IMG/VR virus record: IMGVR_UViG_3300030329_002830
Span: 10,964-74,963 of that record
Length of the DNA: 64,000 bases
Source: a virus
Direction: 5' to 3' (one strand)
In this document: in pieces, positions 1 to 64,000 of the stretch
How the letters are laid out: every line of letters begins with the position of its first letter
Position numbering within the stretch: position 1 is the stretch's first letter
Position numbers and translations under genes: made by a program
Notes under the pieces: generated by a model
What the model saw: the letters and a program-made list of their open reading frames with translations, nothing else
What the model was told of the DNA's origin: nothing
Database searches by the model: none

Positions 1-1
1 C

Positions 2-919
2 AGCCGAGATGGGTACGGTTGGCTGTGTCACCGATGCGGGGCCAAGGGTGACGTGGTTGACCTCGTCGCCATCACGTCCTGTGGCAATCTCTTCAGGAAC
101 ATCGACAAGCCGCAGCAGCTATCGGTGAGGGCCTGGTTCTCTCAGCGTGGAGCATGCGAGCCACTTAATGGTCAGGAGATTGAGGCCGTTTCATTGAACG
201 CGCCTCTCCCCAAGCGAGACACCGAGCAAAAGCCGCCCAACAACGAGAGGCCACCTGAACGGCAACTCAAAGATTTGTGGGCCTCAACGCTTTCAATCGT
301 AGATGGTCTCGACTTGCCGCCAGAGTTCTCTGACCCGCTTGATGACTGGATGATTCGAAAAGAGTTTTCCCCCATCTTGTGCTCCAGACTCAACGTGGTT
401 CGTGTTCTGCCCACGCCGACACAGTTCAACTGGCCAGAGTGGTGGCCCAAGTCATGGTCCAACGACTACCGCCTGGTTGCTCCAGCTTACGAGATGGATG
501 GAACCTTTGCCAGCATCCACGCCAGGACATGCAAAGACATCAAGGGCAAGCCCAAAACGAGGTGGCCACGAGGCTGCAAGGCCGGCGGCCTGGTCATGGC
601 AAACCCCATGGCAGTAAAGATGATGAGAGGAAATCCACTCGACTTTGGCGGCGACGTACCCGGCTTATTGATTTGTGAAGGGTTTACCGACTTTCTCCGG
701 GCCGCCCTTACTGCTATGAATGAAGGACTTGTCCTTCCGATCATTGCCGGAACGCAGGGCTGCTTCAGGCAGCTTCGAGAGGTGAAGATCCCAAAAGACT
801 TGAACATATTCATCGCCACAGATCCTGATGAGAAGGGCAACGAGTATGCCCACATCATCACACAACAACTTGCACATCACCCCATATATAGGCTGCCGCT
901 GAAACAACAGGAGACCTGA
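2..919 (+). CDS. DNA primase (zf-CHC2 + TOPRIM), 5'-truncated by the window edge
   Basis: The frame is open from base 2 (WLCHRCGAKGDVVDL, end of a CHC2 finger). TOPRIM motifs ICEGFTD and IATDPDEKG. Coupled to the VapE gene. Confidence 0.8.
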   Translation, partial: SRDGYGWLCHRCGAKGDVVDLVAITSCGNLFRNIDKPQQLSVRAWFSQRGACEPLNGQEIEAVSLNAPLPKRDTEQKPPNNERPPERQLKDLWASTLSIVDGLDLPPEFSDPLDDWMIRKEFSPILCSRLNVVRVLPTPTQFNWPEWWPKSWSNDYRLVAPAYEMDGTFASIHARTCKDIKGKPKTRWPRGCKAGGLVMANPMAVKMMRGNPLDFGGDVPGLLICEGFTDFLRAALTAMNEGLVLPIIAGTQGCFRQLREVKIPKDLNIFIATDPDEKGNEYAHIITQQLAHHPIYRLPLKQQET

Positions 920-2259
920 TGCCCGACTTGGATGACACCTTACGCGGAAACCAAACGCTGAGAAACTTGCTGAAACTGTCCGTTGTGAGTGGATCCTTGA
1001 CCGGAGACAGCCCTGACGACAAAGCCTACCTTGGTGACAACGACCCCGACCCAGCCGCACTCAACAGGCTGGAGCAATACAAAGACAAGCAAGGCAATCC
1101 CACCGGCCAGGCCAAGACAAGCCGGCGCAACATCTTCTTGATTCTCTCCTACGACAAGAGGTGGAAGACCCGCATTTGGCTGAACGACTTTTCAGGCGCC
1201 CTGATGCTGGATGACCGCGAGTATGAGGACGTGGACGACACAGAGATAATGCTGTGGCTTGATCAGGTGTATCAGATGAAGGTTGGAACTGAAGCGGTCA
1301 AAGAGATGACGGCCTTTGTCGGCAACCGAAACAAGCAAAACCCCCTTCAAGACTGGCTCAATCAAAAGCACTGGGACAAAACGCCACGCATAGACGACTG
1401 GATCGTTCGCGCTACCGGCTGTGACAACACGGAACTCAACTGCGAGATTGGAAAGCGGTGGCTGATCCAAGCCATAGCAAGAGCAATGACGCCCGGCTGT
1501 AAGGCGGACTGCGTCTTGATCCTTATTGGAAAACAAGGGGCAAAGAAGAGCACTTTGCTTAGGACGCTGGCGTCCACCGAGTTCTTTGCGGACACCCCCA
1601 TCGACATTGGCTCACCCAACGCCTACACGCAGATTCGGCGCGCTTGGATCTATGAGGTGGCTGAGCTTGATTCCGTGCGACGGTCAGCCAACTCGGCAAC
1701 CAAGGCTTTCTTGAGCGCTCAAGAGGATGTCTACCGCCCAGCCTATGGTCGACATGCAGTCACCGTAAAGCGTCATGTTTGCTTTGCAGGGACAACCAAT
1801 GAAGCCCAGTTCATTAGCGACCAAACCGGGTCGCGCCGGTACTGGCCAATCAAGGTGGGCCAGATTGACCTTGAGTGGGTGGCACAGCACAGAGACCAAC
1901 TGTGGGCCGAAGCGATTGTAGAGTTCAATGCTGGTGAGCGGTGGTGGCTTGAGAACGAGGTCTCTGAATCCCTATCGGAAGAAAGCGAGCAGTACCGACA
2001 CGTTGACCCATGGATGGAGCGCATCTCCGATTGGTTGATTGGCAACGCAGGATCGCTCACAACCAGGAACATTTTGGAAAATGGCCTGAAACTTGAGTCC
2101 AATCAGATGACCAGAAGTGCAGAGATGCGCATCGGTGAGGTGATGCGCGACCTTGGCTACGAACGTAAGCGGTGCCGTAAAGGCGGGAGACGTGTGTATG
2201 AGTGGTTGAAGAAAGACAGAGTGATTGAAATCCCCTTCAGTGAAACTAACGATTGGTAA
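919..2259 (+). CDS. VapE/VirE-family P-loop helicase
   Basis: PGCKADCVLILIGKQGAKKST (Walker A), WIYEVAELD (Walker B), YRPAYGR, FAGTTN, DQTGSRRYWPI. Confidence 0.9.
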   Translation: MPDLDDTLRGNQTLRNLLKLSVVSGSLTGDSPDDKAYLGDNDPDPAALNRLEQYKDKQGNPTGQAKTSRRNIFLILSYDKRWKTRIWLNDFSGALMLDDREYEDVDDTEIMLWLDQVYQMKVGTEAVKEMTAFVGNRNKQNPLQDWLNQKHWDKTPRIDDWIVRATGCDNTELNCEIGKRWLIQAIARAMTPGCKADCVLILIGKQGAKKSTLLRTLASTEFFADTPIDIGSPNAYTQIRRAWIYEVAELDSVRRSANSATKAFLSAQEDVYRPAYGRHAVTVKRHVCFAGTTNEAQFISDQTGSRRYWPIKVGQIDLEWVAQHRDQLWAEAIVEFNAGERWWLENEVSESLSEESEQYRHVDPWMERISDWLIGNAGSLTTRNILENGLKLESNQMTRSAEMRIGEVMRDLGYERKRCRKGGRRVYEWLKKDRVIEIPFSETNDW

Positions 2260-2263
2260 TGAA

Positions 2264-3637
2264 ATGAATGACAACATTTGTGTGATTGGTGGCGCTAAGT
2301 TTTTACCACCAAACAGCCCGGCAGCAGACCAGATTCGAAACAAGCTCAAGCTCCCAAACCCCGCATACAAGCAGGCCCAAGCTCTTCGCGGTAGAGGCAA
2401 GTGGGTAAACGTGCCCGACGCACACATCAACGGCTGCCAGGAGATTCCGCCAGAGCACCCATGGGGCGGCGGATTGTCTGTTCCAAGGTGTGTCGACTTG
2501 TCTGACTATGGCCTGGAAATGCGAGACATGAGGGGCACGCCAGACGCCAAGCCCGTCAAGCTGCGCTCAAGCATCAGCCTTCGGGACTACCAAAAGGACG
2601 CAATCCATGCGTGGTCGATGGCTGGAGGAGAGGGAGTCATCGTTGCACCTTGTGGCGCTGGCAAGACCGTGATGGGCCTGGCCGCCGCAACCAGGGTCGA
2701 CACAAAGACCCTTGTGCTGGTCCACACCCGCGACCTTGCGTCTCAGTGGCTTGATAGGTGCCGGCAGATTCTCGGCGTAACAGCGACCCTTTATGGTGGC
2801 GGGAAGAAGGACGACTCAGGCCGCATCGTTATCGCCACCTTCCAGACGTTGGAAAGAATGCGCTGGTCTGAGCGTTATCAATGGGCCAAGCAGTTTGGAC
2901 TGTGCATTGTGGATGAGGCGCATCATGTTCCTGCCAGCACGTTTTGCTCAGTCATGGTCACCATTCCAGCCAGGTACCGGCTCGGTTTAACGGCAACGCC
3001 GGATCGACCGGACGGCCTGACAGATCTTCTGCATTGGCACGTTGGTGAGACGGTCTACGCCATCGACACAAAAATGCTCGCCGTTGATGGCCAGGTCATT
3101 GCCCCACGAATCGAATGGCTCAACACGGGGTGGGAGCCGAAGAAGAAGGGGCAGGAGTGGCCCAAGCTCATCACTGACATGACAACCGACATAGACAGGA
3201 ACGTCAAGATTGTCTCTCGTGTTCTCGCCGCTGTAGATGAAGGGCGACAAGTGCTGGTTCTTTCTGACCGCGTTGACCACTGCGCCTTTCTTGCAGAACA
3301 ACTATCAGAATACAGCCTAAAGGCCGTGGCATTCGTTGGAAGTGTGTCCAAGAAGAAAAGAGAGCGAATCTTAGAACAAGCCAACAAGAGAGAAATCGAT
3401 GTCATTTGCGCCACTACAGTGGCTGATGAGGGCCTTGACCTTCCCGGCCTGGACACCGTGATGCTGACAACGCCATCAAAGGCGTTAAATCGTGTTCAAC
3501 AAAGGATTGGTCGAGTGATGCGACCGCACCCCGATAAGAAAGAACCGATTGTTGTTGACCTTGTTGACGAGCCAGGTTCCCTTAGGGGCATCGCACGAAA
3601 GCGACTGCGGTTGTATACTCAGCTTGGATGTAGGTAG
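2264..3637 (+). CDS. Superfamily 2 DEAD/DEAH-box helicase
   Basis: LRDYQ, APCGAGKT, DEAHH, GLTATPDRPDG, EGLDLP, QRIGRVMR. Confidence 0.92.
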   Translation: MNDNICVIGGAKFLPPNSPAADQIRNKLKLPNPAYKQAQALRGRGKWVNVPDAHINGCQEIPPEHPWGGGLSVPRCVDLSDYGLEMRDMRGTPDAKPVKLRSSISLRDYQKDAIHAWSMAGGEGVIVAPCGAGKTVMGLAAATRVDTKTLVLVHTRDLASQWLDRCRQILGVTATLYGGGKKDDSGRIVIATFQTLERMRWSERYQWAKQFGLCIVDEAHHVPASTFCSVMVTIPARYRLGLTATPDRPDGLTDLLHWHVGETVYAIDTKMLAVDGQVIAPRIEWLNTGWEPKKKGQEWPKLITDMTTDIDRNVKIVSRVLAAVDEGRQVLVLSDRVDHCAFLAEQLSEYSLKAVAFVGSVSKKKRERILEQANKREIDVICATTVADEGLDLPGLDTVMLTTPSKALNRVQQRIGRVMRPHPDKKEPIVVDLVDEPGSLRGIARKRLRLYTQLGCR

Positions 3638-3641
3638 CCTC

Positions 3642-3851
3642 ATGGGTGAAATCTTCGAAATGCTTCCAGTCGGATGGTCCATCACTCCAACGAAGGATGG
3701 GTGGACGGTCTGCGATGAAGACGACGACTTTGTTGCAAAGGGATTGGACACAGACGAACTGAAGCGCATGCTCGATATTGAGTTTGCGCTTCAGCAGGTC
3801 TTTGTCGCAATGCAGATGGTTCAGGGCCAGCAAACGATTGCTGAAGCCTGA
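3642..3851 (+). CDS. Hypothetical protein
   Basis: Short acidic ORF directly after the helicase, converging on the next gene. Confidence 0.55.
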
Positions 3852-3853
3852 GC

Positions 3854-4120
3854 TTACTTCTTCTTTGCGGCGGTCTTCTTCTTGGCAGGAGCCTTCTTGG
3901 CAGGAGCCTTCTTGGCAGGAGCCTTCTTGGCAGGAGCCTTCTTGGCAGGAGCCTTCTTGGGGGCAGGCTTGGCAGCGGCAGCGGCAGCGGCAGCGGCAGC
4001 ATTGGCAGCATTCATTGCATCAATGTGCATAAACAGCTTCTTAATGATGCCCTGAGTGTCCGGCGTCTTACTTTGAAGAGACCTCTTGAGATTGCGAAGA
4101 TCGGTGTCAGAAAGCAGCAT
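3854..4120 (-). CDS. Histone H1-like protein (PAKKA repeats)
   Basis: AGGAGG RBS; poly-Ala linker followed by repeated KKAPA. Confidence 0.75.
3878..4000. repeat. Tandem repeats: 15 bp CTTCTTGGCAGGAGC x5 plus a partial copy, and 6 bp GGCAGC x5
   Basis: Seen directly at 3878-3960 and 3971-4000; both are coding. Confidence 0.95.
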
Positions 4121-4373
4121 TGTTCCTCCTTATTTGATAATGCTTGCGCTTGAATAGACCAGGCCAATCACGGACCTTAACTTTGCTTCCAGTTGCATCT
4201 TCAACAGCAATCGCAAGCGCAAGAGAAGGCACAGACCGACCACTCTCCAGGTCCCTTAAATAAGGAACTGAAATGTTGAGTCGCCTTTGGCTTAGGTAGT
4301 CGTTGATCCATCTACAAAACGCAACACGAGTGTTTTTGCCGGGAAGGCTTTCTCGATAGTCTCTGATGTTCAT
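4107..4373 (-). CDS. Cro/XRE-like HTH regulator
   Basis: [37 protein letters not shown] is a Cro/YdaS-like pattern; divergent from the recombinase operon. Confidence 0.75.
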
Positions 4374-4405
4374 AACAACACCCCTGCAACATTAAATACA
4401 ATATC

Positions 4406-4420
4406 GGACAAAACTTGTCC
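4406..4420. promoter_or_regulatory. Palindromic operator-like site GGACAA-AAC-TTGTCC
   Basis: Perfect 6-bp inverted repeat in the divergent intergenic region; 13/15 copy at 63447-63461. Confidence 0.55.
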
Positions 4421-4437
4421 AACTCGCAGTGATGCTA

Positions 4438-4466
4438 TTGACATCACTTCTCGGCAAGAGTAGCTT
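4438..4466 (+). promoter_or_regulatory. Sigma70-type promoter TTGACA-17-TAGCTT
   Basis: Consensus -35 and 17-bp spacer upstream of the YqaJ gene. Confidence 0.7.
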
Positions 4467-4485
4467 CGTTCGGTGGGGATTGAAC

Positions 4486-5406
4486 ATGATTGAAAACGGG
4501 CACGCACCAACCATCGGAAGCAGCAGCATAGCAGCCATACTTGGCCTCTCCCCGTGGGCTGGGCCATGGGATGTGTGGGCTCGACTGATGGGCCTCGCGC
4601 AATCTACATCCACCAGAGCAACGCTTCGCGGCCACATTCTTGAGCCAGCGATTGCGAACTACTACGGCGATCAGATCGGGTGCGAACTGACCCCCGGCCC
4701 TGAGTATGAAGAAGAGCCGATCATTGGGCCAGAGCCTTGGATGCACGCACGGCCTGACCGTTTTGCCAAGAAAGATGGACAAGAGTGGCTGGTTGAAATC
4801 AAATCCACAAGGACGTTCAAGGATGGCTGGGGTGAGCCTGGGACGCCTGATGTTCCCCAATACTATGCAGCCCAGTGCCTTTGGCAGATGGCCGTGACCG
4901 GCCACGAGCGGACTGACCTCGCTGCATTTGCTACCATTTCAGACGAGTACCGCGTCTTTACGCTCCATCGAGACAGAGATCTTGAGGATAGAATCGTCGG
5001 CTATGCGCGCAACTGGTACGAGAAGTACATCATCTCCATGACCCCGCCCGACGTAGACAACTCGAAGGGATGCTCTATAAATCTTGGCAGACACTTCAAA
5101 CAAAAGTCCGACGACTTTGTTGAGGCGACCGAGCAAGACGAAGCCTTAGCCAAAGACTTGTTTGATGTTCGGCGCAGGATCAGTGAGCTTGAAGCAGACA
5201 AGAGGATGAAGGAAAACCTACTCAAAGAAAGAGTCGCCGAAAGCAGGGGCGTTGCCGGGGTATGTACTTGGTCCGAAACCAAACCCCGCGTCACTGTCGA
5301 CTCCAAAAAACTGAAGGAAGAGCACCCCGAAATCTACGAAAAGTATTCGAAGACCGGGCAGGCAAGCCGCCAGTTTCGATTTATCTACCAACCAAAGGAA
5401 CAGTAA
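4486..5406 (+). CDS. YqaJ/lambda-exonuclease-family recombination nuclease
   Basis: IGSSSIAAILGLSPW, GHILEP, WMHARPD, VEIKS, VPQYYAAQCLWQMAVTG. Confidence 0.92.
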   Translation: MIENGHAPTIGSSSIAAILGLSPWAGPWDVWARLMGLAQSTSTRATLRGHILEPAIANYYGDQIGCELTPGPEYEEEPIIGPEPWMHARPDRFAKKDGQEWLVEIKSTRTFKDGWGEPGTPDVPQYYAAQCLWQMAVTGHERTDLAAFATISDEYRVFTLHRDRDLEDRIVGYARNWYEKYIISMTPPDVDNSKGCSINLGRHFKQKSDDFVEATEQDEALAKDLFDVRRRISELEADKRMKENLLKERVAESRGVAGVCTWSETKPRVTVDSKKLKEEHPEIYEKYSKTGQASRQFRFIYQPKEQ

Positions 5407-6264
5407 ATGGCATCAGCGAACGTACCAGCACTACGGTTTCGATCCATTGTCGAAGACAAGGCATCGGAGTTTTTGAGCACAACACTTGGCACATCCTCGG
5501 GCCAAGAGGCAGCAGGAAAGGTGGCGCTTGCCTTCAGGTCGGCAGCCCAAGCTAACGACAAGCTGTACTCCTGCGACCCAGCTTCAGTAGCCCAGGCGAT
5601 TGCAATGTCAGCCATGACCGGATTGATGCCTGGCGGGCCTTTGCCGGACGTGTACCTGCTTCCAAGGGGAAACCAGTTGCAGTGGTTTGTGTCCCACCGT
5701 GGATACCTCAAGCTGATGTCGAGAACGGGCACCCGCATTCGCGCTCGATTCGTGCTTGAGGGTGAGCGGTTCGAGGTTGCTGAAGGGCTGAACCCAGACA
5801 TCATTCACGTTCCAGACCTTGAGCTTGAGCCAACCTGGGACAACCTCAAGGCCGTGTATGTAGTCGCGCACTACCCTGACGGGAACAGTGATTTCGTTGT
5901 CGTCCGCAAGAAGGACATCGAGAAGCGCCGAAACAACTCCGACGCCTGGAAGCGCAACAGCAAAAAGTCTCCATGGGGTCAGTGGCCTGTAGAGATGGCG
6001 CTGAAAACCGGTATTCGATACGCTATTTCTCGCGGTCTCGTGTACTTGGATGAGCAAAGCTCTCAAGCATTCGAGCAGGATGGAATACAGGACGCTCCAT
6101 CAGCATCAGCAATGAATGTTAATATGGATAAAGGGCCATCAACTGGGATGGATGCACTTAACAACTCGGTAAAAGAACTTACCGACTCAACACTCGATAC
6201 AGCAGACACTTCGTCCTTGATTGACGCAGTCGACGTTGCACCAACACAAACAGCAGGCATTTAG
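5407..6264 (+). CDS. recT: RecT-family ssDNA annealing recombinase
   Basis: CDPASV..GLMP, YLLP, SHRGYLKL, SPWGQWPVEMALKT; paired with YqaJ. Confidence 0.88.
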   Translation: MASANVPALRFRSIVEDKASEFLSTTLGTSSGQEAAGKVALAFRSAAQANDKLYSCDPASVAQAIAMSAMTGLMPGGPLPDVYLLPRGNQLQWFVSHRGYLKLMSRTGTRIRARFVLEGERFEVAEGLNPDIIHVPDLELEPTWDNLKAVYVVAHYPDGNSDFVVVRKKDIEKRRNNSDAWKRNSKKSPWGQWPVEMALKTGIRYAISRGLVYLDEQSSQAFEQDGIQDAPSASAMNVNMDKGPSTGMDALNNSVKELTDSTLDTADTSSLIDAVDVAPTQTAGI

Positions 6265-6273
6265 GAGATAGCA

Positions 6274-6903
6274 ATGGGACTTATTGATCAGGCACAGGAA
6301 CGGAAGAGCCCTTTCGAAAGCCGATCCGTGCAGGCTGCGGATGATGGCACGTCGAAGATTATGCAATCAAACGTGTTGCTTGAGGTTGCAAACCAAGTGC
6401 TAAGCCTCAACTCGTTGCCAGCCAAGGCAAAGAAGCGGTGCGCAAGTTTTAGAACAAAGCTTGGTGACTCAAGCTGGCGATTGACCGAGCTTCTTGGTCA
6501 GGTCGATAAATCAATTTGGTCGAACATGGTGGGACGAACAATCGAGGGCCACGAAAAGACCATCATTCATAGCCAGCCAAACGGTACGTGGAAGATTTGT
6601 GACTACGAAGTCGACATTCGCCGCGACAAGGCCAACGATGAGCGACTGTTCCTTGCCACTCAATGGGTCGACATCGACGACCAGCCCGAGCTTCAGTACC
6701 AGAATGGTGCTCCTGCCGTGAACGTCAACATCAAGTCACCAGAGCTTCCCAAGGAAGTGCTTGCAGCGCTTGGGAATAAGGGCGGAAACGATGAGGAACT
6801 CAAGGGCCTGCTCAAGGATCTGATTGGAGCCATGGCTGCACAAAACCAGCCCAAGCCAGCATCGGAGCCCCTGCCGCCCTCGTTTGATGAAGCATCTGAG
6901 TAG
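6274..6903 (+). CDS. Hypothetical protein
   Basis: GGAG RBS, 209 aa, in operon. Confidence 0.75.
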   Translation: MGLIDQAQERKSPFESRSVQAADDGTSKIMQSNVLLEVANQVLSLNSLPAKAKKRCASFRTKLGDSSWRLTELLGQVDKSIWSNMVGRTIEGHEKTIIHSQPNGTWKICDYEVDIRRDKANDERLFLATQWVDIDDQPELQYQNGAPAVNVNIKSPELPKEVLAALGNKGGNDEELKGLLKDLIGAMAAQNQPKPASEPLPPSFDEASE

Positions 6904-6979
6904 TGGGGTGTAGCGCAACTGGCAGCGCATCCGGTTGTTACCCGGAAGGTTGTTGGTTCGAGTCCAACCGCCCCAGCCA
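6904..6979 (+). tRNA. tRNA-Asn(GUU)
   Basis: 76-nt cloverleaf: acceptor TGGGGTG/CGCCCCA, D stem GCGC, anticodon arm TCCGG-TTGTTAC-CCGGA, T loop TTCGAGT, discriminator G73, encoded CCA. Confidence 0.95.
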
Positions 6980-6999
6980 TACACTCGTTTGCAATAGCT

Positions 7000-7134
7000 A
7001 TGAGTAAGATCATCAAAATGTACCGGCGGTGCTGCATTGACTGCGGGTACATTTGGTTCGGCATGATTGATTGCCCTGAATGTGAAGGGGTCGGTGAGCC
7101 TATTGATATTGAGGGGCAAGATGCCGCTGTATGA
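7000..7134 (+). CDS. 44-aa zinc-ribbon protein (not in the ORF track)
   Basis: MSKIIKMYRRCCIDCGYIWFGMIDCPECEG..., two CxxC motifs. Confidence 0.6.
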   Translation: MSKIIKMYRRCCIDCGYIWFGMIDCPECEGVGEPIDIEGQDAAV

Positions 7135-7321
7135 GTACGAGTGTGATGCATGCGGGAAAAGAGAAGAGCGCCTGCAAAAACACGGCGACCCGGCCCCATT
7201 CTGCCAACAATGCTCACAGGACATGAAGAAGAGAATCAGCGTTGGCTCGTTTGCCCTCAAAGGAGAGGGCTGGGCCAAGGATAACTACGGGCTCAAAAAA
7301 ACAACAGTGAAGGAGAAATGA
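7121..7321 (+). CDS. FmdB-family (CxxC_CxxC_SSSS) zinc-ribbon protein
   Basis: MPLYEYECDACG...CQQC...SFALKGEGWAKDNYG. Confidence 0.88.
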   Translation: MPLYEYECDACGKREERLQKHGDPAPFCQQCSQDMKKRISVGSFALKGEGWAKDNYGLKKTTVKEK

Positions 7322-7560
7322 CGGTGGGACTTCAGCCTTTAGGACGACCATGGATTGTTTTGAACTATGCGGTGAGTGAGCCAGACGAGTGGACATGCAG
7401 GGCCATCGCTGAAGACATTGGGGATAGCCCTAAGAAGGTCGGGATGACCGTGCGGTCTCTTCGGCAGAGAGGGTTCGTAGTCAAGGGCAAGAAGGTTGGA
7501 AGGGCCCACGCCCTGTTCCCGACACCGGAGGGCGTTGAGGCCCTGTACTCAGCGATCTAA
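7318..7560 (+). CDS. Winged-helix DNA-binding protein
   Basis: WTCRAIAEDIG..V..LRQRGFV...PTPEG, MarR-like pattern; ATGA overlap with the previous gene. Confidence 0.7.
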   Translation: MTVGLQPLGRPWIVLNYAVSEPDEWTCRAIAEDIGDSPKKVGMTVRSLRQRGFVVKGKKVGRAHALFPTPEGVEALYSAI

Positions 7561-7659
7561 TCTCCCCAGCCCCCCGCTCATTGCCGGTCACTCGTGGTGA
7601 GTGTACACAAGTGGAGGAGCCGGTCCCGCCGGGCGGGGGGTGTGGGGCATGGAGGAAGA

Positions 7660-7827
7660 ATGAAACTGCACTGGACCGCAGGAAGCGAAATGCAGCGCGA
7701 CCCTACTGGGTTCATCTTGTTTAGAACTTCATGCAGGCGATGGGTGACGCTAAATCGAACAACGGTTCCAACCGGGGTTACCTGCAAGCAATGCCGCCGA
7801 TATTTAGACAAGCTCATTGCAGGCTAA
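7660..7827 (+). CDS. Small His/Cys zinc-binding protein
   Basis: GGAGG RBS; H...C...VTCKQC. Confidence 0.55.
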   Translation: MKLHWTAGSEMQRDPTGFILFRTSCRRWVTLNRTTVPTGVTCKQCRRYLDKLIAG

Positions 7828-7923
7828 TCAGGTTACACCGGGCTTGGTGGTCATTTTACGTGCCTGTTTTCTGGCCACTGTTTCAACACACAAGCCCAAT
7901 AGGGCTTTGTGCGCTGAGGTGAT

Positions 7924-7958
7924 AAGCCCGTCGGTGGATAGGCCACTGGCGGGTTTTT
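7924..7958 (+). terminator. Intrinsic terminator
   Basis: AAGCCCGTCGGTGG-ATAGG-CCACTGGCGGGTTTTT hairpin with a U tract. Confidence 0.65.
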
Positions 7959-8027
7959 CAAGATAAACGAATCCGCAGATTTGAACCCCGTTCCGGTGTC
8001 GCGGCCAGGACGGGGTTATTCTTTGGT

Positions 8028-8327
8028 ATGGCACGATGCGGACGATGCGGGCTCTGGGCTAAGTACCCACCCAACTGGAAGGAACAAAAGTACGCTGGCG
8101 TGTGCATGTGGTATCGCTTTCGCCTCCCTGAAGATCAGGTGTACGAGAAGCGGAAGTGCCCTGAGTTCTTTGAGGCAATGCCTCAGTGGAATCAACAGCA
8201 ACACTGGAACTACGCGACCCGACACGATGACCTGGGGCGCAGTTGGCATGCCAGTAGACGAGCCTTGACCTTCTCGCTGTTCTCACTGGTATTGTCCGCC
8301 GCCGGGCTTGCGTTCAAGTTTCTCTAA
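8028..8327 (+). CDS. Cys-containing protein with C-terminal TM helix
   Basis: CGRC...C...C pattern and a hydrophobic C-terminus. Confidence 0.6.
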   Translation: MARCGRCGLWAKYPPNWKEQKYAGVCMWYRFRLPEDQVYEKRKCPEFFEAMPQWNQQQHWNYATRHDDLGRSWHASRRALTFSLFSLVLSAAGLAFKFL

Positions 8328-8599
8328 GAGTCTTTGTTCTCAATCATCTTAGCAATGTCTTTCTTGAGTTGGTCCTGCCTCTTCGACTCAATAATGACAT
8401 CGAGCTTGGCGTTGTTTGCCGAAAGCTGCTCAGCAATCTCAGATGCTACTGACTCGCTCTTGGCCATGACCCGGTCAAGGCGCTTCTGAGCAAACCAGTT
8501 GGTAGCAATCAAGTAGATAGCGAAGATGCCCATCGCCCCGTACTCCAGCAGTGCGGTGACTACACTGCTGGTGGTATCGGATACGACCTCGCCTTCCAT
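8324..8599 (-). CDS. Holin-like membrane protein (BhlA/UviB-like architecture)
   Basis: LLEYGAMGIFAIYL TM segment followed by a coiled coil; next to the endolysin. Confidence 0.6.
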   Translation of the reverse strand: MEGEVVSDTTSSVVTALLEYGAMGIFAIYLIATNWFAQKRLDRVMAKSESVASEIAEQLSANNAKLDVIIESKRQDQLKKDIAKMIENKDS

Positions 8600-9171
8600 T
8601 AGAGTTCCGGTTCATCGATGAGAGTATATGTAAACGTGTCGCCCCAAAGGCTCTTCGCGGCCATGCAAATAGACATGAACTCTTCAAAGTCCTTCTCGTT
8701 GGCGAAGACTTGGCATCCAGCAGACCACTTGTTGATTTCAGTGGACTCTTTACCAGCCTTATGAATGTTGATGCCGTAGTAGCCTTCAGTGATGGACTCA
8801 GGATCACGGTCAAGAATCTCATCCTTATTGCCATCACGGTAAACCTTTACACGCCCTCCACGTTGAGTGAGGGCTGTGTACGTCCGATGTGTGCCAATCT
8901 TGTAGACGCCACGATACTGTCCGGGCACCAAAATGGCTGTACCTTCTACCCGCATAGGGTGGTCGAGCCAGTATTGTCCTGGGTCACAAGTCGCCTCCCA
9001 GGTCCGGGTGATCCACCCCATCTCATCCCTAAAAACGACACAAATCCGGTCATCAAACTTATTGGGTTCGTGCGTCTTGCTTCGGATGCCAATGATGTTC
9101 AGGTTGTACTGGCCTTTCTCAAAAACCGCGTGGCCAAGGGACTCGACGTAGTCCAACAGAAAAGGTCTCAT
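8599..9171 (-). CDS. Putative endolysin, YkuD/L,D-transpeptidase-like Cys peptidase
   Basis: GINIHKAG...WSAGCQVF (H-x12-S-x-G-C); flanked by membrane-protein genes. Confidence 0.7.
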   Translation of the reverse strand: MRPFLLDYVESLGHAVFEKGQYNLNIIGIRSKTHEPNKFDDRICVVFRDEMGWITRTWEATCDPGQYWLDHPMRVEGTAILVPGQYRGVYKIGTHRTYTALTQRGGRVKVYRDGNKDEILDRDPESITEGYYGINIHKAGKESTEINKWSAGCQVFANEKDFEEFMSICMAAKSLWGDTFTYTLIDEPEL

Positions 9172-9458
9172 CTACAACGCGCTCCGGTGGCTTGGCAGAT
9201 GGCAGACTGATTCGTCATCAAGGACTTGATGTCTTTGCCCATCTCATCCTGCTTGGCTTCAAGCTTTTCAATGCGGCTCTCGCCAGCAGTATGACCGTCA
9301 GCCGCAACATGAATCGTCAGTTCACTCTGCTGGGTGTCCAGCGTCTCCTGGATCTGGGCAACGTCAGCAGAGACATCGCTAAGGGTGTACCACCCTCCAC
9401 CAGCCAAGAAGATAACGGTCACGATCCAGATGACGAGTTTGGTGTCCATTTGCTTCAT
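9168..9458 (-). CDS. Membrane-anchored coiled-coil protein (lysis accessory)
   Basis: N-terminal TM, coiled coil, C-terminal Cys pair. Confidence 0.6.
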   Translation of the reverse strand: MKQMDTKLVIWIVTVIFLAGGGWYTLSDVSADVAQIQETLDTQQSELTIHVAADGHTAGESRIEKLEAKQDEMGKDIKSLMTNQSAICQATGARCR

Positions 9459-9895
9459 TTGAATCCCCCGCTGCCATATTGATAAGCAGCACCGAGGCCA
9501 GCAGCAACCACGCCAACCGTTACAAGTGTCTCCAGTCTACCAAACCATCGCTGTGTTCCTGGTCTTTCAAGAAAGGGCGGAGGTTTAGATTCCTCTTCAA
9601 GCTTCTTTTTGTACCATTCAATGTCCGCTTCCAGGGCCGCCGTGTCGATACGATATTGTGACGAAACGGCTACCCCCCACTTTTCGGCAGCGAGCAAGTC
9701 TGCATAGTCGGAAAGAGGAACAACAACTGCTGAGCATGACGCAGATTTATCCTGCGCAAGGATCGCCGGAGGAAGTGGCTTGCCTTCTCGTATTGGGTAC
9801 ACTTTCAGGCACTCCCCAAGAATCGGCTCAATCGGATCTGGCCGCTCGATTGCATCACCAGCAAACGCCAACGACGCCATCAACAGCCACATCAT
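9455..9895 (-). CDS. Exported protein with C-terminal hydrophobic helix (spanin-like)
   Basis: Signal-like N-terminus, C-terminal VTVGVVAAGLGAAY; lysis context. Confidence 0.5.
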   Translation of the reverse strand: MMWLLMASLAFAGDAIERPDPIEPILGECLKVYPIREGKPLPPAILAQDKSASCSAVVVPLSDYADLLAAEKWGVAVSSQYRIDTAALEADIEWYKKKLEEESKPPPFLERPGTQRWFGRLETLVTVGVVAAGLGAAYQYGSGGFK

Positions 9896-10149
9896 CGCCG
9901 CCTCCGGGCGTTTCCTCGATTAGCAAGATCACCAGCAGGGTCGTCGCCCTCGGCATCTTTGGCAATGTTCTCTACCTCTTCCTCAAACGAGCGCTGGATA
10001 GTCTCTGTTGCTACCTCAGCAGCGCGGTTCTTTGGCGGCTCAGAAGCCTTTGATGCCTTTTTGCCGGCCATACCCTTGCCGAAGACAAAGGCAAGCACAG
10101 CGCCCCCCAGAACGGCGAGAATCGTAAGCACGCTCTCCATACCTTCCAT
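9892..10149 (-). CDS. N-terminal TM protein (i-spanin-like)
   Basis: TM segment plus helical tail; overlaps the next gene. Confidence 0.5.
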   Translation of the reverse strand: MEGMESVLTILAVLGGAVLAFVFGKGMAGKKASKASEPPKNRAAEVATETIQRSFEEEVENIAKDAEGDDPAGDLANRGNARRRR

Positions 10150-10532
10150 CAGCTTGCCACAACGTGAACAATGACGGCATTTGCCGGATCTGTTGCCGAG
10201 CTACCACCGGTAGACTCCGGCCCAGTCACAGCCCACAACGTAAGGCCAACAGAGTATGTCGCCCCAAGGGGCATTACGTATTCAGCCACCACCCCAGCAG
10301 GAGCATAAAAGATCCAGTCAGGGTGTGTGGTGCCAGGGGATGCAGCCGCAGCGTCTACCACCTTTACATACACGGGCGCGGAGTTTGCCGTGTTGTCAAT
10401 CTTCACAACAAAGAACTCGCCGGACGCATTGCCGGTTACCGAAAGCGAGGCATTAGAGCTTGCTGATGGCTCAAACACCAAACGTCCTGCAAGAACCTTT
10501 TGATCGGATGTCTTAGTAAGCTCTGCGGCCAC
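10149..10532 (-). CDS. ~125-aa beta-rich virion protein, paralog 1 of 6
   Basis: Motif IDNTAN..YVK..D...GTTHPD...P.G. Confidence 0.7.
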   Translation of the reverse strand: MAAELTKTSDQKVLAGRLVFEPSASSNASLSVTGNASGEFFVVKIDNTANSAPVYVKVVDAAAASPGTTHPDWIFYAPAGVVAEYVMPLGATYSVGLTLWAVTGPESTGGSSATDPANAVIVHVVAS

Positions 10533-10537
10533 GTCTT

Positions 10538-10900
10538 CTATCCAATCGTTAGGGTTACTTTGGTCGTTGAGTCTGGATGGACAGTGTCCAGCGGGTTGGC
10601 GTTTTTAGTAGCCCACATGTGAAGGTTGGTGAACTCGAAGCCATTCGGAATTTGGTATATCTGGGTGGTGTTCTTGACACACTTGAAGATCAACTGAGGC
10701 TTGCTTGAGCCAACAACGGCGGCGTTGCCATTAAAAATCTTCACGTAGCAATCGCTTTTGACTCCACCCTCGACCACAACAGAGAGAAGGCTTCCGCCCG
10801 TGTAGCCAAGGTTGGAGTTCAAAGATGCCTTGGCATCATCCTGAAGAACTACCCGGTGCGTGACCGCCGTTCCATTAAATCTCGTAGCCTTCAGGGTCAT
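10538..10900 (-). CDS. ~120-aa beta-rich virion protein, paralog 2
   Basis: GSLLSV..CYVKIF..VGSSKP..IPNGFEF. Confidence 0.65.
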   Translation of the reverse strand: MTLKATRFNGTAVTHRVVLQDDAKASLNSNLGYTGGSLLSVVVEGGVKSDCYVKIFNGNAAVVGSSKPQLIFKCVKNTTQIYQIPNGFEFTNLHMWATKNANPLDTVHPDSTTKVTLTIG

Positions 10901-10909
10901 TCATCTCGC

Positions 10910-11101
10910 CTACTTCTTGCTCAGTGCAGACATGGCCTTCTCAGCCGAATCACCAGCAATATATGCAAGGCCAAGATAAAGCCACTGATCTGACTCAAGC
11001 ATGCCGGCAGCAAGAAGACCTGTGCCAAGAGCCAAGACGGCCAGCCGCCGCCAAGAGATTCGATGCTGAGAATCAAAAAGAGCCTTGAACATGTTCTTCA
11101 T
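10910..11101 (-). CDS. Small two-TM holin-like protein
   Basis: AGGAG RBS; ISWRRLAV, TM, DQW, TM, YIAG. Confidence 0.65.
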   Translation of the reverse strand: MKNMFKALFDSQHRISWRRLAVLALGTGLLAAGMLESDQWLYLGLAYIAGDSAEKAMSALSKK

Positions 11102-11114
11102 TTTGTACTCCTGT

Positions 11115-11498
11115 TTAGGTACCAAGCAGTTTAGCAATAACGGTACTGCTTGGGTTGCTTTGGGTCTCGGTTCCAGTGTCGTAGCTTTCTTGTGTTTGGG
11201 TAACCCAAAACGTGACGCCGGTTGGATATGTCGTCCCAGTGTCGCAAACATAAGTTACCTTCTCGCCGGCAGGGGCGTAGAATACTGAGTTTGCCTTTTT
11301 GCTTTGTGAGGCGCCAGACGTAGCGTTGGTGATCTTTAGGTAGTTGACTTGGCTTGCGTTTGCCGTGTTGTCGATTTCCACAGCATAGACGGTACTCGAT
11401 CCACCAAAAACGTCAGCTTCGGAGGTAGCATTAGCAGTAGCATCTGTGATTAGTGTCCCAGCAAGAGCATCTGCAACAGTTCCAGTAGTTACGCCCAT
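11115..11498 (-). CDS. ~125-aa beta-rich virion protein, paralog 3
   Basis: VYAVEIDNTANASQVNYLKI...YAPAG...GVTFW. Confidence 0.7.
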   Translation of the reverse strand: MGVTTGTVADALAGTLITDATANATSEADVFGGSSTVYAVEIDNTANASQVNYLKITNATSGASQSKKANSVFYAPAGEKVTYVCDTGTTYPTGVTFWVTQTQESYDTGTETQSNPSSTVIAKLLGT

Positions 11499-11507
11499 TT
11501 TTACACC

Positions 11508-11888
11508 TCAAGAAGTAACAAAAGTAGCTTTTACGTTTCCACCACTGATTGCGGCAGTAGATGAAACACCAGGATCTGCTGCCGCCCAAAAACTAAGCTT
11601 AGTAAACGTGATGCCATCAGGCATCTTCCATCTAACATTGGAGCTTGTGGGGCAAAAGACCACGATGTCCGGGTGGGTTGTGCCAACGGTGACCCCGTCA
11701 GCAATGTCAGTAAGCGTAATTTTAAGGTACGCCTCAGTGGAAGATGACCCATTTTCTACATCAATAGAGTACAGCTTGCCGTTGTCCTGGGTCACGTCTT
11801 GATGAACAGTGGTCGGACCAACAGCGGTCTCTACAGCAATCTTGTATGTAAGCTTGTCGCTTTCAAAGCGTGCAACTGAAAGTGCCAT
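11508..11888 (-). CDS. ~125-aa beta-rich virion protein, paralog 4
   Basis: GKLYSIDVEN..AYLKI..VGTTHPD..MPDGITF. Confidence 0.7.
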   Translation of the reverse strand: MALSVARFESDKLTYKIAVETAVGPTTVHQDVTQDNGKLYSIDVENGSSSTEAYLKITLTDIADGVTVGTTHPDIVVFCPTSSNVRWKMPDGITFTKLSFWAAADPGVSSTAAISGGNVKATFVTS

Positions 11889-11899
11889 TGGTCTGTCCT

Positions 11900-13060
11900 T
11901 TATACGGGTAGATAAACGTCAGCAGCGACGGCATCAAGGTTTTCGACATTGCTGCCGCCGGTCGGGAATCGAAGGTTTGTTGCCGAACTGCCGTCTTGAA
12001 CACCACTCTGCTCGACCCAGTTTCCCGGAGCGCCGTCGTTAGTGTTGATTGACACTCGGCCCGCGTCATGAACAACCACCCATGTGCCATTCCCGTCCGT
12101 AGCCAAATCTCGGGCATCTGTTCTCGGCAGGTCATCACTATCGGTGTTGTATTTTGTCCAGTCTTGGCCGCCATCAGTGCTGCGGGCATAGTTGTCGCCA
12201 GCAGTGATTAGAACAGTAGCCCCGCCAGCTACGACTTGACGGGCAACAGCATCAATAAGGTCTTGTGCTGATGCGGCTGAACCGTCTACAGTGGCCAAGG
12301 TCCAGCTTGATGTGTCACTCGATGCAGCGTAAATGACGCGAGTGGACCCGCTCTTTCGGACTAAAACCACCCAACGCGAGGTTCCGCTGTGAGTGCTATA
12401 GGCGATACCTCGAACAAGATAGCCACTGTCGGACACGGGGGAGTCCGCTGTGTCATACACCTTAGACCAAGAGGCACCGTCGTCGGTAGACTTGAAGATC
12501 TGGTCATGGTTGTCACACATCCAGGTGCCAGCACCATCAGACGCCATGTGGCGAATGTCTACGCCTGTCGTAAACCAATCAGTGGCGCCAGACATGTCGA
12601 CTTGAGACCACGTTGAGCCGTCTGTAGAGCGCCAAAGAGTGCCATTCTGGCCACCAGCCATCCAGACGTTATTGCCCCAAGCCACCGAAAACAGCTTTCC
12701 GGCAGCCACGTTTGTGTTTGACCAACCGGAAGTGTTGGTAGGGTCCGAGGAGTATCGAATCTCTTTGGTCCCATTCTCGTTTACCGCAACCCAGAGTGGA
12801 TCACCGGACCCGTCTTTTCCGTAAGCAATGTGGTTGTAGTCTTTCGTGCCCATGTCCGCAGAGACATACCCAGTCCAGTCATTCAAGTCAGAATGAGCCG
12901 CAGTGGCTACAGCACCATCCGCCCCGACAGTACACCACAAAGACGCGCCAGTTGAAGGGATGCTCACACCGGAAATGGTGGAACAACTCGCCTTAGCAAC
13001 ACCGTTGATGGTGTTGATGCTTCCTGCTGCTACGCCATTTATGGTGGAAATGTCCGGCAT
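11900..13060 (-). CDS. BNR/Asp-box beta-propeller protein (receptor-binding candidate)
   Basis: RSTDGSTW, KSTDDGASW, RSTDGGQDW; N-terminal TINGVA repeats. Confidence 0.75.
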   Translation of the reverse strand: MPDISTINGVAAGSINTINGVAKASCSTISGVSIPSTGASLWCTVGADGAVATAAHSDLNDWTGYVSADMGTKDYNHIAYGKDGSGDPLWVAVNENGTKEIRYSSDPTNTSGWSNTNVAAGKLFSVAWGNNVWMAGGQNGTLWRSTDGSTWSQVDMSGATDWFTTGVDIRHMASDGAGTWMCDNHDQIFKSTDDGASWSKVYDTADSPVSDSGYLVRGIAYSTHSGTSRWVVLVRKSGSTRVIYAASSDTSSWTLATVDGSAASAQDLIDAVARQVVAGGATVLITAGDNYARSTDGGQDWTKYNTDSDDLPRTDARDLATDGNGTWVVVHDAGRVSINTNDGAPGNWVEQSGVQDGSSATNLRFPTGGSNVENLDAVAADVYLPV

Positions 13061-14574
13061 TAAGCAATCACAATGTTTGTAGCTGATGGGTTGAAGAAGA
13101 TGACGCCGCTTGTGTCAGTTCCATACCCGACTACCCTCACGAAGTCGCCACTTGCAGACGGGGCCGTAAAATCAATCTCGCCAGTTGCTTCTGACACGTA
13201 GCAGGGAAGCCCCTCGTTCCACGTTCCTTCCACGTAGCTGTTGAGCTTAAAGAAACCGCGAATCAAAAGACCATCGCTAACCGCAGTACCCAGAGCGATA
13301 CCGAGTAGTTGAGTTCCACCCGTAGCAACGGCATCTGCATCGCAATACTTCCACTTTCCATCTGTGTGGAGGTACATCAATCGGCCCGCAGCAAGGGTGT
13401 CCGACGAATCCTCCACCCCAAACGTGACAATGTCACCTACGCCAGTGTCATTGGCCAGCGCCGCAGTACCGCCCCAGAAGGTGCTCACACCCTCAGCAGT
13501 CACGGTCACAGCAGGCACAAGAGTCTGAACTGTAGAGTTGCTACCGCCCTCAGGAACAGCAACTTGAAGATGAATGTTTCCAGGGTCGCCAGTCCCAGTG
13601 CCCTGACCGCCCTTGATTGTCAGGTCTCTACCAGCAGTATCCGTTCCTGAAACCGGATCGACGGCAAGCGTTGCGTCTTGGCCGCTCCCATAAGCAATGT
13701 CGCCGCCTGACACGAGTACATCGCCAGCAAACGTCGTAGACAAATCATCAGCAATAGTCATTGCGACTGCATGACTGTTGACGCTACTACCACTTCCGCC
13801 GCCATCGGCAGTCTTAAAGATGATCGAGCCGCCTGCGCCGCTGCCTGTCCCTGCGCCGCCTCGAATCGTTAGGCTCTTACCAGCAGCGTTTGTGCCTGAA
13901 GAAGCGTCGACATTGAGCGTGGAGTTTCTGTTACCAAACGAAAACTCACTGCCACCAACAAACGCCCCCTGCCTGGTGAGGGTGCCATCTTCCGACACGT
14001 AGAAGTCCATCTTGGAATCTTGCGTGTTGCCTGTGCTGGTAAATGAGTTGAGCTTCTTGACCCGGATAGAGCCTGAGTCAACCGCATTGCCGCTTGTGTC
14101 TTCCAGGTCAAACCGCAGAATGACTGAGCCGTTTGAATCGGCCGTGTCGTCTTCGTTCTTTAGGACAAGGGCGGTACGTCCACCGTCAGTGTTGCCGCTG
14201 ATTGTAACGAGCCCATCAGAGTCGATCCGCATCGCTTCAGTCAATGCCGACCCAGTATGGGTCGAGAAGATCAGATCGCCCTTAGTGTCATCCGATGCGC
14301 CATCGTGGCTGCCCTGAATCTGGGCCAACGCAACATTAGCGTGGTCCTCAAAGATGATCTTGGACTCACACCCACCATCGCTGTTCTCAGACGTATCGTT
14401 CTTCAGCGTGATGTAGGGCGCAGAGCCTTCAAGCTGGAGTTGCGTCCCTGGAGCGGCGGTGCCGATGCCCAATCGATTGTTGGTCTCATCGACAACAAGA
14501 GTGGTTCCATCGACCTCAAGGTCAGTGAGGACCGTGGCTCCACCCTGGCTATTGAAGTTGTTGTTGAAGCCCAC
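13060..14574 (-). CDS. Tail/head fibre protein
   Basis: LVVDETNNRLGIGTAAP fibre motif, duplicated Gly-rich unit, C-terminal cement/fibre-like domain. Confidence 0.75.
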   Translation of the reverse strand: MGFNNNFNSQGGATVLTDLEVDGTTLVVDETNNRLGIGTAAPGTQLQLEGSAPYITLKNDTSENSDGGCESKIIFEDHANVALAQIQGSHDGASDDTKGDLIFSTHTGSALTEAMRIDSDGLVTISGNTDGGRTALVLKNEDDTADSNGSVILRFDLEDTSGNAVDSGSIRVKKLNSFTSTGNTQDSKMDFYVSEDGTLTRQGAFVGGSEFSFGNRNSTLNVDASSGTNAAGKSLTIRGGAGTGSGAGGSIIFKTADGGGSGSSVNSHAVAMTIADDLSTTFAGDVLVSGGDIAYGSGQDATLAVDPVSGTDTAGRDLTIKGGQGTGTGDPGNIHLQVAVPEGGSNSTVQTLVPAVTVTAEGVSTFWGGTAALANDTGVGDIVTFGVEDSSDTLAAGRLMYLHTDGKWKYCDADAVATGGTQLLGIALGTAVSDGLLIRGFFKLNSYVEGTWNEGLPCYVSEATGEIDFTAPSASGDFVRVVGYGTDTSGVIFFNPSATNIVIA

Positions 14575-14589
14575 TGAAACCCCCTGTGG

Positions 14590-15015
14590 CTATCGGCTGC
14601 GGTTATCGGCCCAATGAAGCCTTGCTGTAGCAACCTCCGGGCTTCCAGTTGCGTCATCAACCAAAACCCAGAGATAGCAGGTTCCTGCTGTGGTCTGCGC
14701 TGTAGGAGCCGTTGCATCCATATCGAGGGAAATTGTCACATGCTTTAGGTTGGACGTTGATCCAGACTGAAGCTTGTAGCCGGTGGCCTCACCCGACATA
14801 GGATGGTCCCTACCGCTATCCCACGTCAAGAATGCAGACAGAGTAGTCGCGCTGTTTGCATTCGTGAGTGAGATGTCTACGTGAGACAGCCAGCATGACT
14901 GCGGCATGGCCCGAGACTTGGCATCAACAGTGTCCTTCTCCTTTAGAAGAAGGCCATTGCCATACGATGTCGTGATCTCAGTCGTAGCGTTGTCGTTACA
15001 GATGAATCCCCGCAT
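14590..15015 (-). CDS. Hypothetical virion protein
   Basis: GAGG RBS; lies in the structural operon. Confidence 0.6.
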   Translation of the reverse strand: MRGFICNDNATTEITTSYGNGLLLKEKDTVDAKSRAMPQSCWLSHVDISLTNANSATTLSAFLTWDSGRDHPMSGEATGYKLQSGSTSNLKHVTISLDMDATAPTAQTTAGTCYLWVLVDDATGSPEVATARLHWADNRSR

Positions 15016-15042
15016 GGGAACCTCCTACTCAGGGATTCAGGA

Positions 15043-15444
15043 TCAGGTAGCGGTGGTGACCATCGCGTACCAGTACGTTCCATCGCAAAGACATGTCGCG
15101 ATTTCATCTGCGGCAACATCGGAGTTAGCAAGCTGAAGCTCCGCAACAGAACCACTTGAATTGACATACTTCAGTTCAAGGTTGTTCGATGAGTGGCTGT
15201 TTACGACATAGAGAATCATGCCCTTGCACTGTCCGACCGGGGGAAGGACCAAGTCGTCATCTCCCGCCCCAGGGGTCACAGTAACAATCTGTCCCGTGAC
15301 CTGCTTTTGGCCAGCAGTGCTCGTTGGGTTCATCTTGAGCGTGCAGACATTGCTATCAAAGTCAGCCGCAGCGACAACCGTGACGCCTACAGACATCGGG
15401 GGGGTCGGGAAGCGGCCACCAGAAGAGGCAAGAACAAGAGACAT
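15043..15444 (-). CDS. Hypothetical virion protein
   Basis: GGAG RBS; C-terminal CDGTYWY, as seen at the ends of fibre domains. Confidence 0.6.
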   Translation of the reverse strand: MSLVLASSGGRFPTPPMSVGVTVVAAADFDSNVCTLKMNPTSTAGQKQVTGQIVTVTPGAGDDDLVLPPVGQCKGMILYVVNSHSSNNLELKYVNSSGSVAELQLANSDVAADEIATCLCDGTYWYAMVTTAT

Positions 15445-15502
15445 CTTTTACTCCATGCGGGGAGGGTTTAGGGATTCGGTCAGTAGAATAACATACTCAA
15501 AG

Positions 15503-18500
15503 CTACTCGGGCTCTGACGGTTCATATTCTTTAAGTGCTCTCTCAAGAACATAGATTTGGTCTTTATACAGCTTAGCCTCGCGAGCGTATTCGTGTTCAA
15601 GTGGTTTTGGTCGTGCGCCCATCAGGCCATAGAACTCAAGAATGGAAAAGTCTGTGGGGTCATCTTCGTAAAGGTTTGGACGTGGAAGCATTGTGTCGCC
15701 TCTCCACCCTTCTCCGCCAACCATTCTGCGAGCAGTAGGCGCCTCAAGCCATCCAGCTTCCTCAAGAGGATGTCTCGCATGTTCCCTAAATAGCGCCGAA
15801 AGCTCTACTGCGGTTTCTACAGGTCCAAGGTTGGCTCTATCCATGGCAGAGATAGTATCCATAGAGCGACCGGCGCCTGGTATTTGCAGCAAGTTTCGCC
15901 ACATCCACCAATGTGTTCCGTTCGTAGCGACGTACCGACCACGGCCCGGTGCATCTTCGTATGCCTTGTTGTCTACGGGCTCCCACTTAACTTCCAAAAA
16001 CTCGTAGAGTTGTCCACCGAACATGTTTGCGTCCAGTTCAATCAGCCACGCTGGAACGACATTGTTTCGATTGATGTCGTACCCAAAGTAGAAGTCTTTC
16101 TCACCGGCAACAATAAACGGGGCCTGAACCCACGGTGTTGCCCGAGACACAAGACCCCTGAATGCGTCCTTTCCGCGCTGGCTTTCCTTAAATGCGGCAA
16201 CATCGTAAATGTCGGCCATGAGCCTGATCGCATCCTCAACAGGCAACATCGGCAACAAGAAGGCCGTGCCCTTTTGTCTGTGCTGATTGTGGTAGTTCCC
16301 AATGGACCCAGCAAAAAGACGTGTATCCATCCACTCTGGCAGCACAAGCAATGGGTCCTCTTCATCAAGAACCAACCGTTGCGACCCACGAATCAGGCGC
16401 ATTTGAGCAATAAGCCTTTGAGGGTTTCTCAGGAACGTGTCCCAGAACAAATCGATGTTCTTTCTCTGGTACGAATAGAACATGACGGTGTTGCGCATAA
16501 ACTTGCGCTCAAACTCAGTCAGGTCTGAGTAGTCGAATCCTGCCTTTCTCGCTATGTCTGCCGCAGCGGATGGAGACTTACCCATCGCCAACTCATCTAC
16601 AAAGATGCTTACTCTAAAGTAGTTATCAATGGCAGTGGCAGTCTCGATCATGTTCTGCTGCCACCATTTTGGGGATCGCCTAATAAAGCCAGCAAGCTTT
16701 GGCATCCGTTGTTCGATGTCTCTCGATATGGCCTGCGCTGTTTCAGCCTGAATGAAACTTGATTTCATTCCATGCCGAATCGCCAAGTGTCCAATCATGT
16801 CGTCGGTATAGACCTGGCCAAACCTCGTCACGATTGCGGGAGCGTGTGGCGTATATCCGCCCTCTTTCCACATTCGAGCAACCACAGCGCCAACCATGTC
16901 AGGCCGGCGACCAACCATTTTAAGGAAAGACCCAGGCATCTTTGCCAGATACTTCCCGGCAGCAAAGAACCCCTGCGTCTGGTACGCCTGGAACAGCGCA
17001 CCCAAACTGACACCCGCGTAGTAAGCCGGGTTTGGCAGGCCAAGGCCGGTAGTCACGCCCATCTTAATCCGTGATGCCGTGACCGGATTCAGGTCCATGA
17101 TTGTGTCGAACGCTTTGGCAAGGTGCAGTTGAGCGCGAACGGACTTGGTTTTTTCCGTTGGTGATTCAAGCGCAACATTGCCTCGTGCCGACTTAAGAAC
17201 ACGACCCTTGCCTGCCCATCCTGTCCAAGCCTGACCGACATTAGTTGCACGGGACACGGCATCTTCGATTTCTTTGATGAGCATGAGCGGCACCAGCGCC
17301 TCAGTGCCATCAGGCATCGTGTACCGTTGCCACTTGCCCTTACCAAGCTTGAACCCCCATCCAGCCAAAAGGTCATGCGCCTTTGTATAGGCCACCATGT
17401 CTTTTGTTCCAATACCCCAACGGCCAGGCCCAGCATCTTCTGGCAAGTCATGAAGGTTGAACATGTTGTTCGGTGGCGCAGGCGCAGGGTCGTACTTTGC
17501 TGGCGTTGTATCGGTCTTTCTGCGCAAAAATGCGTTTGAATCCCAACTCATTTCTTTGTTGATGTAAAACGCAACTCGGTCCACAAACTTGTCCCGGTCC
17601 AAAGACGTGCCAGGGCCAAACTTGCGGTGTTCGGTCATTTTTCTCGCATCAAGGGTGACGCCGTACTCTGCCAGATTCCTGGTCATCTTGCTTACAATCT
17701 CATTGGCCCGCATCCGTGCGACCATCTCAAGCATCGCCAGGCTCTGGTCATACTCTGGAATCGCTTCTGGGCTTGCGCCGATGTCACGGCCACGCAGCCC
17801 AGCCCAATCAAACAGAGACTCAAAGTCGCCGTTGTAGAACCAGTCGTAGACCATTCTGTATTCGATTTCAGCGCGCTCAATCAGCAAGTTTGCGTCTGAT
17901 GTTCCCTCAAGCGACATGATGATTTCTTTGGCACGAGAGACAACATCTTCTTTTCGCGTCCAAAGACCGTGATGAATCTCACGGATTCCATCACCGATGG
18001 CATACAAGTCGGCATCCGTCAGGGCTTCCGTTGGGGTGTCTTCGTAGGTGCGAAGAATGCGAAGTGCCGAGCGCTCATGATCCGTCAAGCCATTTGAATT
18101 CTGTAACAGGCCCTGAATGGCGTCCAGTTGGTCATTGATTTCCATTCTGGTAAGCTGCGCAACTTCATCGCCCGAAGCAATCTCACCGCGCTGCATGCGG
18201 CCAAGGCGCCTGGATTCAGCCTCAAGGACACCGCTAAGACGGTCTACAAGGCCAAAGAGTCGCGAAGTGTCGCCTACGTTTACTGGCGCCACAAGCTGAC
18301 CAATCATGCTCTTGTAGACTTCACGCCAAACCGTAGCATTGTCAGTCTTGATGGCGCGGTCAGCCATCTGTAGAAGCCATCGGTCAATCGTGTTGAGTTC
18401 TCGCAGGCTCTCCTGAACAACGCCACGCGGAACTGGATCGATGTAGTCATCACCGAACCCAGATGTCTTGAAGTTCTCAATGATCTTGTTTCTTATTGTC

Positions 18501-21500
18501 CGCACCTTGCCGCTTCTCTTTGCGGCAATCTTGGACATTGTGTTGACTGCGTTGACCATGGCGTGGCCAAGGGTCGGTGAGATGTTCTCTGCGTAGCGGG
18601 TAGCTCTGGCCGACACGCCAGCCTCAACATCAATCATGACCTCAAGGATTCGGTTGTATTGCTCAACACCCATAAGAGTAAAGTCAGCAGCACCGTCGAG
18701 CATGAAGTCAGGCATGATGTTGGACATTGGTTCGGCGCCAAGCTCATGAACCAGCGTCTTCATTCCGGCAGCCTGTGCTGGAGATAGCTCGATAATCGGC
18801 TGGTCGTACCGCATGGTAAACCCAGGCTGCGCACCGAGCCTCCGAGACACGTCCTCCGGCAAAGACTCATTGGCATTGTATGTCTTGAGGTTCTTCGGGT
18901 GGTCTCCCAGGGCGGCAGCAATGCGATGCTTTACAGAGCGCTCAATGCGCTTCATCCGTGACCTCGGAATGAATGTGCGCTTCGTCAAGCGAACCCACTC
19001 ATCACCAATAAGGCCACGCTTAAAGTGCTCTGTAGCCACGTATGCGATGGCATTGTTGACTACCTCAACAACATCAACTTCTGCACTGACGGGACGCCGC
19101 CGTGGAGCCCACTCATGTACGTCTGGGTTCGCGCTGATGTCTTCAAAGTACACCTCAGACTTACCGCCAAGAGCTTGCCTCACACTTTCTGGCCGCAGGT
19201 CAACCCGCGCAGCTTCACGCGCACGACCAGCCTTCTTAACGGCCTCTGCTTCAATTCTTGCCGCGCGAGCCGGGTCAACAACAACCGTGGGATGGCGCTT
19301 CTTCATCACCTGGGCCTGAGTCGTTGACGCATACTGCCGGACTTGTTGATCTGGGCGCAACCACCGATCCCAAAGGTCTTTCATTTCCCTTGGGATGGCT
19401 GGATCTTGACCGCGAAGTCGCCGCCATATCTCTTTAATGGACCAAAGAAGCTGCTCAAACAGCCGCTTGACGGGGCCGGAGGGCGAGAACTTCGACTGCA
19501 TGTAGTGCATCCATGCATCAGCAAGTTGCTCCTCACCAAAGTCCGTCAGCCTGTATGTTCCATCCGGCATGACCTCGTGTTCAAAATGGCGAACAAGCTT
19601 GTTCATCCACTTGTTGCCCATGATGGCAGACACAAGGTGGCCGGACTCATGCCAAAGCGTGTTGATGTCGCCATTGCGGAACAGGGCAACGACGTACTTG
19701 GCGGCTACGGGATCCCACTCAAAATATCCGAGAGCCTCGCCCTCACCCATCATGTAGCGGACTCGCGGGTCAGCCGGGTCGAACGTGCCACGGTTGAACT
19801 TGGACTTGATCTGAGTGGGCTCGAAGACCATGTAGTGGTACGTCCCAGGCTTTACGCCCTCCATACCACGCCGCGTTACGCCAAACTGCTTTCTTGGGCC
19901 GAAGTGATAGTGGGCATCCGCAACGATACCGTCGAATCCCATGCGCTCAAAGACAACACGCATGAACTCCGCGTTTGCGGTGTTTCCAGTGTCTGGATCA
20001 TCAATGAACCAGTCGCCCTCGCGAATACGATCCATCAAAGTGGTTGCGTCAATCTCACCATCCGCCAAGTCATCAAACAATGACTCCTTGAACCGAGCAA
20101 CCTCATCTACGGCGTCAAACTCGGAAGCAACCTCGTCTATTGTTTCGAACAACCGAATGGCGGAGCCTTTTTCATCAACAATGTCGCCAACATCGTCATA
20201 CACATACTCCAACTCGAAGACGGTACGGCCCTTCTTGCCTGACGGGTCGAGGTACACCGGATTTTCCATCTTCAGATAGACGGGCAATACGCTGAACTGC
20301 TGATCGCCTAACGCTGCCTGACGAGCCATTTGCTCAATAATGTCAGACTCATACGCATCAATAAGTCCGTCAGCGTCTTCGGCATCGATAAGACGCCGCA
20401 ACTCTGGCGTCTGCTTTAGTCGACGCGCGGCATCCAAAATGTCAACTTCGTCAAAGTCAGCAAGAGACTCAATCCGATCAATCTCTCGATCAACCCGACT
20501 TTTGATGTCGGGGCCTTCAATCCTTGCGTAGTTTCGATTTACATCAACAACATCATCGCTAAAGTAAATTGACGAGCCAAACGCACCCTCAATATTGCCC
20601 CGCTCAAACGCATCGAAATCCCGTGACGTGCCATGGTAAACAACCAGCGGCTCACCAGCGTCATCGACCACCATGGACCCACCAAACCACCGCCGAAAAG
20701 CCGGGGTCTCGGAAACAGGGGTGACGGGTTCCTCTACCTGTCTTGCAGCAGCCTTTTGACCAAACGAAATTGCTGGCGGGTCGCCATCAAACTTCAGTCG
20801 CTCTCTGGGGAAATCGACAACCCCGAAATCTCTGCGGGCACGCGCTTTAAGGAGTAGAGCTTCTTCAAGAGTAGCTCGCCGTCCAACGTCTGCGATGAGT
20901 CGGTCGAGGGCGACTCTGTCAACACCGGGTCTTGTGAACCAGGGGATTCCGGCAGAGGCGGGGTCTGAGATTTTGAAGCCACGAGGAACAATCCTGTTTT
21001 CTATGTTCTTGTTTTTTGTGTGCTTGTCGAGAACATCATAGTACGCACGCACCGCAGACTGGTCAAGAATGTAGGGGCGACCAGCAGAGTCCTCAAGAAT
21101 GTAGACTCTGCGGCCATCATCCAACGGAACATAGTGCATCCCGTATCGACGCATCGCAAACTTGCCTTCACGGACATAGACGCCGCGTGCTGGCTCACGA
21201 ACATTTAAGGCTTCTCTAAGAAGGATCGAAAGCGTGTTGTGGCCAACCTCTTGACCGCTACTCGCTACCCAGCTTTCCCAGTGAAAACGACCAATAGAAC
21301 CAGCACCCTCGCGACCAACAGCCCGATACGCAGAATCCATGTTGGCAAGAATTGCTTCCTCAATGACTTCATACAAGGCCAGGCCGCGTGCGCCATTTAG
21401 AACCTCTGCCATTCCGCGCTTTGTCGAGATTGGGTGAGGGTTTTTTGCCCAGCGTTGCCACGCCTCTGCTGTTGTCTTCTTGGCAAAGCTTTCGTAGATG

Positions 21501-24500
21501 TCTCTCATTCCGCCATAGTTTCTTGTGGCGCTATCCCAAAAGTGATTCGCTTGAACCCGGTCAATGACCGTGACATCGGTACGACCGGCCACAAGAAGCA
21601 GAAACGATAGGATCTTGTTGTCGACACCAGACTTTTCAACCAAAGAAAAGTAGTTTCGCCTGATCTGCTTCGATGGCATGGACTGATCCAAGATCATGTC
21701 ATGCAGCACCTGAAGCGGAATCTGGCCCGCATTCGGGTGGTCGCTTGGGAGCGGCTTGCTCATCTTAAACAAGAACTGCTTGCCAAAAGAGTTCAGATTG
21801 GCCAGAGCGCCACCACCCGGACCATCAGGGTTGATCACAGGCTTTTGGGCCCTCATGACCTTAGCTTCATCTTTGGTGATTTCACCCGCACTCAACAGAC
21901 GCTTGATTGCATCGGGCTTTTCACTCTTGCTGCCAACCCAAACCAAAAACCTATCAAGCTCAGGACTGCCCTTTGGATACCCATCTGCGGCCTTCGCAAA
22001 ATCACCCCTCGCCGCAGACCGAATGTATGGCTTGACGTTCGCCAAGAATGCATCAATAAAGGCCGCCTCATGCGGGTACGACGAAAGAGACCGGCTCAAG
22101 ATTGACCAAAGCAACAACTGGCCCGTCAGGACTACGTCGGCCTGGCCCGCCTTGTACAAACCACCAATCTGAGACGTAAGCTCAACACCGAAGTTGGCCT
22201 CCTCAATCTGGCCAGGAGTCAGCCTCTTGAGCAACGACACCATGGAGTTTGGGTCTGTAAGGTATTCCCGCGCCTTCCAAGGCGGCTGAAGCACCTGCTT
22301 GTTGCCAGTTACAGCGGACCAAAACTTGTTCCATAGCCGGTCATTTTCAATCGGGTTGACATCGCCAAGCCCGGCACGAATTTCATCAATACGCTCAAAT
22401 GATGCCTTTGCATTTCGAGGTGACGTTCCATACGGAACTGGCCGCTCAAGGTTGGCGTCACTTACGCGAGTCGTGCGAGTAAGCGCAGATGGTACACCAG
22501 AACCTCTTGGCGAGATGTCCGTGTACCTCTCTATTAGCTCATTAATCCTTTCCTGCGGAATCTTCGGAACATCTTTAGTCTTGCCTTTGGCGAACTCTTT
22601 ATTCATGTACCCATTAAGGGTCTCTGCAAGAACCTGTACCCTTTGGGATGCGCTGATTTCATCCACAGAGGTCTTTCCAGTCATCTCCGCAAGACGCTTC
22701 TTGAAGAAAGCATCCTTGTCTGGGTTGATTCGAAGATCACCAAGAACACCACGCAGGTCCTCCAAAGACACCGCGCGAGTAACGCCGGAGCCCTGCACGC
22801 CAAGCGGGTAGCCCTTTAGGTTCTTTGCGGGCTGGCCCTGAACGCTGACGACAATCTCCAGGTCATCAAGAGAGCCAAGCATCCAGACATCATCAGCCCG
22901 GACTGGAACCTCAACCATAACCAAGTTCTTTTGGCTTCTGCGGGTGTGGTGACGCTTAAGCGCATGAGACCCCTCTGGGGTCAGAGAAACGCTAACAGGG
23001 CCAGACACACGGCCATTTCTCCATGCTTTAAGCATGGTTTTCGACATCAAAGCATAGCCATTGAATGTTTCGCCAAGGCGCTCCTTAAGCACAGAAGACA
23101 AAGCCTGTCGATATTCGCCAAACCCATCATGCTGGGCGGCGTCTTTTGCAATCTTCTGCCCGCGAGAAGCCCGATTGGTCTTAGTGTATTCAGCTTCAAT
23201 CGGGCGAAGCTTGTCGGGAACATCGACGCGAGCCAAGTCACTCATCGTGTCCAATGTAGACTTGTATGGTGCAGGGTTCAGGTCTGGGATCTCATCGGAA
23301 AGCTGAAATCTTGCGAACTGTCCCGGCGTTCCATCACGTTGAACTCGAATGACATTGTCGAAGAACTCATTAACGGAGGCAATCGGAACGTCTGGATCAG
23401 ACGCCATCCTGGCCGCAAGTGTTTCAAAGACGGCTTTAATCATGGGATTTGCACGAGCATCCCACCGACCATCCTGCGCAAACTCATCCAGCGTCCTGGA
23501 GAAGTCTTGATACCCCTGACCCTGCCTCATTGCCCGGTCGGTTGGCGCATTTCCGCTGGCAGCCATGTCACGAGCGCGCGTGAAAACATCCCGACCCTGA
23601 CGCACAGTGTCAGCATAAACACCAAGAGCTTCTTCAGGCTCAATCCCGTAAACACGTAGCGCTTCGCTTACTTGGTCTTTTGTGTTTGATGGAAGAATAT
23701 CAAGGGGACTTTTGCCCTGTGCTACTGCTGAATCAGCGGCTGCCTTGTAGAAGTGATTGGCAGCCGTGACTGCATCAGCATCTTCAAGCCCATATCGGTG
23801 CTTGTAGGCCCACGGAGACATCCCCGCCAGGAAACCTTGCGGGCCAATTCCAGCCTTTTGGCCAGCCTTGGCAAGTCGAACGGCCTGCATTGGCTGAACA
23901 ACGCCTGTCCGAACCATCCTGCCAGCAGTCTTCAAGAATGGAGTTTCCCACGGCGTTCCAAAATCAGCAAGAATTGAAAGGTAATTTCCCGCAACATACC
24001 CTTCATCATCCGTGGACATCCCCTGTGTCTTCATGATGTCCGTGATGCGAGGCTGAACACCGACCTCTCCAGTCCCGATTCTGGCCAGCGCAATAGCGGC
24101 AACACCCATCGGGCTGTCGGGCGCACGCAAGAGACCTTCGGTATCACCGATAAGCCCCGCATAAGCCTCCATCGGGGCCAAGTATACTTCCGGCGCGGCG
24201 CCACCCAGCCAGCGGAACCACTTTGAGCCAGTTGACTCTACAACGTACAGGTTGCCCTCATGCTCCTCCACGTCCATCATTGTGCGCTGAATCCAATGCT
24301 GCAAGGTCCGCATCTGGTCGCCACCGCTGGCATCAACGGCTTTAAGCTTTCTTTCAGCCCACTCTTCAAGCTCTGGCATGGTCGGAATCGCGCCATTGAC
24401 GGACGCATACATCCCAGGAACCATCGCAAAAGACCCAATGGCCAACTTGTTTAGCTCCTCCCTGACCGTATTGTTCGACTTCCCCTCTTTGGCCATTCGA

Positions 24501-26005
24501 ATGGCTTTGGCCATGCCGGGTGAACTGCGCTCGATTTGGAGAACCTCAATGTCGCTCTCAGACATAGAGGTCGCGACTTTCTTAAACTCAAATACATTCA
24601 ACTTGCCGCGAGCAAGACCCTGGCTCTCCAGGTCATTGTATGTGGTCGTGTCGAGCAACATCACAAAAGCAGACCGAAGCTCTTTTTCCTTCTTGGGGTT
24701 CGCCTTTATCTGCTTTGAAATCTCGTACATTGCGCGCAAGTTTTCAGGGATCTTTGCGTCCTGAATGTACTGCTCACGCTCCTGAAAGACTTCAGGCTCG
24801 TCGTCAATGGTTGCCGCAAGCGCTTTTCCAGCACCTATTGGACCAGCAACGAGATGACCCGCCAAAACGCCAGCGGCGTGGTCGGGCGTAACTGCTTCAC
24901 GATACTCATCTGAAAGGGCGGCCCGGCCAACACGTACAGCCGCATCCTCAAGCGCAAACCGCAGCCCCTCAGTTAGTCCAGCCGATGTAAAGTCAATGAT
25001 TCTCTCTGGAACACTGGTTCCACGAGTACCAGCCAACTCGGCGCGCTCTATTTCGTCGGCTCTCTCTTCAAACGCTTGCCTCGCTTCTTGAACGTATTGA
25101 TCTGGGTCCTCGACACCCAACCGCTCAGCGGCACCGACAGCAGCATCAAGCGCAATAGCGCCCATCCAACCACCGAGCTTTTCAAAAAACATCGACGCTT
25201 CTGGAACGCTGGCGTAGTGCGCAGTGCGCCTGGCAACACCATCAATGAATCGACCATCGGTTTGCATTTCAAGAGACGCAAGAGAGCCAACACCAGCGCC
25301 AATCATCGCACCCGTATATCCGCCAACCTTAGCACCAAGCGCAAGCCCGGCAGCCGGCAAGATGTACCCCTCACCGTACTTTCCACCAATTGATGGACCC
25401 TTCTCCTCGCCCTCCGGGGTCCACATCTCATTAAGTGGATCGACTTCCTCAAGGGGAACTCTCCGGTCAGGAAGAAGCTCCTCATGGGCAACCTCCAAAG
25501 CCAGCTTCCAACCCTCAAGGTAGTCACCCTTTTCGGCGTTCTCTTCAAGAATCCCCTCGATCTTGTCCGCTTTGTTTTGCAGCCCAGCAATGCGCTGCGC
25601 TGTGCCGGTCAGCGTCGGCCTGGAACCAATGGACTTGGTTCTGGTGGTCATAGCCCCGATGCCGCGCGGCCTTGGTACACCGATATACCTCAAGTCCTCT
25701 ACCAACTCCTGAACCTTTTTCTTTCTCTCTTCCTCATCCATGTTTTCATGCTGTTCGGCATAGTAGAGTTCTGCTTGCTCTTCCAAGACAAGCAGAAGAC
25801 CCTCAGATAGAGCCGGGTCGGGCTCCAATACGGGAGGAGCGGTTCGAGTTTCCTCGAAGTCGGGCGGCTCAAGGTCTTCGAAGACTATCGGCTCATCTAC
25901 TGGCCCAGTAGTCGGAACAATGTCTTGGGCGTCTGCTTTTAGATCTGCAAGAATGTCGTCTTCAAAAGAAATCGGCGCATTGGTATCATCTGAACGTGAA
26001 GGCAC
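15503..26005 (-). CDS. 3500-aa large polyvalent (ejected internal virion) protein
   Basis: ART-PolyVal-like domain (FRRWFG..VVYHGT..VYLKMENP..GFDGI..VFEPTQIKS..GTFD), zincin HESGH, HhH-GPD-like segment, LPD38-like C-terminus (AGFDYSDLTEFER..MFY). Confidence 0.85.
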   Translation of the reverse strand: MPSRSDDTNAPISFEDDILADLKADAQDIVPTTGPVDEPIVFEDLEPPDFEETRTAPPVLEPDPALSEGLLLVLEEQAELYYAEQHENMDEEERKKKVQELVEDLRYIGVPRPRGIGAMTTRTKSIGSRPTLTGTAQRIAGLQNKADKIEGILEENAEKGDYLEGWKLALEVAHEELLPDRRVPLEEVDPLNEMWTPEGEEKGPSIGGKYGEGYILPAAGLALGAKVGGYTGAMIGAGVGSLASLEMQTDGRFIDGVARRTAHYASVPEASMFFEKLGGWMGAIALDAAVGAAERLGVEDPDQYVQEARQAFEERADEIERAELAGTRGTSVPERIIDFTSAGLTEGLRFALEDAAVRVGRAALSDEYREAVTPDHAAGVLAGHLVAGPIGAGKALAATIDDEPEVFQEREQYIQDAKIPENLRAMYEISKQIKANPKKEKELRSAFVMLLDTTTYNDLESQGLARGKLNVFEFKKVATSMSESDIEVLQIERSSPGMAKAIRMAKEGKSNNTVREELNKLAIGSFAMVPGMYASVNGAIPTMPELEEWAERKLKAVDASGGDQMRTLQHWIQRTMMDVEEHEGNLYVVESTGSKWFRWLGGAAPEVYLAPMEAYAGLIGDTEGLLRAPDSPMGVAAIALARIGTGEVGVQPRITDIMKTQGMSTDDEGYVAGNYLSILADFGTPWETPFLKTAGRMVRTGVVQPMQAVRLAKAGQKAGIGPQGFLAGMSPWAYKHRYGLEDADAVTAANHFYKAAADSAVAQGKSPLDILPSNTKDQVSEALRVYGIEPEEALGVYADTVRQGRDVFTRARDMAASGNAPTDRAMRQGQGYQDFSRTLDEFAQDGRWDARANPMIKAVFETLAARMASDPDVPIASVNEFFDNVIRVQRDGTPGQFARFQLSDEIPDLNPAPYKSTLDTMSDLARVDVPDKLRPIEAEYTKTNRASRGQKIAKDAAQHDGFGEYRQALSSVLKERLGETFNGYALMSKTMLKAWRNGRVSGPVSVSLTPEGSHALKRHHTRRSQKNLVMVEVPVRADDVWMLGSLDDLEIVVSVQGQPAKNLKGYPLGVQGSGVTRAVSLEDLRGVLGDLRINPDKDAFFKKRLAEMTGKTSVDEISASQRVQVLAETLNGYMNKEFAKGKTKDVPKIPQERINELIERYTDISPRGSGVPSALTRTTRVSDANLERPVPYGTSPRNAKASFERIDEIRAGLGDVNPIENDRLWNKFWSAVTGNKQVLQPPWKAREYLTDPNSMVSLLKRLTPGQIEEANFGVELTSQIGGLYKAGQADVVLTGQLLLWSILSRSLSSYPHEAAFIDAFLANVKPYIRSAARGDFAKAADGYPKGSPELDRFLVWVGSKSEKPDAIKRLLSAGEITKDEAKVMRAQKPVINPDGPGGGALANLNSFGKQFLFKMSKPLPSDHPNAGQIPLQVLHDMILDQSMPSKQIRRNYFSLVEKSGVDNKILSFLLLVAGRTDVTVIDRVQANHFWDSATRNYGGMRDIYESFAKKTTAEAWQRWAKNPHPISTKRGMAEVLNGARGLALYEVIEEAILANMDSAYRAVGREGAGSIGRFHWESWVASSGQEVGHNTLSILLREALNVREPARGVYVREGKFAMRRYGMHYVPLDDGRRVYILEDSAGRPYILDQSAVRAYYDVLDKHTKNKNIENRIVPRGFKISDPASAGIPWFTRPGVDRVALDRLIADVGRRATLEEALLLKARARRDFGVVDFPRERLKFDGDPPAISFGQKAAARQVEEPVTPVSETPAFRRWFGGSMVVDDAGEPLVVYHGTSRDFDAFERGNIEGAFGSSIYFSDDVVDVNRNYARIEGPDIKSRVDREIDRIESLADFDEVDILDAARRLKQTPELRRLIDAEDADGLIDAYESDIIEQMARQAALGDQQFSVLPVYLKMENPVYLDPSGKKGRTVFELEYVYDDVGDIVDEKGSAIRLFETIDEVASEFDAVDEVARFKESLFDDLADGEIDATTLMDRIREGDWFIDDPDTGNTANAEFMRVVFERMGFDGIVADAHYHFGPRKQFGVTRRGMEGVKPGTYHYMVFEPTQIKSKFNRGTFDPADPRVRYMMGEGEALGYFEWDPVAAKYVVALFRNGDINTLWHESGHLVSAIMGNKWMNKLVRHFEHEVMPDGTYRLTDFGEEQLADAWMHYMQSKFSPSGPVKRLFEQLLWSIKEIWRRLRGQDPAIPREMKDLWDRWLRPDQQVRQYASTTQAQVMKKRHPTVVVDPARAARIEAEAVKKAGRAREAARVDLRPESVRQALGGKSEVYFEDISANPDVHEWAPRRRPVSAEVDVVEVVNNAIAYVATEHFKRGLIGDEWVRLTKRTFIPRSRMKRIERSVKHRIAAALGDHPKNLKTYNANESLPEDVSRRLGAQPGFTMRYDQPIIELSPAQAAGMKTLVHELGAEPMSNIMPDFMLDGAADFTLMGVEQYNRILEVMIDVEAGVSARATRYAENISPTLGHAMVNAVNTMSKIAAKRSGKVRTIRNKIIENFKTSGFGDDYIDPVPRGVVQESLRELNTIDRWLLQMADRAIKTDNATVWREVYKSMIGQLVAPVNVGDTSRLFGLVDRLSGVLEAESRRLGRMQRGEIASGDEVAQLTRMEINDQLDAIQGLLQNSNGLTDHERSALRILRTYEDTPTEALTDADLYAIGDGIREIHHGLWTRKEDVVSRAKEIIMSLEGTSDANLLIERAEIEYRMVYDWFYNGDFESLFDWAGLRGRDIGASPEAIPEYDQSLAMLEMVARMRANEIVSKMTRNLAEYGVTLDARKMTEHRKFGPGTSLDRDKFVDRVAFYINKEMSWDSNAFLRRKTDTTPAKYDPAPAPPNNMFNLHDLPEDAGPGRWGIGTKDMVAYTKAHDLLAGWGFKLGKGKWQRYTMPDGTEALVPLMLIKEIEDAVSRATNVGQAWTGWAGKGRVLKSARGNVALESPTEKTKSVRAQLHLAKAFDTIMDLNPVTASRIKMGVTTGLGLPNPAYYAGVSLGALFQAYQTQGFFAAGKYLAKMPGSFLKMVGRRPDMVGAVVARMWKEGGYTPHAPAIVTRFGQVYTDDMIGHLAIRHGMKSSFIQAETAQAISRDIEQRMPKLAGFIRRSPKWWQQNMIETATAIDNYFRVSIFVDELAMGKSPSAAADIARKAGFDYSDLTEFERKFMRNTVMFYSYQRKNIDLFWDTFLRNPQRLIAQMRLIRGSQRLVLDEEDPLLVLPEWMDTRLFAGSIGNYHNQHRQKGTAFLLPMLPVEDAIRLMADIYDVAAFKESQRGKDAFRGLVSRATPWVQAPFIVAGEKDFYFGYDINRNNVVPAWLIELDANMFGGQLYEFLEVKWEPVDNKAYEDAPGRGRYVATNGTHWWMWRNLLQIPGAGRSMDTISAMDRANLGPVETAVELSALFREHARHPLEEAGWLEAPTARRMVGGEGWRGDTMLPRPNLYEDDPTDFSILEFYGLMGARPKPLEHEYAREAKLYKDQIYVLERALKEYEPSEPE

Positions 26006-26041
26006 TGCGCTATCTCCTGTGCAGCAATCATATCAAGTTTG

Positions 26042-26971
26042 CTACTCAGATGGCAAAAGTCTAATTGTGCCCGTACTGGGGTCAAACTCATACCGACCGC
26101 TACTACCTTTTGGCGATATGATTTGGGTTCCTGAGCCTTCCCCAGAGGTGAGCAGTTCAATGCGGCCCCCCGTCTGGCCGGGTGTTATCGGAAGCGTTTC
26201 AATGCGGCCCCCCGTCTGGCCGGGTCTTATCGGAAGCGTTTCAAAGTACGGATTCTCGCTCATCCCCTCAATCAAAACGTCTTCGCTGCCCCCGCCCTCT
26301 TCCTCGCTACCTGGACCATGCTTCATGACCCACCCGCCGGGTATCCCCAGGCGCCTTCTTGTGTGGCGAGCACGCTTTTCAACCAAGTCCATGTAGTCGC
26401 CAGCGGTTCTGATTCCCTTGTTCTGACGCTTAAAACGCTCAAGGCTTGACGGTGCGTTTCGACGATACCAGTCTTCAATGTCGTAGTCACGACCCTTGCC
26501 CAGAGCCCTGGGAAAGAACACAGCCATGCCAAGGTCACCAGCAGTCTTCATTCTGCCCTTGTACGGCATCAGATAGCTGCGAACAAAGTGCAACTGCATG
26601 TCCGAGTCCATGTTCTTGAAAGCTTCTTCTGCTTCGTCTTGTTGTTTGCGAGACCACACCTGCCGTTTTCCGCGAACCGTTGGCTCAAAGCCAACAAACC
26701 CGGCCTCATTTAGCAGGCGGGCAGCAGTCTTCGGCATGAACTGAATCAGGCCAACAGCACCACTGCCGGCAAGGTTCGGCTGGGCCGGGTCGAATGTGCC
26801 TCTTGTCTCGGTATCAATCTGATTGGCCAGAATCATTGGGTCGATTTCGAGATCGTCGGCAACCTCAACAAGCCGATTGGCAAAGTCTGGTCCAATCTTA
26901 TCACCATACGCCTCCAGAATTCCGCCCGCGCGAGCCTGAATGTCTGGCGTATATCGACCTGGAGCAGCCAT
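26042..26971 (-). CDS. Virion lytic transglycosylase/lysozyme-fold protein
   Basis: ETRGTFDP...SGAVGLIQFMPKTA...QLHFVRSYL. Confidence 0.85.
   Translation of the reverse strand: MAAPGRYTPDIQARAGGILEAYGDKIGPDFANRLVEVADDLEIDPMILANQIDTETRGTFDPAQPNLAGSGAVGLIQFMPKTAARLLNEAGFVGFEPTVRGKRQVWSRKQQDEAEEAFKNMDSDMQLHFVRSYLMPYKGRMKTAGDLGMAVFFPRALGKGRDYDIEDWYRRNAPSSLERFKRQNKGIRTAGDYMDLVEKRARHTRRRLGIPGGWVMKHGPGSEEEGGGSEDVLIEGMSENPYFETLPIRPGQTGGRIETLPITPGQTGGRIELLTSGEGSGTQIISPKGSSGRYEFDPSTGTIRLLPSE
26156..26244. repeat. 42-bp tandem duplication (ETLPIxPGQTGGRI x2)
   Basis: Two near-identical copies, seen directly. Confidence 0.9.
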
Positions 26972-29898
26972 CAGAGACCTCGAATCGCTGCATCCACCGC
27001 GCTGGTGTCAACTGGAGGAGTTGCAGCCGCAACCGGAGCCGAGGCTGCTGGCTTACTCAAGCCTTCAATTTGCTGGGTAAGTTTGGCTATTTGTTGGTTA
27101 ACTGTGTCAAGCTGTTTTGCCCTACCTCTCACTGATGCATTGAGGGCCTGCAATTGGCGGTTCTTAACATCAATTTGAGACTGAATATCAGGGGTAGGCT
27201 GCGGCAAGCTCTCAACCTTGGCTCTCAACCTTTCGACCAAGCCTTTCTGTGCAGCGATTTCTTTTTCAAGTGGGGCTGCCAGTTTGGCGTGTTCTTCGAT
27301 CACTTTTTCAAATTCAGAATCTTCTCTATTCCATTGTTCCTCAGGAAATTCAGCCTTGAAAGCAGCCATAGCCTCACCAAGCTTTCCATCGTTTTGCTGA
27401 TCACGGGCCCTCGATGCAAGGTATCGAGTGACAATGTCTTGATCTACTTCCTCAGGGATGCCAAACGGATCATTCATATCCACATCCGATTCAGGTGGGC
27501 TTTGAAGAAAGTCCCTAAACCTTGGGTCCAGTTCGCCGGTACGAATTTGTCTATCGAACTCAGCGCCTTGCATCTTTGCTTTCAGGTCAGAATCTTCTTC
27601 ACCGAGAGTTTCCACAAACATGTCCCTGTAGCGACCATACTGGGCCTCAAGAGTTTTCGTTGTATCGGCGTCCTTGTCTCTCTTCTGTCTCAACTTTTCA
27701 ATTGCCTCGTCCGATTGGGCCATTGCCTCAAACGTGCCTTCACCCCCGCGCGCAGCAATCACCTTTTCATGCCCAGCTTTTTGGGCACGAATCACATTCT
27801 TAATTTTAGCAAGCTTCGTTTCGTCCGCCTTTAGGGCCGCCTCTCGCTCTTTCAGCAACTGTCGCGCCTCAACATTGCGGCCTTGGGCAGTCAGCGATTC
27901 TCTCAACGAAGCCAACGTCTCTTCGATTTCCCGTTTCTCTTTTGCCAGTGTCTCGTCTGGTGCAAAGCTTTTTACAAGCGTGTCTCTTCTGGTCTGAAGA
28001 TCCTCAAGTCTCAACTCAAGTGGTTCTAAGTCTTTTGGATCGAAGGCGTCCAAGCTTGATGGTGGAGGGGGCGCTGGTTCAGGCGTGGGTTCCTGAAGAA
28101 TTTCAGACCGAAAGGTTTGAGCCATCTTTCTTCTTTCTGGGCCTTGCTCAAAGTCTTCTTCTACTTCCTCTCTGTATGAACCCAGCGCACCCTTAAGGCC
28201 ATCAAAAGAATCATTCCGTTCAGCAGTACCTGGCTTGGTTGCCCTCATGCGCTCGAACGACTCATTGATTTGCCTAAGCAGGTTGTCTCCATATTCACCG
28301 CGCACCTCTTCAGGGAGAACCGCAATGAACTGACGTAGACCCTGTACATTCTTTACGTAGGTCTCTGGGTTATTCGGGTCGTCGGTCTCAATCTTATTAA
28401 GAAATTCTTCGTAAATTGCCCCAACCTCACCAAACTCGTACCGCTTTGGATCCTTGATCGCCTCATCAACAAAGACCTTCCATTCATCGGGCTTCATAGT
28501 CTCAGAACGGGCTTCGTTGAGCTTTTCGTAGCTTGGATAGCCCATACCAATGGCGATCATTTCTTGGGCAGAGGGCGGAAACGCATCAATCTGTTCGAAG
28601 AGTCCCGTAAAGATTCCTACACCTTCACTCTGATCTGCCGCGTCTTTACTCGCCACTAGAGAAGATGCTTGGCCAAGCTGATCGGACATGTAGCTATAGA
28701 AGTTCCCACCGAACTCGTCTTCACCGGGAAGGATGGTTCCGACCGTGACTGGCTTGATTGGCATTTGTTGCACAGGCGGCGGCGTAGGCGTGTCTTCAAA
28801 CCGCCGAGTGCCGGGCGCGTACCCGTACTTATCCTCGAAAGCAATCCGCTCTCGCTGGTACTTGGCCATCTCTCTTTCTGACTCAAGCGCCATGCGCATG
28901 ACTCTTGGGGAAGCCCCAATCGCAGCAGCCCCAATCATTGGTGGCATGGCCAGTGCATTGCCAAGAATCATCTGAGCCATGTTGGTCCTGGCCCCTTGGC
29001 CTGCGTAGCCAGGCATGTTCTGGCCGCCCATTGACTTAGTGATCAACTCACTGATTAGCTTATCAATCTCGTCAGCTTGACCCACCTTTGCTTGGGCCAG
29101 CATGTCTGGAGTGACCTTCTGACCTTTAGCAAGCGGGTAGCCAAACTCGCGATTTGCCACAACCCTCATTGATTCGATTTCTTCATCCAAGCTTTCGATG
29201 CCGGGATTGACTGCTCTCGTTGCCATGTCTCGCGCAGTCTTTGTATCGAAAACTGGGTATGTAGATGCAATGTACTCTTCAGGTTCTCTGCCATTAAAGA
29301 ACTCTTTGACTATGGCGTTGTACCCTTCCATGTGGCGAGAGTCTTCGTTGGCGGCAGCTTTTGCCTGCAACGCAATATCTTTAAGGAGTGCATCCTTTGT
29401 TGCTTGGTTTTTAGCCTTCAAAGTCTTGTCGGCTGTGACCCCTTGGGCGCGCTTAAGCCACGTATCGGCATAGTTTGGTGTCGTCTGTCTTTTCACGCCT
29501 TGTTCGACCGCAGTTACGTTATTCGTGAACCATTTTGTGGCATGAGGAGTTTCCGTTCGCCAATCAAGCATGGCGCGGTTTTTATCAGATGCGTCAATGT
29601 AGTCTTTCGCCAACTTGCTGATTTGCGCTTTGTCTTCTACAAGGGCCTGTGTGCGAGTGTCTTGCAGCTTCATCAGCGCCTGTAGAACAGCCGCTGGGCT
29701 GACCGTTGCACCGCTACGGGCCTTCTTGATCTTCTGTAGCTCTGTGACCATCTTGAGCGTCTGCAACGTGTCGCTGCCGCCGCCAGATGAACCTTTGCCA
29801 GCCATATACTGCTGTGCGGCGAAATCCCTTTGAGGGTCCATGTTCCTGCGCCAGGTGTCGATATAGGTAGTGTAGTTCTGTGTAAATTGATTTGCCAC
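26971..29898 (-). CDS. 975-aa helical/coiled-coil internal virion (ejection) protein
   Basis: Long heptad runs; located between pilot-like genes and the transglycosylase. Confidence 0.65.
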   Translation of the reverse strand: MANQFTQNYTTYIDTWRRNMDPQRDFAAQQYMAGKGSSGGGSDTLQTLKMVTELQKIKKARSGATVSPAAVLQALMKLQDTRTQALVEDKAQISKLAKDYIDASDKNRAMLDWRTETPHATKWFTNNVTAVEQGVKRQTTPNYADTWLKRAQGVTADKTLKAKNQATKDALLKDIALQAKAAANEDSRHMEGYNAIVKEFFNGREPEEYIASTYPVFDTKTARDMATRAVNPGIESLDEEIESMRVVANREFGYPLAKGQKVTPDMLAQAKVGQADEIDKLISELITKSMGGQNMPGYAGQGARTNMAQMILGNALAMPPMIGAAAIGASPRVMRMALESEREMAKYQRERIAFEDKYGYAPGTRRFEDTPTPPPVQQMPIKPVTVGTILPGEDEFGGNFYSYMSDQLGQASSLVASKDAADQSEGVGIFTGLFEQIDAFPPSAQEMIAIGMGYPSYEKLNEARSETMKPDEWKVFVDEAIKDPKRYEFGEVGAIYEEFLNKIETDDPNNPETYVKNVQGLRQFIAVLPEEVRGEYGDNLLRQINESFERMRATKPGTAERNDSFDGLKGALGSYREEVEEDFEQGPERRKMAQTFRSEILQEPTPEPAPPPPSSLDAFDPKDLEPLELRLEDLQTRRDTLVKSFAPDETLAKEKREIEETLASLRESLTAQGRNVEARQLLKEREAALKADETKLAKIKNVIRAQKAGHEKVIAARGGEGTFEAMAQSDEAIEKLRQKRDKDADTTKTLEAQYGRYRDMFVETLGEEDSDLKAKMQGAEFDRQIRTGELDPRFRDFLQSPPESDVDMNDPFGIPEEVDQDIVTRYLASRARDQQNDGKLGEAMAAFKAEFPEEQWNREDSEFEKVIEEHAKLAAPLEKEIAAQKGLVERLRAKVESLPQPTPDIQSQIDVKNRQLQALNASVRGRAKQLDTVNQQIAKLTQQIEGLSKPAASAPVAAATPPVDTSAVDAAIRGL

Positions 29899-29907
29899 AG
29901 TAGCCTC

Positions 29908-30480
29908 TTAGGTCAGGTCCAAGTAAAGCACCAATAGCTTATCACCCGCAGTGCTTGTACCACCAACATTGCTAATATAGTCTTTCGACTGAATCTTGAA
30001 CTCAGATGTTCTATCCGTGATGAGGCCGCTTGTGCCATTTTGCTCGTAAACATAAACGAGCGCATCACCCACATTGATTCCAGTTAGCTTGAAAGACCCG
30101 GCAGCAGCGCCAGTAAGAACTGCCTGCTTCATGAAGCCATCAGCAAGCTTGGTCTTGGTCACAGCGCCAGGCGCAATCAAGTCAGAGTCCACAAAGCCAG
30201 AAGCAAACAAGGCCCGTGTCGCGGCGTTGGCAGCAAATGAGCCAACCGAAAAAAGCACAGACACGACCGCGTTGGTCAAAGCGCCTGGCGCAATCTTGTC
30301 CTGAAGGGTCGAGCTATCAAAGAAGCCGTCTTGAATGCGGCTCCTACCAGGCTTGTTTGCCGGCAACAATACTCTTGGAAGCCTGGTTTTAGGTGAGGCA
30401 TCACCAGAAAGTGAAAACCTGCGCCTACCGCTTTCTGTGCGGTCGTCGGCAGCAACTGATCGTCCGTTGCGCCATGCCAC
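29908..30480 (-). CDS. Structural protein with IAPGAVT-type fibre repeats
   Basis: KIAPGALT and LIAPGAVTKTKLA. Confidence 0.6.
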   Translation of the reverse strand: MAWRNGRSVAADDRTESGRRRFSLSGDASPKTRLPRVLLPANKPGRSRIQDGFFDSSTLQDKIAPGALTNAVVSVLFSVGSFAANAATRALFASGFVDSDLIAPGAVTKTKLADGFMKQAVLTGAAAGSFKLTGINVGDALVYVYEQNGTSGLITDRTSEFKIQSKDYISNVGGTSTAGDKLLVLYLDLT

Positions 30481-30482
30481 TA

Positions 30483-31592
30483 TTATTTCACGCTGCCCGG
30501 AATATGGTATGGAGACCAGACAGGAACAGACCCTCCATAGATATTTTGCGACAGTATTTGGTCATTAACATCAAACTGAGGGGGCTTAGACAAAAACGGA
30601 GGATTGGAAGCCACAGGCGCAATTGGGGGCGTGGGAGGCTCAGTCGCATAGCCGGGAAACCATTCTTCATGGGCCCCCACAGCAACAGCCCCTTGTGCAA
30701 TTTCTCTCTGTTTTTGAAAAAGGTTGTGGTGCTTAGTTGACAGCCGCTCGGAGACGTCTTTGCCGGCCTTGCCTCGCTCAGCAATTTCACGTTCAACACC
30801 TAACAATTTCTGGCCAGTCGCCGCATATTGGCCAGGAGCCCTGATTGCGGTTTTGTATTCCTTAGGCGTCATTCCATACTGGGCAGCAGCAGCCTTTGTT
30901 TGTGCCCCTTGAGCCACTGCACCTGCGATAGATGGCGCAACTGAAGACAAAAGCTCTCCACCAACCCGAAAGGCCCCAGACAGCAGATTCATCTTCGCTT
31001 GTCGCTGACGCTCTCTTTCTTGAACGTCATACGCAAACCGGGCTTGTCGGGCGGCATACTTTTCAGCCGACTTCTGCGCTGCCTCTGCGGCCTCTTCCTT
31101 GCTCCGCTGAGCACGGGCAGCTTCCTGGTATCCTCTGAAAGCTTCCTGCTCTGCCCTGGCTGCACGCTCTTGCTGGCCGGCAGAGGTCCGCACGTCCGAG
31201 GCGGCGGTCGCGGCCTCTCTGCGCCTTCTGGCCTCAGCAGCCATGGCGCGGCCCGGCGCTGTAAGCTCCTCTTCTCTGGCCACACGCTGCCGCGACGACC
31301 ACCAGATTGGACCGCCCGTGTATGGCGGAGGAGCGACACCGGGGGCACTCTCAATGGCGTAGGCCATGCCCAACTGAAGAGCACCAAGACCTGCGTTAAC
31401 GCCAGCAGTACCAAGAGCAACCTTTTGCCATGCTTGAGCCTGCGCCTGCTGCCCAGTCGCTTGGAACCACGCTGCGCGTTGAGATGGGTCCATCTGAGTG
31501 AACATCATCATGGAGTACGGATCTCGACTCATGGTGCCGACAGCAGCGCCCGGCTGAGCTTGTGACAAATCTTTTGGAAGAGGCTTAGCCAT
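30483..31592 (-). CDS. Ala/Gln-rich ejection/pilot-like protein
   Basis: Hydrophobic Gly/Ala segments separated by a coiled coil. Confidence 0.6.
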   Translation of the reverse strand: MAKPLPKDLSQAQPGAAVGTMSRDPYSMMMFTQMDPSQRAAWFQATGQQAQAQAWQKVALGTAGVNAGLGALQLGMAYAIESAPGVAPPPYTGGPIWWSSRQRVAREEELTAPGRAMAAEARRRREAATAASDVRTSAGQQERAARAEQEAFRGYQEAARAQRSKEEAAEAAQKSAEKYAARQARFAYDVQERERQRQAKMNLLSGAFRVGGELLSSVAPSIAGAVAQGAQTKAAAAQYGMTPKEYKTAIRAPGQYAATGQKLLGVEREIAERGKAGKDVSERLSTKHHNLFQKQREIAQGAVAVGAHEEWFPGYATEPPTPPIAPVASNPPFLSKPPQFDVNDQILSQNIYGGSVPVWSPYHIPGSVK

Positions 31593-31601
31593 ATCGTTCC
31601 C

Positions 31602-32162
31602 CTATGCGACCGTGCCTGACCAGCCCTTGCGAGCCTTCATTGAATCCCAGCCGGAACCACCGCCAGAGGCCGCACCGCCGACACCAGCCATTCCCTGAGA
31701 CAAGACTACGTCGGCATCGCCACGGCGAACACCACCGCCCTTTGCGGCCCTTTGAGCCATCGCTGACTCAGCGGCAGCGGCGCTTTCTTGTGCCTTTGAC
31801 TCACGCCAAGCAATGTTGGCCTGCTCCTTCTCTTGCTTCTCTGCCAGCTTCTTCTGGTACTTGGTGTCTGCGGTAGCCTGCGCGCGGGCTTCCTCTTCGG
31901 CCTTCCCGCCCTTCTTTCCGAATAGACTTCCAATACCAAAGCCCCCGGCTGTACCAATAGCGCCGCCAATTGCAGCCCCAGCCGCAGCAGTAAAAGGATT
32001 AAAGCCCCCCCCAGCGATGCCACCAATAATTCCACCAATCGCCGCACCCGCGCCACCGCCAACCGCCGTGCCACCCGCCTGGCCGCGAGCCTTGGCTTCC
32101 ATCCTGCGCTGGTCAGCGTAGCGGTCAACCTGCCGCTTCTCGTATGCGCTAAGCCGTGCCAT
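31602..32162 (-). CDS. Glycine-zipper ejection/pilot-like protein
   Basis: GAAIGGIIGGIAGG...GAAIGGAIG followed by a coiled coil. Confidence 0.65.
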   Translation of the reverse strand: MARLSAYEKRQVDRYADQRRMEAKARGQAGGTAVGGGAGAAIGGIIGGIAGGGFNPFTAAAGAAIGGAIGTAGGFGIGSLFGKKGGKAEEEARAQATADTKYQKKLAEKQEKEQANIAWRESKAQESAAAAESAMAQRAAKGGGVRRGDADVVLSQGMAGVGGAASGGGSGWDSMKARKGWSGTVA

Positions 32163-32188
32163 TAGAAACCCTCAAAGTCAGTCTAACA

Positions 32189-33028
32189 TTATTCCGTTCT
32201 ATCACGGTAAATCCTTGCCGCGCTCAGGACAAAGTTTCGCGGGTCAACATAGATGTGTTTCACCCTGTGGCCCTCTTTGGTTCCATCGTCATCTTCAAGC
32301 GCAAAGTAGCCATTCCCTGAGATGTTCTTAAGCAGATACATCACGCCAACCCAAATGTGGTGTGTACCAGGGTTTAGTTCCTGCATCCAAGTTAGGCTAA
32401 AGTTTTGACGCCTAAACTTGTATCCAGTATCGGAAGTTGCATACAAAACCCTACGTGTTGAAAATACAGACTTCCTGTCAGCATTCCCTGAGTCTGGGCT
32501 TTGGTATTGAAGCATAAACATAGCACACCTGTCATCCAGGGCTACATTCTTATCTTCCCGTTTGGAGTACCCCGTGTCTCCCCCAGACTCCATTGAAAAC
32601 CAGTTTGCATTGACTGTAACCAACGACCTGGAGTCCAAGTGAATAGACCCTGAAAGCCCCTCAACAGGGGTAAAAAGACCATCAGCCTGCGGAATCGCAT
32701 CATCATACAAACCAAGGTTTGGCGGCGCCCCAATCTTATCTTCCCTGTACCAACCACCCTGCTCATGTCGGTAGTACCGAGACTCAATGTTGTGCGGACG
32801 ATACCTGTAGTGCGTATCACCCGACACAGCCTCCACTCGGGGCGCTGGTGATCCGTAAAACTCCGGCTTGAAAACATGGCGGGAGTCGACCCACGGGTCG
32901 GTTTTCAAGTCTTCTTCGTTGATGCTGCCGTTGACCCAGTTCTCTAACTCACCGAATCTATCGGCAATAGAATCCGGGCTAAACGGGTCGCCTGGTGTAA
33001 ATGTAGACCAGCCTGGACCAAGAGGCAT
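32189..33028 (-). CDS. Tail appendage protein
   Basis: N-terminal FTPGD..FGELENWVNGSINEEDL attachment-like motif. Confidence 0.6.
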   Translation of the reverse strand: MPLGPGWSTFTPGDPFSPDSIADRFGELENWVNGSINEEDLKTDPWVDSRHVFKPEFYGSPAPRVEAVSGDTHYRYRPHNIESRYYRHEQGGWYREDKIGAPPNLGLYDDAIPQADGLFTPVEGLSGSIHLDSRSLVTVNANWFSMESGGDTGYSKREDKNVALDDRCAMFMLQYQSPDSGNADRKSVFSTRRVLYATSDTGYKFRRQNFSLTWMQELNPGTHHIWVGVMYLLKNISGNGYFALEDDDGTKEGHRVKHIYVDPRNFVLSAARIYRDRTE

Positions 33029-34119
33029 TATCGACCCCCAGAGTATGTCACGGCGTTCATTGTCAGGTTTCTAATGTGTACGCCCTGGAAAAGTTCATTG
33101 TTTCCTTGTCGCACATACCTTGCTGTGCCGGAATGTTCCGCTTCATAGGACTCAGAAGACTCGTCTTCATCTACAACTTCCCATTCACTGGTTCTTGTTG
33201 AAGATATAGGCTCGGTTATTTCAGTGCCCCAAATGCACGGCACAGTATCATCAAATGTCATTTTAATGATTGGCACAAATGTTGTTGATTGGTCTCCGCC
33301 GGTAGGCTTCCAGACAAAGCACGCCTGGTATGTAAAGTTATATGAGAAGGTGTTTGGGCTTGGCGAGTCTCCTGGGGAAAACCCAAAATCAGCCCACTTC
33401 TGGTGTGGAACAATTTGCTTGGCGCCAAATTCATTTTCATACCAACCACTAAGCATGGAGCTACTGAGTAGCGTTGGCCCAGTCGCTCCACTCGGAGTGT
33501 AAAATGATACGTCTCCATCTGACTCTGCAAAGCTGTTCCACAGACCACCGCTCCACGGCAACTGGAACCACTGAACGGTAGACATCTCTATGGTGTAGTC
33601 TTCGCCGTCAGTGCTTGGACTGCCCCTTCTGCCGAGAGCACACTTAATGATTGGGCCTTTCCACCTTTGCTTATAGGTGCGCCTGTATGTCTGAAATGCA
33701 ATATCGTTCATCCAGATCGAAAAAGAGCACTTGATAACAGACGCATCAAACTTGTTGCCATTGTTCTGTACAATGACATGAGGACTAATATGGGTGCTAC
33801 CCATTGCAGGGCCGAGCGCACCGTTCTTGTTTGTGACATTTGCCGAATCCCAAACCGGTATTTGATTTAGGCCAGACACAGGCTCGCCATCATTCACATA
33901 CCGAGTCAATGGTGATGACACACCGCGCGCTTGAAACCAAGAAAAGTCTCGAATAAACGCAGGGTCTTGAAACTGCCTTGCCTCCAACGCCTCGTCGCGA
34001 ACATTTAGAGCATCAATGTTCGATGCTTGGCCTCGAATGCTGGCAATGCCATCATTAATCGCGCCAGATGTAACTGATTGGCCTGGCTGAACTTTTGGCG
34101 GACTGACTCTACCCATCAT
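33028..34119 (-). CDS. Tail appendage protein
   Basis: Related N-terminus PGQSV..IND..NIDALNV. Confidence 0.6.
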   Translation of the reverse strand: MMGRVSPPKVQPGQSVTSGAINDGIASIRGQASNIDALNVRDEALEARQFQDPAFIRDFSWFQARGVSSPLTRYVNDGEPVSGLNQIPVWDSANVTNKNGALGPAMGSTHISPHVIVQNNGNKFDASVIKCSFSIWMNDIAFQTYRRTYKQRWKGPIIKCALGRRGSPSTDGEDYTIEMSTVQWFQLPWSGGLWNSFAESDGDVSFYTPSGATGPTLLSSSMLSGWYENEFGAKQIVPHQKWADFGFSPGDSPSPNTFSYNFTYQACFVWKPTGGDQSTTFVPIIKMTFDDTVPCIWGTEITEPISSTRTSEWEVVDEDESSESYEAEHSGTARYVRQGNNELFQGVHIRNLTMNAVTYSGGR

Positions 34120-35126
34120 CTCTTCCTATAAACTACAGTAAGCGCGCGACCACGAACACGACACTTGGCGCCCATTTTCGGAACCCGCGTTGCATCCTCA
34201 CTGATCGGATTCACAGATGTAAGACCGGTTTCCGACGCTGCAAGCACAGAAGCGGTCGCCTGCATTTTAGAGACACGGGCGGCACGAACTTCAGTCTTGA
34301 TTGTATGCCTACCAGCAGACACAGGCGCAGCAGCAGTCAAGTAAACGCCGTTTCGGTAAAGACCGATAGACAGCCAACCAGTCTCGGCAACGGTGATTCC
34401 ATCGACCGTGATTCGGAACGCTACACAATCATCATCGCTGGGCTTTTCGGCAAACCCACCATTGAAATGCTTGCACGATGGGGCGCCAGCCCCTGAATGC
34501 CCAGCGCCTGCGTATGAGCCTGTTGAAGTAGGCACCCAAACAGGATCAGTCGCGGTGTTATTCCACTGATGGAAAAAATCATCCCAATCGTCTTGAACAC
34601 TCTGAGGGGTCTCAGCCGGAAAGCCAAATTCAGCATGCACTCGGGGATAAGTAACGGGAAATGGCGGATAACCAGAGCCCGAGTATTGAAATGCCGTTGT
34701 GCCTGCGTTGTACTGAAACCAAGCCTGTGACCCGCCTGGGGGATCTGCCGGCTCACGCCACTGATAGGAAGCGTGAAAGTCACACTCTACCCAGCCGTCA
34801 GTGTCAGCAGAAAACTCTACAGATGGCATCTTGTCGATAGTTTCAGAGCCGTCAAAACTTGACCATGCCGTAGTTCTCATCGGAATATCGAAGTCATTCT
34901 CTGGATCTTCTGGGCTTGGCCCATCCGTATCAGCATCGGCGCTGTAAAACACCTTCACAAAAGCGTTCCTACGAACCATTGAGCGCTTAATGATGTCTTT
35001 GCGAAGATTGTCTCTATCCAGAAACCCGTTCAACTCGCTTGAGTAAACATCAATGTTGTCGTTCCAGTGAGAGACGTGAAGAACATCGCCGTCCACAGGC
35101 AACACATCAGGAAATCTCCAAGCCAC
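34116..35126 (-). CDS. Tail appendage protein
   Basis: Related N-terminus DGDVL..WNDN..LNGFLDRDNL. Confidence 0.6.
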   Translation of the reverse strand: MAWRFPDVLPVDGDVLHVSHWNDNIDVYSSELNGFLDRDNLRKDIIKRSMVRRNAFVKVFYSADADTDGPSPEDPENDFDIPMRTTAWSSFDGSETIDKMPSVEFSADTDGWVECDFHASYQWREPADPPGGSQAWFQYNAGTTAFQYSGSGYPPFPVTYPRVHAEFGFPAETPQSVQDDWDDFFHQWNNTATDPVWVPTSTGSYAGAGHSGAGAPSCKHFNGGFAEKPSDDDCVAFRITVDGITVAETGWLSIGLYRNGVYLTAAAPVSAGRHTIKTEVRAARVSKMQATASVLAASETGLTSVNPISEDATRVPKMGAKCRVRGRALTVVYRKR

Positions 35127-35128
35127 CG

Positions 35129-37360
35129 CTACCTCCGATCCGCAGTCAAAACATCCGTAAGGACACGAATATCGCGCTGTGCCCCGACCTTCGCTTCAAT
35201 GTCATAGCCCACAAGCTCAATGTGCGGGTTGTCTGAGTCCGTTGCGGTCATGATCAACTGAAGCTCAGTGACCAGGCTTTCGTGCATCAGGCTCACATCA
35301 TATCTGAATGGAATCGGTCGGTAGTGGCCCCACTCAGTTGAATCAACAAACAACAAGTCATCACTGTAGAAATCAGAAGGAGAAATAAGGTCTCTCTGAG
35401 AAGTAGACTTTGACTCCGTTAGGGTCTGATCCAAAGACCTGTTGACATTAAGGTTCAAAGACATCCCGAGATTGCCGCGAGCAACAGCAAACACATTCAC
35501 ATAAGCTGGCTGTACCCCAGAGTAGACATTGCCGAAATTCAATGGCGCCGTCTGGTAAAGGGGAGAAACCTTCGTTGTCTCAGGGCCGCCCCAGTTTGAG
35601 CCCTTTCGTATCTCTGAATGAGTGTAGACATGGATTCCAGGCCGCCTTTCGGGGTCTGAGCTACCAAAGAACAGGTAGCCTCTGTGGTCTTTTGACTCAA
35701 CAGCGCACCGAACGGGAACGTCAAACCGGCGACTCCATGTACCTACTGGATAATGGAAGACATACACCAACGTGTTTTCAGTCTCACCAAGGCCGGGTAG
35801 GCACAACCAGAACTCGCGGTCCCGGTGGTAAACGACGCCTACGGCACCAGCGAGCGCCGAGTCTGACAAGTCATCAAACCAGTCTCGAATAGGCACACTA
35901 AGCTCAGTGATGCCGGTAGGAGAGCCGGTGTTCTCCAGGGCGCCCTCAAGCACGTAAATGCCAGTCTCAGAGAGGAAGACCAAACCAACGCCAGGAACCT
36001 CTGCAATGCTGTTTGCGGCAACACACCCCATGTCTTTCGTCAGGGTTTGTACATAGAAGCCGTTGGCTGGATCACCCTTGACCAAGTAAATCCCGCGCCG
36101 CTTGAACACGACAAGAGCGTTCTTCGTTGGGTAGATGCCCGTGATGTCACCACCGTCGCCCTCGCTAATGTCAAACACGTTGTTGAGCGGAAAAACCTCT
36201 GGCATGTTCGGAGCGCTGAACTGGATTTGGTTGTTCGGCATACCAGCCAAAAACATCGTGTTCTTGAATGTTGCGATGAACTTGGCTTGAGCGGGCCACG
36301 GCCCAAAGTCTTCCGGGTCTGCCAAAGCCCCAAGGTTTCCATCACTCAGGCCATCCTCGAAGGTGGTCGTGATGTTGTCCTGGATTTCCTTCACAAAGTA
36401 GTAGTTGTACCCGTAGTTCCGACTCGTCGGCTGCCCATAGGAGTCATAGACATCTCGGGTCCGGTAGATTCTACGCGCTACCGTTTCCGCATCGCCGGTA
36501 GGCAGGTTTAGTTGCACGAATCGAGTCTTGCCTTTGTCTCCACACTCAAACTGCACCAGCGTGCTGGGCTCCGACATGGGACTTTCTTGGCCGCGCCGAT
36601 TCACAAACGTGACCCGGTACTTGTAGGCGCACAGCTTTCCGTCACCCTCGCCAGAGTCAAAAGGCAGGCTTGAGCCAAGACCCTGGTTTCTGACTCGTGT
36701 TCCAAGCCAATACGACGTGCTCTCAGTGTCATAGTCACGGAACACCAACTCAGCACCAGGCGGACCCGGCGCCTGAATGTACCCAGCGCGACCTGTGACC
36801 CGACCATCGTAAACAATCGGCTCGTCTTGGCCATTCACCATGTAGATACGGCCACCCCAAACAACGGACTGTGTTGAGGCGCCCGGCGTTCTGGTCACAA
36901 ACCTTGAGCGCTCAGTGCCGTCCCAAATCTTGTTCTGACGATCCTTCAAGTACACGTATGGCGCGTTTGGCGTGTCTCCACGAAACCGTGAAAGAGATCC
37001 CTTGTCATCTTCCCAGATTAGGAATTGCCTGGCGCCATTGTGCTGAGAGAACCAATGAAGAGACTGGATGGTGGCGTTGTCCGAAACGGTGGCACCTGTA
37101 GTCGGTGAAATCCCACCCGTTGAGCCACCACCAGGAGTAGGCGGGGAAAACTCGGAACTCACAGCGCCAGAGACAACCACGGTGCCCCAGGGCTCGTATT
37201 TGCGTGAATACTTAGTGATTGGGCGGAAGCCGCCACACGATGTCCAAGAATCATTCAGCGTCCACCGCATGTCTTGAACGTCATACGCAGAGTCAGGCGA
37301 GACCTGATACCGAAGATCGACACCGCGAAGGCGGGCAAGAGTAAACGCTTGAGTTTTCAT
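35129..37360 (-). CDS. Tail nozzle/stabilisation protein (tubular protein B-like)
   Basis: Beta-propeller signatures FKNTMFLAG, GGDITGI..ALVVFK, MGCVAANSI; follows the adaptor. Confidence 0.75.
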   Translation of the reverse strand: MKTQAFTLARLRGVDLRYQVSPDSAYDVQDMRWTLNDSWTSCGGFRPITKYSRKYEPWGTVVVSGAVSSEFSPPTPGGGSTGGISPTTGATVSDNATIQSLHWFSQHNGARQFLIWEDDKGSLSRFRGDTPNAPYVYLKDRQNKIWDGTERSRFVTRTPGASTQSVVWGGRIYMVNGQDEPIVYDGRVTGRAGYIQAPGPPGAELVFRDYDTESTSYWLGTRVRNQGLGSSLPFDSGEGDGKLCAYKYRVTFVNRRGQESPMSEPSTLVQFECGDKGKTRFVQLNLPTGDAETVARRIYRTRDVYDSYGQPTSRNYGYNYYFVKEIQDNITTTFEDGLSDGNLGALADPEDFGPWPAQAKFIATFKNTMFLAGMPNNQIQFSAPNMPEVFPLNNVFDISEGDGGDITGIYPTKNALVVFKRRGIYLVKGDPANGFYVQTLTKDMGCVAANSIAEVPGVGLVFLSETGIYVLEGALENTGSPTGITELSVPIRDWFDDLSDSALAGAVGVVYHRDREFWLCLPGLGETENTLVYVFHYPVGTWSRRFDVPVRCAVESKDHRGYLFFGSSDPERRPGIHVYTHSEIRKGSNWGGPETTKVSPLYQTAPLNFGNVYSGVQPAYVNVFAVARGNLGMSLNLNVNRSLDQTLTESKSTSQRDLISPSDFYSDDLLFVDSTEWGHYRPIPFRYDVSLMHESLVTELQLIMTATDSDNPHIELVGYDIEAKVGAQRDIRVLTDVLTADRR

Positions 37361-39072
37361 GACTTCGTCGGCACTCCCCAGCGCTCACGCTCATAGATCG
37401 GCTGGTCAAAGCCACTGCGTACATACAGTCTATCAGGTCGTGACAGGTGCTTTTGACGCATACGGTCCAAAAGCTCATCAGCGCGCTTCTCGTAGATTTG
37501 AGAATGGCTGGTCATGCCATGCTGTAGGCAGATGTCCTGAAGGGTCTTGTACACCAAAAGATGGTGAAACTGGGGCGGCCACTCAGGCGTGTCTGCATCT
37601 GCTACCAATCGACGCGGTCGGCGCAAATAGCGCACCTCGACATCCGTATCATTCAACGGGCGGCGGTAGACCCGGATTGATTGACGGGGACCAGACTCAT
37701 CCAAAATCAACAGCTTGTGCATCTGGCCGTCATGATACGTCCAGCGGTTCTTTTGTGTGCGGTCACTGCCTGGCCAGCCAAGATACGTCGGCTCCACCAG
37801 AGTTCCTGTGTCGCCCTGGATCTTCTCCCCTACATCATACAAGCGAGCGGTGTGGTCTACGCCCGCCCCTTCCGCAACGTCTGCAACGTGGTGCCAACGC
37901 TGGAAGCCTTGGTGGATGTGAGAAACGCCACCATCAACCTTGCGACGATAGATGCGCTTGTACATGCCAGAGGGCTGCTTCGACGGGTCAGCGTTACCAG
38001 AGCCATCCATTTCATCGTAGTCAGGGTATACGCCCCGAGTATCGATAAGATGAGAGATTTCCACCGCGCGGCCAGATTGAATCTTGATTGATGCCACTGG
38101 CGAAGGGGGCGACTCAATACCGCAGTACAGGAATGTGTAGCAGTATTCGTATGTATCTCCATTTTGAAGCTGCACAGAGTTGATTTCAGCCACCTCATCA
38201 ACGCCAACCTCGCGCAACTTTGGTGGCCCAGGTGGCGGATGAATGAACATAGGCTCCGCCTCAATCCCAATCACGGGATCGCCAGCGTTGTCTCGATCCA
38301 GGTAGACCATCTCCTCTTTACGCGCATCAATGAACGTCAGCCTGCCGTTTTCTGGAGCCGTCTTGGTAGACGTAGAGGCCGCGTCTCCACTTTCGGTATG
38401 CACCGGGCTGGTAAGCCCACGGTCCACAATACCAAGCACCTCCATGCAATCGCCAGGCAACCAATACCGGCGGAACTGAATGGTGTACTCGTCAATGGGA
38501 ACCTTGGTGATCGTCGGCGCAGTCCCCTGAATACCAGATGCCTCATGGGTTGATGGGTCAATGATTGGACGATCAACAACCATGTAGTGGCCAGCCTGAC
38601 CAGGCCGGCTCGAATCAGGCACGTTGTACCGATTGATGTAACTACCGCCGCCCTCACCAGAGCCAGAGGCAGAATAGCTCTCAGAGTAGTACAACCCAGT
38701 GATCAGATACTCGGAGTGATAGCCGCCATGACCGGCCTTGTCAGACGCTTGGTCAATGGACTCTTTGAGAACCAAATAGTTGCCCATCATCTCGGGGGTC
38801 TGAAGCCACTGGTTGCTTCCAACAGGAAACACCTTGGTATTGGCTACAGCCTCGCTCGCGTCACCAATCTGGATCTGCGTGTCTGAGTCACCTTCGATGT
38901 CTGCACGAAGGGTCATGCGGTACTTTGTGTGGAAGAACAACCACGGGTACTGCGTCGAAAGCTGTAGGTAGTGCCGATTTAGAATCCGCGCAGTCATGTC
39001 CCGGTACTGCTTAAGGTCCGGGTTGTAGTCCAAGGCAGCGTTGATTTCTTGGCGCAGTTCAAGCAGATTCAT
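37357..39072 (-). CDS. Head-tail adaptor (tubular protein A-like) with internal insertions
   Basis: MNLLELR..ILN..YPWLF N-terminus; YLRRPRRL..DTPEWPPQFHHLLVY C-terminus. Confidence 0.7.
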   Translation of the reverse strand: MNLLELRQEINAALDYNPDLKQYRDMTARILNRHYLQLSTQYPWLFFHTKYRMTLRADIEGDSDTQIQIGDASEAVANTKVFPVGSNQWLQTPEMMGNYLVLKESIDQASDKAGHGGYHSEYLITGLYYSESYSASGSGEGGGSYINRYNVPDSSRPGQAGHYMVVDRPIIDPSTHEASGIQGTAPTITKVPIDEYTIQFRRYWLPGDCMEVLGIVDRGLTSPVHTESGDAASTSTKTAPENGRLTFIDARKEEMVYLDRDNAGDPVIGIEAEPMFIHPPPGPPKLREVGVDEVAEINSVQLQNGDTYEYCYTFLYCGIESPPSPVASIKIQSGRAVEISHLIDTRGVYPDYDEMDGSGNADPSKQPSGMYKRIYRRKVDGGVSHIHQGFQRWHHVADVAEGAGVDHTARLYDVGEKIQGDTGTLVEPTYLGWPGSDRTQKNRWTYHDGQMHKLLILDESGPRQSIRVYRRPLNDTDVEVRYLRRPRRLVADADTPEWPPQFHHLLVYKTLQDICLQHGMTSHSQIYEKRADELLDRMRQKHLSRPDRLYVRSGFDQPIYERERWGVPTKS

Positions 39073-39083
39073 GGCACACCCCT

Positions 39084-39126
39084 AAAAGAAAACCGGCAGA
39101 CAAGGTATTGTACCCCGCCTGCCGGT
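39084..39126 (-). terminator. Intrinsic terminator after the capsid genes
   Basis: Minus strand reads ACCGGCAGG...TCTGCCGGTTTTCTTTT. Confidence 0.7.
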
Positions 39127-39157
39127 AGTGGGCGCGAGGCCCGGTAGCGAAAATGGC

Positions 39158-39601
39158 CTAGAAGAAGCCCTGGTCGACAATCATAACGTCTGCCAGGTTG
39201 CTGGACTCAGCCTCAAGAGCAACAGCAACGGTTGCACCGAAGGTTGTCTCCGCAAGACGATCTGCCATCCCGGCTGTTCCACCACTAAGTGGGCCAGTGA
39301 GCGCATCGCCAGCAGCGGTACTGGAAGCCACAGAGGCATTCTCATACTTCCCTGCCGTCTGAACTACGACGTTTGCGCCAGCAGCAACCGTTTCGGTTGC
39401 GATGCCGAACGTAAGGCCGTTTGCCTCAGTGGATCCGGGCCCAACGGCAGCATCCGAGACCGAGGCCCCAAGCCCATTGGTGGTATCAGTTGTGATTGCT
39501 ACAAACTTTCCAGCCGTGCATGCAGCGGATGCGTACAGGGTGACAAGCTTCTTCGGAAAATGATTAACGCCATCGACGCCATCAATCTTGTGAACTGCCA
39601 T
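39158..39601 (-). CDS. Capsid cement/decoration protein
   Basis: Ala/Gly-rich, FGIATETVAAG..VVQTAG..VAVALEA; directly after the MCP. Confidence 0.75.
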   Translation of the reverse strand: MAVHKIDGVDGVNHFPKKLVTLYASAACTAGKFVAITTDTTNGLGASVSDAAVGPGSTEANGLTFGIATETVAAGANVVVQTAGKYENASVASSTAAGDALTGPLSGGTAGMADRLAETTFGATVAVALEAESSNLADVMIVDQGFF

Positions 39602-39678
39602 GATATCCTCTCTCTTTTGATTCTATGGCTATGAAATAGGGTGGAGGCCGACATGACCCCCACCCAATCTAAGAAGAC

Positions 39679-40734
39679 TTAGAATGTTTCCAGGTCGAAC
39701 GCCAGACCGCTCGAACCAAGGTGCTTAGCGATAAGCTGACCACGGACGCGAATCTTCGCGGCGCGAACGTCGTACTCACCAGACACCGTCTCGAAGTCGG
39801 ACAGGTCGAAGTAGCCCTTCGGATCCCACAAGCAGTGGATGTCGTTCATGTTCAGCATGTAGAAGCTGATCGGGTCACCACCGGTGGTGGCACCAGCGTT
39901 CGGCATGTTGCGCTCGACGTTAATCTGCACACCATCCCAATACTCAACCAGACGACCGCCATCGATCTTGCTCTGGTCAACGTACCGCTCGTGAGCCTGA
40001 AGAGCGCGCTTCAGGTTCTTGAAGCCGGCCCGAGAGGCAAGAATCACGTTCGGGTCACCGTTCGGAGACACGGAAGCAATCTCAACCTTCAGGTCATATA
40101 GACCCGCAAGACCGTTCGAGTTGAACGAGCCGGCGCCATCAAAGCGCTGGTTCTGCCAACCAGTCTTGGAGCTAAAGGTAGACTTGCTGACGCCTCCAAC
40201 CGTGTTGCCCTGAGAACCAACAGCATCTTCCTCAAGGAATCCAGCAACTGAGCCAGTGGCCGCAGCATCAACACCGTTGAGCGTGCCCCAGTCTTCCCAA
40301 CCGGCAACGCCACCCTGGACGATTTGCTTGACGAACTCACGCTTCAATGCGTTTGCAGTCATCGTGACCCGGTTCTCCAGAATGGAGAGGACCGCAGCGT
40401 CACCCTGGTTGACCATCTCTTCCTCAGAAGAAATCGCCACGGGGCGAACAACGTGTGCCCACGAGTACACGGCAGGCTTGAACACGTCCTCGACACTAAG
40501 GTCGATGCGCTCGTAACCAGTGCTCAGTCGCGTAGTGGACGAGTGGTCCTCAAATCCAAGCGGAATCACAATCCGCGTGCCACCAGCCTGGGAAGGCTGA
40601 CCGGCGCCGTGAACGCGCTCGCTCGCATCCAAGAATGCGGTCGACTCATGAATGTTATCGCGCCATTCCTTCATCAGAATGTGCATCGTGGTCGACAGCA
40701 GTTCGTTGCCGATGGTCAGACTAGTGGTGGGCAT
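39679..40734 (-). CDS. Major capsid protein (HK97 fold)
   Basis: 351 aa, strongly biased codons, position after the scaffold. Confidence 0.85.
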   Translation of the reverse strand: MPTTSLTIGNELLSTTMHILMKEWRDNIHESTAFLDASERVHGAGQPSQAGGTRIVIPLGFEDHSSTTRLSTGYERIDLSVEDVFKPAVYSWAHVVRPVAISSEEEMVNQGDAAVLSILENRVTMTANALKREFVKQIVQGGVAGWEDWGTLNGVDAAATGSVAGFLEEDAVGSQGNTVGGVSKSTFSSKTGWQNQRFDGAGSFNSNGLAGLYDLKVEIASVSPNGDPNVILASRAGFKNLKRALQAHERYVDQSKIDGGRLVEYWDGVQINVERNMPNAGATTGGDPISFYMLNMNDIHCLWDPKGYFDLSDFETVSGEYDVRAAKIRVRGQLIAKHLGSSGLAFDLETF

Positions 40735-40751
40735 CTCATGCTCCTATGGGT

Positions 40752-41759
40752 TTAGCGAACTTCACCCGCAATTCTCTTTGCGGCTTCCGGGTTTGACTGT
40801 AGCCAATTGGCAATAGCATGAGCGCCACGCTTCTTGACGTTTACAGGAATGTCCTCAACACCAGGAGCGCTGCTCATAGATTGCTTACTAACACGTCGAG
40901 CAGATTGAGCACGAGCACGGCGCTCAGACTCAATGCGAGCATTTTGCTCAGCAAGAACTCGACGCGCCTTCACAATCTGGTACGCATCCTCTGTTGAAAT
41001 CGGTGCATCAGTCCCGCGTCGACCCTGTACAAGGGCTGACACTTCATTTTTGAAGCTGGGCTGCTTAAGCTCTGGATGGGACTCCAAAAACTCAAGATAA
41101 GCTGTTTGCTTGGCATGTTGGGCAGACGCCTGCTGCATTGGGGAGAGAACATTTCGCATCCCCTCGGCAATGCCTTTCTGGATGCGTGCCTGAATGCCCT
41201 CTTCACTAAGAATGTCTGGAAGCTCACCCTCTGGCGTGTTCAGAACTTCCTGAACCTTTGGATCATTCGCCAGCGCACTGAACTCCGCTTGACGGCGAGC
41301 AAAGTCACGCTCCATCTTCTGAAGCTCAAGCTCTCTCTCCGCCAGCTTGGTTTCAGATGCATTGGTAGAGTGACCAAGCTTCGACTTCTCAATCTCGTAA
41401 GCAAGACGGAAGTTGTGAAGCATTCGACGCGCAACAGTCGGAAGCTCCTTGATGTCGTCTTCCGTGATGTTGTCGTAGAACTTGTCGGTCTCAAGCTCCT
41501 CAATGTCACCAAGGACAGACGTGAGGGGGTTAAAAACATCCTCACTAATTTCCGCTGGTGCCGATGCCTCAACTTCCGGCTCGACAGCCGGAGGCTCAAC
41601 CTCGATAGACGGAACTTCAGCTTCAGGTTGTGCCGCAACCTGCTCCGCGTCTGCTGCGGTCGGTTCAATATCGACCAACCCCGCCAAGTCAGCAGCCTGA
41701 ACTGCACCGTCCCCTGGTGCAGCAGCCGCTTCGTCAGCAATCTGTGTTGTTGAATCCAT
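40752..41759 (-). CDS. Scaffolding protein
   Basis: Acidic N-terminus, coiled coil, EDAYQI motif; upstream of the MCP. Confidence 0.7.
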   Translation of the reverse strand: MDSTTQIADEAAAAPGDGAVQAADLAGLVDIEPTAADAEQVAAQPEAEVPSIEVEPPAVEPEVEASAPAEISEDVFNPLTSVLGDIEELETDKFYDNITEDDIKELPTVARRMLHNFRLAYEIEKSKLGHSTNASETKLAERELELQKMERDFARRQAEFSALANDPKVQEVLNTPEGELPDILSEEGIQARIQKGIAEGMRNVLSPMQQASAQHAKQTAYLEFLESHPELKQPSFKNEVSALVQGRRGTDAPISTEDAYQIVKARRVLAEQNARIESERRARAQSARRVSKQSMSSAPGVEDIPVNVKKRGAHAIANWLQSNPEAAKRIAGEVR

Positions 41760-41821
41760 GCTCTTATGACTCCATTGTTAGTCGTTCACGAATGTACCAC
41801 TTTAGAGAGGAATGATGCAAC

Positions 41822-42463
41822 TTATGCAAGACCTTCTGCAAGCATTTCATCTTGCTCATCAAAGTTGCCGGGAGATGGCGGTGCTTCAGCCATCTCTTCA
41901 GCGCCCTCCTCAGGTGCCATAAGCGCATCAGAAAGCTTCTTGTCTTTTGCCATGCGCTTTAGCTGAGCCGTGGCCTTTCTGACCTCTACATCAGAAGTCA
42001 TCTCCATCGGGTCAAAGCCGTACTTGTCGAAATACTTCCCATCCTCGACAACACGCAGCGCCTCGTTGATTGCAACCAGCGGGACAAAAAGCTGCGGCGG
42101 AAGAGGGTCTGCCCACTTGTTGCCCTCAGTGCCACTAAAGTCCAGTTCCACCTGGGGCAGGTCACCACCAGACAACTTGTTGATGGTCTCGTTGAACTGC
42201 TTCAAAAGCGTTTCAAGAGCCTTAATGGTAAAGGGCTTCTCCGGCATGGGCGCTTGGCCTGCAATCTGAGCAAGGTCAGACGCCATGTCTCCGGGCGGCA
42301 TTCCCTCTGGGGGCATTCCCTCTGGGGGCATTCCCTCTGGAGGCATTCCTTCTGGAGGCATTCCTTCTGGAGGCATTCCGGCAGGGGGAGCAGCCATGGC
42401 TGGATCGTATCCGGGCTCTCCGGGGTAGGGTAGGCGGGCTCCGGTCACTGGATCGACTGGCAT
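41822..42463 (-). CDS. Hypothetical acidic protein with PPEGM repeats
   Basis: GGAG RBS; head-gene cluster. Confidence 0.7.
   Translation of the reverse strand: MPVDPVTGARLPYPGEPGYDPAMAAPPAGMPPEGMPPEGMPPEGMPPEGMPPEGMPPGDMASDLAQIAGQAPMPEKPFTIKALETLLKQFNETINKLSGGDLPQVELDFSGTEGNKWADPLPPQLFVPLVAINEALRVVEDGKYFDKYGFDPMEMTSDVEVRKATAQLKRMAKDKKLSDALMAPEEGAEEMAEAPPSPGNFDEQDEMLAEGLA
42297..42379. repeat. 15-bp tandem repeat, five copies plus a partial (GMPPE)
   Basis: Seen directly. Confidence 0.9.
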
Positions 42464-42472
42464 GTTGGCTCC

Positions 42473-43066
42473 TTAAAGTCTTCCTTGGTCCCGAAGCTTT
42501 CGAACTTCTCGAAATTCGGGAGAGTTATCAAACTTATCGCAATACTCAGCGTACTCGCGGTCTTCCTTCTCGTTTATATCATCCATCTTTCTGTACTCAG
42601 AATCAATATCCCAATCACCATCTACAGGCGTTAGCCCGCGCTGCTTACATATCTCTCTTCTGTGCGCCTTGCTTTCAAGCATGACACCAAGACCACGATC
42701 ATAGTAAGGAAAACGCTCGCTCCACCTATCGATTCTTGCAGAAGGAATCCATACAGAATCGCATGAGCTACACTTTGGGCACTCTTGCGGATCATCGTGT
42801 GACTCACCTTCCTTTCGGTCAATCAGTTCATCGAAAATAAACTCACACGATCTGCACTTGAATTGGTGCATCACCAGGCCGTTGCCTTCCGAGTTGTAGG
42901 TCTTTTCATTCCCGGCATCGTTGGCCTGGGCCATTGACATCCGAATGACGTAACGAGATGTCCCATCACACTCTTTGCAGGAAATTGAGTCAGGTCGGCT
43001 GTCGTAGCGAAAGATTTCATCTCGCTCAACACCACACGAATCACACAGGTAACTATACAGGGGCAC
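42473..43066 (-). CDS. Double FmdB-like zinc-ribbon protein
   Basis: GTG start with GGAG RBS; PLYSYLCDSC..CKEC and FKCRSC..CPKC. Confidence 0.75.
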   Translation of the reverse strand: MPLYSYLCDSCGVERDEIFRYDSRPDSISCKECDGTSRYVIRMSMAQANDAGNEKTYNSEGNGLVMHQFKCRSCEFIFDELIDRKEGESHDDPQECPKCSSCDSVWIPSARIDRWSERFPYYDRGLGVMLESKAHRREICKQRGLTPVDGDWDIDSEYRKMDDINEKEDREYAEYCDKFDNSPEFREVRKLRDQGRL

Positions 43067-45458
43067 CGGCTGCTCCAAGAATTTGCGACAGCATCTGTTG
43101 CTGCTGAGCGGGTGGCATGGTTTCCATTGCTGAAAGCATCTCAACCATCTTGGGGTCAGAAGCAAACAGCTTCTTTAGTTCACCTATTGCCTGGTCCGGC
43201 GGAAGCTGGGAGATCTCCCCGATAATCGCTTGCAGTTGTGCGTCCTCAGGACCTTCAGCGCCTGGCGGCGGGGCGCCTGGTGGAGCGCCTGGTGGAGCGG
43301 CCTGAGCCCCGGCTGGAGCGGGCTGCTGGCCCCCCTCTTCTTCCTGCTCCTTGGCTTCTTCCTCTGCTTGCGCCAAAAGCTCATCAGGGTGCAAGTCCTT
43401 CGGCAGGTCAAACCGCTCAGCAATGACCTTCATGTACGACTTGGCAAACAACCCATCAGCGCCTGGGGCCTGAGCGGCCTGCCAGAGCGCAGTGTATGGC
43501 TGAAGAAGAGCCACAAGGTTTTGCTGCATTGCCGCATCTGTAAGAGGCGTTCTGCCTCCCTCAACAAAAGAGATGTCAAAGCACGCATCGAGGTCGGCAA
43601 CACTGACCATGACGTTCTCGCCACGCTCATGAAGAGCGAGTGTCTGCTGGCGAATGGTGATGGCTGTATCGCTCTCAACGGTGGCGCCGAGATTTGGAGT
43701 AAGCTCATCGTCAACATACGGCTGCTGTGAGGCGGAGATATTATCAACCAGCAATTGCTTGGACTGGGCCTCTTCCTCTTCATCAAGGTCTCGGTCTGGA
43801 GTCTGCTCCATGCCGCCAAGAGAGCCGCCAAGCATCTGTAGCTCTTCATCAGACAAGTCACCCAAGTCAGACTTGCCAGTGATTTTCTCAACCAGGGCCT
43901 TGAAGTCATCGTCATTGGTGTCGATGCCGGCCTTCTTCGCGATGTCCTTGATTCGCTCAACCGTCCAAGGCTCTTCCTTGGCCTCGGGCTCGGCCTCTTC
44001 TTGGCCTTCGTCTGGAATCGCGCCGACTTCAGCAACCCGGGTCTCCTCGTCTTCATACGCCCCACGGGAGTCACCATCGTCCGTCATCGCAGCAATCAAG
44101 GCCCGAAGCAGGAGCTTGACCATCTCTGCAAGCCACTCGTCCTTGATCGTCGCATGCATCCCGAACTCAGACTCGGTGTACATCTGCATAGTCTGAACTT
44201 CAAAGGCTGTTGCCTTCGTCACCTGGCCACGCGCCTGAGGGCTTGTGCCAATCACTCGCTCAAGATCGCGCTCGACCTCCGCAAGATACTTGGCGACATT
44301 GGACGAAATGGGTGCCGTTGGAATCGGAAGAATCGCGTCCGTTAGCGGGCGGTCAAAGTTCTGGTCTACCTGAAGAATCAATCCATCGTGACCCTCAGTC
44401 AGGTTTGTCATCTCCTCACCGCTCAAGGTGCCTTTGCGGGTGACATACTGCCGAGTGTCCTTACGGGTAGCCATCGCCATGAACGACCGATAGGCATTCA
44501 ACTCGCGAATCTGGGGCATCAGCCGAGATGTCTGAGAGATTCCGCGAAGCGGAAACTCTGGCTCAGAGTTGAAAATCAGCGGGACGATGTGCGAGGTAGC
44601 TGTGCCATCAGGGTTAGCAAACGGCAGCGGGCCCATGTACACAGGCTTTTTCGATGCAGCGCCCTGGCCAAGTACATATATTTCAAGGCGGCCTTGATAG
44701 ACGATGTCTGGATTGTCTTCATCTTTAATCGTGTCCTTCAAGTTGCAAAGCTCAAGCACACGAACGAAGGCTTGCTCATCTGTGTTTGCCTTGTCGTTCT
44801 TTCGAACAACAGACTTGCCATCAGCCGTTCCTTGTTCGGCCAGGAAGTCTATACGGCGTGTGCCCGCAAGGTTTTCAAGACCGTACTCACGCTCAACGTC
44901 TGCCTTTGGTCGGTAGTAGACGTGACCACGGAACCGCTCATCCTCTGCATCGCAAACATCGCTATCAAGAATAATCTCCCACCACGGAATCACGCGCATC
45001 CACACGCGGTCAAGGGGGCTGCCAGAGCCAGGAGAGTACCCGATCTTCGCACCACAACCAGGGTACAATAGGCCCTGACGAAGAGCAGACATGACCCTTT
45101 GATGAATCTTACGAGAAGCAAGCCACCGGTTTACAGCCAAAGCCGCCTTTGAGGGGTCACCCATACCGGCAGGGTCTGGCCCCATGACTGCACGACTCGC
45201 CCGTGGGTACAAGGCTGAAAGGTACGTGGAAAGCACGCCCCACATCCGGTTGACTTCAACCTCAACATCACTAAGACGCTTGGCTGGACTCGATGCCCGG
45301 TTCTTGTTTTGAACAAAATCCCAATACCGAGTCAGGTATGTAGACTTGTACAGCGCCCAGCGGTGGCGGTTCTTGCGCATGCTCTTGTCGTGAGCCCGAA
45401 GGTGCTCCATAACGACGGAGTGCGGAATCTGATCATGCTTGTTGTCTGTTTCAGCCAT
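43053..45458 (-). CDS. Portal protein
   Basis: 801 aa directly after TerL; FPLRGIS..L, IGTSPQARG..KATAFEV portal-like motifs. Confidence 0.8.
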   Translation of the reverse strand: MAETDNKHDQIPHSVVMEHLRAHDKSMRKNRHRWALYKSTYLTRYWDFVQNKNRASSPAKRLSDVEVEVNRMWGVLSTYLSALYPRASRAVMGPDPAGMGDPSKAALAVNRWLASRKIHQRVMSALRQGLLYPGCGAKIGYSPGSGSPLDRVWMRVIPWWEIILDSDVCDAEDERFRGHVYYRPKADVEREYGLENLAGTRRIDFLAEQGTADGKSVVRKNDKANTDEQAFVRVLELCNLKDTIKDEDNPDIVYQGRLEIYVLGQGAASKKPVYMGPLPFANPDGTATSHIVPLIFNSEPEFPLRGISQTSRLMPQIRELNAYRSFMAMATRKDTRQYVTRKGTLSGEEMTNLTEGHDGLILQVDQNFDRPLTDAILPIPTAPISSNVAKYLAEVERDLERVIGTSPQARGQVTKATAFEVQTMQMYTESEFGMHATIKDEWLAEMVKLLLRALIAAMTDDGDSRGAYEDEETRVAEVGAIPDEGQEEAEPEAKEEPWTVERIKDIAKKAGIDTNDDDFKALVEKITGKSDLGDLSDEELQMLGGSLGGMEQTPDRDLDEEEEAQSKQLLVDNISASQQPYVDDELTPNLGATVESDTAITIRQQTLALHERGENVMVSVADLDACFDISFVEGGRTPLTDAAMQQNLVALLQPYTALWQAAQAPGADGLFAKSYMKVIAERFDLPKDLHPDELLAQAEEEAKEQEEEGGQQPAPAGAQAAPPGAPPGAPPPGAEGPEDAQLQAIIGEISQLPPDQAIGELKKLFASDPKMVEMLSAMETMPPAQQQQMLSQILGAAGAPV

Positions 45459-47047
45459 CAGCCTTCACCAAATCTCTTAGCGGCATTGAAAGGATTCCGT
45501 CTGGCATAATAACGCTTTGGGCGAAGATGTGGTGCAATGTCCGCTGTTGGGAGCGAGCGGCGGTTCCACTCAGCCAACATTAAAGCATCCGCGTGGTCAT
45601 CATGGTAGCCATCTTGACCTTCAATCTTTCCATTTACCTCTCGAATGTGCATAAGCTCTTGCACGGTTGAAAGGTCACACAACTCAAGCGCATCACCATT
45701 TACCATTTGGCGCAAATGCGCATACGCCTCTTGCTTGCTTCCGCGTGAAGTTGTCCAATACTTCGGCGTCTTACTCAAGCCACCAGACATTGTTGTTGCT
45801 TCACTCCAGAGCGGAAGACCTGCCTTCCTGAACTCCCGTAGCACCACCGTGCCTGCGCCGCCGGGGTTGGACTCAACCAGGGCCCTGGCCTTGTTGTAGT
45901 GAAGGGCAAGCTCAATGGCCTTGGTAGCGAAAAGAATCTCGCCACCCTCGTTCATTGACAAGGTCGCCACTTGCTTTCCATTGGAACTTAGAACTTGCGC
46001 AACGGCATAGTCACCACCGTTGCACCAACTCGGGTCAACACCAATCGCATACGTTTCGCCCGGAATGGGTCGCTCATAGATGCGGACGTTGCCCTCAATA
46101 GGCTTGACGGTCGAAATCAATTGGTTCAGATAGTCCGAATCGAACCATGACCCGTCAAAGACAGCAAAGCCATCTTCAATGGTCAGTGGATACTCGCGAC
46201 GGAACCTGGAAATGCCGATACCGTTGACGCCATGAATCTTGTCATGACGCCAATAAAGCTGTGGCATCGTCAGTCCATGGTGCTGCGCAAGCTGCCACTC
46301 CTCTTCATCAGGCTCCCAACCCTTGGCGGGCTCAAGCTGGTACGCAAGGTGATCCGACCACTTAAAGAAACGGAACCGGACATTCGGGTCACCATTCCGC
46401 TCAGCTTCAATCGCAGCCAGTACCTTCTGGTGGTACAGGTTTCCGGGGCCATCCGCAGTCGAAATGATGATGGTCTTGCGGTGAGGCCCCTCGTGCATCG
46501 TCGAGGTGATTGAAGCCCAGACCTCTTCCGCATTCGGCCAGAACGCCAACTCATCGGCATGCAGGCGCTGGTACGTCCAACCACGGGCCTCACTCTTACC
46601 GCCCGCAGTCATGCATCGGAAACCGGCCATCGTGTCTTCATAGACCAACTCACGCTTGTTGGACTTACCAACCTTGCGCTTCATGAACTCGGGCAGGGAC
46701 CGATAGTAGTGCCGGACCCGGCCAAAGATCGCATCAGTCGACTCGTAGGAATCAGCAACAACAAGACAGCGCACCGGGTCCGGGCACCAGTAGAGGTAGT
46801 TGAAGTTGTAGGCAGTGGCAACAGTAGTGTCACCAATCTGACGAGGTTTGTAGTGAATCACGGTCTCAGCAGGCGACATGAAGTCCTGCAACGCCAACAC
46901 CTGCTCAGAGAAAGGAGTATCGAAATACCGCTCCTGCCCCTTCTCATCTACAATCTTTAGACGACCAATGAACTCTTCTGGATGCGTAGCAAGCTCTTTG
47001 AGCTTCTTGCCCTCGTGGGAACCGCCATGCAATCCAGTGAACTTCAC
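45458..47047 (-). CDS. terL: Terminase large subunit
   Basis: KPRQIGDTT, LHADELAFW, ISTADG, FRREYP, YAIGVDP, HDDHADA. Confidence 0.93.
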   Translation of the reverse strand: MKFTGLHGGSHEGKKLKELATHPEEFIGRLKIVDEKGQERYFDTPFSEQVLALQDFMSPAETVIHYKPRQIGDTTVATAYNFNYLYWCPDPVRCLVVADSYESTDAIFGRVRHYYRSLPEFMKRKVGKSNKRELVYEDTMAGFRCMTAGGKSEARGWTYQRLHADELAFWPNAEEVWASITSTMHEGPHRKTIIISTADGPGNLYHQKVLAAIEAERNGDPNVRFRFFKWSDHLAYQLEPAKGWEPDEEEWQLAQHHGLTMPQLYWRHDKIHGVNGIGISRFRREYPLTIEDGFAVFDGSWFDSDYLNQLISTVKPIEGNVRIYERPIPGETYAIGVDPSWCNGGDYAVAQVLSSNGKQVATLSMNEGGEILFATKAIELALHYNKARALVESNPGGAGTVVLREFRKAGLPLWSEATTMSGGLSKTPKYWTTSRGSKQEAYAHLRQMVNGDALELCDLSTVQELMHIREVNGKIEGQDGYHDDHADALMLAEWNRRSLPTADIAPHLRPKRYYARRNPFNAAKRFGEG

Positions 47048-47613
47048 TACGCCTCACCAGTTTCAGCGCGCCAAGAGTTCCCGCCTTTGAGGCCAAGGTA
47101 TTCACGGATCTCGCGCATCTGAGGCTCGTTGTCTTCCTTCTGCTTGGTGTTCGGCTCAATGCGAACCTTCGAATACTGCCGGAAGGCCCACTCCTCACCC
47201 TCGCTCATGCCATCCCGAACACCAGTCCAGAACTGGAAATCCATCATCTGAAACTCAATGTCACCAATCTCGGTCATGCCCGGAAAGTCGGTGAAGAACC
47301 ACTTCATGAATGGCTCTCCAAGCTCTACCCAGGTCTTCCAGACTTCCTCATCGACCGGAGCCCCAGTCCACTTTGGGTTGTGTGACTCACGGAACCACTC
47401 CCCACGAAAACACTTGCCGCGCTTGGCCAACCGAATGGCCAACTTACGAAAGCGCTCCTGGTGCTGGGTGGGTCTGAACTTACGTCCCTTAGACACAAGC
47501 CACTCCTCGACCTCAGGATGAAGAATGTGCCCATCCTCCCCCTGCCTAACCTCAGATGGGCTGGTCCACTTTGCTTTCCATTTCTCATCTTTGGTGTCTG
47601 ATTCGTCGCTCAT
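47047..47613 (-). CDS. Hypothetical protein, possible terminase small subunit
   Basis: Overlaps the TerL start; the functional call is positional only. Confidence 0.5.
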   Translation of the reverse strand: MSDESDTKDEKWKAKWTSPSEVRQGEDGHILHPEVEEWLVSKGRKFRPTQHQERFRKLAIRLAKRGKCFRGEWFRESHNPKWTGAPVDEEVWKTWVELGEPFMKWFFTDFPGMTEIGDIEFQMMDFQFWTGVRDGMSEGEEWAFRQYSKVRIEPNTKQKEDNEPQMREIREYLGLKGGNSWRAETGEA

Positions 47614-47625
47614 TGCGTCCTCTGC

Positions 47626-47654
47626 TTGACCGGGGCTCTTGTTATCTTTACCAT
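47626..47654 (+). promoter_or_regulatory. Sigma70 promoter TTGACC-17-TACCAT, predicted leaderless transcript
   Basis: The ATG at 47661 begins 7 nt after the -10 element; no SD sequence. Confidence 0.6.
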
Positions 47655-47660
47655 GATTCT

Positions 47661-47858
47661 ATGTCTACACAGAACAACAGCACAGATAAGAGCACTCCAG
47701 ATTGCATTCCACACAGCACGATTGTTGAGTCAATGGCCAAGGAAGGCCAGAAACTCAACGATCATGTACAGCTTTCATCTCGCGATGAAAAAGCAAAGTA
47801 TCTCGTGGATATGACTGACTTGTTCCACAAAGAGTGGAAGAAGACCAAGAAGCCCTAA
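47661..47858 (+). CDS. 65-aa protein antisense to the late genes
   Basis: Fills the gap between two - strand genes; has its own promoter; stop overlaps the ssb stop. Confidence 0.55.
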   Translation: MSTQNNSTDKSTPDCIPHSTIVESMAKEGQKLNDHVQLSSRDEKAKYLVDMTDLFHKEWKKTKKP

Positions 47859-48271
47859 AACGGGATTTCAGCGTCAGCATTTGAAGAGGAAGACGCAACC
47901 GGAGAGTGCCCGTTTGACGGAGCGCTTCGCTGCGACGTGCCCTCACTTCTGTCACCAAGGAACCTGATTTGGTCTGCAACCACCTCAGTAGCCTTGCGGT
48001 CAATGCCAGACTTGTCTTGGAACTCGCGCGTTTGTAGGCGGCCCTCAATGTAAAGCTGCTTGCCCTTGGAGCAATACTTGGCGAGGTTTTCGGCCTGGCG
48101 ACCCCAAACCGTGACGGTGTGCCACTCTGTGTGGTCTACCCAAGTATCCCCTTCTTTCTTTCGGTCGTTGGTCGCAACACGAACATTGACCACAGCAAAG
48201 TCGTTCTTTGTTCTGCGAAGCTCAGGGTCCGTACCCAAACGGCCAACCAAAATCACCTTGTTTACACTCAT
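47855..48271 (-). CDS. ssb: Single-stranded DNA-binding protein
   Basis: MSVNKVILVGRLGTDPELR, TEWH, KGKQLYIEGRL, C-terminal EIPF. Confidence 0.96.
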   Translation of the reverse strand: MSVNKVILVGRLGTDPELRRTKNDFAVVNVRVATNDRKKEGDTWVDHTEWHTVTVWGRQAENLAKYCSKGKQLYIEGRLQTREFQDKSGIDRKATEVVADQIRFLGDRSEGTSQRSAPSNGHSPVASSSSNADAEIPF

Positions 48272-48429
48272 TTCTTCTCACCTTTTAGTATTTCGGAAGC
48301 AAATATCGCCACCTTCTGAGCGCGCTTCTTGTCATCTTTAAGCGCGCCCGGATTCTTTTTTTCATAAGCCCGAAGCTTTCGGGCCAACTTTAGTTGCTGA
48401 CTTGATGTCAGCTTCTTCTTTTTGCTCAT
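48268..48429 (-). CDS. 53-aa basic protein (not in the ORF track)
   Basis: MSKKKKLTSSQQ...; ATGA overlap with ssb. Confidence 0.55.
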   Translation of the reverse strand: MSKKKKLTSSQQLKLARKLRAYEKKNPGALKDDKKRAQKVAIFASEILKGEKK

Positions 48430-48432
48430 CAC

Positions 48433-48654
48433 TCACGCATATTTGAAGGACTTAGCCTTCTCATCCATATCATCTGCATCAATCTTCTCACCTTTATTAG
48501 TCAACTTGTCGCCTTTTGCGAGGGCACTTCCCTCTTTAAGAAGCTGTCCCATAGACTTCTTCTTACTATCTGGAGACTTGCTCTGATCCTTCTTCTTGCG
48601 TAGCACGTACTTGCCACCACGAAGTGCCTGTTCAGGGGTCATTCCTTTAGCCAT
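48433..48654 (-). CDS. Small Lys-rich protein
   Basis: Translationally coupled ORF. Confidence 0.6.
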   Translation of the reverse strand: MAKGMTPEQALRGGKYVLRKKKDQSKSPDSKKKSMGQLLKEGSALAKGDKLTNKGEKIDADDMDEKAKSFKYA

Positions 48655-49085
48655 CAGACTTCTCCCGATTCCATTGCTTCCTGCAATCTATGGAAAACCA
48701 AATCGCGGCCACCTTTTCTCCGGCGCTCACGAAGCTCACTTAAAATACCCTCTTGCGTAGCCATCTTATCAGTAAGTGAGTCCCACTGGGATTTCAATGA
48801 CTTAATCCTTTGGTCGGCTCCAGCCAAACGGACCTTGTGCGGGAACTCGAAATACTCTTCCTCAACAGCAAGCGTATTGCTTTTAAGTCGGTCCATCTCG
48901 GCCATCGCATCTTCATACTCTTTGTCCAGAGCCTGGCCCTGCGCATCTTCCATCTCTGGACGAAATGACCCAGCCGGTTCGCTCTCGACCACGACTGGCC
49001 GGACCTCGCGCGCAGCAAGCGCCACCTTGCCCTCAGGAAAGGAGAACGACTCCATCAGTTCTATGTCTATTAGATCAAGCGCCAT
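48654..49085 (-). CDS. Coiled-coil hypothetical protein
   Basis: Coupled ORF. Confidence 0.6.
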   Translation of the reverse strand: MALDLIDIELMESFSFPEGKVALAAREVRPVVVESEPAGSFRPEMEDAQGQALDKEYEDAMAEMDRLKSNTLAVEEEYFEFPHKVRLAGADQRIKSLKSQWDSLTDKMATQEGILSELRERRRKGGRDLVFHRLQEAMESGEV

Positions 49086-49324
49086 TAGTACGAACTGCTA
49101 ACCTTGTACCCGTGCGGGTTTCCTTTCTTCATCTTCTTGGCAACCTTACCAACAATCTTAGAGTCACTTGCATGCACCTTGGACGCCTTAGCAAGCTGCT
49201 TCGACTGTTTAGCGTGAGCCTTGGATGCCTTAGCAAGGTTTTGAGAAGCCTTTTTCAGAGCCTTCTTTGGGTCCGTCTTGCCAGACATGTTTTCAGCAAG
49301 GTACTTGTCGCTTTCGTCCATTAT
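49085..49324 (-). CDS. Lys/Ala-rich basic protein
   Basis: AGGTG RBS; LAKASKxHA repeated. Confidence 0.6.
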   Translation of the reverse strand: MMDESDKYLAENMSGKTDPKKALKKASQNLAKASKAHAKQSKQLAKASKVHASDSKIVGKVAKKMKKGNPHGYKVSSSY

Positions 49325-49623
49325 GATTTCACCTTTGAGCCGCCGCGCCACTGGTAACAAGACCAATACTTTGCGGTCAGCTTGTTCTTTGCAGACTGCT
49401 TGTCGCAGCCATGGCGACTTCTAAAGTTCTTGCGCCGCTTCGGGTCATCCCTACGGATTTCCATCTTCGCATCTCCAAACCGGATGGTCTTTTCTTTGTC
49501 TCCCTGCTTAGCGCGAACCACAAACTTCTTCTTACCGTACCCAGGCTCACCCTTTTTGATTCGCCTGGGACGATTCACGGCCATCTTCTTAATGGCCTCA
49601 CTTCGCTTGTACTTAGTCGCCAT
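49321..49623 (-). CDS. Basic conserved phage protein (RFGD...FRSRHGC...KYWSC family)
   Basis: Motif I recall from small genes near terminases in environmental phages. Confidence 0.7.
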   Translation of the reverse strand: MATKYKRSEAIKKMAVNRPRRIKKGEPGYGKKKFVVRAKQGDKEKTIRFGDAKMEIRRDDPKRRKNFRSRHGCDKQSAKNKLTAKYWSCYQWRGGSKVKS

Positions 49624-49780
49624 TTTTTGGCTCAATGCTCTTTGCGGCCTCTACAAGGCGGTTCCACTTGTCTTGGCGAGACTGCTCAATCTCAGCGTCG
49701 ATGACCTCAAGACCGGCGGCGTTGGGGCGCTCAGGGTTGCTTAGGACGGCCTTCTTCACTTGTTCAACAATCTTGCTCAT
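49613..49780 (-). CDS. 55-aa hypothetical protein (not in the ORF track)
   Basis: GGAGG RBS; coupled to both neighbours. Confidence 0.55.
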   Translation of the reverse strand: MSKIVEQVKKAVLSNPERPNAAGLEVIDAEIEQSRQDKWNRLVEAAKSIEPKNGD

Positions 49781-50289
49781 CAGTAGCCTCCATACAGTTC
49801 GCGCATGTACATCGCATGCTGCCTCATCTGTAGAAGCTGCGGAGTAGTCATCGCGGCTGCCTGCTCTGCGGGAATGCCCAGTTGCTGGATTAGCCCCATT
49901 CGGGCCTGGTTTTCCTGCTGCTCGCGTGCCGCTTCCTCCAATTGCCTCTGCTGAATAATGCGCTGCTCTCGGAGCATGGGGTCAGTCTCCATACCCAGGC
50001 GCACCCGCTCCTCTCGAAGGCGGGCAAGCTCCAGATCGGGGCTTGCAGGCGGCGCTGTCCCAGCCGCAGCCATCAACGCCTCGGTGCGCTGCGCTATCTC
50101 GTTTGGGGTCGGGGCTTGCCCCATAACCGGCGGCGGAGCCGGGGCTGTCATAGCCCCCTGTAGGATGGCATCAGGAGACTGCTGGGGTGGCGGAGCAGCA
50201 GCGGGAGCCTTCACGGGGCCGGATGGTGTTGGAGGAGCCTGCTGTGGCTTTAGAACAGGCGCGGAACTGACGGGTTTTTGGGTTGCCAT
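49780..50289 (-). CDS. Pro/Gln-rich hypothetical protein
   Basis: Coupled ORF. Confidence 0.6.
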   Translation of the reverse strand: MATQKPVSSAPVLKPQQAPPTPSGPVKAPAAAPPPQQSPDAILQGAMTAPAPPPVMGQAPTPNEIAQRTEALMAAAGTAPPASPDLELARLREERVRLGMETDPMLREQRIIQQRQLEEAAREQQENQARMGLIQQLGIPAEQAAAMTTPQLLQMRQHAMYMRELYGGY

Positions 50290-50768
50290 TAGATCTTGCC
50301 CTCATCCTTAAGTCTATATGCTTCTTGAAGAGATTCATACACAGCAAGCTGGCTGGCACTTGGCCTACCTGTGCGTGTCGTAAAGTTCCACGCAGACCCA
50401 GGATACATCACAGGCAGCGTACCCTCGTCTTTGAAGCGCTGAAGGTGCGCCTTGAGGTTTGCATCAAAGGTCTCTTTGTAGTCCTGTTCGTTGCGGAACT
50501 GAGACATCATTGACGCCTCAGTCTCACCGGACGGGCCTTCGAAAAACCCAATAGAGGGACTCTTGGCAGCTTTGCGGGCCTGCATGACATCGTAAGCGTG
50601 AATCTCGTCCTGCTCGCGGTAGTCACGAGCCTCCCGGCCTTCCTTTTCCCGAATCAACTCTTCATCGGTCGGGTCAGGCATAACGGGGCGCCGAACAGAA
50701 ACATAGACAGGTTCACCAGCCTTGTTCACTCGACGCTCGTAGTATGTGTGTCCTTTACCCATCAACAA
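50289..50768 (-). CDS. Hypothetical protein
   Basis: ORF in operon. Confidence 0.6.
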   Translation of the reverse strand: MLMGKGHTYYERRVNKAGEPVYVSVRRPVMPDPTDEELIREKEGREARDYREQDEIHAYDVMQARKAAKSPSIGFFEGPSGETEASMMSQFRNEQDYKETFDANLKAHLQRFKDEGTLPVMYPGSAWNFTTRTGRPSASQLAVYESLQEAYRLKDEGKI

Positions 50769-50778
50769 TACCGATACA

Positions 50779-51081
50779 TCACATGGTTCCGCGCTGCTTC
50801 AAAATAGAGATGACCCGAGAGCGCTCCTCAGCCACAAGCTTGCGGTACTCTTCCGGTGAGTAGTCATCCAGGGCCCAGCCATATCGCATGTAGGCCAACT
50901 CTGTAGCCATCTCACTCAGCAACTCATTGCTCATGCCACGACCACCCATGTCGTGACCGCCCAGCCGCTCCTCAGCGCGCCGCATTAATGCGTCCGCATC
51001 AATGGTCCCGCTCTGGCGGAACTCGCGCGCAAATTCACCCTCAGGGTCAATTGCTGGGGATTGGTCGGGAGCCATGGCCAT
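50779..51081 (-). CDS. Hypothetical protein
   Basis: ORF in operon. Confidence 0.6.
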   Translation of the reverse strand: MAMAPDQSPAIDPEGEFAREFRQSGTIDADALMRRAEERLGGHDMGGRGMSNELLSEMATELAYMRYGWALDDYSPEEYRKLVAEERSRVISILKQRGTM

Positions 51082-51825
51082 TTAGAACTCTTTGCCTGGG
51101 GGTGCTTCTTGAGCCAGCTTCGGGGCAACACCAACCTTGCCTGTGCCAGTTCTTTGGTCGTCCGCAACGCCGCTCAGAAAGTCACTGACCTTTTCTTTTC
51201 CTTGAAAGTAAAGGTCGGACGGACTGTAGTCGCTCAGAAAGTCACCGACCTTTTCTTTTCCTCGAAAGTAAAAGTTGACCATCGGCCCTCCTCCTTGACG
51301 TTCTCGCGCTCTTCGTAGTCGTTCACGGTCAGCCATCCCCTCAATCAGCGGGTCTGGGTCAGCCTCGGGCAACAATGTCTCGCCAAGACGATACTCGCTG
51401 CCGGGCTTCTCGCGCTCTTCGTAGTATTCTTCAAGCGTAGACGGCCCAGGGCCTTGGTACTCGACTCCAGCCGGACCTCGATCAAGCGGGCTCTCGACAC
51501 CAAGATGGTCGGAAATCGCGTCAATCTCGTCCTGAAGACGATCATGGCGCTCAATCCGGTGCCGCCACTTCATCAACTCAGCATCATCCGCAGGAAGCGA
51601 CCGATACTCGGACATCAGACGATCAAGCTGGCCAAGCAAGTCCGACGCACGCCCCGCAGACATCGACCCAGAGAGCACCTCGTCTTCATCCTCACGCAAG
51701 GTTGCTCGTTTCGAGTGATAAGCATCCTCAATAGGTAGTGGAGCAGCACGCTCCCGCAAGACTGGCTCTGTCGGTGGCGGCGCGCCCTCTGGAACAGGCT
51801 TTACTGGTTGCCCACGATCACTCAT
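51082..51825 (-). CDS. Hypothetical protein with an internal 20-aa duplication
   Basis: GAGGTG RBS; YFxGKEKVxDFLS occurs twice. Confidence 0.6.
   Translation of the reverse strand: MSDRGQPVKPVPEGAPPPTEPVLRERAAPLPIEDAYHSKRATLREDEDEVLSGSMSAGRASDLLGQLDRLMSEYRSLPADDAELMKWRHRIERHDRLQDEIDAISDHLGVESPLDRGPAGVEYQGPGPSTLEEYYEEREKPGSEYRLGETLLPEADPDPLIEGMADRERLRRARERQGGGPMVNFYFRGKEKVGDFLSDYSPSDLYFQGKEKVSDFLSGVADDQRTGTGKVGVAPKLAQEAPPGKEF
51172..51276. repeat. Duplication with 60-bp period
   Basis: CGCTCAGAAAGTCAC.GACCTTTTCTTTTCCT.GAAAGTAAA at 51172 and 51232. Confidence 0.9.
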
Positions 51826-51833
51826 CGCTCACC

Positions 51834-52211
51834 TCATGTCGTATAGCGAATACTGTACTTCACGGTCCCGGTCGGGTCCGTCGTGCCCTCAGTGCCGCCA
51901 GAACCAGACACCACAGCAGCAAAAAGCGCCACAGTGTACGCAAGGCCGTCTGGGTAAGCCACGCTGACCGTCGACGCCGAAAGGCACTTGATGATGTGGT
52001 CAGGAGCCGTAGAACCAACCGTAGGTGTGTTCCCCGAGCCTTGATACAGCTTCAAGTAAACATCCGACTGGTTCCCAGAGTTGTTGATCTCAATCTGGTA
52101 AATCGTGCCACCAGAGTCATCAATCTGAGTCACACTACTCGCCAAACCCTGACTCTCGGTCGCAACCAGCGTGCCAAGTGGATTTGATACATCTGATTTG
52201 AGCAAAGCCAT
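51834..52211 (-). CDS. ~125-aa beta-rich virion protein, paralog 5
   Basis: GTIYQIEINN..VYLKLY..VGSTAPDH..YPDGL. Confidence 0.7.
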   Translation of the reverse strand: MALLKSDVSNPLGTLVATESQGLASSVTQIDDSGGTIYQIEINNSGNQSDVYLKLYQGSGNTPTVGSTAPDHIIKCLSASTVSVAYPDGLAYTVALFAAVVSGSGGTEGTTDPTGTVKYSIRYTT

Positions 52212-52220
52212 CTATCGCTC

Positions 52221-52595
52221 CTAAGCAACCACAAGGTTGACTGTAACTGACGCAGCAGGATCAGTGGTCGCGTCACCGCCCGTACCAGAAGTGGTCGAGC
52301 AATTCATCGAAATACCGTTCTGGAAAACAACCCCGCCTGGGTAATACGCAATCACTCGGCCACCGCCAGCAACCCGAATCTGATGGTCCGGCTTGCTTGT
52401 GCCAGCCGTTACCGTCGACGCTGCATCATACAGCTTCAAGTACACCACCGTTCCAGAGTTCGCGGCGTTGTTGACATCAATCGCGTACACCTTTGCGCCA
52501 GCCCCAAAAATGTTGACCTTGGGATCGGCCTCAAGGTCAGACTCGACGGCCAACTTGTACGAAAAACTTGAACCTGAGGCAATCGATAGCGCCAT
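52221..52595 (-). CDS. ~125-aa beta-rich virion protein, paralog 6
   Basis: VYAIDVNNAAN..VYLKLYD..AGTSKPDH..YPGGVVF. Confidence 0.7.
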   Translation of the reverse strand: MALSIASGSSFSYKLAVESDLEADPKVNIFGAGAKVYAIDVNNAANSGTVVYLKLYDAASTVTAGTSKPDHQIRVAGGGRVIAYYPGGVVFQNGISMNCSTTSGTGGDATTDPAASVTVNLVVA

Positions 52596-52664
52596 AGCAT
52601 CTCCCTAAAGGATTCTCGCCACAATACTTTACTCCATTCTGCCCATCACGGAAAGGCAACAAGC

Positions 52665-52697
52665 AAAAACCTCTGGAGGTTCAACACCCCCAGAGGT
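52665..52697 (-). terminator. Intrinsic terminator
   Basis: ACCTCTGG...CCAGAGGT stem with an A5 flank. Confidence 0.55.
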
Positions 52698-52811
52698 CGA
52701 GCATAGATCAACAACTTGACCTTCCTATAGCCAAAAATACTGCAATGGGGACTGTAAAATCGACCACAGGCCAAATCACACTACTTATTTCGACCATCAC
52801 AGTCAAATAAC

Positions 52812-52850
52812 AAAAAAAATGGTCCGCCAGCTACGAAAGCCAGCGGACCA
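52812..52850 (-). terminator. Intrinsic terminator
   Basis: TGGTCCGC...GCGGACCA stem with an A8 flank. Confidence 0.7.
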
Positions 52851-52901
52851 CAACAACAGAATGAGGACATGACGCCTCAAGACCATTCTATGCACCAAAC
52901 C

Positions 52902-53429
52902 TCACTCACGCAAGAATCGGCAATACTTTGTCACGCCAGAGAACCCACAACCAGCACTTCTGGCCGGCGAATCAGGATGATCCTCCGCACAGCGAAACTT
53001 CAATATCGCCCACTGCTGCATCTTTGCGCTCCAACCCAAACGAACCACGTCCGCGTCACGAACCGAACAATGGTAGTTCAGCGCCTCGTACCGTAGCTCG
53101 CGCTCAAACGGAAACGACGAAAGCGCCATCCCAGCCTCACTCTTGCGCTTAAACGTGCCACACTCAATATCACTGAACTCGTCAGGAGCAGAATTGCACC
53201 AGACATACATAATCTGCGGCAGCATACGACCCAGACCATTTTCACACAAAACACTAAAGTGGGAACGCCCCGAGCCTTTGTATGTCTCTACAACTCTCTG
53301 AACTGGGCAACCATTAGCGGCAGCAACATCGGCAGCCTCTTCGCCCCATCGGTACTTCAGTTCAGGTATGTCAGAAGCATGCGATGTCCCAGTTGTCATC
53401 GCAAGAATCACCAGCATCATCCAAATCAC
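52902..53429 (-). CDS. Exported Cys-rich protein
   Basis: Signal-peptide-like N-terminus ending SHA; eight Cys. Confidence 0.6.
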   Translation of the reverse strand: MIWMMLVILAMTTGTSHASDIPELKYRWGEEAADVAAANGCPVQRVVETYKGSGRSHFSVLCENGLGRMLPQIMYVWCNSAPDEFSDIECGTFKRKSEAGMALSSFPFERELRYEALNYHCSVRDADVVRLGWSAKMQQWAILKFRCAEDHPDSPARSAGCGFSGVTKYCRFLRE

Positions 53430-53907
53430 TATTCACCTCACTTAATGCCTGGCCCTTTGGAATAAAGGACTTCGGCTCACATTGAATCGGTCTAATCATA
53501 ATCTCAACACGAGGAATACCATCTTTCTCTGCATAGCAGTCTTGACATTCGCTCTTTACTACCAAGCAGTCATCTCGAATGATTCCTGCCATCACAATCG
53601 CATCCCACGTACATTTCTCTATGTTGTCTGCATCTGGAGTCTTCGGCTTCCAGATAAGCCCATCAGGATCCTTCTTTCGCATCAATCGCTTCGGTCTTGG
53701 CGCTGCTGCAAGCAATCGAACCTCTACAGGCCCATCGAATGGAACATCCTTCCACAGGCCCCGTAGAACAAACGCTGTTCCACGCTCCCACTCCGCTGTG
53801 CGCTTCGGCGTGTAGATGCGCGCATGCCCCCCAACCACAGCCGCCCTGCCACGACCCTTGCCAATCGGAGCACCAGGAATCACTGCGAAAAATGGGAAAT
53901 CAGCCAT
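53371..53907 (-). CDS. rusA: RusA-family Holliday junction resolvase
   Basis: GKGRGR..YTPKRT, TPDADNIEK..WDA..IIRDD. Confidence 0.9.
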   Translation of the reverse strand: MADFPFFAVIPGAPIGKGRGRAAVVGGHARIYTPKRTAEWERGTAFVLRGLWKDVPFDGPVEVRLLAAAPRPKRLMRKKDPDGLIWKPKTPDADNIEKCTWDAIVMAGIIRDDCLVVKSECQDCYAEKDGIPRVEIMIRPIQCEPKSFIPKGQALSEVNSDLDDAGDSCDDNWDIACF

Positions 53908-54238
53908 TATCGAATGCCTCGTAGAGTTCCTTGACCGTCTTGTGCAAATTAGTCATGTCGGGCAAACCGTCAAGCTTTTTTGCGGCCAAGTAGGTCTCGT
54001 CGACCTTTATGTACAGGATTTTAATCATAGCAGGGTTGTCTACGTAGGACTCAAGCTCGTGTAGCGCCCACGGTAGGTCAAGTTGGGAAGGAATTCGCTT
54101 TGCCCACCAAGGAACCATCTTCCAGTCCGATTCGCGCAAAGAACAGGCCGAAAGCCACGAATACCACTCGCTGAGAACCATCCGAAGTTGGTGCTGAGCA
54201 CGTCGAGCCAAAGCTTCCATCAGTTCTTGTACGCCCAT
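53900..54238 (-). CDS. Hypothetical protein
   Basis: GGAG RBS; overlaps both neighbours. Confidence 0.55.
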   Translation of the reverse strand: MGVQELMEALARRAQHQLRMVLSEWYSWLSACSLRESDWKMVPWWAKRIPSQLDLPWALHELESYVDNPAMIKILYIKVDETYLAAKKLDGLPDMTNLHKTVKELYEAFDNG

Positions 54239-55263
54239 CGTTTGTAGTCAGCACAACCAGGCTCCATGACACTCATGCCAAATGGCACGTTTGGCTCCTC
54301 GCTCATGCCAAATGGCTGGTCCCAAATGCCATCATGGTGGTCATACCAGAACCAGATGCACTCTTCCCACTCATTTGGAGAAAGGCGCACCCACTTAATG
54401 TGGTAGTGCTTCGAAGCCATCAGCCGTAGCGGCCTTGGCAAGGCCGAAGGATTCTCCTGGTAGACCTGCTTACACAGTCCGATGAAAGCGCGCGAACGCT
54501 GCCTATAGCCCCGCCAACTGCTGAAGTGAATGCGCAAAGTCTCCGAATCAGGCAGATACTTCGCGCAGCGTATGCGCTGGTCGTACAAGTGTTGCGCAGC
54601 CTTGCGGAACTTCCTGTAAACGTCCGTAGGAACAGTTCGGCCATGCTTCAGCATCTCTCGATGCAATGTTCGGAGCACAAACTGCCCAGCACGCAAAACG
54701 TCCGACGGCAAACGCGCATGACGCTCATGCTGGGTCTCAGTCTTGGGCACAATCGAGGAAAAGCGCTTGAAGATGCGCGTCAACCTGCCTGGAGCAACGC
54801 AAAGAGCAGCAACACGCCCAAAAGGGTCGCAAATCGTCAACTGCGTATCTGAGCGATGAAAAGACCAGCAATGTCCGCCAATAGAGTCACTTCTGGCCTT
54901 ATCAAGTGAATCGTGGTCCAAACGGTCATGCCTTTCACCCAGAACAAGCAAAGATGTCGCATTTGGCCGAACAAGATCCATCATGGCCTCGTCCAGCGCA
55001 CCGTAGCGACAGACAACATCGCCAGGAAGCAACCAGTCATCAGCCTGCTTCGGTATCGATGTCAGCCTGAAGAAATGAACGTCCTCAGCCTGCCCAACAG
55101 CAGAAACCTCTCTGTAGGTGTCAATCTCAGAAGGATCCACAACTGGAAGAGACAAAACGCCTGGAACGCCCTCTTTCGGGTAAAACCTGCCCAAACAAAT
55201 GTGGTCTACAACCATCTCAAGAACCTCAGCCTGCACCAAGCATCCTATACGCCCAAAGCACAC
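54220..55263 (-). CDS. Hypothetical protein
   Basis: 347-aa ORF; start codon uncertain. Confidence 0.6.
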   Translation of the reverse strand: MCFGRIGCLVQAEVLEMVVDHICLGRFYPKEGVPGVLSLPVVDPSEIDTYREVSAVGQAEDVHFFRLTSIPKQADDWLLPGDVVCRYGALDEAMMDLVRPNATSLLVLGERHDRLDHDSLDKARSDSIGGHCWSFHRSDTQLTICDPFGRVAALCVAPGRLTRIFKRFSSIVPKTETQHERHARLPSDVLRAGQFVLRTLHREMLKHGRTVPTDVYRKFRKAAQHLYDQRIRCAKYLPDSETLRIHFSSWRGYRQRSRAFIGLCKQVYQENPSALPRPLRLMASKHYHIKWVRLSPNEWEECIWFWYDHHDGIWDQPFGMSEEPNVPFGMSVMEPGCADYKRWAYKN

Positions 55264-55566
55264 GATTCAACTGCGGCGCCCCAAAAGACTGGCCTACAAC
55301 GCTGTATTCCGGCATTCTAAGCCCGTAACCTGCCGAGACTGCTGAACCCTCTACATCTCTATCTCTACTATTATCTATTGGCTTAACGGGGGGGGCTTTT
55401 CAGATTTTTTTTTTGGCGGGCCTCATCGACCCCCTCTCGGCCCCCACCTGGCCTCCGGCCAGCCCCAGCACCCCCATCCCGCCCCCCGAAGGGGGGAGGG
55501 GTCTCCGTTTCCAGCCCAGAGGGCTGAGGGTGGAGTGGGTCCGGCCTGGACCTCTGGTCCACCCCG

Positions 55567-56016
55567 TCACATGGTCCACCTCCGGTGGAGGGGGGTCGCC
55601 TCGCGATCCGCCTGGTTCCCGCGCTGGGCGAGGGCTGCGACCTGGTCGACCTGGTCGGCCTGGCTGGCACCGGGCACCGTGCCCAGGGCAGTGGCCACCA
55701 CCACCGCAGCAGCAGCAGCCACCCGGCGGCCCCACCGGCTGAAGCCGGAGGCCACGCGGGACACGCGCGCGCGGAGAGGAGAAGCCTCAGCCACCACCAC
55801 CAGGGCGGGGGCATCGGCCACCACCACCACCGGGGAGGGGGCGGGGGTCTCGACCTGAGCCACGGGGGCCGGGGTCAGGACCACCACCGCCGGAGCACCG
55901 GGGAGGCGGAGAGCAGCAGCGCGGGACCAGGCCACGAACCGTCCGGTGCGAACACACCGGGCCCGCTGCCGGGGGTCGGCTGCGGTGCGGTTCGAGAAGG
56001 CAAGGACTGCGTGCAT
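55567..56016 (-). CDS. Possible Ala/Val/Pro-rich membrane protein
   Basis: RCVRTGRFV motif, APxVVV repeats and a hydrophobic segment; GC-rich, so it may be spurious. Confidence 0.4.
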   Translation of the reverse strand: MHAVLAFSNRTAADPRQRARCVRTGRFVAWSRAAALRLPGAPAVVVLTPAPVAQVETPAPSPVVVVADAPALVVVAEASPLRARVSRVASGFSRWGRRVAAAAAVVVATALGTVPGASQADQVDQVAALAQRGNQADREATPLHRRWTM

Positions 56017-56146
56017 GCGAAGAACTTGTGCACCGATGGCATGGCGGCAACCCCTCTTGCCTAACTTTCTGCCCAACAAACAAAATGAAAATCTTTTCCT
56101 TAATGATTCCGCACACTTACAGACTTTCTTCACTTTATTTTGCTAT

Positions 56147-56752
56147 GGGGGGGTTGCCGCTGGGCAGCCAGTGTCCAGATTCTCATCGTCGGCGGCACCG
56201 AGCCCCGACCCGCTCTCTGGAATCGCGATTGCGACCCATCGACACCGGGGGAACCCCCGGGAGGCGAAACGCCTGGCAGCGTTCGGGGCAACCCCGAGAA
56301 CACCAGGCAGAGTAGTCAGCCCGAAACGGTCGAGGTGGGATGAAGGACATGGATAGCAACCCACAGCAGGGTACGACAGCGAGGCGATGACCCCCTATAC
56401 AGGGGCGAGCCGAGCCCACTTGAGCCACGCAGCCGTAGTGCACGACCATTCCGCGAGCCCCATGGGGCCGCAAGCGATGGACCCGGAGCACGCAGGTGTG
56501 CCGCAGACGGTGGACGGTACCTGAGCCACGGACCTATCCATGACACTGCTCTGGTGACAGAGTGGGGGGCTTGCCCCCTGCGCCAGAGGAACGGCCCGGC
56601 TCTCCGATGTACTGAGTCATCTGTGGTCCATAGTTTCCCGGTGGACTTGAATAGACGGGAAGGCAGGCCACCCACCTCCTCATGGTGGGCCCCCCTGATG
56701 CCATGGCGTCAGGGGGATGAACACCCCCCCAGCGGGGGGGGCACGATTGGTC
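56147..56752 (+). ncRNA. Candidate large structured ncRNA (~600 nt)
   Basis: No credible ORF; many hairpins; k-turn 56383-56411; long-range helices 56332-39/56671-78 and 56348-56/56534-42. Confidence 0.6.
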
Positions 56753-56824
56753 GGGGCGTGATGCTCGCCCCCTGATGACCGCGCAAGCGGTGGCAGTAGC
56801 CAGGCCCAGCAGGGCCGAAACCAA
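56747..56824 (+). ncRNA. Type III hammerhead ribozyme variant (predicted cut after C56752)
   Basis: UUGGUC, stem I, CUGAUGA, two extra hairpins, stem II, GAAACCAA; loop I UGCU is complementary to loop II AGCA. Confidence 0.75.
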
Positions 56825-56835
56825 CAGGAGTCAGC

Positions 56836-56997
56836 ATGACCCGCAAGCACTTCAAACTCATCGCCCAAACCATCGCCCTCATCACCAACCCGGTCGCCCG
56901 GCGGGAAGCCGCCCGCGACTGGTGTGGCACGCTCCGCCAGACCAACCCACGATTCGACTCAAAGCGGTTCCTCGCTGCGTGCGGGGTGGCAGTATGA
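56836..56997 (+). CDS. 53-aa early phage protein (MTRKHF...NPRFD..RF..ACG family; not in the ORF track)
   Basis: AGGAG RBS; motif I recall from small phage proteins. Confidence 0.75.
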   Translation: MTRKHFKLIAQTIALITNPVARREAARDWCGTLRQTNPRFDSKRFLAACGVAV

Positions 56998-57314
56998 GCG
57001 CCAAGCGATTCATCACAGACCTCCAGGCCCTGGTCCGCAAGTTCCGCGAGGAGTCCATCGAACTCTGCGGACCCAAGTACGCATCGTTCTCCGACACCGT
57101 CGTGTGGGACACGGCCAAGAGTGAGAGCCTCGGCTACGGCAAGTGCGTGGCCCTCGTCTTCGATGGCGGGGGGTACGACGAACTCTCCAGCCAGGGGATG
57201 CTCGCTGACATGGGCAGCGAGACCTACCGAAATCAGGTCTTCGCCCTTGCCAAAAAGCACAACATGCACGCCGAGGACTACGCCAGCTACCTCATCACCT
57301 TCCACGCCAACTAA
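56994..57314 (+). CDS. Hypothetical early protein
   Basis: ATGA overlap with the previous gene; GC3-rich codons. Confidence 0.7.
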   Translation: MSAKRFITDLQALVRKFREESIELCGPKYASFSDTVVWDTAKSESLGYGKCVALVFDGGGYDELSSQGMLADMGSETYRNQVFALAKKHNMHAEDYASYLITFHAN

Positions 57315-57834
57315 CCGCCCCGGGGGAGCGTATCCCCCGCCGCAACCCGTCAGATCGTATGGCCCCCGGCGTGCAAACCCAGGCGGCCCTGCCTTGTTCC
57401 CCTTGCGCGGAACTGCACAGGCGATCTAACGGGGGGGCCGGGGGCTTTCCCCCGGTCCCATCTCCGAACATAGCCTCCGGCTGGGTTCCCCCTGTGTACA
57501 GGGAGGGGTTGAGCCCAGCCGTTGAGGCGAGTCTACCCCGGCTGCCCCGCAGCATATCATCAACCCTCACCGCTCCCCCGTTGTGCCGGTTCCCCCTGGG
57601 GTATCGGCCAGCGGGTGGGGCAAAGGCAGCCCCATCGAGGTCAGGCACCGCCGGATTCGGCCCAGCCCATGACCCACAGGCAGCCCCGAACTACCGATTC
57701 TGAGTCGCGCATATCCCGCCTTGCCCCTGGCATATCGCCAGATGCGGCATCCCCTGAGAACGGGGCGAGCGAGGGGCGCGGCGTCAAGAGAACCTTACCT
57801 CAACGTCAAGAAACCTTTACACCTGGAGTCCACC

Positions 57835-57930
57835 ATGGGAACCCTTCAAGACCGATACGACAACTATGTGCGATGCATGATTGACCTTGGCCAGCCGTAT
57901 GTTGACTTTGACACCTGGCTGAACCGCTAA
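57835..57930 (+). CDS. 31-aa protein
   Basis: GGAG RBS; MGTLQDRYDNY...FDTWLNR. Confidence 0.6.
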   Translation: MGTLQDRYDNYVRCMIDLGQPYVDFDTWLNR

Positions 57931-57944
57931 CCCTGGAGCCCACC

Positions 57945-58166
57945 ATGTATGAGTTCATCACCAACGACCCCGCCGATGGCAAGCAGCTTTGGCGGGTGAC
58001 CGAGTGCAAGACCTGCGAGGGTCGCGGCCGAATCTGGTACCCAGGTTGCGGCGACAGTGCAGCCACCTGCCAGGAGTGCGATGGCGCTGGCGAGGTTGGC
58101 AAGTATCGCAAGATCGACTTCAGAACCGGCAAGCCCTATGGCCCGTGGCGGTCTGACTGCCACTGA
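57945..58166 (+). CDS. DnaJ-type CxxCxGxG zinc-finger small protein
   Basis: CKTCEGRG and CQECDGAG; GGAG RBS. Confidence 0.7.
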   Translation: MYEFITNDPADGKQLWRVTECKTCEGRGRIWYPGCGDSAATCQECDGAGEVGKYRKIDFRTGKPYGPWRSDCH

Positions 58167-58181
58167 CCCTTGACAAGTAAA

Positions 58182-58454
58182 GGGACAGGGGGCCACCGTG
58201 TCCCCCTTGTGGGACACTGAATATCACAGGGTCAACCGGCAATATCCTGGGTGTCCCTACCTGTCCCCCTTGTTTCTGAAAAGAAACCTGACCCTACCTG
58301 GGCCCTCTCGCGCCCCCCTCCCTCTCTATTACTACCCCCCCCTACTTTCTTAGAGTAGGTAGGGACAGATAGGACAGAGTCCAACTATCCAGGTTGAACC
58401 GTACCTATTTACAGTCCCCCTGACCTGACCTAACCGTTGTCACGTCAAGGGACT
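58182..58454. repeat. GGGACA/TGTCCC repeat cluster (putative origin or operator array)
   Basis: About nine exact or near copies in both orientations in non-coding DNA. Confidence 0.6.
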
Positions 58455-58513
58455 GGGGGCCACTTTCATGCCGAAGCGGACACATTATGACCGCCTTTGG
58501 CCTTGTACCTGAC

Positions 58514-58542
58514 TTGACCATCCACCTGCCCGTAACTAAATG
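58514..58542 (+). promoter_or_regulatory. Probable early promoter TTGACC-17-TAAATG
   Basis: Lies upstream of the CAACAACAGGAG leader. Confidence 0.5.
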
Positions 58543-58567
58543 TAGGGCAGCAACAACAGGAGTTCCC

Positions 58568-58699
58568 ATGAGCACGACCACCTTCAACGCTTTCCGACGC
58601 CGTGGCTACCGAGTCGTGAACCTGCGCCGCTGCACCCCGGCTGCCCAGGGTAGCCGCCCGGTTCAGATGCTCGCCCGAATCACTCCCCTCTCCCGATAA
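58568..58699 (+). CDS. 43-aa basic protein
   Basis: AGGAG RBS. Confidence 0.5.
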   Translation: MSTTTFNAFRRRGYRVVNLRRCTPAAQGSRPVQMLARITPLSR

Positions 58700-58769
58700 C
58701 TGTACGCCCTTGCTGCAAGGGTAGAGCAGCGCGAAAGCTAAACCATCTCAACAACAACAGGAGCCCATC

Positions 58770-59717
58770 ATGGCTAAGAAGAAGTTCGACCCGTACCAAG
58801 TGATCACCGACTCCATCATCGACGCGCTGGAGGCTGGCACCCAGCCCTGGCGTGCTCAGTGGAAGGGGCTTGGTGGTTCCACCCTGCGCCCCCTCAGCGG
58901 TGCGACCGGCAACCCCTACAAGGGCATCAACGTCCTGCTGTGCTGGGCTACCGCCCACTCGATGGGCTACTGGTCCAACCAGTGGCACACCTACAAGGGA
59001 GCCCAAGGCAAGGGCGGCCAGGTCCGCAAGGGCGAGAAGTCCACGCGCATCGTCAAGTGGCTGTTCTTCCCTAAGAAGGACGAGCGAGGCCAGCCGGTCA
59101 TCGGTCGGGACGGCCAGCCCGTTACCATCCCGTACCCCAAGCTGTACTCCGTGTTCAATGCCTGCCAGATTGAATGGGAAGAGGGCAGCGAGTACGCGCC
59201 TGGTCCCGAGCCCACCGTCGAGGACCACGATGGCTCCGAGGCTGGCGACAACCACAGCAAGGCCAAGGACGTGCTCGACGCATGGACCGAGGTGGTGCCC
59301 GTCGGGCATGGCGGCAACCGTGCGTACTACTCACCCACTGAGGACCGCATCCAACTCCCCCGCTTCGAGCAGTTCGAGGACGAGGCATCCTACTTCAGTG
59401 TGGCGTTCCACGAGGCTGGACACAGCACCGGGCACGAGTCTCGCCTTGACCGGGACTTCAGCAAGTCCAAGCGGTTCGGTGACCAGGCGTATGCCTTCGA
59501 GGAGTTGGTCGCTGAGTTGGCCGCCGCCTTCCTCTGCGCTGACTGCGGCATCAGCCAGCCCGCCGAGCCGAGAGCGGACCACGCCAGCTACCTGGCCTCA
59601 TGGCTCAAGGTACTCAAGGGTGACAAGAGGGCCATCATCAAGGCCGCATCCGATGCGGAGAAGGCTGCCAAGCTCATCCTTGAGAACGCCGACGTGGCCG
59701 AGATGGCCGCCAAGTAA
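58770..59717 (+). CDS. ardC: ArdC-family antirestriction protein (ssDNA-binding + zincin)
   Basis: PWRAQW, YKGINVL, GGQVRKGEKS, VFN, AYYSPTEDRIQLP, FHEAGHSTGH, YAFEELVAEL, HASYLASWLKVL. Confidence 0.93.
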   Translation: MAKKKFDPYQVITDSIIDALEAGTQPWRAQWKGLGGSTLRPLSGATGNPYKGINVLLCWATAHSMGYWSNQWHTYKGAQGKGGQVRKGEKSTRIVKWLFFPKKDERGQPVIGRDGQPVTIPYPKLYSVFNACQIEWEEGSEYAPGPEPTVEDHDGSEAGDNHSKAKDVLDAWTEVVPVGHGGNRAYYSPTEDRIQLPRFEQFEDEASYFSVAFHEAGHSTGHESRLDRDFSKSKRFGDQAYAFEELVAELAAAFLCADCGISQPAEPRADHASYLASWLKVLKGDKRAIIKAASDAEKAAKLILENADVAEMAAK

Positions 59718-59781
59718 GAACCCTCCGCAGTCCGGGGCCTGCGCAACAAAGCCCCGCCCCCTTCAACAACAGGAGCCCATC

Positions 59782-60018
59782 ATGACCCTCTTCACCACCA
59801 TCACCAAGGCCGTCGTGTCCCACCTGCTCTTCGGAGCCGCGCCATTGCTGGTGCTCATCCTCGCCAACTTCCTGGTCGAGCCCGACCGGGCATGGTTCAC
59901 CGGGCTGACCCAGACCCAAGAGCTTGGCGCGTGGGCCGCCCTCGCCGCCTGGTCCTTCTTCTCACTGCGCCTCTTCATCGTGCCGCTGGAGCGTGTCCAG
60001 CTTGGAGGTGCCAAGTGA
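59782..60018 (+). CDS. Small two-TM membrane protein
   Basis: AGGAG RBS; two hydrophobic helices. Confidence 0.7.
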   Translation: MTLFTTITKAVVSHLLFGAAPLLVLILANFLVEPDRAWFTGLTQTQELGAWAALAAWSFFSLRLFIVPLERVQLGGAK

Positions 60019-60296
60019 GCAGCGTCATCCACAGGATTGAGAGCGACGGCAAGCAGTCTTGGAGCAGCACCAAGAACAACGCCTACATCACATTCGACCC
60101 AAGCCGAGCGGGCAGCATCACGGATCCATACGTGGCGGCCCGTGTCGGTGACGGCAGCATGATGTGCGTGGACAACAGGGACTTTGTGTGGGCCTTCGCT
60201 GGCCTGGTCAGCGGACACACCAATGCCCCTGGGTACATGAAGACACTGGCACGCCGTGCCGCCAAGGACTTGAAAGCACAAGGAGGTGCCAAGTGA
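60015..60296 (+). CDS. Hypothetical early protein
   Basis: GGAGG RBS; GTGA overlap. Confidence 0.65.
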   Translation: MSSVIHRIESDGKQSWSSTKNNAYITFDPSRAGSITDPYVAARVGDGSMMCVDNRDFVWAFAGLVSGHTNAPGYMKTLARRAAKDLKAQGGAK

Positions 60297-61684
60297 ACCC
60301 GCAAACCAAGCTCATCATCGACCGTGACTACACCGGCACCATCGAGCGCCGTGAGCGTGACTACATCGCGACCGACGCCGATGGCACCGAGCACACCACC
60401 ATCCGTGTGCCCACCGCCAACCTCGCACAACTGCACAAGCGGTTCGACAAGCTGGTCAGCAAGGCCAGCCGCCTGGGCCTCGATGCCCCGGTGCTGACCA
60501 AGGTGGGCGACATCTCAGTGCCCAAGCGCAACGAGGCAGACGTAACCGTGTGGCACCGCTACGCGCTGTTCACCCTGGTCGCCAAGCCCGTCCACTTCGA
60601 TGGCTGGTCCTTCGTCGCCGCCATCCAGCACGTCGCCACTGAGGACGGCTACCGCAATGTGGTCCGCACCTCGCCCCACTTCGAGGGCGCTGCGGTGGAC
60701 CCCATCATCCGCACCTCACGTCCGGTGTGCGAGCACTGCAACACAGCACGCAAGCGCAACGATACCTATGTCATCCAGCACGACGACGGCTTGCGCAAGC
60801 AGGTCGGTCGCCAGTGCCTGCGGGACTATGTAGGCGAGGCCACGGGTGCTGAGATCCTGCGCTCTGCTCAGTACGAGCGTGAGCTTAGCGACTTCATCGA
60901 CGACGACTGGGGCGCTGGCTCCAGCGGCATCAGTGCCTGGGATGTGCGGGCTGTGCTCGCCATCACGGTGGCATCGGTCGAGCTTCGCGGCTGGACCAGC
61001 CGGGGCAACGCCCGACAGTTCGGCTACCATGCCACTGCTGACCATGTCCTGGGTACCCTGACCGAGACCGACGACAGGCGGAAGTGTGTGGAGTGGGACC
61101 AGGACGGGCCCAACTTCGTAGCCCCCTGGGGTGACGCTGAGCGCGAGCAAGCCGACGCCATCATCGAGTGGACCGAGGCCATCGCTGACGACACCGACAG
61201 TGACTACCTCTGGAACCTCAAGGTGGCCTGCTCCCTGGGTGGCATCACCTACCGTGAGCTTGGCATCGTGTGCAGTGCGGTCGCTGCCTACCAGCGGCAC
61301 GTCAAGGGTGAGCGGCTGCGCCGTGAGCGTGAGGTTGCCGCCAAGGTGAGCGCTGCCATCGGCAGGGCCGGTGACAAGATTGGCCGCAAGCTCTCCGCTG
61401 CGGACAAGCGCAAGGGTGCTGAAGCCCACGCTGCACTGACCGTCACGGTCAGCGACACTCGGCTCTTCGACGGTGACTATGGCACCAAAGAGTTGGTCTC
61501 GATGACCGACACCGAGGGCAACGTGCTCAAGTGGTTCGCCTCCGGGCGGGCCAACTCCGACGACGGCGAGCGGGTGGTGGTGGGCAACACCTACACCCTG
61601 GTCGCTACCATCAAGGGTCACGGTGAGTACCGTGGCGTGACTGAAACCAAGGTGAACCGCTGCGTCCTGACTCCGGCGCAGTGA
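60293..61684 (+). CDS. Phage protein with Cys cluster and C-terminal OB-fold-like domain
   Basis: CEHC..RKR..KQVGRQCLRDY; DTEGNVLKW..ATIKGHGEYRGVTETKVNR. Confidence 0.75.
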   Translation: MNPQTKLIIDRDYTGTIERRERDYIATDADGTEHTTIRVPTANLAQLHKRFDKLVSKASRLGLDAPVLTKVGDISVPKRNEADVTVWHRYALFTLVAKPVHFDGWSFVAAIQHVATEDGYRNVVRTSPHFEGAAVDPIIRTSRPVCEHCNTARKRNDTYVIQHDDGLRKQVGRQCLRDYVGEATGAEILRSAQYERELSDFIDDDWGAGSSGISAWDVRAVLAITVASVELRGWTSRGNARQFGYHATADHVLGTLTETDDRRKCVEWDQDGPNFVAPWGDAEREQADAIIEWTEAIADDTDSDYLWNLKVACSLGGITYRELGIVCSAVAAYQRHVKGERLRREREVAAKVSAAIGRAGDKIGRKLSAADKRKGAEAHAALTVTVSDTRLFDGDYGTKELVSMTDTEGNVLKWFASGRANSDDGERVVVGNTYTLVATIKGHGEYRGVTETKVNRCVLTPAQ

Positions 61685-61734
61685 CTTCACCCGGCCCCCT
61701 TCGGGGGGCCACCCACCTTCAACAGGAGACTGAC

Positions 61735-62070
61735 ATGACCACTACCCCGACCACAAACACGTTCGACATCAGCGCCATGGGACGCGAGGGCATCTCGCTT
61801 CGCGAGCGTTCGCGGGTCATCCGTGGCGAACTACAGCGGCTGCTGACCGACCTTATGAAGCCTGGGGCCCAACTTTCCAGCGAGGCCATGCAGCAGCGCA
61901 TTAGCGATGCTGAGTGGTTCCTGGTCTTGTTCGACGACTACCTTGGAGAGACCCTTCCCGGCCCCCCCACCGACGAGGACGAGGACGAGGACGAGTTCGA
62001 CTACGACGACGATGACGCCCACGCGCCCGCCAACAACGACCAGGACCCGCGCCCGGTGCGCCTTTCCTGA
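61735..62070 (+). CDS. Early protein with a highly acidic tail
   Basis: AGGAG RBS; DEDEDEDEFDYDDDD. Confidence 0.7.
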   Translation: MTTTPTTNTFDISAMGREGISLRERSRVIRGELQRLLTDLMKPGAQLSSEAMQQRISDAEWFLVLFDDYLGETLPGPPTDEDEDEDEFDYDDDDAHAPANNDQDPRPVRLS

Positions 62071-62131
62071 AGCGCCACAACAACCAACAGGAGACTGACA
62101 TGACCTTCAACAACAACCGAGAGGTGACATC

Positions 62132-62413
62132 ATGAAAAAGCCAACCAATGCCTACGACGCACTCAGAGACACACTGCGCGGCAGCAGCGTCCAGGTCGAT
62201 GTGTACTGCCAAGTCCAAGAGTTCGAGAGCCGTCCCCGGTGCCACGAAACGGTGATGGCCTACGACGGTGACGTAGGGGCTTTCGAACCGGACAGCGCGG
62301 AGCGAAACCTGAAGCGAAAGGGCTGGGTCTACCGGCACAACCCTGACGAGTACGGGTTCTCCCAGTGGGTCTGCCCCGCCTGCATCAACCGAGAGGTGAC
62401 ATCATGCCAGTGA
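62132..62413 (+). CDS. Hypothetical Cys-containing protein
   Basis: GAGGTG RBS; GW...WVCPAC. Confidence 0.7.
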   Translation: MKKPTNAYDALRDTLRGSSVQVDVYCQVQEFESRPRCHETVMAYDGDVGAFEPDSAERNLKRKGWVYRHNPDEYGFSQWVCPACINREVTSCQ

Positions 62414-62955
62414 CCTGGAATGTGGAAGACGTGAAGGACTGGAAGAGCGTCTGCTACTGGCGGATGACAATCCGCGAATACGCGACCCTCTTCAACAAGA
62501 AGGACACGAACGACTTGAAGAGTCAGCTTCGCGCTGAGTGGCCAGAGCCGTCGTTCTACCTCATCGACAAGAGCGTCAAGCCCGACGACATTACCGACGA
62601 CACACTCGTCGGTCGCATGGACCCGGTTTGCAAGTGGCTGATCTTTGACGCCCTGCCACGAACAGGGCACATGAAGCTGACCCTCGACAACGTCGGCGAC
62701 GTGTACAAGCGACTCAGTCTCATGGGTCAGCGCAATCCTGACCTTCGACCACAGCGTGTCGTTGACGCAAGATTCAGGTTCGGCGACATCACGATGGATG
62801 AGTTGCTGAAGTTCATCGGCGTCTACAACAACGGCCACGACTCGTCCGTCAAGTCAGTCACAGCCTTTTGCAGGGCGTACAGGATTGACCGAAAAGACTG
62901 GCGCAACTGGTCACCGCCCAGTCGACCGAATGGATGCCACATCACCAATGACTGA
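62404..62955 (+). CDS. Hypothetical early protein
   Basis: GAGGTG RBS. Confidence 0.7.
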   Translation: MPVTWNVEDVKDWKSVCYWRMTIREYATLFNKKDTNDLKSQLRAEWPEPSFYLIDKSVKPDDITDDTLVGRMDPVCKWLIFDALPRTGHMKLTLDNVGDVYKRLSLMGQRNPDLRPQRVVDARFRFGDITMDELLKFIGVYNNGHDSSVKSVTAFCRAYRIDRKDWRNWSPPSRPNGCHITND

Positions 62956-63083
62956 TGGCCCACCGGCAGACCCATGTCCGGCTCAAACCACCAACACGTT
63001 CTGTCGGGTGAGCCAGCAGAACACCAACCCCAACAACAGGAGAGCTTATCCAACCCCAACCATCAGACCTGCCGCGCCGCACC

Positions 63084-63359
63084 TTGCGTGAGACGTGGCA
63101 GTCCCTCCAACTCACTGCGATTGTGATTCGGCACCAGTTCGGTACCGTCGTCATCATCCCAATGATGGAGGGCGATAGCGGTGTCGTCGAGTGGCGACGT
63201 TGCGACCTTGTGCGATTCAAGCCGTGGCACGCTGTAGAGCGGTCGGCTGTGGTCGATGAGGTAGAGGCCGCGTGGGCCGACGAAGACCTGACTGTTGACA
63301 TCTTCACGGATGAACTGAGTCACAGCGATGACGCCCCGCTCAACCCGTTCGACCTGTAG
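63084..63359 (+). CDS. Hypothetical protein
   Basis: ORF with no clear RBS. Confidence 0.45.
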   Translation: MRETWQSLQLTAIVIRHQFGTVVIIPMMEGDSGVVEWRRCDLVRFKPWHAVERSAVVDEVEAAWADEDLTVDIFTDELSHSDDAPLNPFDL

Positions 63360-63482
63360 GTTGAGCGACATGGCTGCGGCCCCCTCCGGGGGGTCGTCGC
63401 CACCCCACCTTTTCCAACAAAACCAACAGACCCGTGTCCGAATCGCGGACCCAACTTGTCCCTATAGGTACAGGAGAAAGAC

Positions 63483-63929
63483 ATGACCACGAAAGACATC
63501 CTAACGAGCGAGCAACACTACCTCACCATCGAGCGGCTTGTTGCAGCCGGAATCATTGAGACCCCGCCATCTATGTATGACCTGATGGCGTGCCTGAGTA
63601 ACGACCCTGACATGGCCGGCGAGGTTACGCCGAACCTTGACGAAAGGCGAGAGGGGCGTGGCTTCACGTACCACTGCGCCAATGGGTACGAGGTCTCTGT
63701 GCAGTGGGGCGAGGCTTGCTACTCTGACGTTCGCCACAAGCAAGGACCATGCGACAGCCCCAACGCTGAGGTGGCCGTGATCAATCCCACGGGGGTCATG
63801 GTCATGCTTCAAAAGTTCGACCAAGTCCTGGGCTGGCAGTCACCACAACAAGTGCTGGCTGTGATCAACAAGGCCGAGACGTGCCCCGACTGGCCGACCA
63901 AGTGGCCAACCTTCGATGACGAAGAGTGA
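63483..63929 (+). CDS. Hypothetical phage protein (NGYEVSVQW..Y..AEVA..V.GW family)
   Basis: AGGAG RBS. Confidence 0.75.
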   Translation: MTTKDILTSEQHYLTIERLVAAGIIETPPSMYDLMACLSNDPDMAGEVTPNLDERREGRGFTYHCANGYEVSVQWGEACYSDVRHKQGPCDSPNAEVAVINPTGVMVMLQKFDQVLGWQSPQQVLAVINKAETCPDWPTKWPTFDDEE

Positions 63930-64000
63930 GCTTCATGTCGGGGCCAAACCTGAATCGCGTACACGCCGATGAGAGGAACAGATGAGCAAACCAACCGCTG

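Follow-up and report, generated by a model that had tools for sequence, protein, structure and literature searches.

A phage-borne type III hammerhead with two covarying hairpins inserted in its core, directly upstream of a ribosome-binding site

The DNA analysed here (the window, 64,000 nt) comprises bases 10964–74963 of the viral record IMGVR_UViG_3300030329_002830, which is 74,963 bp long and is rated complete by IMG/VR. At window positions 56747–56824, we found every element of a type III hammerhead ribozyme together with an insert of 24 nt that forms two hairpins and separates A9 from G10.1. Judged from its conservation and covariation, this phage-borne element is a member of the type III hammerhead family. 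Our main reading, to which we assign a probability of roughly two in three, is that it is a catalytically active hammerhead of new architecture, which shortens the transcript at a point just 5′ of the ribosome-binding site (RBS).

Results

Genomic setting of the element

Minus-strand genes span ~8.6 to 56.1 kb of the window and a plus-strand block begins at 56836, the ribozyme element closing the ~700-nt divergent non-coding stretch that separates them. The plus-strand block opens with a 53-codon ORF (56836–56997), which starts with the ATG at 56836 and is preceded by the Shine-Dalgarno (SD) sequence AGGAG, read on the plus strand at 56826–30. A tRNA gene (6904–6976, 66.3 bits) stands at the end of the plus-strand block. 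DNA near-identical to the window is present in marine metagenomes of several studies. A 351-aa ORF (39679–40734) matches major capsid genes, and tblastn with this ORF returned distant matches alone, at <30% identity, in Brucella and Bradyrhizobium podoviruses. Related loci were not found for the 347-aa neighbour (54220–55263, minus strand), the small flanking proteins had no match in PHROGs or Pfam, and a blastn search with 56300–57300 found nothing similar in the GenBank phage collection.

When the window was compared with strain contigs, 14–17 positions differed in ~100 nt at the 53-codon ORF (56830–56961). The ATG at 56836 becomes GTG in these contigs, and position 56830 of the SD is either lost by a 1-nt deletion or changed from G to T. 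The first gene is very fast evolving and adjoins an invariant ribozyme; the substitution patterns do not clearly single out its reading frame.

Anatomy and folding

The original prediction had described all elements of a type III hammerhead followed by an SD, and every base and position agrees with the sequence. All of the features described here lie on the plus strand. Stem III pairs the 5′ strand UUGGU (56747–56751) with the 3′ strand ACCAA (56820–24), U56751 (U16.1) being paired with A56820 (A15.1). The cleavage triplet GUC occupies 56750–56752, with C56752 as C17, and from its position relative to the core the predicted cut falls between C56752 and G56753. There follow the stem I hairpin GGGGCG/CGCCCC (56753–56771), with 6 bp (56753–58 with 56766–71) and the 7-nt loop UGAUGCU, and then the core strand C3–A9, which reads CUGAUGA (56772–56778). 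Inserted hairpin A (CCGC-GCAA-GCGG, 56779–56790) comes immediately 3′ of A9, and inserted hairpin B (UGGC-AGUA-GCCA, 56791–56802) has a zero-length connector to both hairpin A and stem II. The stem II hairpin (GGCCC-AGCA-GGGCC, 56803–56816) has the G10.1–C11.1 pair and is followed by G12, A13 and A14 (56817–19) within the GAAA at 56817–20. Five nucleotides 5′ of stem III lies a further GC hairpin (C7-AGC-G8, 56724–56741), in which GG/GGG insertions vary among strain contigs; a strong hairpin of different sequence is found at the equivalent site in L003, L005, L006, L017, L095 and L332.

All type III core bases are present (C3–A9, G12–A14, the A15.1–U16.1 pair, and C56752 as H17), and the three-helix arrangement is also that of type III, with stems I and II closed by loops, stem III open, and covariation present. 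CUGANGA does not run continuously into stem II, as 24 nt (56779–56802) lie between A9 and G10.1. The minimum-free-energy fold of the isolated element (85–91 nt) is exactly the five-helix structure. When 221 nt are folded, stems I and II and both inserted hairpins are retained, but the weak stem III, which has 5 bp only, gives way to leader pairing; the order of folding may thus matter.

UGCU in loop I had been described as complementary to AGCA in loop II and, with one wobble, to the AGUA loop of hairpin B, and both complementarities are seen in the window sequence. The first would allow 4 bp. In relatives, the loop I/loop II pairing takes the form GCU/AGC, GCC/GGC or UCC/GGA, which shuffles of single sequences often equal, and the pairing is therefore suggestive only.

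Detection by covariance models

At gathering thresholds, Rfam returned nothing at the window element. Below them, Hammerhead_3 (RF00008) aligned the whole element (model positions 1–54) with 22.9 bits (E 0.022 on 601 nt), against a gathering score of 48.5 bits, and assigned 38 nt of it to the stem II region. The suspicion that standard descriptors would miss such an RNA is thus borne out, and the Rfam hammerhead model nevertheless aligns with it over its full length. All five-helix copies tested fall below the Rfam thresholds. Canonical relatives with a single U between A9 and G10.1 also fail that of RF00008 (31.3 and 27.1 bits), so that this threshold is weakly informative for phage type III forms. 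A covariance model made from insert-less relatives scored the window element at 34–44 bits (E ~1e-7 to 1e-9) and had it as its sole match in the 75-kb genome.

Homologues were gathered by scanning viral, metagenome and genome collections for sequence patterns, followed by a structural filter and two covariance models. The scans recovered a type III hammerhead family, often bearing an extra U. Most insert-bearing sequences were fetched by patterns demanding GUC, CUGAUGA and GAAAC, and the invariance of their core is partly built in. With loose patterns, most matches were coding-sequence coincidences, as in an efflux-pump-like gene family, and the scan of the genome_contigs collection gave chance-like matches only (L167, L213, L221), with no convincing prophage copy. 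The five-helix model R2 recovered 22 distinct sequences. It scored the window element, from which it was partly built, at 106.7 bits, and the independent lineages L017, L243, L251 (two copies), L280, L292 and L314 at 42–66 bits.

Relatives without the insert

A 506-aa protein encoded 3.4 kb downstream led to three syntenic viral contigs. Two of them (L003 and L005) have a ribozyme at the syntenic site with identical stems I and II and core, and with a single U between A9 and G10.1. The third and more distant one (L006), also a one-U form, has compensatory changes in stem I (CGGUGC/GCACCG) and stem III (AAUCGU/ACGAUU), and its core, CUGAAGA, varies at the free position N7 alone. L332 is another one-U form, with GACCG/CGGUC as stem II, and a contig of run X17, without insert, combines the core CUGACGA with the stem II GACCU/AGGUC. 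Flanks of the relatives are ~55–65% identical, versus an invariant ribozyme block. The original prediction held that homologues should conserve GUC, CUGAUGA and GAAA, and the sequences found independently of the core vary at N7 only. The core is kept in all four such finds (L006, L332, the X17 contig and the second L251 copy, the only insert-bearing one among them), and GUC is kept in the three members whose retrieval did not depend on it (L006, L332 and the second L251 copy).

Further hammerhead-like sequences were noted in these collections. In L006 (6010–6045), the hammerhead is directly followed by a partial second stem II with GAAAC (GGCCC-AUAGCA-GGGCC-GAAAC), which looks like a duplication remnant. 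Type I-like hammerheads, with stem III closed and stem I open, occur in viral and metagenome contigs (L038, L040, L041, L072, L074, L079, L081, L104, L147, L152), often with one U added between A9 and G10.1; two such copies lie 290 nt apart in L072.

Covariation of the inserted hairpins

Two-hairpin inserts at A9/G10.1 were found in 17 distinct sequences from about eight phage lineages, with GC contents of 37–70%. We define the five-helix family by two hairpins, zero-length connectors and covariation of both hairpins, all of which are found for the window element. Its closest counterparts keep the AGUA loop in hairpin B. Hairpin A has the loop GAAA in L111; in L092, hairpin A has the loop GAGA and hairpin B reads CAGC-AGUAC-GCUG, with two compensatory pairs relative to the window. 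The insert of L092 differs from that of the window at ~7 positions, all structure-preserving, versus none in ~54 nt of the ribozyme proper. L017, a distant relative within the window phage's group, carries CCGGC-GAGA-GCCGG and AUCCC-GCAA-GGGAU at the insert site and differs from the window in stems I and III and in the loops. Further two-hairpin lineages are L236/L249, L280/L293/L311/L309 and L292, as well as L314/L258/L273, with a UUCG loop on hairpin A, and an AT-rich group (L243, L251, L269, L323), in which L251, L269 and L323 each have two different copies.

As to these paired copies, L251 carries two different five-helix hammerheads 2.6 kb apart on an AT-rich phage contig (4339–4436 and 6932–7026), as do L269 and L323. 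The L251 copies have hairpin A (CCAC-GAAA-GUGG) in common and entirely different hairpins B and stems I, with a gene block between them. In L292, the five-helix type III element (3184–3260) lies 2 kb from a type II hammerhead (1065–1161) that scores above the Rfam threshold (50.8 bits).

Covariation in related phage contigs, which the original prediction had named as a test, is seen in all five helices. In a model-fitted alignment of 22 distinct rows (alignment A9), where the fit to the structure itself favours pairing, 97.8% of the cells in the five helices are paired versus 66.1% in shuffles, and the covariation score is 0.724 versus 0.158 in shuffles and ≤0.108 with slid partners. Hairpins A and B change on both sides at four of four pairs each in this alignment, with 98.8% and 100% of cells paired, respectively. 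Stem II changes on both sides at 4 of 5 pairs and covaries in L332, the X17 contig, L236 and L280. Among 21 family members, the cells of stem I are 100% paired and both-side changes are found at 5/6 of its pairs and at 4/6 of those of stem III; for stem III, the counts range over 3–4 of 5–6 pairs counted. The inserted hairpins contain G-U wobbles, and G-U pairs exist on the plus strand only. Going by these patterns, the inserted hairpins are selected RNA structure rather than noise, and the window element as a whole is very probably a real, selected RNA.

The converse would be that the locus has no RNA function and that the hammerhead is a chance look-alike among GC-rich DNA palindromes (promoter, operator or terminator) at a divergent junction. 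The region is indeed GC-rich, hairpin-dense and intergenic between divergent blocks, and a 3500-aa ORF (15503–26005, minus strand) first prompted the suspicion of hairpin promoters for an N4-type virion RNA polymerase. We consider this explanation highly improbable, given the E value and genome-wide uniqueness of the match to the insert-less model, the presence of homologues in unrelated contexts, including between co-directional genes, and the restriction of G-U pairs to the plus strand. In addition, a scan of 55200–57100 for sigma-70 promoters and terminators found no promoter-like site and no plus-strand terminator, and the sole Pfam match of the giant protein is ART-PolyVal (residues 1781–1828), with no RNA polymerase domain by Pfam; the phage is therefore not to be named N4-like from the size of this ORF alone. 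N4-type hairpin promoters were dropped as a candidate in view of this domain content, the RNA covariation with G-U pairs, and the position of the module between genes elsewhere.

A four-way junction at the A9/G10.1 site

In all 17 two-hairpin sequences, no unpaired base separates A9 from hairpin A, hairpin A from hairpin B, hairpin B from stem II, or stem II from G12, and the domain of the G-A pairs and stem III, hairpins A and B and stem II therefore make a perfect four-way junction. The one-hairpin variants (L253, L260, L296 and L312; n = 4) have a 2–4-nt linker 3′ of the hairpin. Three-way RNA junctions generally need unpaired bases and perfect four-way junctions do not, a rule that fits the zero-length connectors of the two-hairpin forms and the linker of the one-hairpin forms. 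Insert lengths at this site are 0, 1, 2, 4, 16, 24, 25 and 26–40 nt. The 16-nt insert of L095 has no clear hairpin and is able to compete with stem I, and this sequence was assigned to neither group.

A different arrangement was observed in a group of metagenome contigs, L077 (3853–3919), L096 (3365–3423), L137 (1858–1914) and L151 (minus strand), in which CUGAUGA is followed by a ~38-nt insert complementary to the sequence just upstream, and then by GGCC-loop-GGCC and GAAAC, with no ordinary stem I visible. From its sequence, this group may be another hammerhead rearranged at the A9/G10.1 site.

We propose that the link between A9 and G10.1, which is empty or a single U in the nearest relatives, has been expanded in the window element into two short hairpins. 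As ordinary hammerheads do, the RNA would keep stem II stacked on its tandem G-A pairs; the two inserted hairpins would form a side arm by stacking on each other, and the catalytic core and the loop I–loop II contact would be left intact. Both this stacking of the junction and the effect on the mRNA described below are what we infer from the arrangement of the helices and genes.

Perfect four-way RNA junctions exchange stacking partners. The element could thus also be a regulated ribozyme, in which the junction switches between two stacking forms, or in which the inserted hairpins serve as a binding site for a protein or ligand, so that cleavage is gated during infection. Only one of the two conformers would keep stem II under the G-A pairs, and the weak stem III competes with the leader in the long fold. 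The suggestion that the AGUA and AGCA loops compete for loop I, and so make the ribozyme switchable, is one version of this idea. It holds up within the window's own clade, AGUA being kept in the window, L111 and L092. It does not extend to the other seven lineages, whose hairpin-B loops (among them AAUUA, GGUU, UCAC, GCAA and UUUA) are unable to pair with loop I. Zero-length connectors moreover leave no conserved unpaired bases of the kind found in a ligand pocket. Hairpin A almost always has a CC/GG base and often a GNRA loop, and the sequence of the hairpins is otherwise free to vary, which fits a demand for architecture better than specific recognition. We therefore regard regulation by the junction or the hairpins as a distinctly doubtful alternative to the main reading.

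Position before ribosome-binding sites

The original prediction placed the ribozyme directly before the SD, and this position recurs across the family: in nearly all members, 7–36 nt separate the ribozyme from an SD and start codon, and the proteins encoded downstream are unrelated. Co-directional ORFs flank some copies, whereas others stand at the front of a gene block, behind a long stretch of non-coding DNA. The arrangement resembles an insulator, with the predicted cut (after 56752) on the 5′ side of the element and the SD (56826–30) behind it, and the same applies to almost all members.

Transcription of the long leader would yield an RNA that cleaves itself after C56752. Its upstream part would then end in a 2′,3′-cyclic phosphate, 11 nt past the GC hairpin at 56724–41, and the mRNA would start with a 5′-OH at G56753. 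A cut at the 5′ edge means that the ribozyme body remains on the mRNA, where the folded RNA would be retained 9 nt before the SD. The first plus-strand gene would in this way gain a fixed, structured 5′ end whatever the upstream sequence, and cleavage would also free the conserved leader RNA. Given the cut predicted at the 5′ edge, and a hairpin upstream that is also found in relatives, we read the element as a 5′-UTR processing module that would fix the 5′ end of the mRNA, and the arrangement makes this role plausible.

The ~600-nt non-coding leader itself (56147–56746) has long blocks conserved with L003 (3000–3760), for example at ~56545–56640, and a counterpart in L005 (3450–4205). Strain contigs barely differ across this leader (2 changes in 232 nt for run X14), versus ~17% change in the downstream ORF, and the leader has the appearance of a separate structured RNA. 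In strain contigs from other marine metagenomes, 56745–56829 are unchanged, with changes at 56740–44 and numerous ones from 56830 on; given the near invariance of the leader, this comparison fails to single out the ribozyme.

A selected fold need not imply catalysis, and the element may instead be a catalytically dead, hammerhead-derived 5′ UTR whose fold is kept to shield the 5′ region of the mRNA or to bind a phage or host translation regulator. The insert adjoins the A9/G10.1 metal-binding site and could slow or abolish catalysis there; no known active hammerhead has >1–2 nt at this place (PMC10085705), and core insertions usually slow cleavage greatly (Perreault et al, PMC3088659). The CC/GG base and frequent GNRA loop of hairpin A are, in addition, a possible recognition feature. 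Against this, a dead ribozyme has no reason to retain GUC, CUGANGA and GAAA, and the core is intact, with variation at N7 only, in the members that were fetched without requiring it. Insert and one-U forms also alternate among close relatives in which the ribozyme is otherwise identical, which argues that the two forms are functionally interchangeable. On balance, a dead UTR seems unlikely, somewhat less so than a regulated ribozyme, and the window element is probably active in self-cleavage.

Discussion

The five-helix form adds a new structural variant to an established class of ribozymes. As in RF00008 (clan CL00010) and in the bacterial and phage hammerheads (PMC3088659), the core is complete, stems I and II are looped, stem III is open and the G10.1–C11.1 pair is present, and as in the latter the element is intergenic in a phage, next to genes. 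The window differs from both by its 24-nt two-hairpin insert, which makes it a five-helix RNA, and by its sub-threshold score. Perreault et al (2011; PMC3088659) listed core insertions at A6a, U13a and 2a/2b, with none at A9/G10.1. A single extra base at A9/G10.1 is tolerated, and U there raises the cleavage rate (PMC3705267; tolerance and favourability also in PMC4209133); as quoted in these two papers, De la Pena and Flores (2001) is a source for hammerheads with one extra base, which include A10 of the CChMVd plus strand and Penelope-like elements. These share the insertion site with the window element, whose nearest relatives (L003, L005, L006, L332) have the one-U form, but the window family has a folded domain of 24–28 nt with covarying helices instead of one bulged base.

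In a 2023 survey, no known hammerhead alignment has more than 1–2 nt between CUGAnGA and the adjacent stems, and the block model of that survey rests on this observation (PMC10085705). The claim that a 24-nt two-helix insertion is unrecorded at A9/G10.1 agrees with this literature (PMC10085705). A full-text literature search, with most subscription journals outside its coverage, likewise returned no description of a hairpin insertion at this point of the hammerhead core. The same survey describes non-circular permuted hammerheads (types SGC, CSG and GCS), found by comparative analysis in metagenomes (PMC10085705), and both these and the window element break an assumed rule of connectivity. In the permuted forms, entire blocks are rearranged and 'Block C' (CUGAnGA with the stem strands next to it) stays in one piece, whereas the window element splits Block C and keeps the ordinary type III order.

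With regard to the junction, its four arms without unpaired bases recall other four-way RNA folds. The hairpin ribozyme has a perfect four-way (4H) junction in its natural form, in which, as expected here, arms stack coaxially in pairs; one arm of the window junction is the domain of the G-A pairs and stem III. To our knowledge, no four-way junction has been described inside a hammerhead core. With regard to the position, RiboJ is an engineered insulator in which a satellite-RNA hammerhead is placed before an RBS. Both have a hammerhead directly upstream of the RBS, a cut on the 5′ side (predicted here) and a ribozyme body kept on the mRNA, but the window element is natural and phage-borne and carries a four-way-junction expansion, and an insulating effect is what its arrangement would lead us to expect.

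More generally, A9–G10.1 would be a natural site of expansion, and the sequences argue, with odds slightly better than even, for a widespread class of active five-helix hammerheads that act as RNA-processing modules before phage RBSs and in which the choice of stacking may tune or gate cleavage. The hammerhead is the most studied small ribozyme, and searches take it for granted that stem II directly follows CUGANGA. Should the five-helix form cleave, this contiguity rule is wrong and current models miss a whole class of phage ribozymes. The core would in that case accommodate a four-way junction next to its metal site, offering structural biology a new natural scaffold and engineering a new point for attaching sensors. 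Finally, the constant position in front of RBSs whose genes are unrelated suggests a testable solution to the long-standing problem of the role of phage hammerheads: if this reading is right, they set the 5′ ends of mRNAs independently of the upstream context.

Follow-up and report, generated by a model that had tools for sequence, protein, structure and literature searches.

The segment at positions 56147 to 56752 of the window (the 64,000-nt stretch of viral DNA analyzed here) is, as judged by comparison of homologous sequences, a new family of large, multidomain structured phage RNA, with a conserved core that begins at ~56205. A first-pass annotation of the window had proposed a large structured RNA outside known families at this location. 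The proposal agrees with what was found, since the segment belongs to no Rfam family and is conserved across seven members. All the motifs listed in that annotation were present at the positions it gave; not all of the pairings drawn from them were kept, as described below.

The window covers the right-hand 64 kb of a viral contig of 74,963 bases, which CheckV rates as complete. The minus strand carries the terminase and virion genes, RusA, and a 3,500–amino acid polyvalent protein with an ADP-ribosyltransferase domain; primase and helicase genes are located on the plus strand. At ~55,300, the GC content rises from 53 to 63%, and two units diverge from an AT-rich stretch at 56,060 to 56,146. 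The leftward gene has its start codon at 56016, and its N terminus is kept in relatives. The structured region occupies the 5′-most 600 nt of the rightward unit, which carries ArdC downstream (58770 to 59714; PHROG 7245, E = 1e-86), in line with the earlier view that it heads an early region. A block TGCTAT...GGTTGCCG is common to the window, its relatives, and the syntenic phage L004. A consensus promoter scan of 55300 to 58900 returned no site and no −35/−10 pair; we infer from the sequence layout a transcription start near 56147 to 56205. In one relative, L038, the start seems to be located later. A look-up of public sequencing runs listed no RNA run containing the sequence. No intrinsic terminator-like sites were found on the plus strand between 56147 and 56835. 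Conserved hairpins are present behind the first genes, at 57305 to 57344 and 57464 to 57530. The window shows no enrichment of AACGCTGTACG, an operator-like motif of L004 and L038.

The region is noncoding. The GC content of the three codon phases is flat (0.58 to 0.70) over 56101 to 56850, compared to 0.80 to 0.88 versus 0.40 to 0.50 in neighboring genes; indels of 1, 2, and 3 nt separate ~96%-identical relatives inside the region and break the frames; and a Pfam search with the five longest mechanical open reading frames (ORFs) of the region gave no match. Codon-position bias, a conserved frame, and a protein family match are thus all missing, as expected from the earlier statement that 56147 to 56752 contains no credible gene.

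Relatives of ArdC led to the syntenic 74.6-kb phage L004 and to others, and homologous leaders were recovered using a hammerhead pattern and a pattern of the most conserved motif. Six further distinct homologs were found, in marine metagenomes (including TARA, the source of L079, L080, and L085) and in viral contigs. After removal of identical copies, the family comprises seven distinct sequences from about five lineages: the window, L085 (96.5% identical), L080 (83%), L050, L078, L079, and L038. With a covariance model of domain 2, the seven reach 132 to 218 bits, and nothing else among 54 loci exceeds 19 bits. The element is flanked in every member by a leftward gene that is conserved and a first rightward gene that varies; the downstream genes change between members, while the leader and the ribozyme that follows it stay. 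Differences between the window and L085 are located mainly in loops. The subregions 56417 to 56507 and 56530 to 56622 are swapped wholesale in some variants, and L050 and L078 contain large insertions. The layout, as far as can be read from the alignment, is one of conserved cores with variable peripheral elements.

Outside the family, L004 has a 590-nt leader of its own that can be aligned to the window only over ~50 nt and the ribozyme; its fold has a z score of −2.30, and the domain-2 model does not match it. Similarity searches of the region against phage records and against plasmids (PLSDB) returned no match. Seven genome contig matches (L091 to L097) were discarded as chance hits, with domain-2 scores of at most 19 bits or no match. 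Matches to a domain-3 motif pattern (L098) and to a relaxed k-turn pattern (L100) were chance occurrences in coding DNA, and all 26 loci found in viral contigs with a 17-nt k-turn pattern were likewise attributed to chance. The 106–amino acid downstream protein has no relatives among viral contigs, and a profile of the conserved 347–amino acid neighbor recovered no contig beyond one already known.

No Rfam 15 family threshold was reached by the leader, with GOLLD, ROOL, RNase P, tmRNA, 6S, riboswitches, and group I/II introns included. At gathering thresholds, the whole window yielded a single match, a tRNA at 6904 to 6976, 49 kb away. A permissive scan of 55900 to 57000 yielded a weak hammerhead match, with the remainder, among them Scr4115, DUF3085 RNA, and snoRNAs, at chance level; the six homologous loci gave hammerhead matches only. 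The first-pass annotation, which saw no signatures of RNase P, tmRNA, or group I/II introns, was correct on this point.

Structures were derived from the alignment with RNAalifold, followed by counting of pairs with shuffled and slid controls. The features are collected in Table 1.

Table 1. Features of the leader, the ribozyme behind it, and the flanking region (window coordinates).
Feature	Position	Strand	Description	Basis
AT-rich divergent control region	56060–56146		Between leftward gene and leader	Direct reading
Possible −10	56141–56146		TGCTAT	Direct reading
5′ hairpin, optional	56152–56199	+	UUGCCGC.../...GCGGCA	RNAalifold on alignment A3
Domain 1	56206–56332	+	Tentative closure CGACC 56206–10 / GGUCG 56328–32	
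Domain 1 hairpins	56224–33; 56245–60; 56271–76/56303–08	+	Third hairpin around 56283–88/56292–97	
Domain 2	56348–56542	+	Closed by 9-bp long-range helix CAUGGAUAG 56348–56 / CUAUCCAUG 56534–42	
Nested helix	56366–56526	+	GC-GGGUAC 56366–74 / GUACCU-GC 56517–26	
Tandem-GA internal loop and Kt-7–like k-turn hairpin	56379–56415	+		Direct motif reading
Hairpin A	56453–56471	+	CCAUGG apex (CCATGG at 56460); present in 7/7 leaders	
Helix S1	56549–56590	+	CUCUGG 56551–56 / CCAGAG 56583–88, around A-rich bulge and GGGGG-CUUG-CCCCC 56565–78	
H-type pseudoknot	56626–56662	+	Loop 56647–55	
Pseudoknot stem X	56626–31/56641–46	+	GUCCAU/GUGGAC	
Pseudoknot stem Y	56634–40/56656–62	+	UUUCCCG/CGGGAAG	
Hairpin CCCACC/GGUGGG	56671–56689	+	Covaries: CCCAGC/GCUGGG, CCGCG/CGCGG, GUCGC/GCGAC	
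Hairpin B	56691–56716	+	CCAUGG apex (CCATGG at 56701); stems covary, apex invariant in 7/7	
C-run/G-run hairpin	56724–56741	+	Longer in relatives: CCCCCGCCGCC-AGUGCA-GGUAGGCGGGG	
Type III hammerhead	56747–56826	+	Stem III UUGGU/ACCAA; predicted cut after C56752	
Hammerhead core and stems	56753–56820	+	Stem I 56753–58/56766–71; CUGAUGA 56772–78; stem II 56803–07/56812–16; GAAA 56817–20	
24-nt insert, window only	56779–56802		Two hairpins between CUGAUGA and stem II (A9/G10.1 junction)	
Start of first early ORF	56826–56838	+	Shine-Dalgarno AGGAG 56826–30; AUG 56836–38	Direct reading
ORFs of rightward unit	56836–56997; 56994–57314	+	Followed by a zinc-finger ORF, ArdC, and further genes	

The 5′ hairpin is missing or different in L038 and L080, and the helices that enclose domain 1 are tentative. 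Inside domain 1, the hairpin GCCUGG/CCAGGC enclosing UCGGGG/CCCCGA, pointed out earlier, is borne out by metagenome variants with three compensatory double substitutions (C56284>T with G56296>A, G56287>A with C56293>T, and T56274>C with A56305>G). The hairpin CCGGGG/CCCCGG, also noted at first reading, is retained by most members; L038 has a different hairpin in its place. A further candidate pairing of domain 1, GCUCUCUG/CAGAG-UAGU, was rejected because the metagenome variant changes A56309>C and G56310>A would break it.

Domain 2 is closed by a long-range helix. Of two nested long-range helices proposed in the first-pass annotation, CAUGGAUAG/CUAUCCAUG stands: across a span of ~190 nt, six of its nine pairs are changed on both sides and 95% of the alignment cells are paired, with variants such as CAUAGUAAG/CUUACUAUG in L079 and CACAGGUGG/CCCCCUGUG in L038. 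The other, GAGGUGGG/CCCACCUC, was abandoned, as only 39 of 56 cells pair; its 3′ arm is instead part of the covarying local hairpin at 56671 to 56689. The nested helix within domain 2 also has 95% of cells paired, with one pair that covaries from A-U to G-C in three sequences and G·U in five. Over the whole of domain 2, the paired cells amount to 93.9%, compared with 86.5% in shuffles, and 10 of 33 pairs are changed on both sides versus 5.1 in shuffles (a value reached in 0 of 500). When the pairing partners were slid by one to three columns, only 25 to 43% of cells paired.

Domain 2 carries the arm with the k-turn (GC-GA-GGC-GAU-GA-CCCCC loop GGGG-C-GA-GCC-GA-GC), whose core, tandem-GA internal loop included, does not vary among the seven sequences apart from position 56383. 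At the level of sequence pattern, positions 56383 to 56411 contain the C stem, the 3-nt bulge, the tandem sheared G·A/A·G pairs, and the NC stem of a Kt-7 k-turn. The core of the motif recognized in the first-pass annotation (GGC-GAU-GA...GA-GCC) held: across the seven members, no change is seen in the bulge, in either G·A pair, or in the two neighboring C-stem pairs, while the terminal loop varies (UAUACA, UAUAUAUA, or CCCC). Its outermost pair did not hold: G56383-C56411 has a G in the window only and is A·C in the other six, which leaves a short C stem. No gene of the L7Ae family (PF01248) was found in the phage record.

Domain 3 opens with helix S1, whose topology is maintained with unrelated sequences: when five lineages were folded separately, the same arrangement was formed by CUCAGU/ACUGAG, UCCACGUC/GACGUGGA, and CCCCCGC/GCGGGGG. 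The GNRA-capped hairpin CUCUG-GUGA-CAGAG suggested earlier competes with the enclosing helix CUCUGG/CCAGAG, and it is the latter pairing that is conserved. The hairpin GGGGG-CUUG-CCCCC inside S1 fared better, being kept or replaced by another hairpin.

Downstream of S1, two crossing stems, both kept by compensatory changes, form the H-type pseudoknot with which domain 3 closes. The pairing UUCCCG/CGGGAA, previously listed as a local hairpin, is real as one stem of it. In the pseudoknot, 95.5% of cells are paired, 5 of 13 pairs are changed on both sides (two in stem X and three in stem Y), and the covariation score is 0.39 versus 0.18 in shuffles (0 of 500 reach it). L038 has the same layout in other letters (CGGGUG/CACCCG and UUCUCCG/CGGAGAG), and a metagenome variant, T56631>C, turns a U·G pair of stem X into C-G.

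Each of the seven leaders contains two hairpins capped by CCAUGG, 217 to 285 nt apart, whose stems differ by lineage; the stems of hairpin A, for example, are GCCCC/GGGGC, CUCCC/GGGAG, or CCCACC/GGUGGG. Several compensatory changes are located in the hairpins at 56671 to 56689 and 56691 to 56716, and length variants of the G-run in the hairpin at 56724 to 56741 are present in metagenomes. Covariation and natural variants also back the CCCCCUGAUGCC-AU-GGCGUCAGGGGG hairpin of the first-pass annotation. For the 3′ hairpins together with the hammerhead, nine pairs are changed on both sides versus 5.6 in shuffles (6 of 500 reach this value).

All these comparisons with shuffles involve seven related sequences from about five lineages and a control that ignores relatedness, so that kinship alone, without structure, can exceed it; more reliance can be placed on the pairs changed on both sides and on the slid controls. 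The annotation had named folding energy relative to dinucleotide-shuffled sequences as a check on the candidate. The plus strand folds modestly better than such shuffles (z = −2.28; 0 of 70 as low), and the minus strand does not stand out (z = −1.13; 9 of 70). The energy signal alone is weak evidence, and it is the comparative evidence that carries the case.

A helix with a 190-nt range and a pseudoknot require a single strand. In the raw RNAalifold structure, 116 cells are G·U and 43 are A·C, and single changes, e.g., C56245>T, give G·U pairs on the plus strand. Together, the plus-strand wobbles, the ribozyme, the direction of the genes, and the bias in folding energy identify the element, at the level of sequence, as a plus-strand RNA.

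As claimed in the first-pass annotation, the leader lies directly ahead of a hammerhead, and this is so in all seven members. The GUC, CUGANGA, and GAA motifs and three stems of the type III core, with stem III open, are present in each of them; the only core change, CUGACGA in L080, falls at the free position N7. Stem I covaries from G-C to A-U in L080, and stem II is GACCU/AGGUC in a metagenome variant. In a permissive scan with the Rfam model RF00008 (Hammerhead_3), the window sequence scored 22.9 bits (E = 0.04) at 56745 to 56826 and the six relatives 27.1 to 33.0 bits, all seven being below the gathering threshold of 48.5 bits. In relatives, A9 and stem II are separated by a single extra U, compared with 24 nt in the window, and the insert is missing from all six other members, including the 96.5%-identical L085. 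Because of this insert, cleavage of the window copy is uncertain; for the family, self-cleavage is likely. A hammerhead search of the phage genome revealed no second copy. L004 has one hammerhead after its own leader and a second between two coding genes. In all seven members, a Shine-Dalgarno sequence and an AUG follow the ribozyme by 12 to 25 nt, ahead of unrelated first genes.

The arrangement suggests the following course of events. Transcription would start in the divergent control region and run rightward, with the leader as the first part of the early operon to be made, and the hammerhead would cut at the predicted site, freeing an RNA of ~550 to 600 nt with a 2′,3′-cyclic phosphate end and leaving an mRNA whose 5′-OH end would be capped by the ribozyme’s own hairpins. 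Such a cut would keep the big fold and the ribosome-binding site from interfering with each other, whatever gene follows. On this reasoning, the leader is probably released as a free RNA, and the strongest argument for an independent function of the fold is the need to separate it from the message. The released RNA itself would then be the functional product, needing no translation and acting in trans in the first minutes of infection, a proposition to which we give roughly even chances. Most likely, it would form a compact particle and bind a factor of the host or the phage, and the two palindromic loops may allow it to self-associate. The decoy, scaffold, or anti-defense roles offered in the first-pass annotation are purely conjectural, and the anti-defense idea derives only from the company of ArdC and the polyvalent protein and from the leader being made first. 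We consider improbable the more specific scenario, drawn by analogy, in which an RNA-only early effector frees itself within seconds, its CCAUGG loops link copies to each other as dimers or higher-order assemblies in the manner of OLE, ROOL, and GOLLD, and it neutralizes a host defense or captures a host factor before any phage protein is made.

The leader could also act in cis, controlling the early operon while still attached or bound to RNA polymerase, be it by put-like processive antitermination, by shielding 600 untranslated nucleotides from Rho, or by sensing a signal that tunes hammerhead cutting and through it the stability or translation of the first mRNA. In all seven members, as well as in L004, which is syntenic and has a divergent form, the element immediately follows the presumed early promoter and precedes the first gene, a promoter-proximal position that fits this explanation equally well; its structure is almost continuous, with little unstructured RNA; the extra hairpins inside the window ribozyme are such as an allosteric design might have; and conserved hairpins follow the first genes (57305 to 57344 and 57464 to 57530). 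From its position, however, the ribozyme would detach the fold from the message and so put an end to a cis effect on translation, and a size of ~70 nt, as in put RNAs, does not account for a fold of 550 nt that includes a k-turn, a pseudoknot, and paired palindromic loops. No downstream U-tract terminators that would need to be read through were found, and no riboswitch family matches. We hold cis action to be a real possibility, though a rather doubtful one.

Two further explanations deny the RNA a function as such. The segment might be a functionless, fast-evolving spacer, whose hairpins are a by-product of high GC content and whose conservation reflects recent descent; an energy z score of only −2.3, a small and partly closely related family, the wholesale swapping of 56417 to 56507 and 56530 to 56622, and an L004 leader that cannot be aligned beyond ~50 nt and the ribozyme would all fit. 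A spacer would not be expected to concentrate compensatory changes in helices, with pairing that falls to 25 to 57% in slid controls, or to keep unpaired motifs (the k-turn, the two CCAUGG apices, and AAUAGAC) invariant while the surrounding stems change, or to differ from a 96.5%-identical relative mainly in loops, and we find this account very unlikely. The location in the central divergent control region, the foreign GC content (63% versus 53%), and the presence downstream of ArdC and other genes of the plasmid leading-region type bring to mind an element that works as DNA: a replication origin, a packaging site, or a single-strand promoter of the Frpo type. Covariation has kept a 190-nt helix and a pseudoknot, neither of which double-stranded DNA can form, and each member ends in a fused plus-strand ribozyme; the wobbles, which are G·U on the plus strand only, largely refute this possibility. 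A promoter of the Frpo type, known from plasmid leading regions, is one long imperfect hairpin with −35/−10 boxes in its stem, whereas the leader is multidomain with a pseudoknot, has no long hairpin with a −35/−10 pair and no promoter-like site, and bears no similarity to PLSDB plasmids. An element working at the DNA level is hardly tenable. A released RNA with a function of its own remains the reading we prefer.

If leaders of this kind prove recurrent in phages, ribozyme-released RNAs could be counted as a candidate RNA layer in the arms race between phages and hosts. The leader offers a defined place, at the head of an early anti-restriction operon, a candidate 3′ end set by a ribozyme, and testable motifs in the k-turn, the pseudoknot, and the palindromic loops. 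It would also give many phage hammerheads a concrete job, namely, parting a folded RNA from the message that follows. To our knowledge, few large structured phage RNAs have been described, and none with a function.

The nearest functional layout, by analogy, is that of the T7 early leader, which is cut at the RNase III site R0.3 ahead of gene 0.3 (ocr, anti-restriction). In both cases, a long untranslated leader would be cut off before the first cistron and the mRNA would keep a structured end. In T7, the cut is made by host RNase III, whereas an autocatalytic cut is proposed here; moreover, a conserved fold is not known for the T7 leader RNA, while the leader described here is the most conserved part of its module. 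The put RNAs of HK022, ~70 nt in length with two stem-loops, are located just after early promoters and cause antitermination in cis while tethered. They share with our leader the position of a promoter-proximal structured RNA heading a phage early operon; the leader is eight times larger and is followed by a candidate self-cleaving site.

Type III hammerheads of phages and prophages (RF00008) have the same core and the same place before early or anti-restriction genes: a prophage is reported to have hammerheads on either side of ardA, and mapping of an early HF2 transcript placed its 5′ end at a hammerhead site (Perreault et al. 2011, PMC3088659). Hammerheads ahead of such genes are already described, and the reports in PMC3088659 concern the ribozyme alone; what is new is a hammerhead as the tail of a large RNA, the candidate 3′ end of a conserved stretch of ~550 nt. 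The window copy is distinguished from described ones by its 24-nt two-hairpin insert and by scoring under the Rfam threshold.

The nearest kind of molecule is represented by GOLLD and ROOL, which resemble the leader in being phage-borne, ~600 nt in size, and multidomain with pseudoknots, and differ from it in that the leader has no sequence or covariance-model similarity to them. In phages, GOLLD and ROOL usually lie beside tRNA genes. The leader, in contrast, has no adjacent tRNA, heads an early operon, and would have its 3′ end defined by a ribozyme. In OLE and GOLLD, palindromic loops make symmetric kissing contacts between chains, and GOLLD and ROOL assemble through palindromic kissing loops (Kretsch et al., bioRxiv 10.1101/2024.12.08.627333); the two CCAUGG apices of each leader may be a parallel to the kissing loops of OLE and GOLLD.

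Downstream of the leader RNA candidate and its two small ORFs, the high-GC module of the window carries another conserved stretch that lacks codon periodicity. The folding energy of this stretch lies far below that of shuffled sequences (z −4.84), none of the 100 shuffles being as good, and part of it (57537-57778) is 87% identical to positions 474-715 of L050, a relative that shares the leader family. Its two hairpins are neighbours in relatives, where they are found 3′ of different genes; in the window, they are separated by 119 extra nucleotides (57345-57463). A third non-coding block, further to the right, is 81% identical to positions 1271-1667 of L003, another compared locus, and had no match in Rfam. 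The small ORF at 57945-58163 weakly matches a DnaJ-type CxxCxGxG zinc finger (E 3e-4, under the Pfam threshold).

Features of the window and their coordinates
Feature	Position	Strand	Description
3,500-aa protein	15506-26005	minus	ART-PolyVal ADP-ribosyltransferase domain, E 8e-14
Leftward gene diverging from the leader	55570-56016	minus	Ala/Pro/Val-rich, low complexity
Hammerhead insert, 24 nt	56779-56802		Between CUGAUGA and stem II
Two hairpins in second non-coding stretch	57305-57344 and 57464-57530
Second conserved stretch without codon periodicity	57315-57835		3′ of two small ORFs
Third non-coding block	58166-58562		Flanked by zinc-finger ORF and 70-aa ORF

The type III hammerhead ribozyme that ends the leader is interrupted in the window by an insert made of two hairpins, CCGC-GCAA-GCGG and UGGC-AGUA-GCCA. 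In relatives, this site holds just one U. Since the insert is missing even from L085, which is 96.5% identical to the window, it must be recent, and it could inactivate or regulate the window ribozyme. A second hammerhead (32.9 bits) was observed in the syntenic phage L004 at 7731-7789, located 3′ of ArdC and flanked by two coding genes. It is not accompanied by a large leader, and its stem I is identical to that of the window hammerhead.

The GC content steps from ~53 to ~63% at position ~55300 and stays high through to the contig end. The high-GC module, which contains the leader, the small ORFs, ArdC, and a 506-aa protein, is found again in other marine viral contigs with its gene order reshuffled. 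The leftward gene is conserved in relatives only over its first ~45 residues (45 to 60% identity) and had no Pfam or PHROG match. In the L004 control region (1700-2060), upstream of that phage's leader, the motif AACGCTGTACG occurs in three copies, one of them inverted; L038, another relative, has a single copy (10616-10626), and no enrichment was detected in the window. The motif resembles a repressor operator.

Outside the module, the ART-PolyVal domain identifies the 3,500-aa protein as a polyvalent protein rather than an N4-type virion RNA polymerase.

Follow-up and report, generated by a model that had tools for sequence, protein, structure and literature searches.

Organization of the accessory gene array

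The window analysed here comprises 64,000 nucleotides of the circular genome (74,963 bp, rated 100% complete by CheckV) of an uncultured marine phage. Positions are those of the window (w) unless marked g, for genome, and genes were called by a heuristic of our own. The + strand, which carries the repeats, their genes and the recombination genes located below, bears a 17.4-kb gene array that runs over the circular join. The preliminary description had reported five pairs of direct repeats here, each enclosing one gene, and all five were verified; a single ORF lies inside each pair, encoding in order 31 aa, ArdC (315 aa), 93 aa, 111 aa and 93 aa.

The first pair, J1 (CCTGGAG(T/C)CCACCATG), lies at 57822 and 57932, with 15 of 16 positions identical, and can be extended to 26 nt at 81% identity. 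Copy a (CCTGGAGTCCACCATG, 57822-57837) forms the leader and start of the 31-aa ORF (57835-57930) and copy b (CCTGGAGCCCACCATG, 57932-57947) those of a 73-aa gene (57945-58166), which gives a weak match to the DnaJ CXXCXGXG zinc finger (21.4 bits, below the 32.7-bit cut-off). A J2 leader with a 43-aa ORF (58568-58699) occupies 58551-58699; its core, CAACAACAGGAG, is common to many leaders. The J2 pair (CAACAACAGGAGCCCATCATG, 21 of 21 identical) follows, with copy a (58752-58772) at the leader and start of the ArdC-like anti-restriction gene (58770-59717; ArdcN and zincin metallopeptidase domains) and copy b (59764-59784) at those of a 78-aa gene (59782-60018). At copy a of J3 (GGAGGTGCCAAGTGA, 15 of 15 identical; 60004-60018) the upstream C-terminus GGAK, the Shine-Dalgarno (SD) site and an overlapping stop and GTG start coincide, the latter opening a 93-aa gene (60015-60296), and copy b (60282-60296) is the start of a 463-aa gene (60293-61684; PHROG 2319, function unassigned). 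The two matches to the J3 15-mer compare with 0.01 expected from window shuffles. Copy a of the fourth pair, leader A (CAACAGGAGACTGACATGACC, 21 of 21 identical; 61720-61740), starts a 111-aa acidic gene (61735-62070). Copy b (62085-62105) is an orphan leader: in correction of the first reading, it heads not a gene but a mini-ORF of 11 codons (62100-62135), ending in a TGA that overlaps the start ATG of the gene that follows. The fifth pair, J4 (CAACCGAGAGGTGACATCATG, 21 of 21 identical, or 24 nt with one mismatch), has copy a (62114-62134) at the start of that 93-aa gene (62132-62413) and copy b (62386-62406) within its 3' end, at the start of a 183-aa gene (62404-62955). Further downstream, a module with a small gene (about 63048-63359) extends over 62957-63440, flanked by CAGACCC(A/G)TGTCCG at 62957 and 63427.

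Here and in relatives the repeats fall into about six local junction families (J1 to J5 and leader A), each with SD site, spacer and start codon, and they are confined to + strand accessory arrays. Their GGAGGTG, GGAG and AGGA motifs we take to be SD cores. The junctions of J3 (GTGA), of J4 and J5 (TGATG) and of both mini-ORFs are overlaps with the SD site inside the upstream gene, and those of J1, J2 and leader A are intergenic and non-overlapping. The 17.4-kb array contains 47 exact repeat pairs of at least 13 nt, and in 18 of them each copy sits on a start junction; junction windows make up 3.8% of its sequence. J3 junctions occur also at g1475, g2671 and g2979, 5-7 kb downstream past the circular join. 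A search of IMG/VR with the exact J3 15-mer returned one match each in more than 118 contigs, by our own estimate about the chance level for a collection that large, and multi-copy arrays in relatives only, so that it added no members to the family. Tandem duplication was considered as the origin of the repeats and ruled out because neighbouring genes are not paralogues, there being no protein similarity between them.

Gene order and gene content in relatives and marine metagenomes

No related reference phage emerged from near and distant DNA searches of INPHARED, nor from tblastn with a candidate structural protein (w40752-41759) as query; the sole INPHARED reference match was ArdC, in Caulobacter phages. 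An N4-like identity, first guessed from a 3500-aa ORF, was dropped when PHROGs gave no support. The 463-aa gene served as the anchor for finding relatives; searches for more of them through the 93-aa gene found none, and through a 103-aa cassette returned R1 copies only.

Gene order is reshuffled between the source genome and the relatives R1, L010 and L021. The 5' junction of the 463-aa gene differs from lineage to lineage, and ardC lies downstream of this gene in the relatives that reach it (L001/L002/L011, L003, L004/L018, L010, L016, L021), as does the J3-enclosed 93-aa gene in L010 and L021. The homology of relatives with the ardC region starts at most one base from 58752. As had been anticipated, it is at the junctions that the presence/absence and relocation breakpoints of relatives concentrate: of 49 homology-block ends, 30 lie within -25 to +8 of a start codon, against 8.3% for random positions, although these counts are not independent events and selection by itself would already account for part of the breakpoints at gene borders. 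Shared cassettes have junctions as their bounds: the one at g2669-2994, for instance, agrees with R1 at 95.7% over its whole junction-to-junction length, and backbone blocks of at least 100 nt are 65-81% identical to R1. L010 and L021, with about 97-99% identity in shared blocks, differ by five events over some 7 kb: one is flanked by an exact junction repeat of 18 nt, one by an imperfect repeat of 13 nt, one has J3 at its left bound and J5 at its right, one shows TG microhomology only, and one lies away from any junction. Presence or absence of the 62957-63440 module in L021 versus L010 is delimited by its CAGACCC(A/G)TGTCCG motif.

Variants of the array itself were sought in assembled metagenome contigs, read from alignment tables. 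Contigs from other samples span every pair with 0 or 1 difference (run X11, records 2 and 4; run X5, records 16, 18 and 20), and L023 matches w61424 to g580 at 99.84%. In run X13 one joint connects w57821 to 57932, without the 31-aa ORF, and another w60018 to 60299, without the 93-aa gene at this site, a skip of 280 nt where the repeat copies are 278 nt apart; also in X13, the stretch from the core of the 58551 leader to the stop of the 43-aa ORF (58563-58698) is swapped for 291 other letters. A less secure variant is the X7 contig joining w61738 to 62085, the shorter side of the joint being just 30 letters. Loose contig ends at 57948, 60298/60300 and 61738 lead into other genes behind the same leaders. 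The preliminary description had suggested a search for deletion junctions carrying a single repeat copy; contigs without the gene do occur in other marine metagenomes, and their alignments apparently fit the retention of one copy. A high X11 depth at 61771-62021 was ignored, as by our reading it probably reflects a low-complexity GACGAG repeat there.

Taken at the level of sequence comparison, the repeats are probably conserved gene junctions, inside which recombination changes gene content while translation starts are kept. The core of the earlier proposal, that crossover at the translation-initiation site moves genes, is thus supported, although not all events use repeats; given the TG-only and off-junction events, illegitimate recombination followed by selection contributes too.

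Leader similarity between neighbouring genes

Leaders of adjacent genes resemble each other more than those of non-adjacent genes do, significantly so both in the source genome and in R1, as the earlier claim had it. In the source genome the mean identity is 8.71 versus 7.14 of 21 positions, a difference reached in 2 of 10,000 shuffles, and for the spacer alone 2.62 versus 1.73 of 6 (0 of 10,000 shuffles); in R1 the leader values are 10.66 and 7.53 (0 of 10,000). The effect is weak or non-significant in L003 and L004. The same comparison among 51 - strand genes gave 6.12 versus 6.11 (p about 0.5), with no neighbour effect. The claim that the SD-to-start spacer is common to neighbours only holds as a bias and not as a strict restriction, J3 recurring 5-7 kb away.

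A possible alternative, which we judge unlikely, is that the leaders are conserved as translation signals only, whether as optimal contexts of SD site, spacer and start or as sites bound by a phage or host factor, which is what has been proposed for the SAS, with turnover by illegitimate recombination and selection for joints at gene borders. The SD cores in the junctions and the ATGA, GTGA and TGATG overlaps, suited to translational coupling, agree with it, as do the event with TG microhomology alone and the conservation of J3 in relatives where the 463-aa protein is just 58-63% identical. There is also a precedent in the SAS of cluster K mycobacteriophages (PMC3203893). However, such signals would not predict spacers that match those of neighbours over a genome-wide optimum, a weaker SD variant, GGACAAC, across consecutive genes (R1, L010, L021), leaders without a gene, or gene-loss variants that apparently retain one repeat copy.

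It is more improbable still that the pattern reflects local concerted evolution, in which short-patch gene conversion homogenises nearby leaders and the repeats have no causal role in gene turnover. Leader similarity does fall off as gene separation grows, and from genome to genome an orthologous gene carries a leader of the type found around it; in R1, for instance, both the 463-aa gene and ardC have leaders of the GGACAAC type, as their neighbours there do. Yet the apparent one-copy gene-loss forms and the cassettes that have moved as junction-bounded units link the repeats directly to changes of content, and conversion and crossover are outcomes of the same recombination, which makes this explanation a sub-case more than a true rival. 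Fusion of different phage strains at short repeats by assemblers is highly improbable: all sequences are metagenome assemblies and Logan contigs break near some repeats, but at 15-24 nt the repeats fall short of the 31-letter words on which the run index is built (the usual assembly words being assumed similar), contigs from other samples, and L023 as well, show the window arrangement with no differences, and that of R1 is found again in four IMG/VR contigs from different samples.

A proposed mechanism for exchange at translation-initiation junctions

Phage mosaicism is usually ascribed to random illegitimate recombination followed by selection. To our knowledge, there are few well-documented cases of short conserved boundary sequences directing exchange, PeSLs being one. 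Each junction opens with the end of the preceding gene or with a short spacer, continues with an SD site, a spacer and the start codon, and connects unrelated small accessory genes on the + strand that are presumably expressed early. Because a gene has the same 15-24 nt junction before and after it, and co-infecting relatives carry that junction too, recombination inside it could cause whole genes to be lost, inserted, swapped or moved. With the ribosome-binding and start site itself as the boundary, any exchange would leave translation intact, every gene keeping a working ribosome site. Orphan leaders and mini-ORFs may be empty or collapsed sites, through which translation would still be coupled into the next gene.

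The exchange would be homologous, over short homologies, and most plausibly carried out by the phage's own YqaJ and RecT. Both genes named in the preliminary description are present, a YqaJ-like exonuclease (4486-5406) and a RecT annealing protein (5407-6264), which at 4486-6264 are the candidate catalysts. Excised circles might offer a route of insertion, as proposed for PeSLs. The minimal pairing segment of Red-beta is reported to be 23-27 bp (PMC3945230); the repeats, at 15-24 nt, are at or below this minimum and each event would therefore be rare.

The genome is integrase-free as claimed, with no match to PF00589 or PF00239 (tyrosine or serine recombinases) in its 74,963 bp. The designation of an array for anti-defence genes stands for ardC and is otherwise unproven, since ArdC alone is recognisable as anti-defence among the ten window genes scanned. 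We hold it doubtful, if conceivable, that a maintained integrase-free exchange operates, in which the initiation junctions are sites of YqaJ/RecT action and co-infecting relatives trade single counter-defence and host-takeover genes at a high rate with expression preserved; if true, such a system would be the 'translational' counterpart of integrons or PeSLs, widespread among uncultured phages. Recombination within the junctions would in any case offer phages a concrete and testable means of renewing accessory genes, ArdC among them, and its effect is visible in wild marine populations as presence/absence polymorphism, with the roughly five events per 7 kb noted above. It also suggests a practical rule, namely that 'cassettes' of unknown genes in viral metagenomes be delimited by their junctions.

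Relation to known systems

A full-text literature search on phage ribosome-binding sites, direct repeats and cassettes returned nothing relevant. Integrons are one-directional arrays in which unrelated small genes are gained, lost or reordered singly at short boundary sequences. The present array is likewise a one-directional series of small genes with short boundaries; unlike in integrons, the boundary is a direct repeat with the ribosome-binding and start site, and the PF00589 search of the whole genome gave no IntI-type tyrosine recombinase.

The SAS/ESAS of cluster K mycobacteriophages follow one 13-bp consensus, GGGATAGGAGCCC, genome-wide (Pope et al. 2011, PMC3203893). SAS lie 3-7 bp upstream of starts and only in the non-structural half of the genome; as with SAS, an asymmetric motif with an SD core stands here shortly upstream of starts, in one orientation, before unrelated genes, and is limited to the + strand accessory arrays. 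In contrast, there are at least six local families, none matching GGGATAGGAGCCC, the identity reaches through the spacer and the first codons, and gene presence/absence maps to the junctions. In the linker-homology model and in the relaxed recombination attributed to Rad52-like annealases (De Paepe et al. 2014, PMC3945230), mosaic joints also arise through homologous recombination at short conserved inter-module sequences, assisted by RecT-type annealing proteins, but over hundreds of bases in temperate phages and prophages, whereas here 15-24 nt are involved, in single-gene arrays. J3, J4, J5 and both mini-ORFs belong as well to the class of translationally coupled overlapping genes.

PeSL cassettes are known from T4-type hyperplastic regions (Arbiol et al. 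2010, PMC2839356; Comeau et al. 2014, PMC4122927). The PeSL is a transcription unit of about 100 bp, with a sigma-70-like promoter and a terminator stem-loop, and its mini-circles were shown physically (PMC2839356, PMC4122927). In both systems small non-essential ORFan genes stand between short regulatory sequences that are conserved, and close relatives differ by indels and replacements at this flanking motif, as found here; single genes are proposed to be cut out or inserted through recombination of the two flanking copies, with expression kept and no dedicated integrase. The shared element differs, being here a 15-24 nt translation-initiation junction, often within upstream coding sequence, that comes in several array-specific families versus one motif. 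A simple consensus scan of 56000-64000 gave no promoter-like site, such as a sigma-70-like early promoter, an Rfam scan of the same interval (E up to 0.1) gave no match, and a terminator scan counted no more candidates than in shuffles. The junctions are neither PeSLs nor members of the cluster K SAS, and represent a variant of T4-like module shuffling. Overlap-type junctions have no hairpin, and the hairpins that precede leaders are without T-tracts. By eye, a GGGG...CCCC-type hairpin lies near 61690-61712, before the intergenic leader A copy a, and similar ones precede several leaders of L003 and L004; the homology of relatives spans the hairpin upstream of this copy and ends at the leader.

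Repeat pairs and junction families

The preliminary description listed five repeat pairs, each enclosing a single gene, and all of them are present, at window positions 57822/57932 (J1), 58752/59764 (J2), 60004/60282 (J3), 61720/62085 (leader A) and 62114/62386 (J4), with one ORF inside each. Every pair was also recovered, with 0 or 1 difference, in contigs from samples other than the flagged source, and the 15-mer of J3 occurs 2 times in the window against 0.01 expected from window shuffles. In the fourth pair, the copy at 62085 heads only a mini-ORF of 11 codons (62100-62135), which ends in a TGA overlapping the ATG of the following gene. The five pairs stand out most clearly within a broader set of local junction families, in which a junction is composed of the SD, the spacer, the start codon and often the final codons of the upstream gene. 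These families are J1 (CCTGGAGyCCACCATG), J2 (CAACAACAGGAG-N5-6-ATG), leader A (CAACAGGAGACTGACATGACC), J3 (GGAGGTGCCAAGTGA; further copies at genome positions 1475, 2671 and 2979, as counted in the whole record, and upstream proteins ending in GGAK), J4 (AACCGAGAGGTGACATCATG) and J5 (GGGAGGTGAGTGATG; six genes at genome 7289-8530), and the local leader variants comprise GGAGCCCATC, GGAGACTGAC and GGACAACGAC together with J3 and J5. Both copies lie on a start junction in 18 of the 47 exact repeat pairs of at least 13 nt in the 17.4-kb array, the junction windows making up 3.8% of the sequence; the remaining pairs fall mostly within the repeat array at genome 6078-6508.

Genome organization

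The record comprises 74,963 bp, of which the window takes up bases 10964-74963, has a completeness of 100% (CheckV) and carries a 73-nt overlap between its ends, the join of which is crossed at 99.84% identity by an independent contig, L023. At this overlap (genome 1-87 and window 63928-64000) the record opens with 14 nt that copy the junction TGAGAGGAACAGAT and not the sequence preceding the overlap at the other end; an edge effect of the assembly at a short repeat probably accounts for this. The runs holding the phage are marine metagenomes, from seven studies, and no close reference phage was found in INPHARED. Genes were called with our own codon-score and SD heuristic, not with a standard gene finder. 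Among the minus-strand genes, at about window 8.3k-55k, are those for the large terminase subunit and for virion proteins, and an ORF of 3500 aa. Small plus-strand genes extend from about window 56.8k across the join to about genome 18.7k, and among them are those for ArdC (window 58770-59717), YqaJ (4486-5406), RecT (5407-6264), a VapE-like protein and a helicase; ArdC is the only one of the 10 genes scanned at 56.8-64k with a known function. The G+C content is 59-64% at window 54000-64000 versus 50-58% elsewhere in the window, so that the accessory arrays are unlike the structural genes in composition.

Leaders of neighbouring genes

Sharing of leaders between neighbours, which had been proposed from the spacers, holds on the plus strand of this genome, where identity over positions -21 to -1 (21 nt) is 8.71 for adjacent and 7.14 for non-adjacent genes, a difference reached by 2 of 10,000 shuffles. 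For the spacer itself (-6 to -1, 6 nt) the values are 2.62 and 1.73, and none of the 10,000 shuffles attains the observed figure. The effect recurs on the plus strand of R1, a relative merged from contigs L001 and L002 (overlap of 4,069 nt with 2 mismatches), with 10.66 versus 7.53 over -21 to -1 (0/10,000 shuffles), and is weak or absent in the more distant relatives L003 and L004. The 51 minus-strand genes of this genome give 6.12 and 6.11 over the same positions (4,993/10,000 shuffles), and no exact common run above 10 nt was found among their leaders. Similarity between leaders falls as the separation of the genes grows. Since no protein similarity was found between neighbouring genes, an origin of the repeats as relics of gene duplication is ruled out.

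Cassette borders in relatives

Relatives were found in IMG/VR and metagenome contigs with the 463-aa protein (gene at window 60293-61684) as query. R1, whose arrangement is confirmed by contigs L147 and L148, has the same architecture, and more strongly than here: six genes carry a J1-type leader and are followed by an orphan leader with a 2-codon ORF, J3 junctions follow one another in a run, and an exact 24-nt leader lies on both sides of the 463-aa gene. With the 463-aa gene as family F1 and ardC as F2, the order here is F2, F1, F9, F10, F11, F12, F3, and in R1 it is F1, F2, F11, F3, F10, F12, F9; the 463-aa gene precedes ardC in all relatives whose contig extends that far.

The junctions delimit the shared cassettes. 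From one J3 to the next, genome 2669-2994 and R1 share 95.7% identity, and the homology of ardC begins at window 58752-58753, the first base of the repeat. Beyond the 3' end of the 463-aa gene, homology spans a hairpin, reaches the following leader and breaks off there between SD and first codons, after which different genes follow in the window, R1, L010/L021, L016 and the marine sequencing run X13. Placement of gene-content breakpoints at the junctions, as the preliminary description anticipated, is borne out by 30 of 49 ends of homology blocks (at least 85% identity and 100 nt; the ends are not independent events) lying within -25 to +8 of a start, compared with 8.3% of random positions. 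Between this genome and R1 the cassettes are about 68% to 96% identical and the backbone blocks of at least 100 nt 65-81%, a spread that suggests separate histories. An orthologous gene bears in each genome the leader type of its neighbours, and the GGACAAC type occurs on four consecutive R1 genes, ardC included; such matching looks like concerted evolution and not like selection for a strong SD.

Over the final 30 nt of the 463-aa gene (window 61655-61684), identity among the window, R1 and L004 is 100%, although the whole proteins reach just 57-85%. This 3' end may reflect nucleotide-level constraint or a recombination patch.

Recent events and natural variants

The relatives L010 and L021, whose shared blocks are about 97-99% identical, are set apart by five events over about 7 kb. 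Two genes exclusive to L021 have an exact 18-nt J3 repeat on either side, and an L021-only module lies between imperfect 13-nt repeats, the same motif flanking that module in the window (62957 and 63427). A replacement has J3 as its left border and J5 as its right border, a gene exclusive to L010 has start codons at both ends with TG as the sole common sequence, and one event is off any junction.

Junction polymorphism is present in natural populations. Variants were sought in assembled Logan contigs, the retained repeat copy being deduced from alignment tables. A contig of X13, from a different study, joins 57821 to 57932 and lacks the 31-aa ORF; 7 letters can be placed on either side of the joint, which agrees with the retention of one J1 copy. 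The same contig has 58563-58698 exchanged for 291 other letters directly after CAACAACAGGAG. Another X13 contig joins 60018 to 60299 and has lost the 93-aa gene that the J3 pair encloses, the 280 nt skipped against a repeat spacing of 278 indicating a possibly inexact joint. A small contig of run X7 joins 61738 to 62085, with just 30 letters on the shorter side; its reading as a deletion of 365 nt from one leader A copy to the other, a single repeat aligning to both sides, is less secure. Forms without single genes, for which deletion junctions carrying one repeat copy had been foreseen, thus exist in X13 and less securely in X7, while the single retained copy is read from the tables only. Loose contig ends at 57948, 60298/60300 and 61738 place other genes behind the same leaders.

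Mechanism and known systems

Recombination inside the short junction homologies fits the pattern, and the same proposal, including excision of a circle and its re-insertion at another copy, was made by Arbiol et al. for the promoter-early stem-loop (PeSL) cassettes of T4-type phages (PMC2839356). The phage has genes for YqaJ and RecT, which could act as catalysts; no tyrosine or serine recombinase was found in its genome. The minimal pairing segment of Red-beta is quoted as 23-27 bp (PMC3945230), and the phage repeats are at or below this minimum. Illegitimate recombination followed by selection also contributes, because at least one event needs almost no homology. Selection on translation signals surely acts on the junction sequences too, without explaining the whole pattern.

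Gene shuffling works as in the PeSLs, but the arrays do not belong to them, a consensus scan of window 56000-64000 having found no promoter. The junctions look like the start-associated sequences of cluster K mycobacteriophages, but here there is no single genome-wide consensus; nor is the system an integron, because no integrase was found. Several array-specific families, intergenic as well as overlapping, link unrelated genes, including those for ArdC and the 463-aa protein.

Regulatory-looking blocks and atypical ORFs

Two gene-free blocks, at window 57537-57778 and 58166-58562, precede the J1 and J2 arrays and are 81-87% identical to R1, above many genes. A role as promoters or as regulatory RNA is possible; neither has a match in Rfam. 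In the second, TTGACA-like boxes lie within a direct repeat of 34 nt (58163 and 58430, 82%), and GTCCCTACCT is surrounded by inverted repeats. Promoter-like repeated elements, TGCCCTACTTGAC and CCTGACTTGACCATC..., stand before several leaders, at genome 579, 1340 and 4472 (ahead of the window) and window 58508, and one of the R1 copies reads TTGACC-N17-TATAAT.

A second mini-ORF, of 16 codons and with a peptide beginning MSGP, occupies window 63935-63985, its TGA overlapping the ATG at 63982, which homology with R1 points to as the true start of the gene that reaches genome 536 across the contig join; at R1 16644 there is a similar mini-ORF, also of 16 codons and with MSGP. At window 63028-63359 the canonical leader CAACAACAGGAG has ATC behind it at the expected start position. 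This ATC shares its frame with a small ORF, to which L004, L010 and L021 have relatives, and is either a rare non-ATG start or the mark of a gene with a lost start. The 111-aa cassette protein (window 61735-62070) has a strongly acidic, Asp/Glu-rich C-terminal part, and its composition makes it, as a guess, a possible DNA-mimic-type counter-defence candidate.
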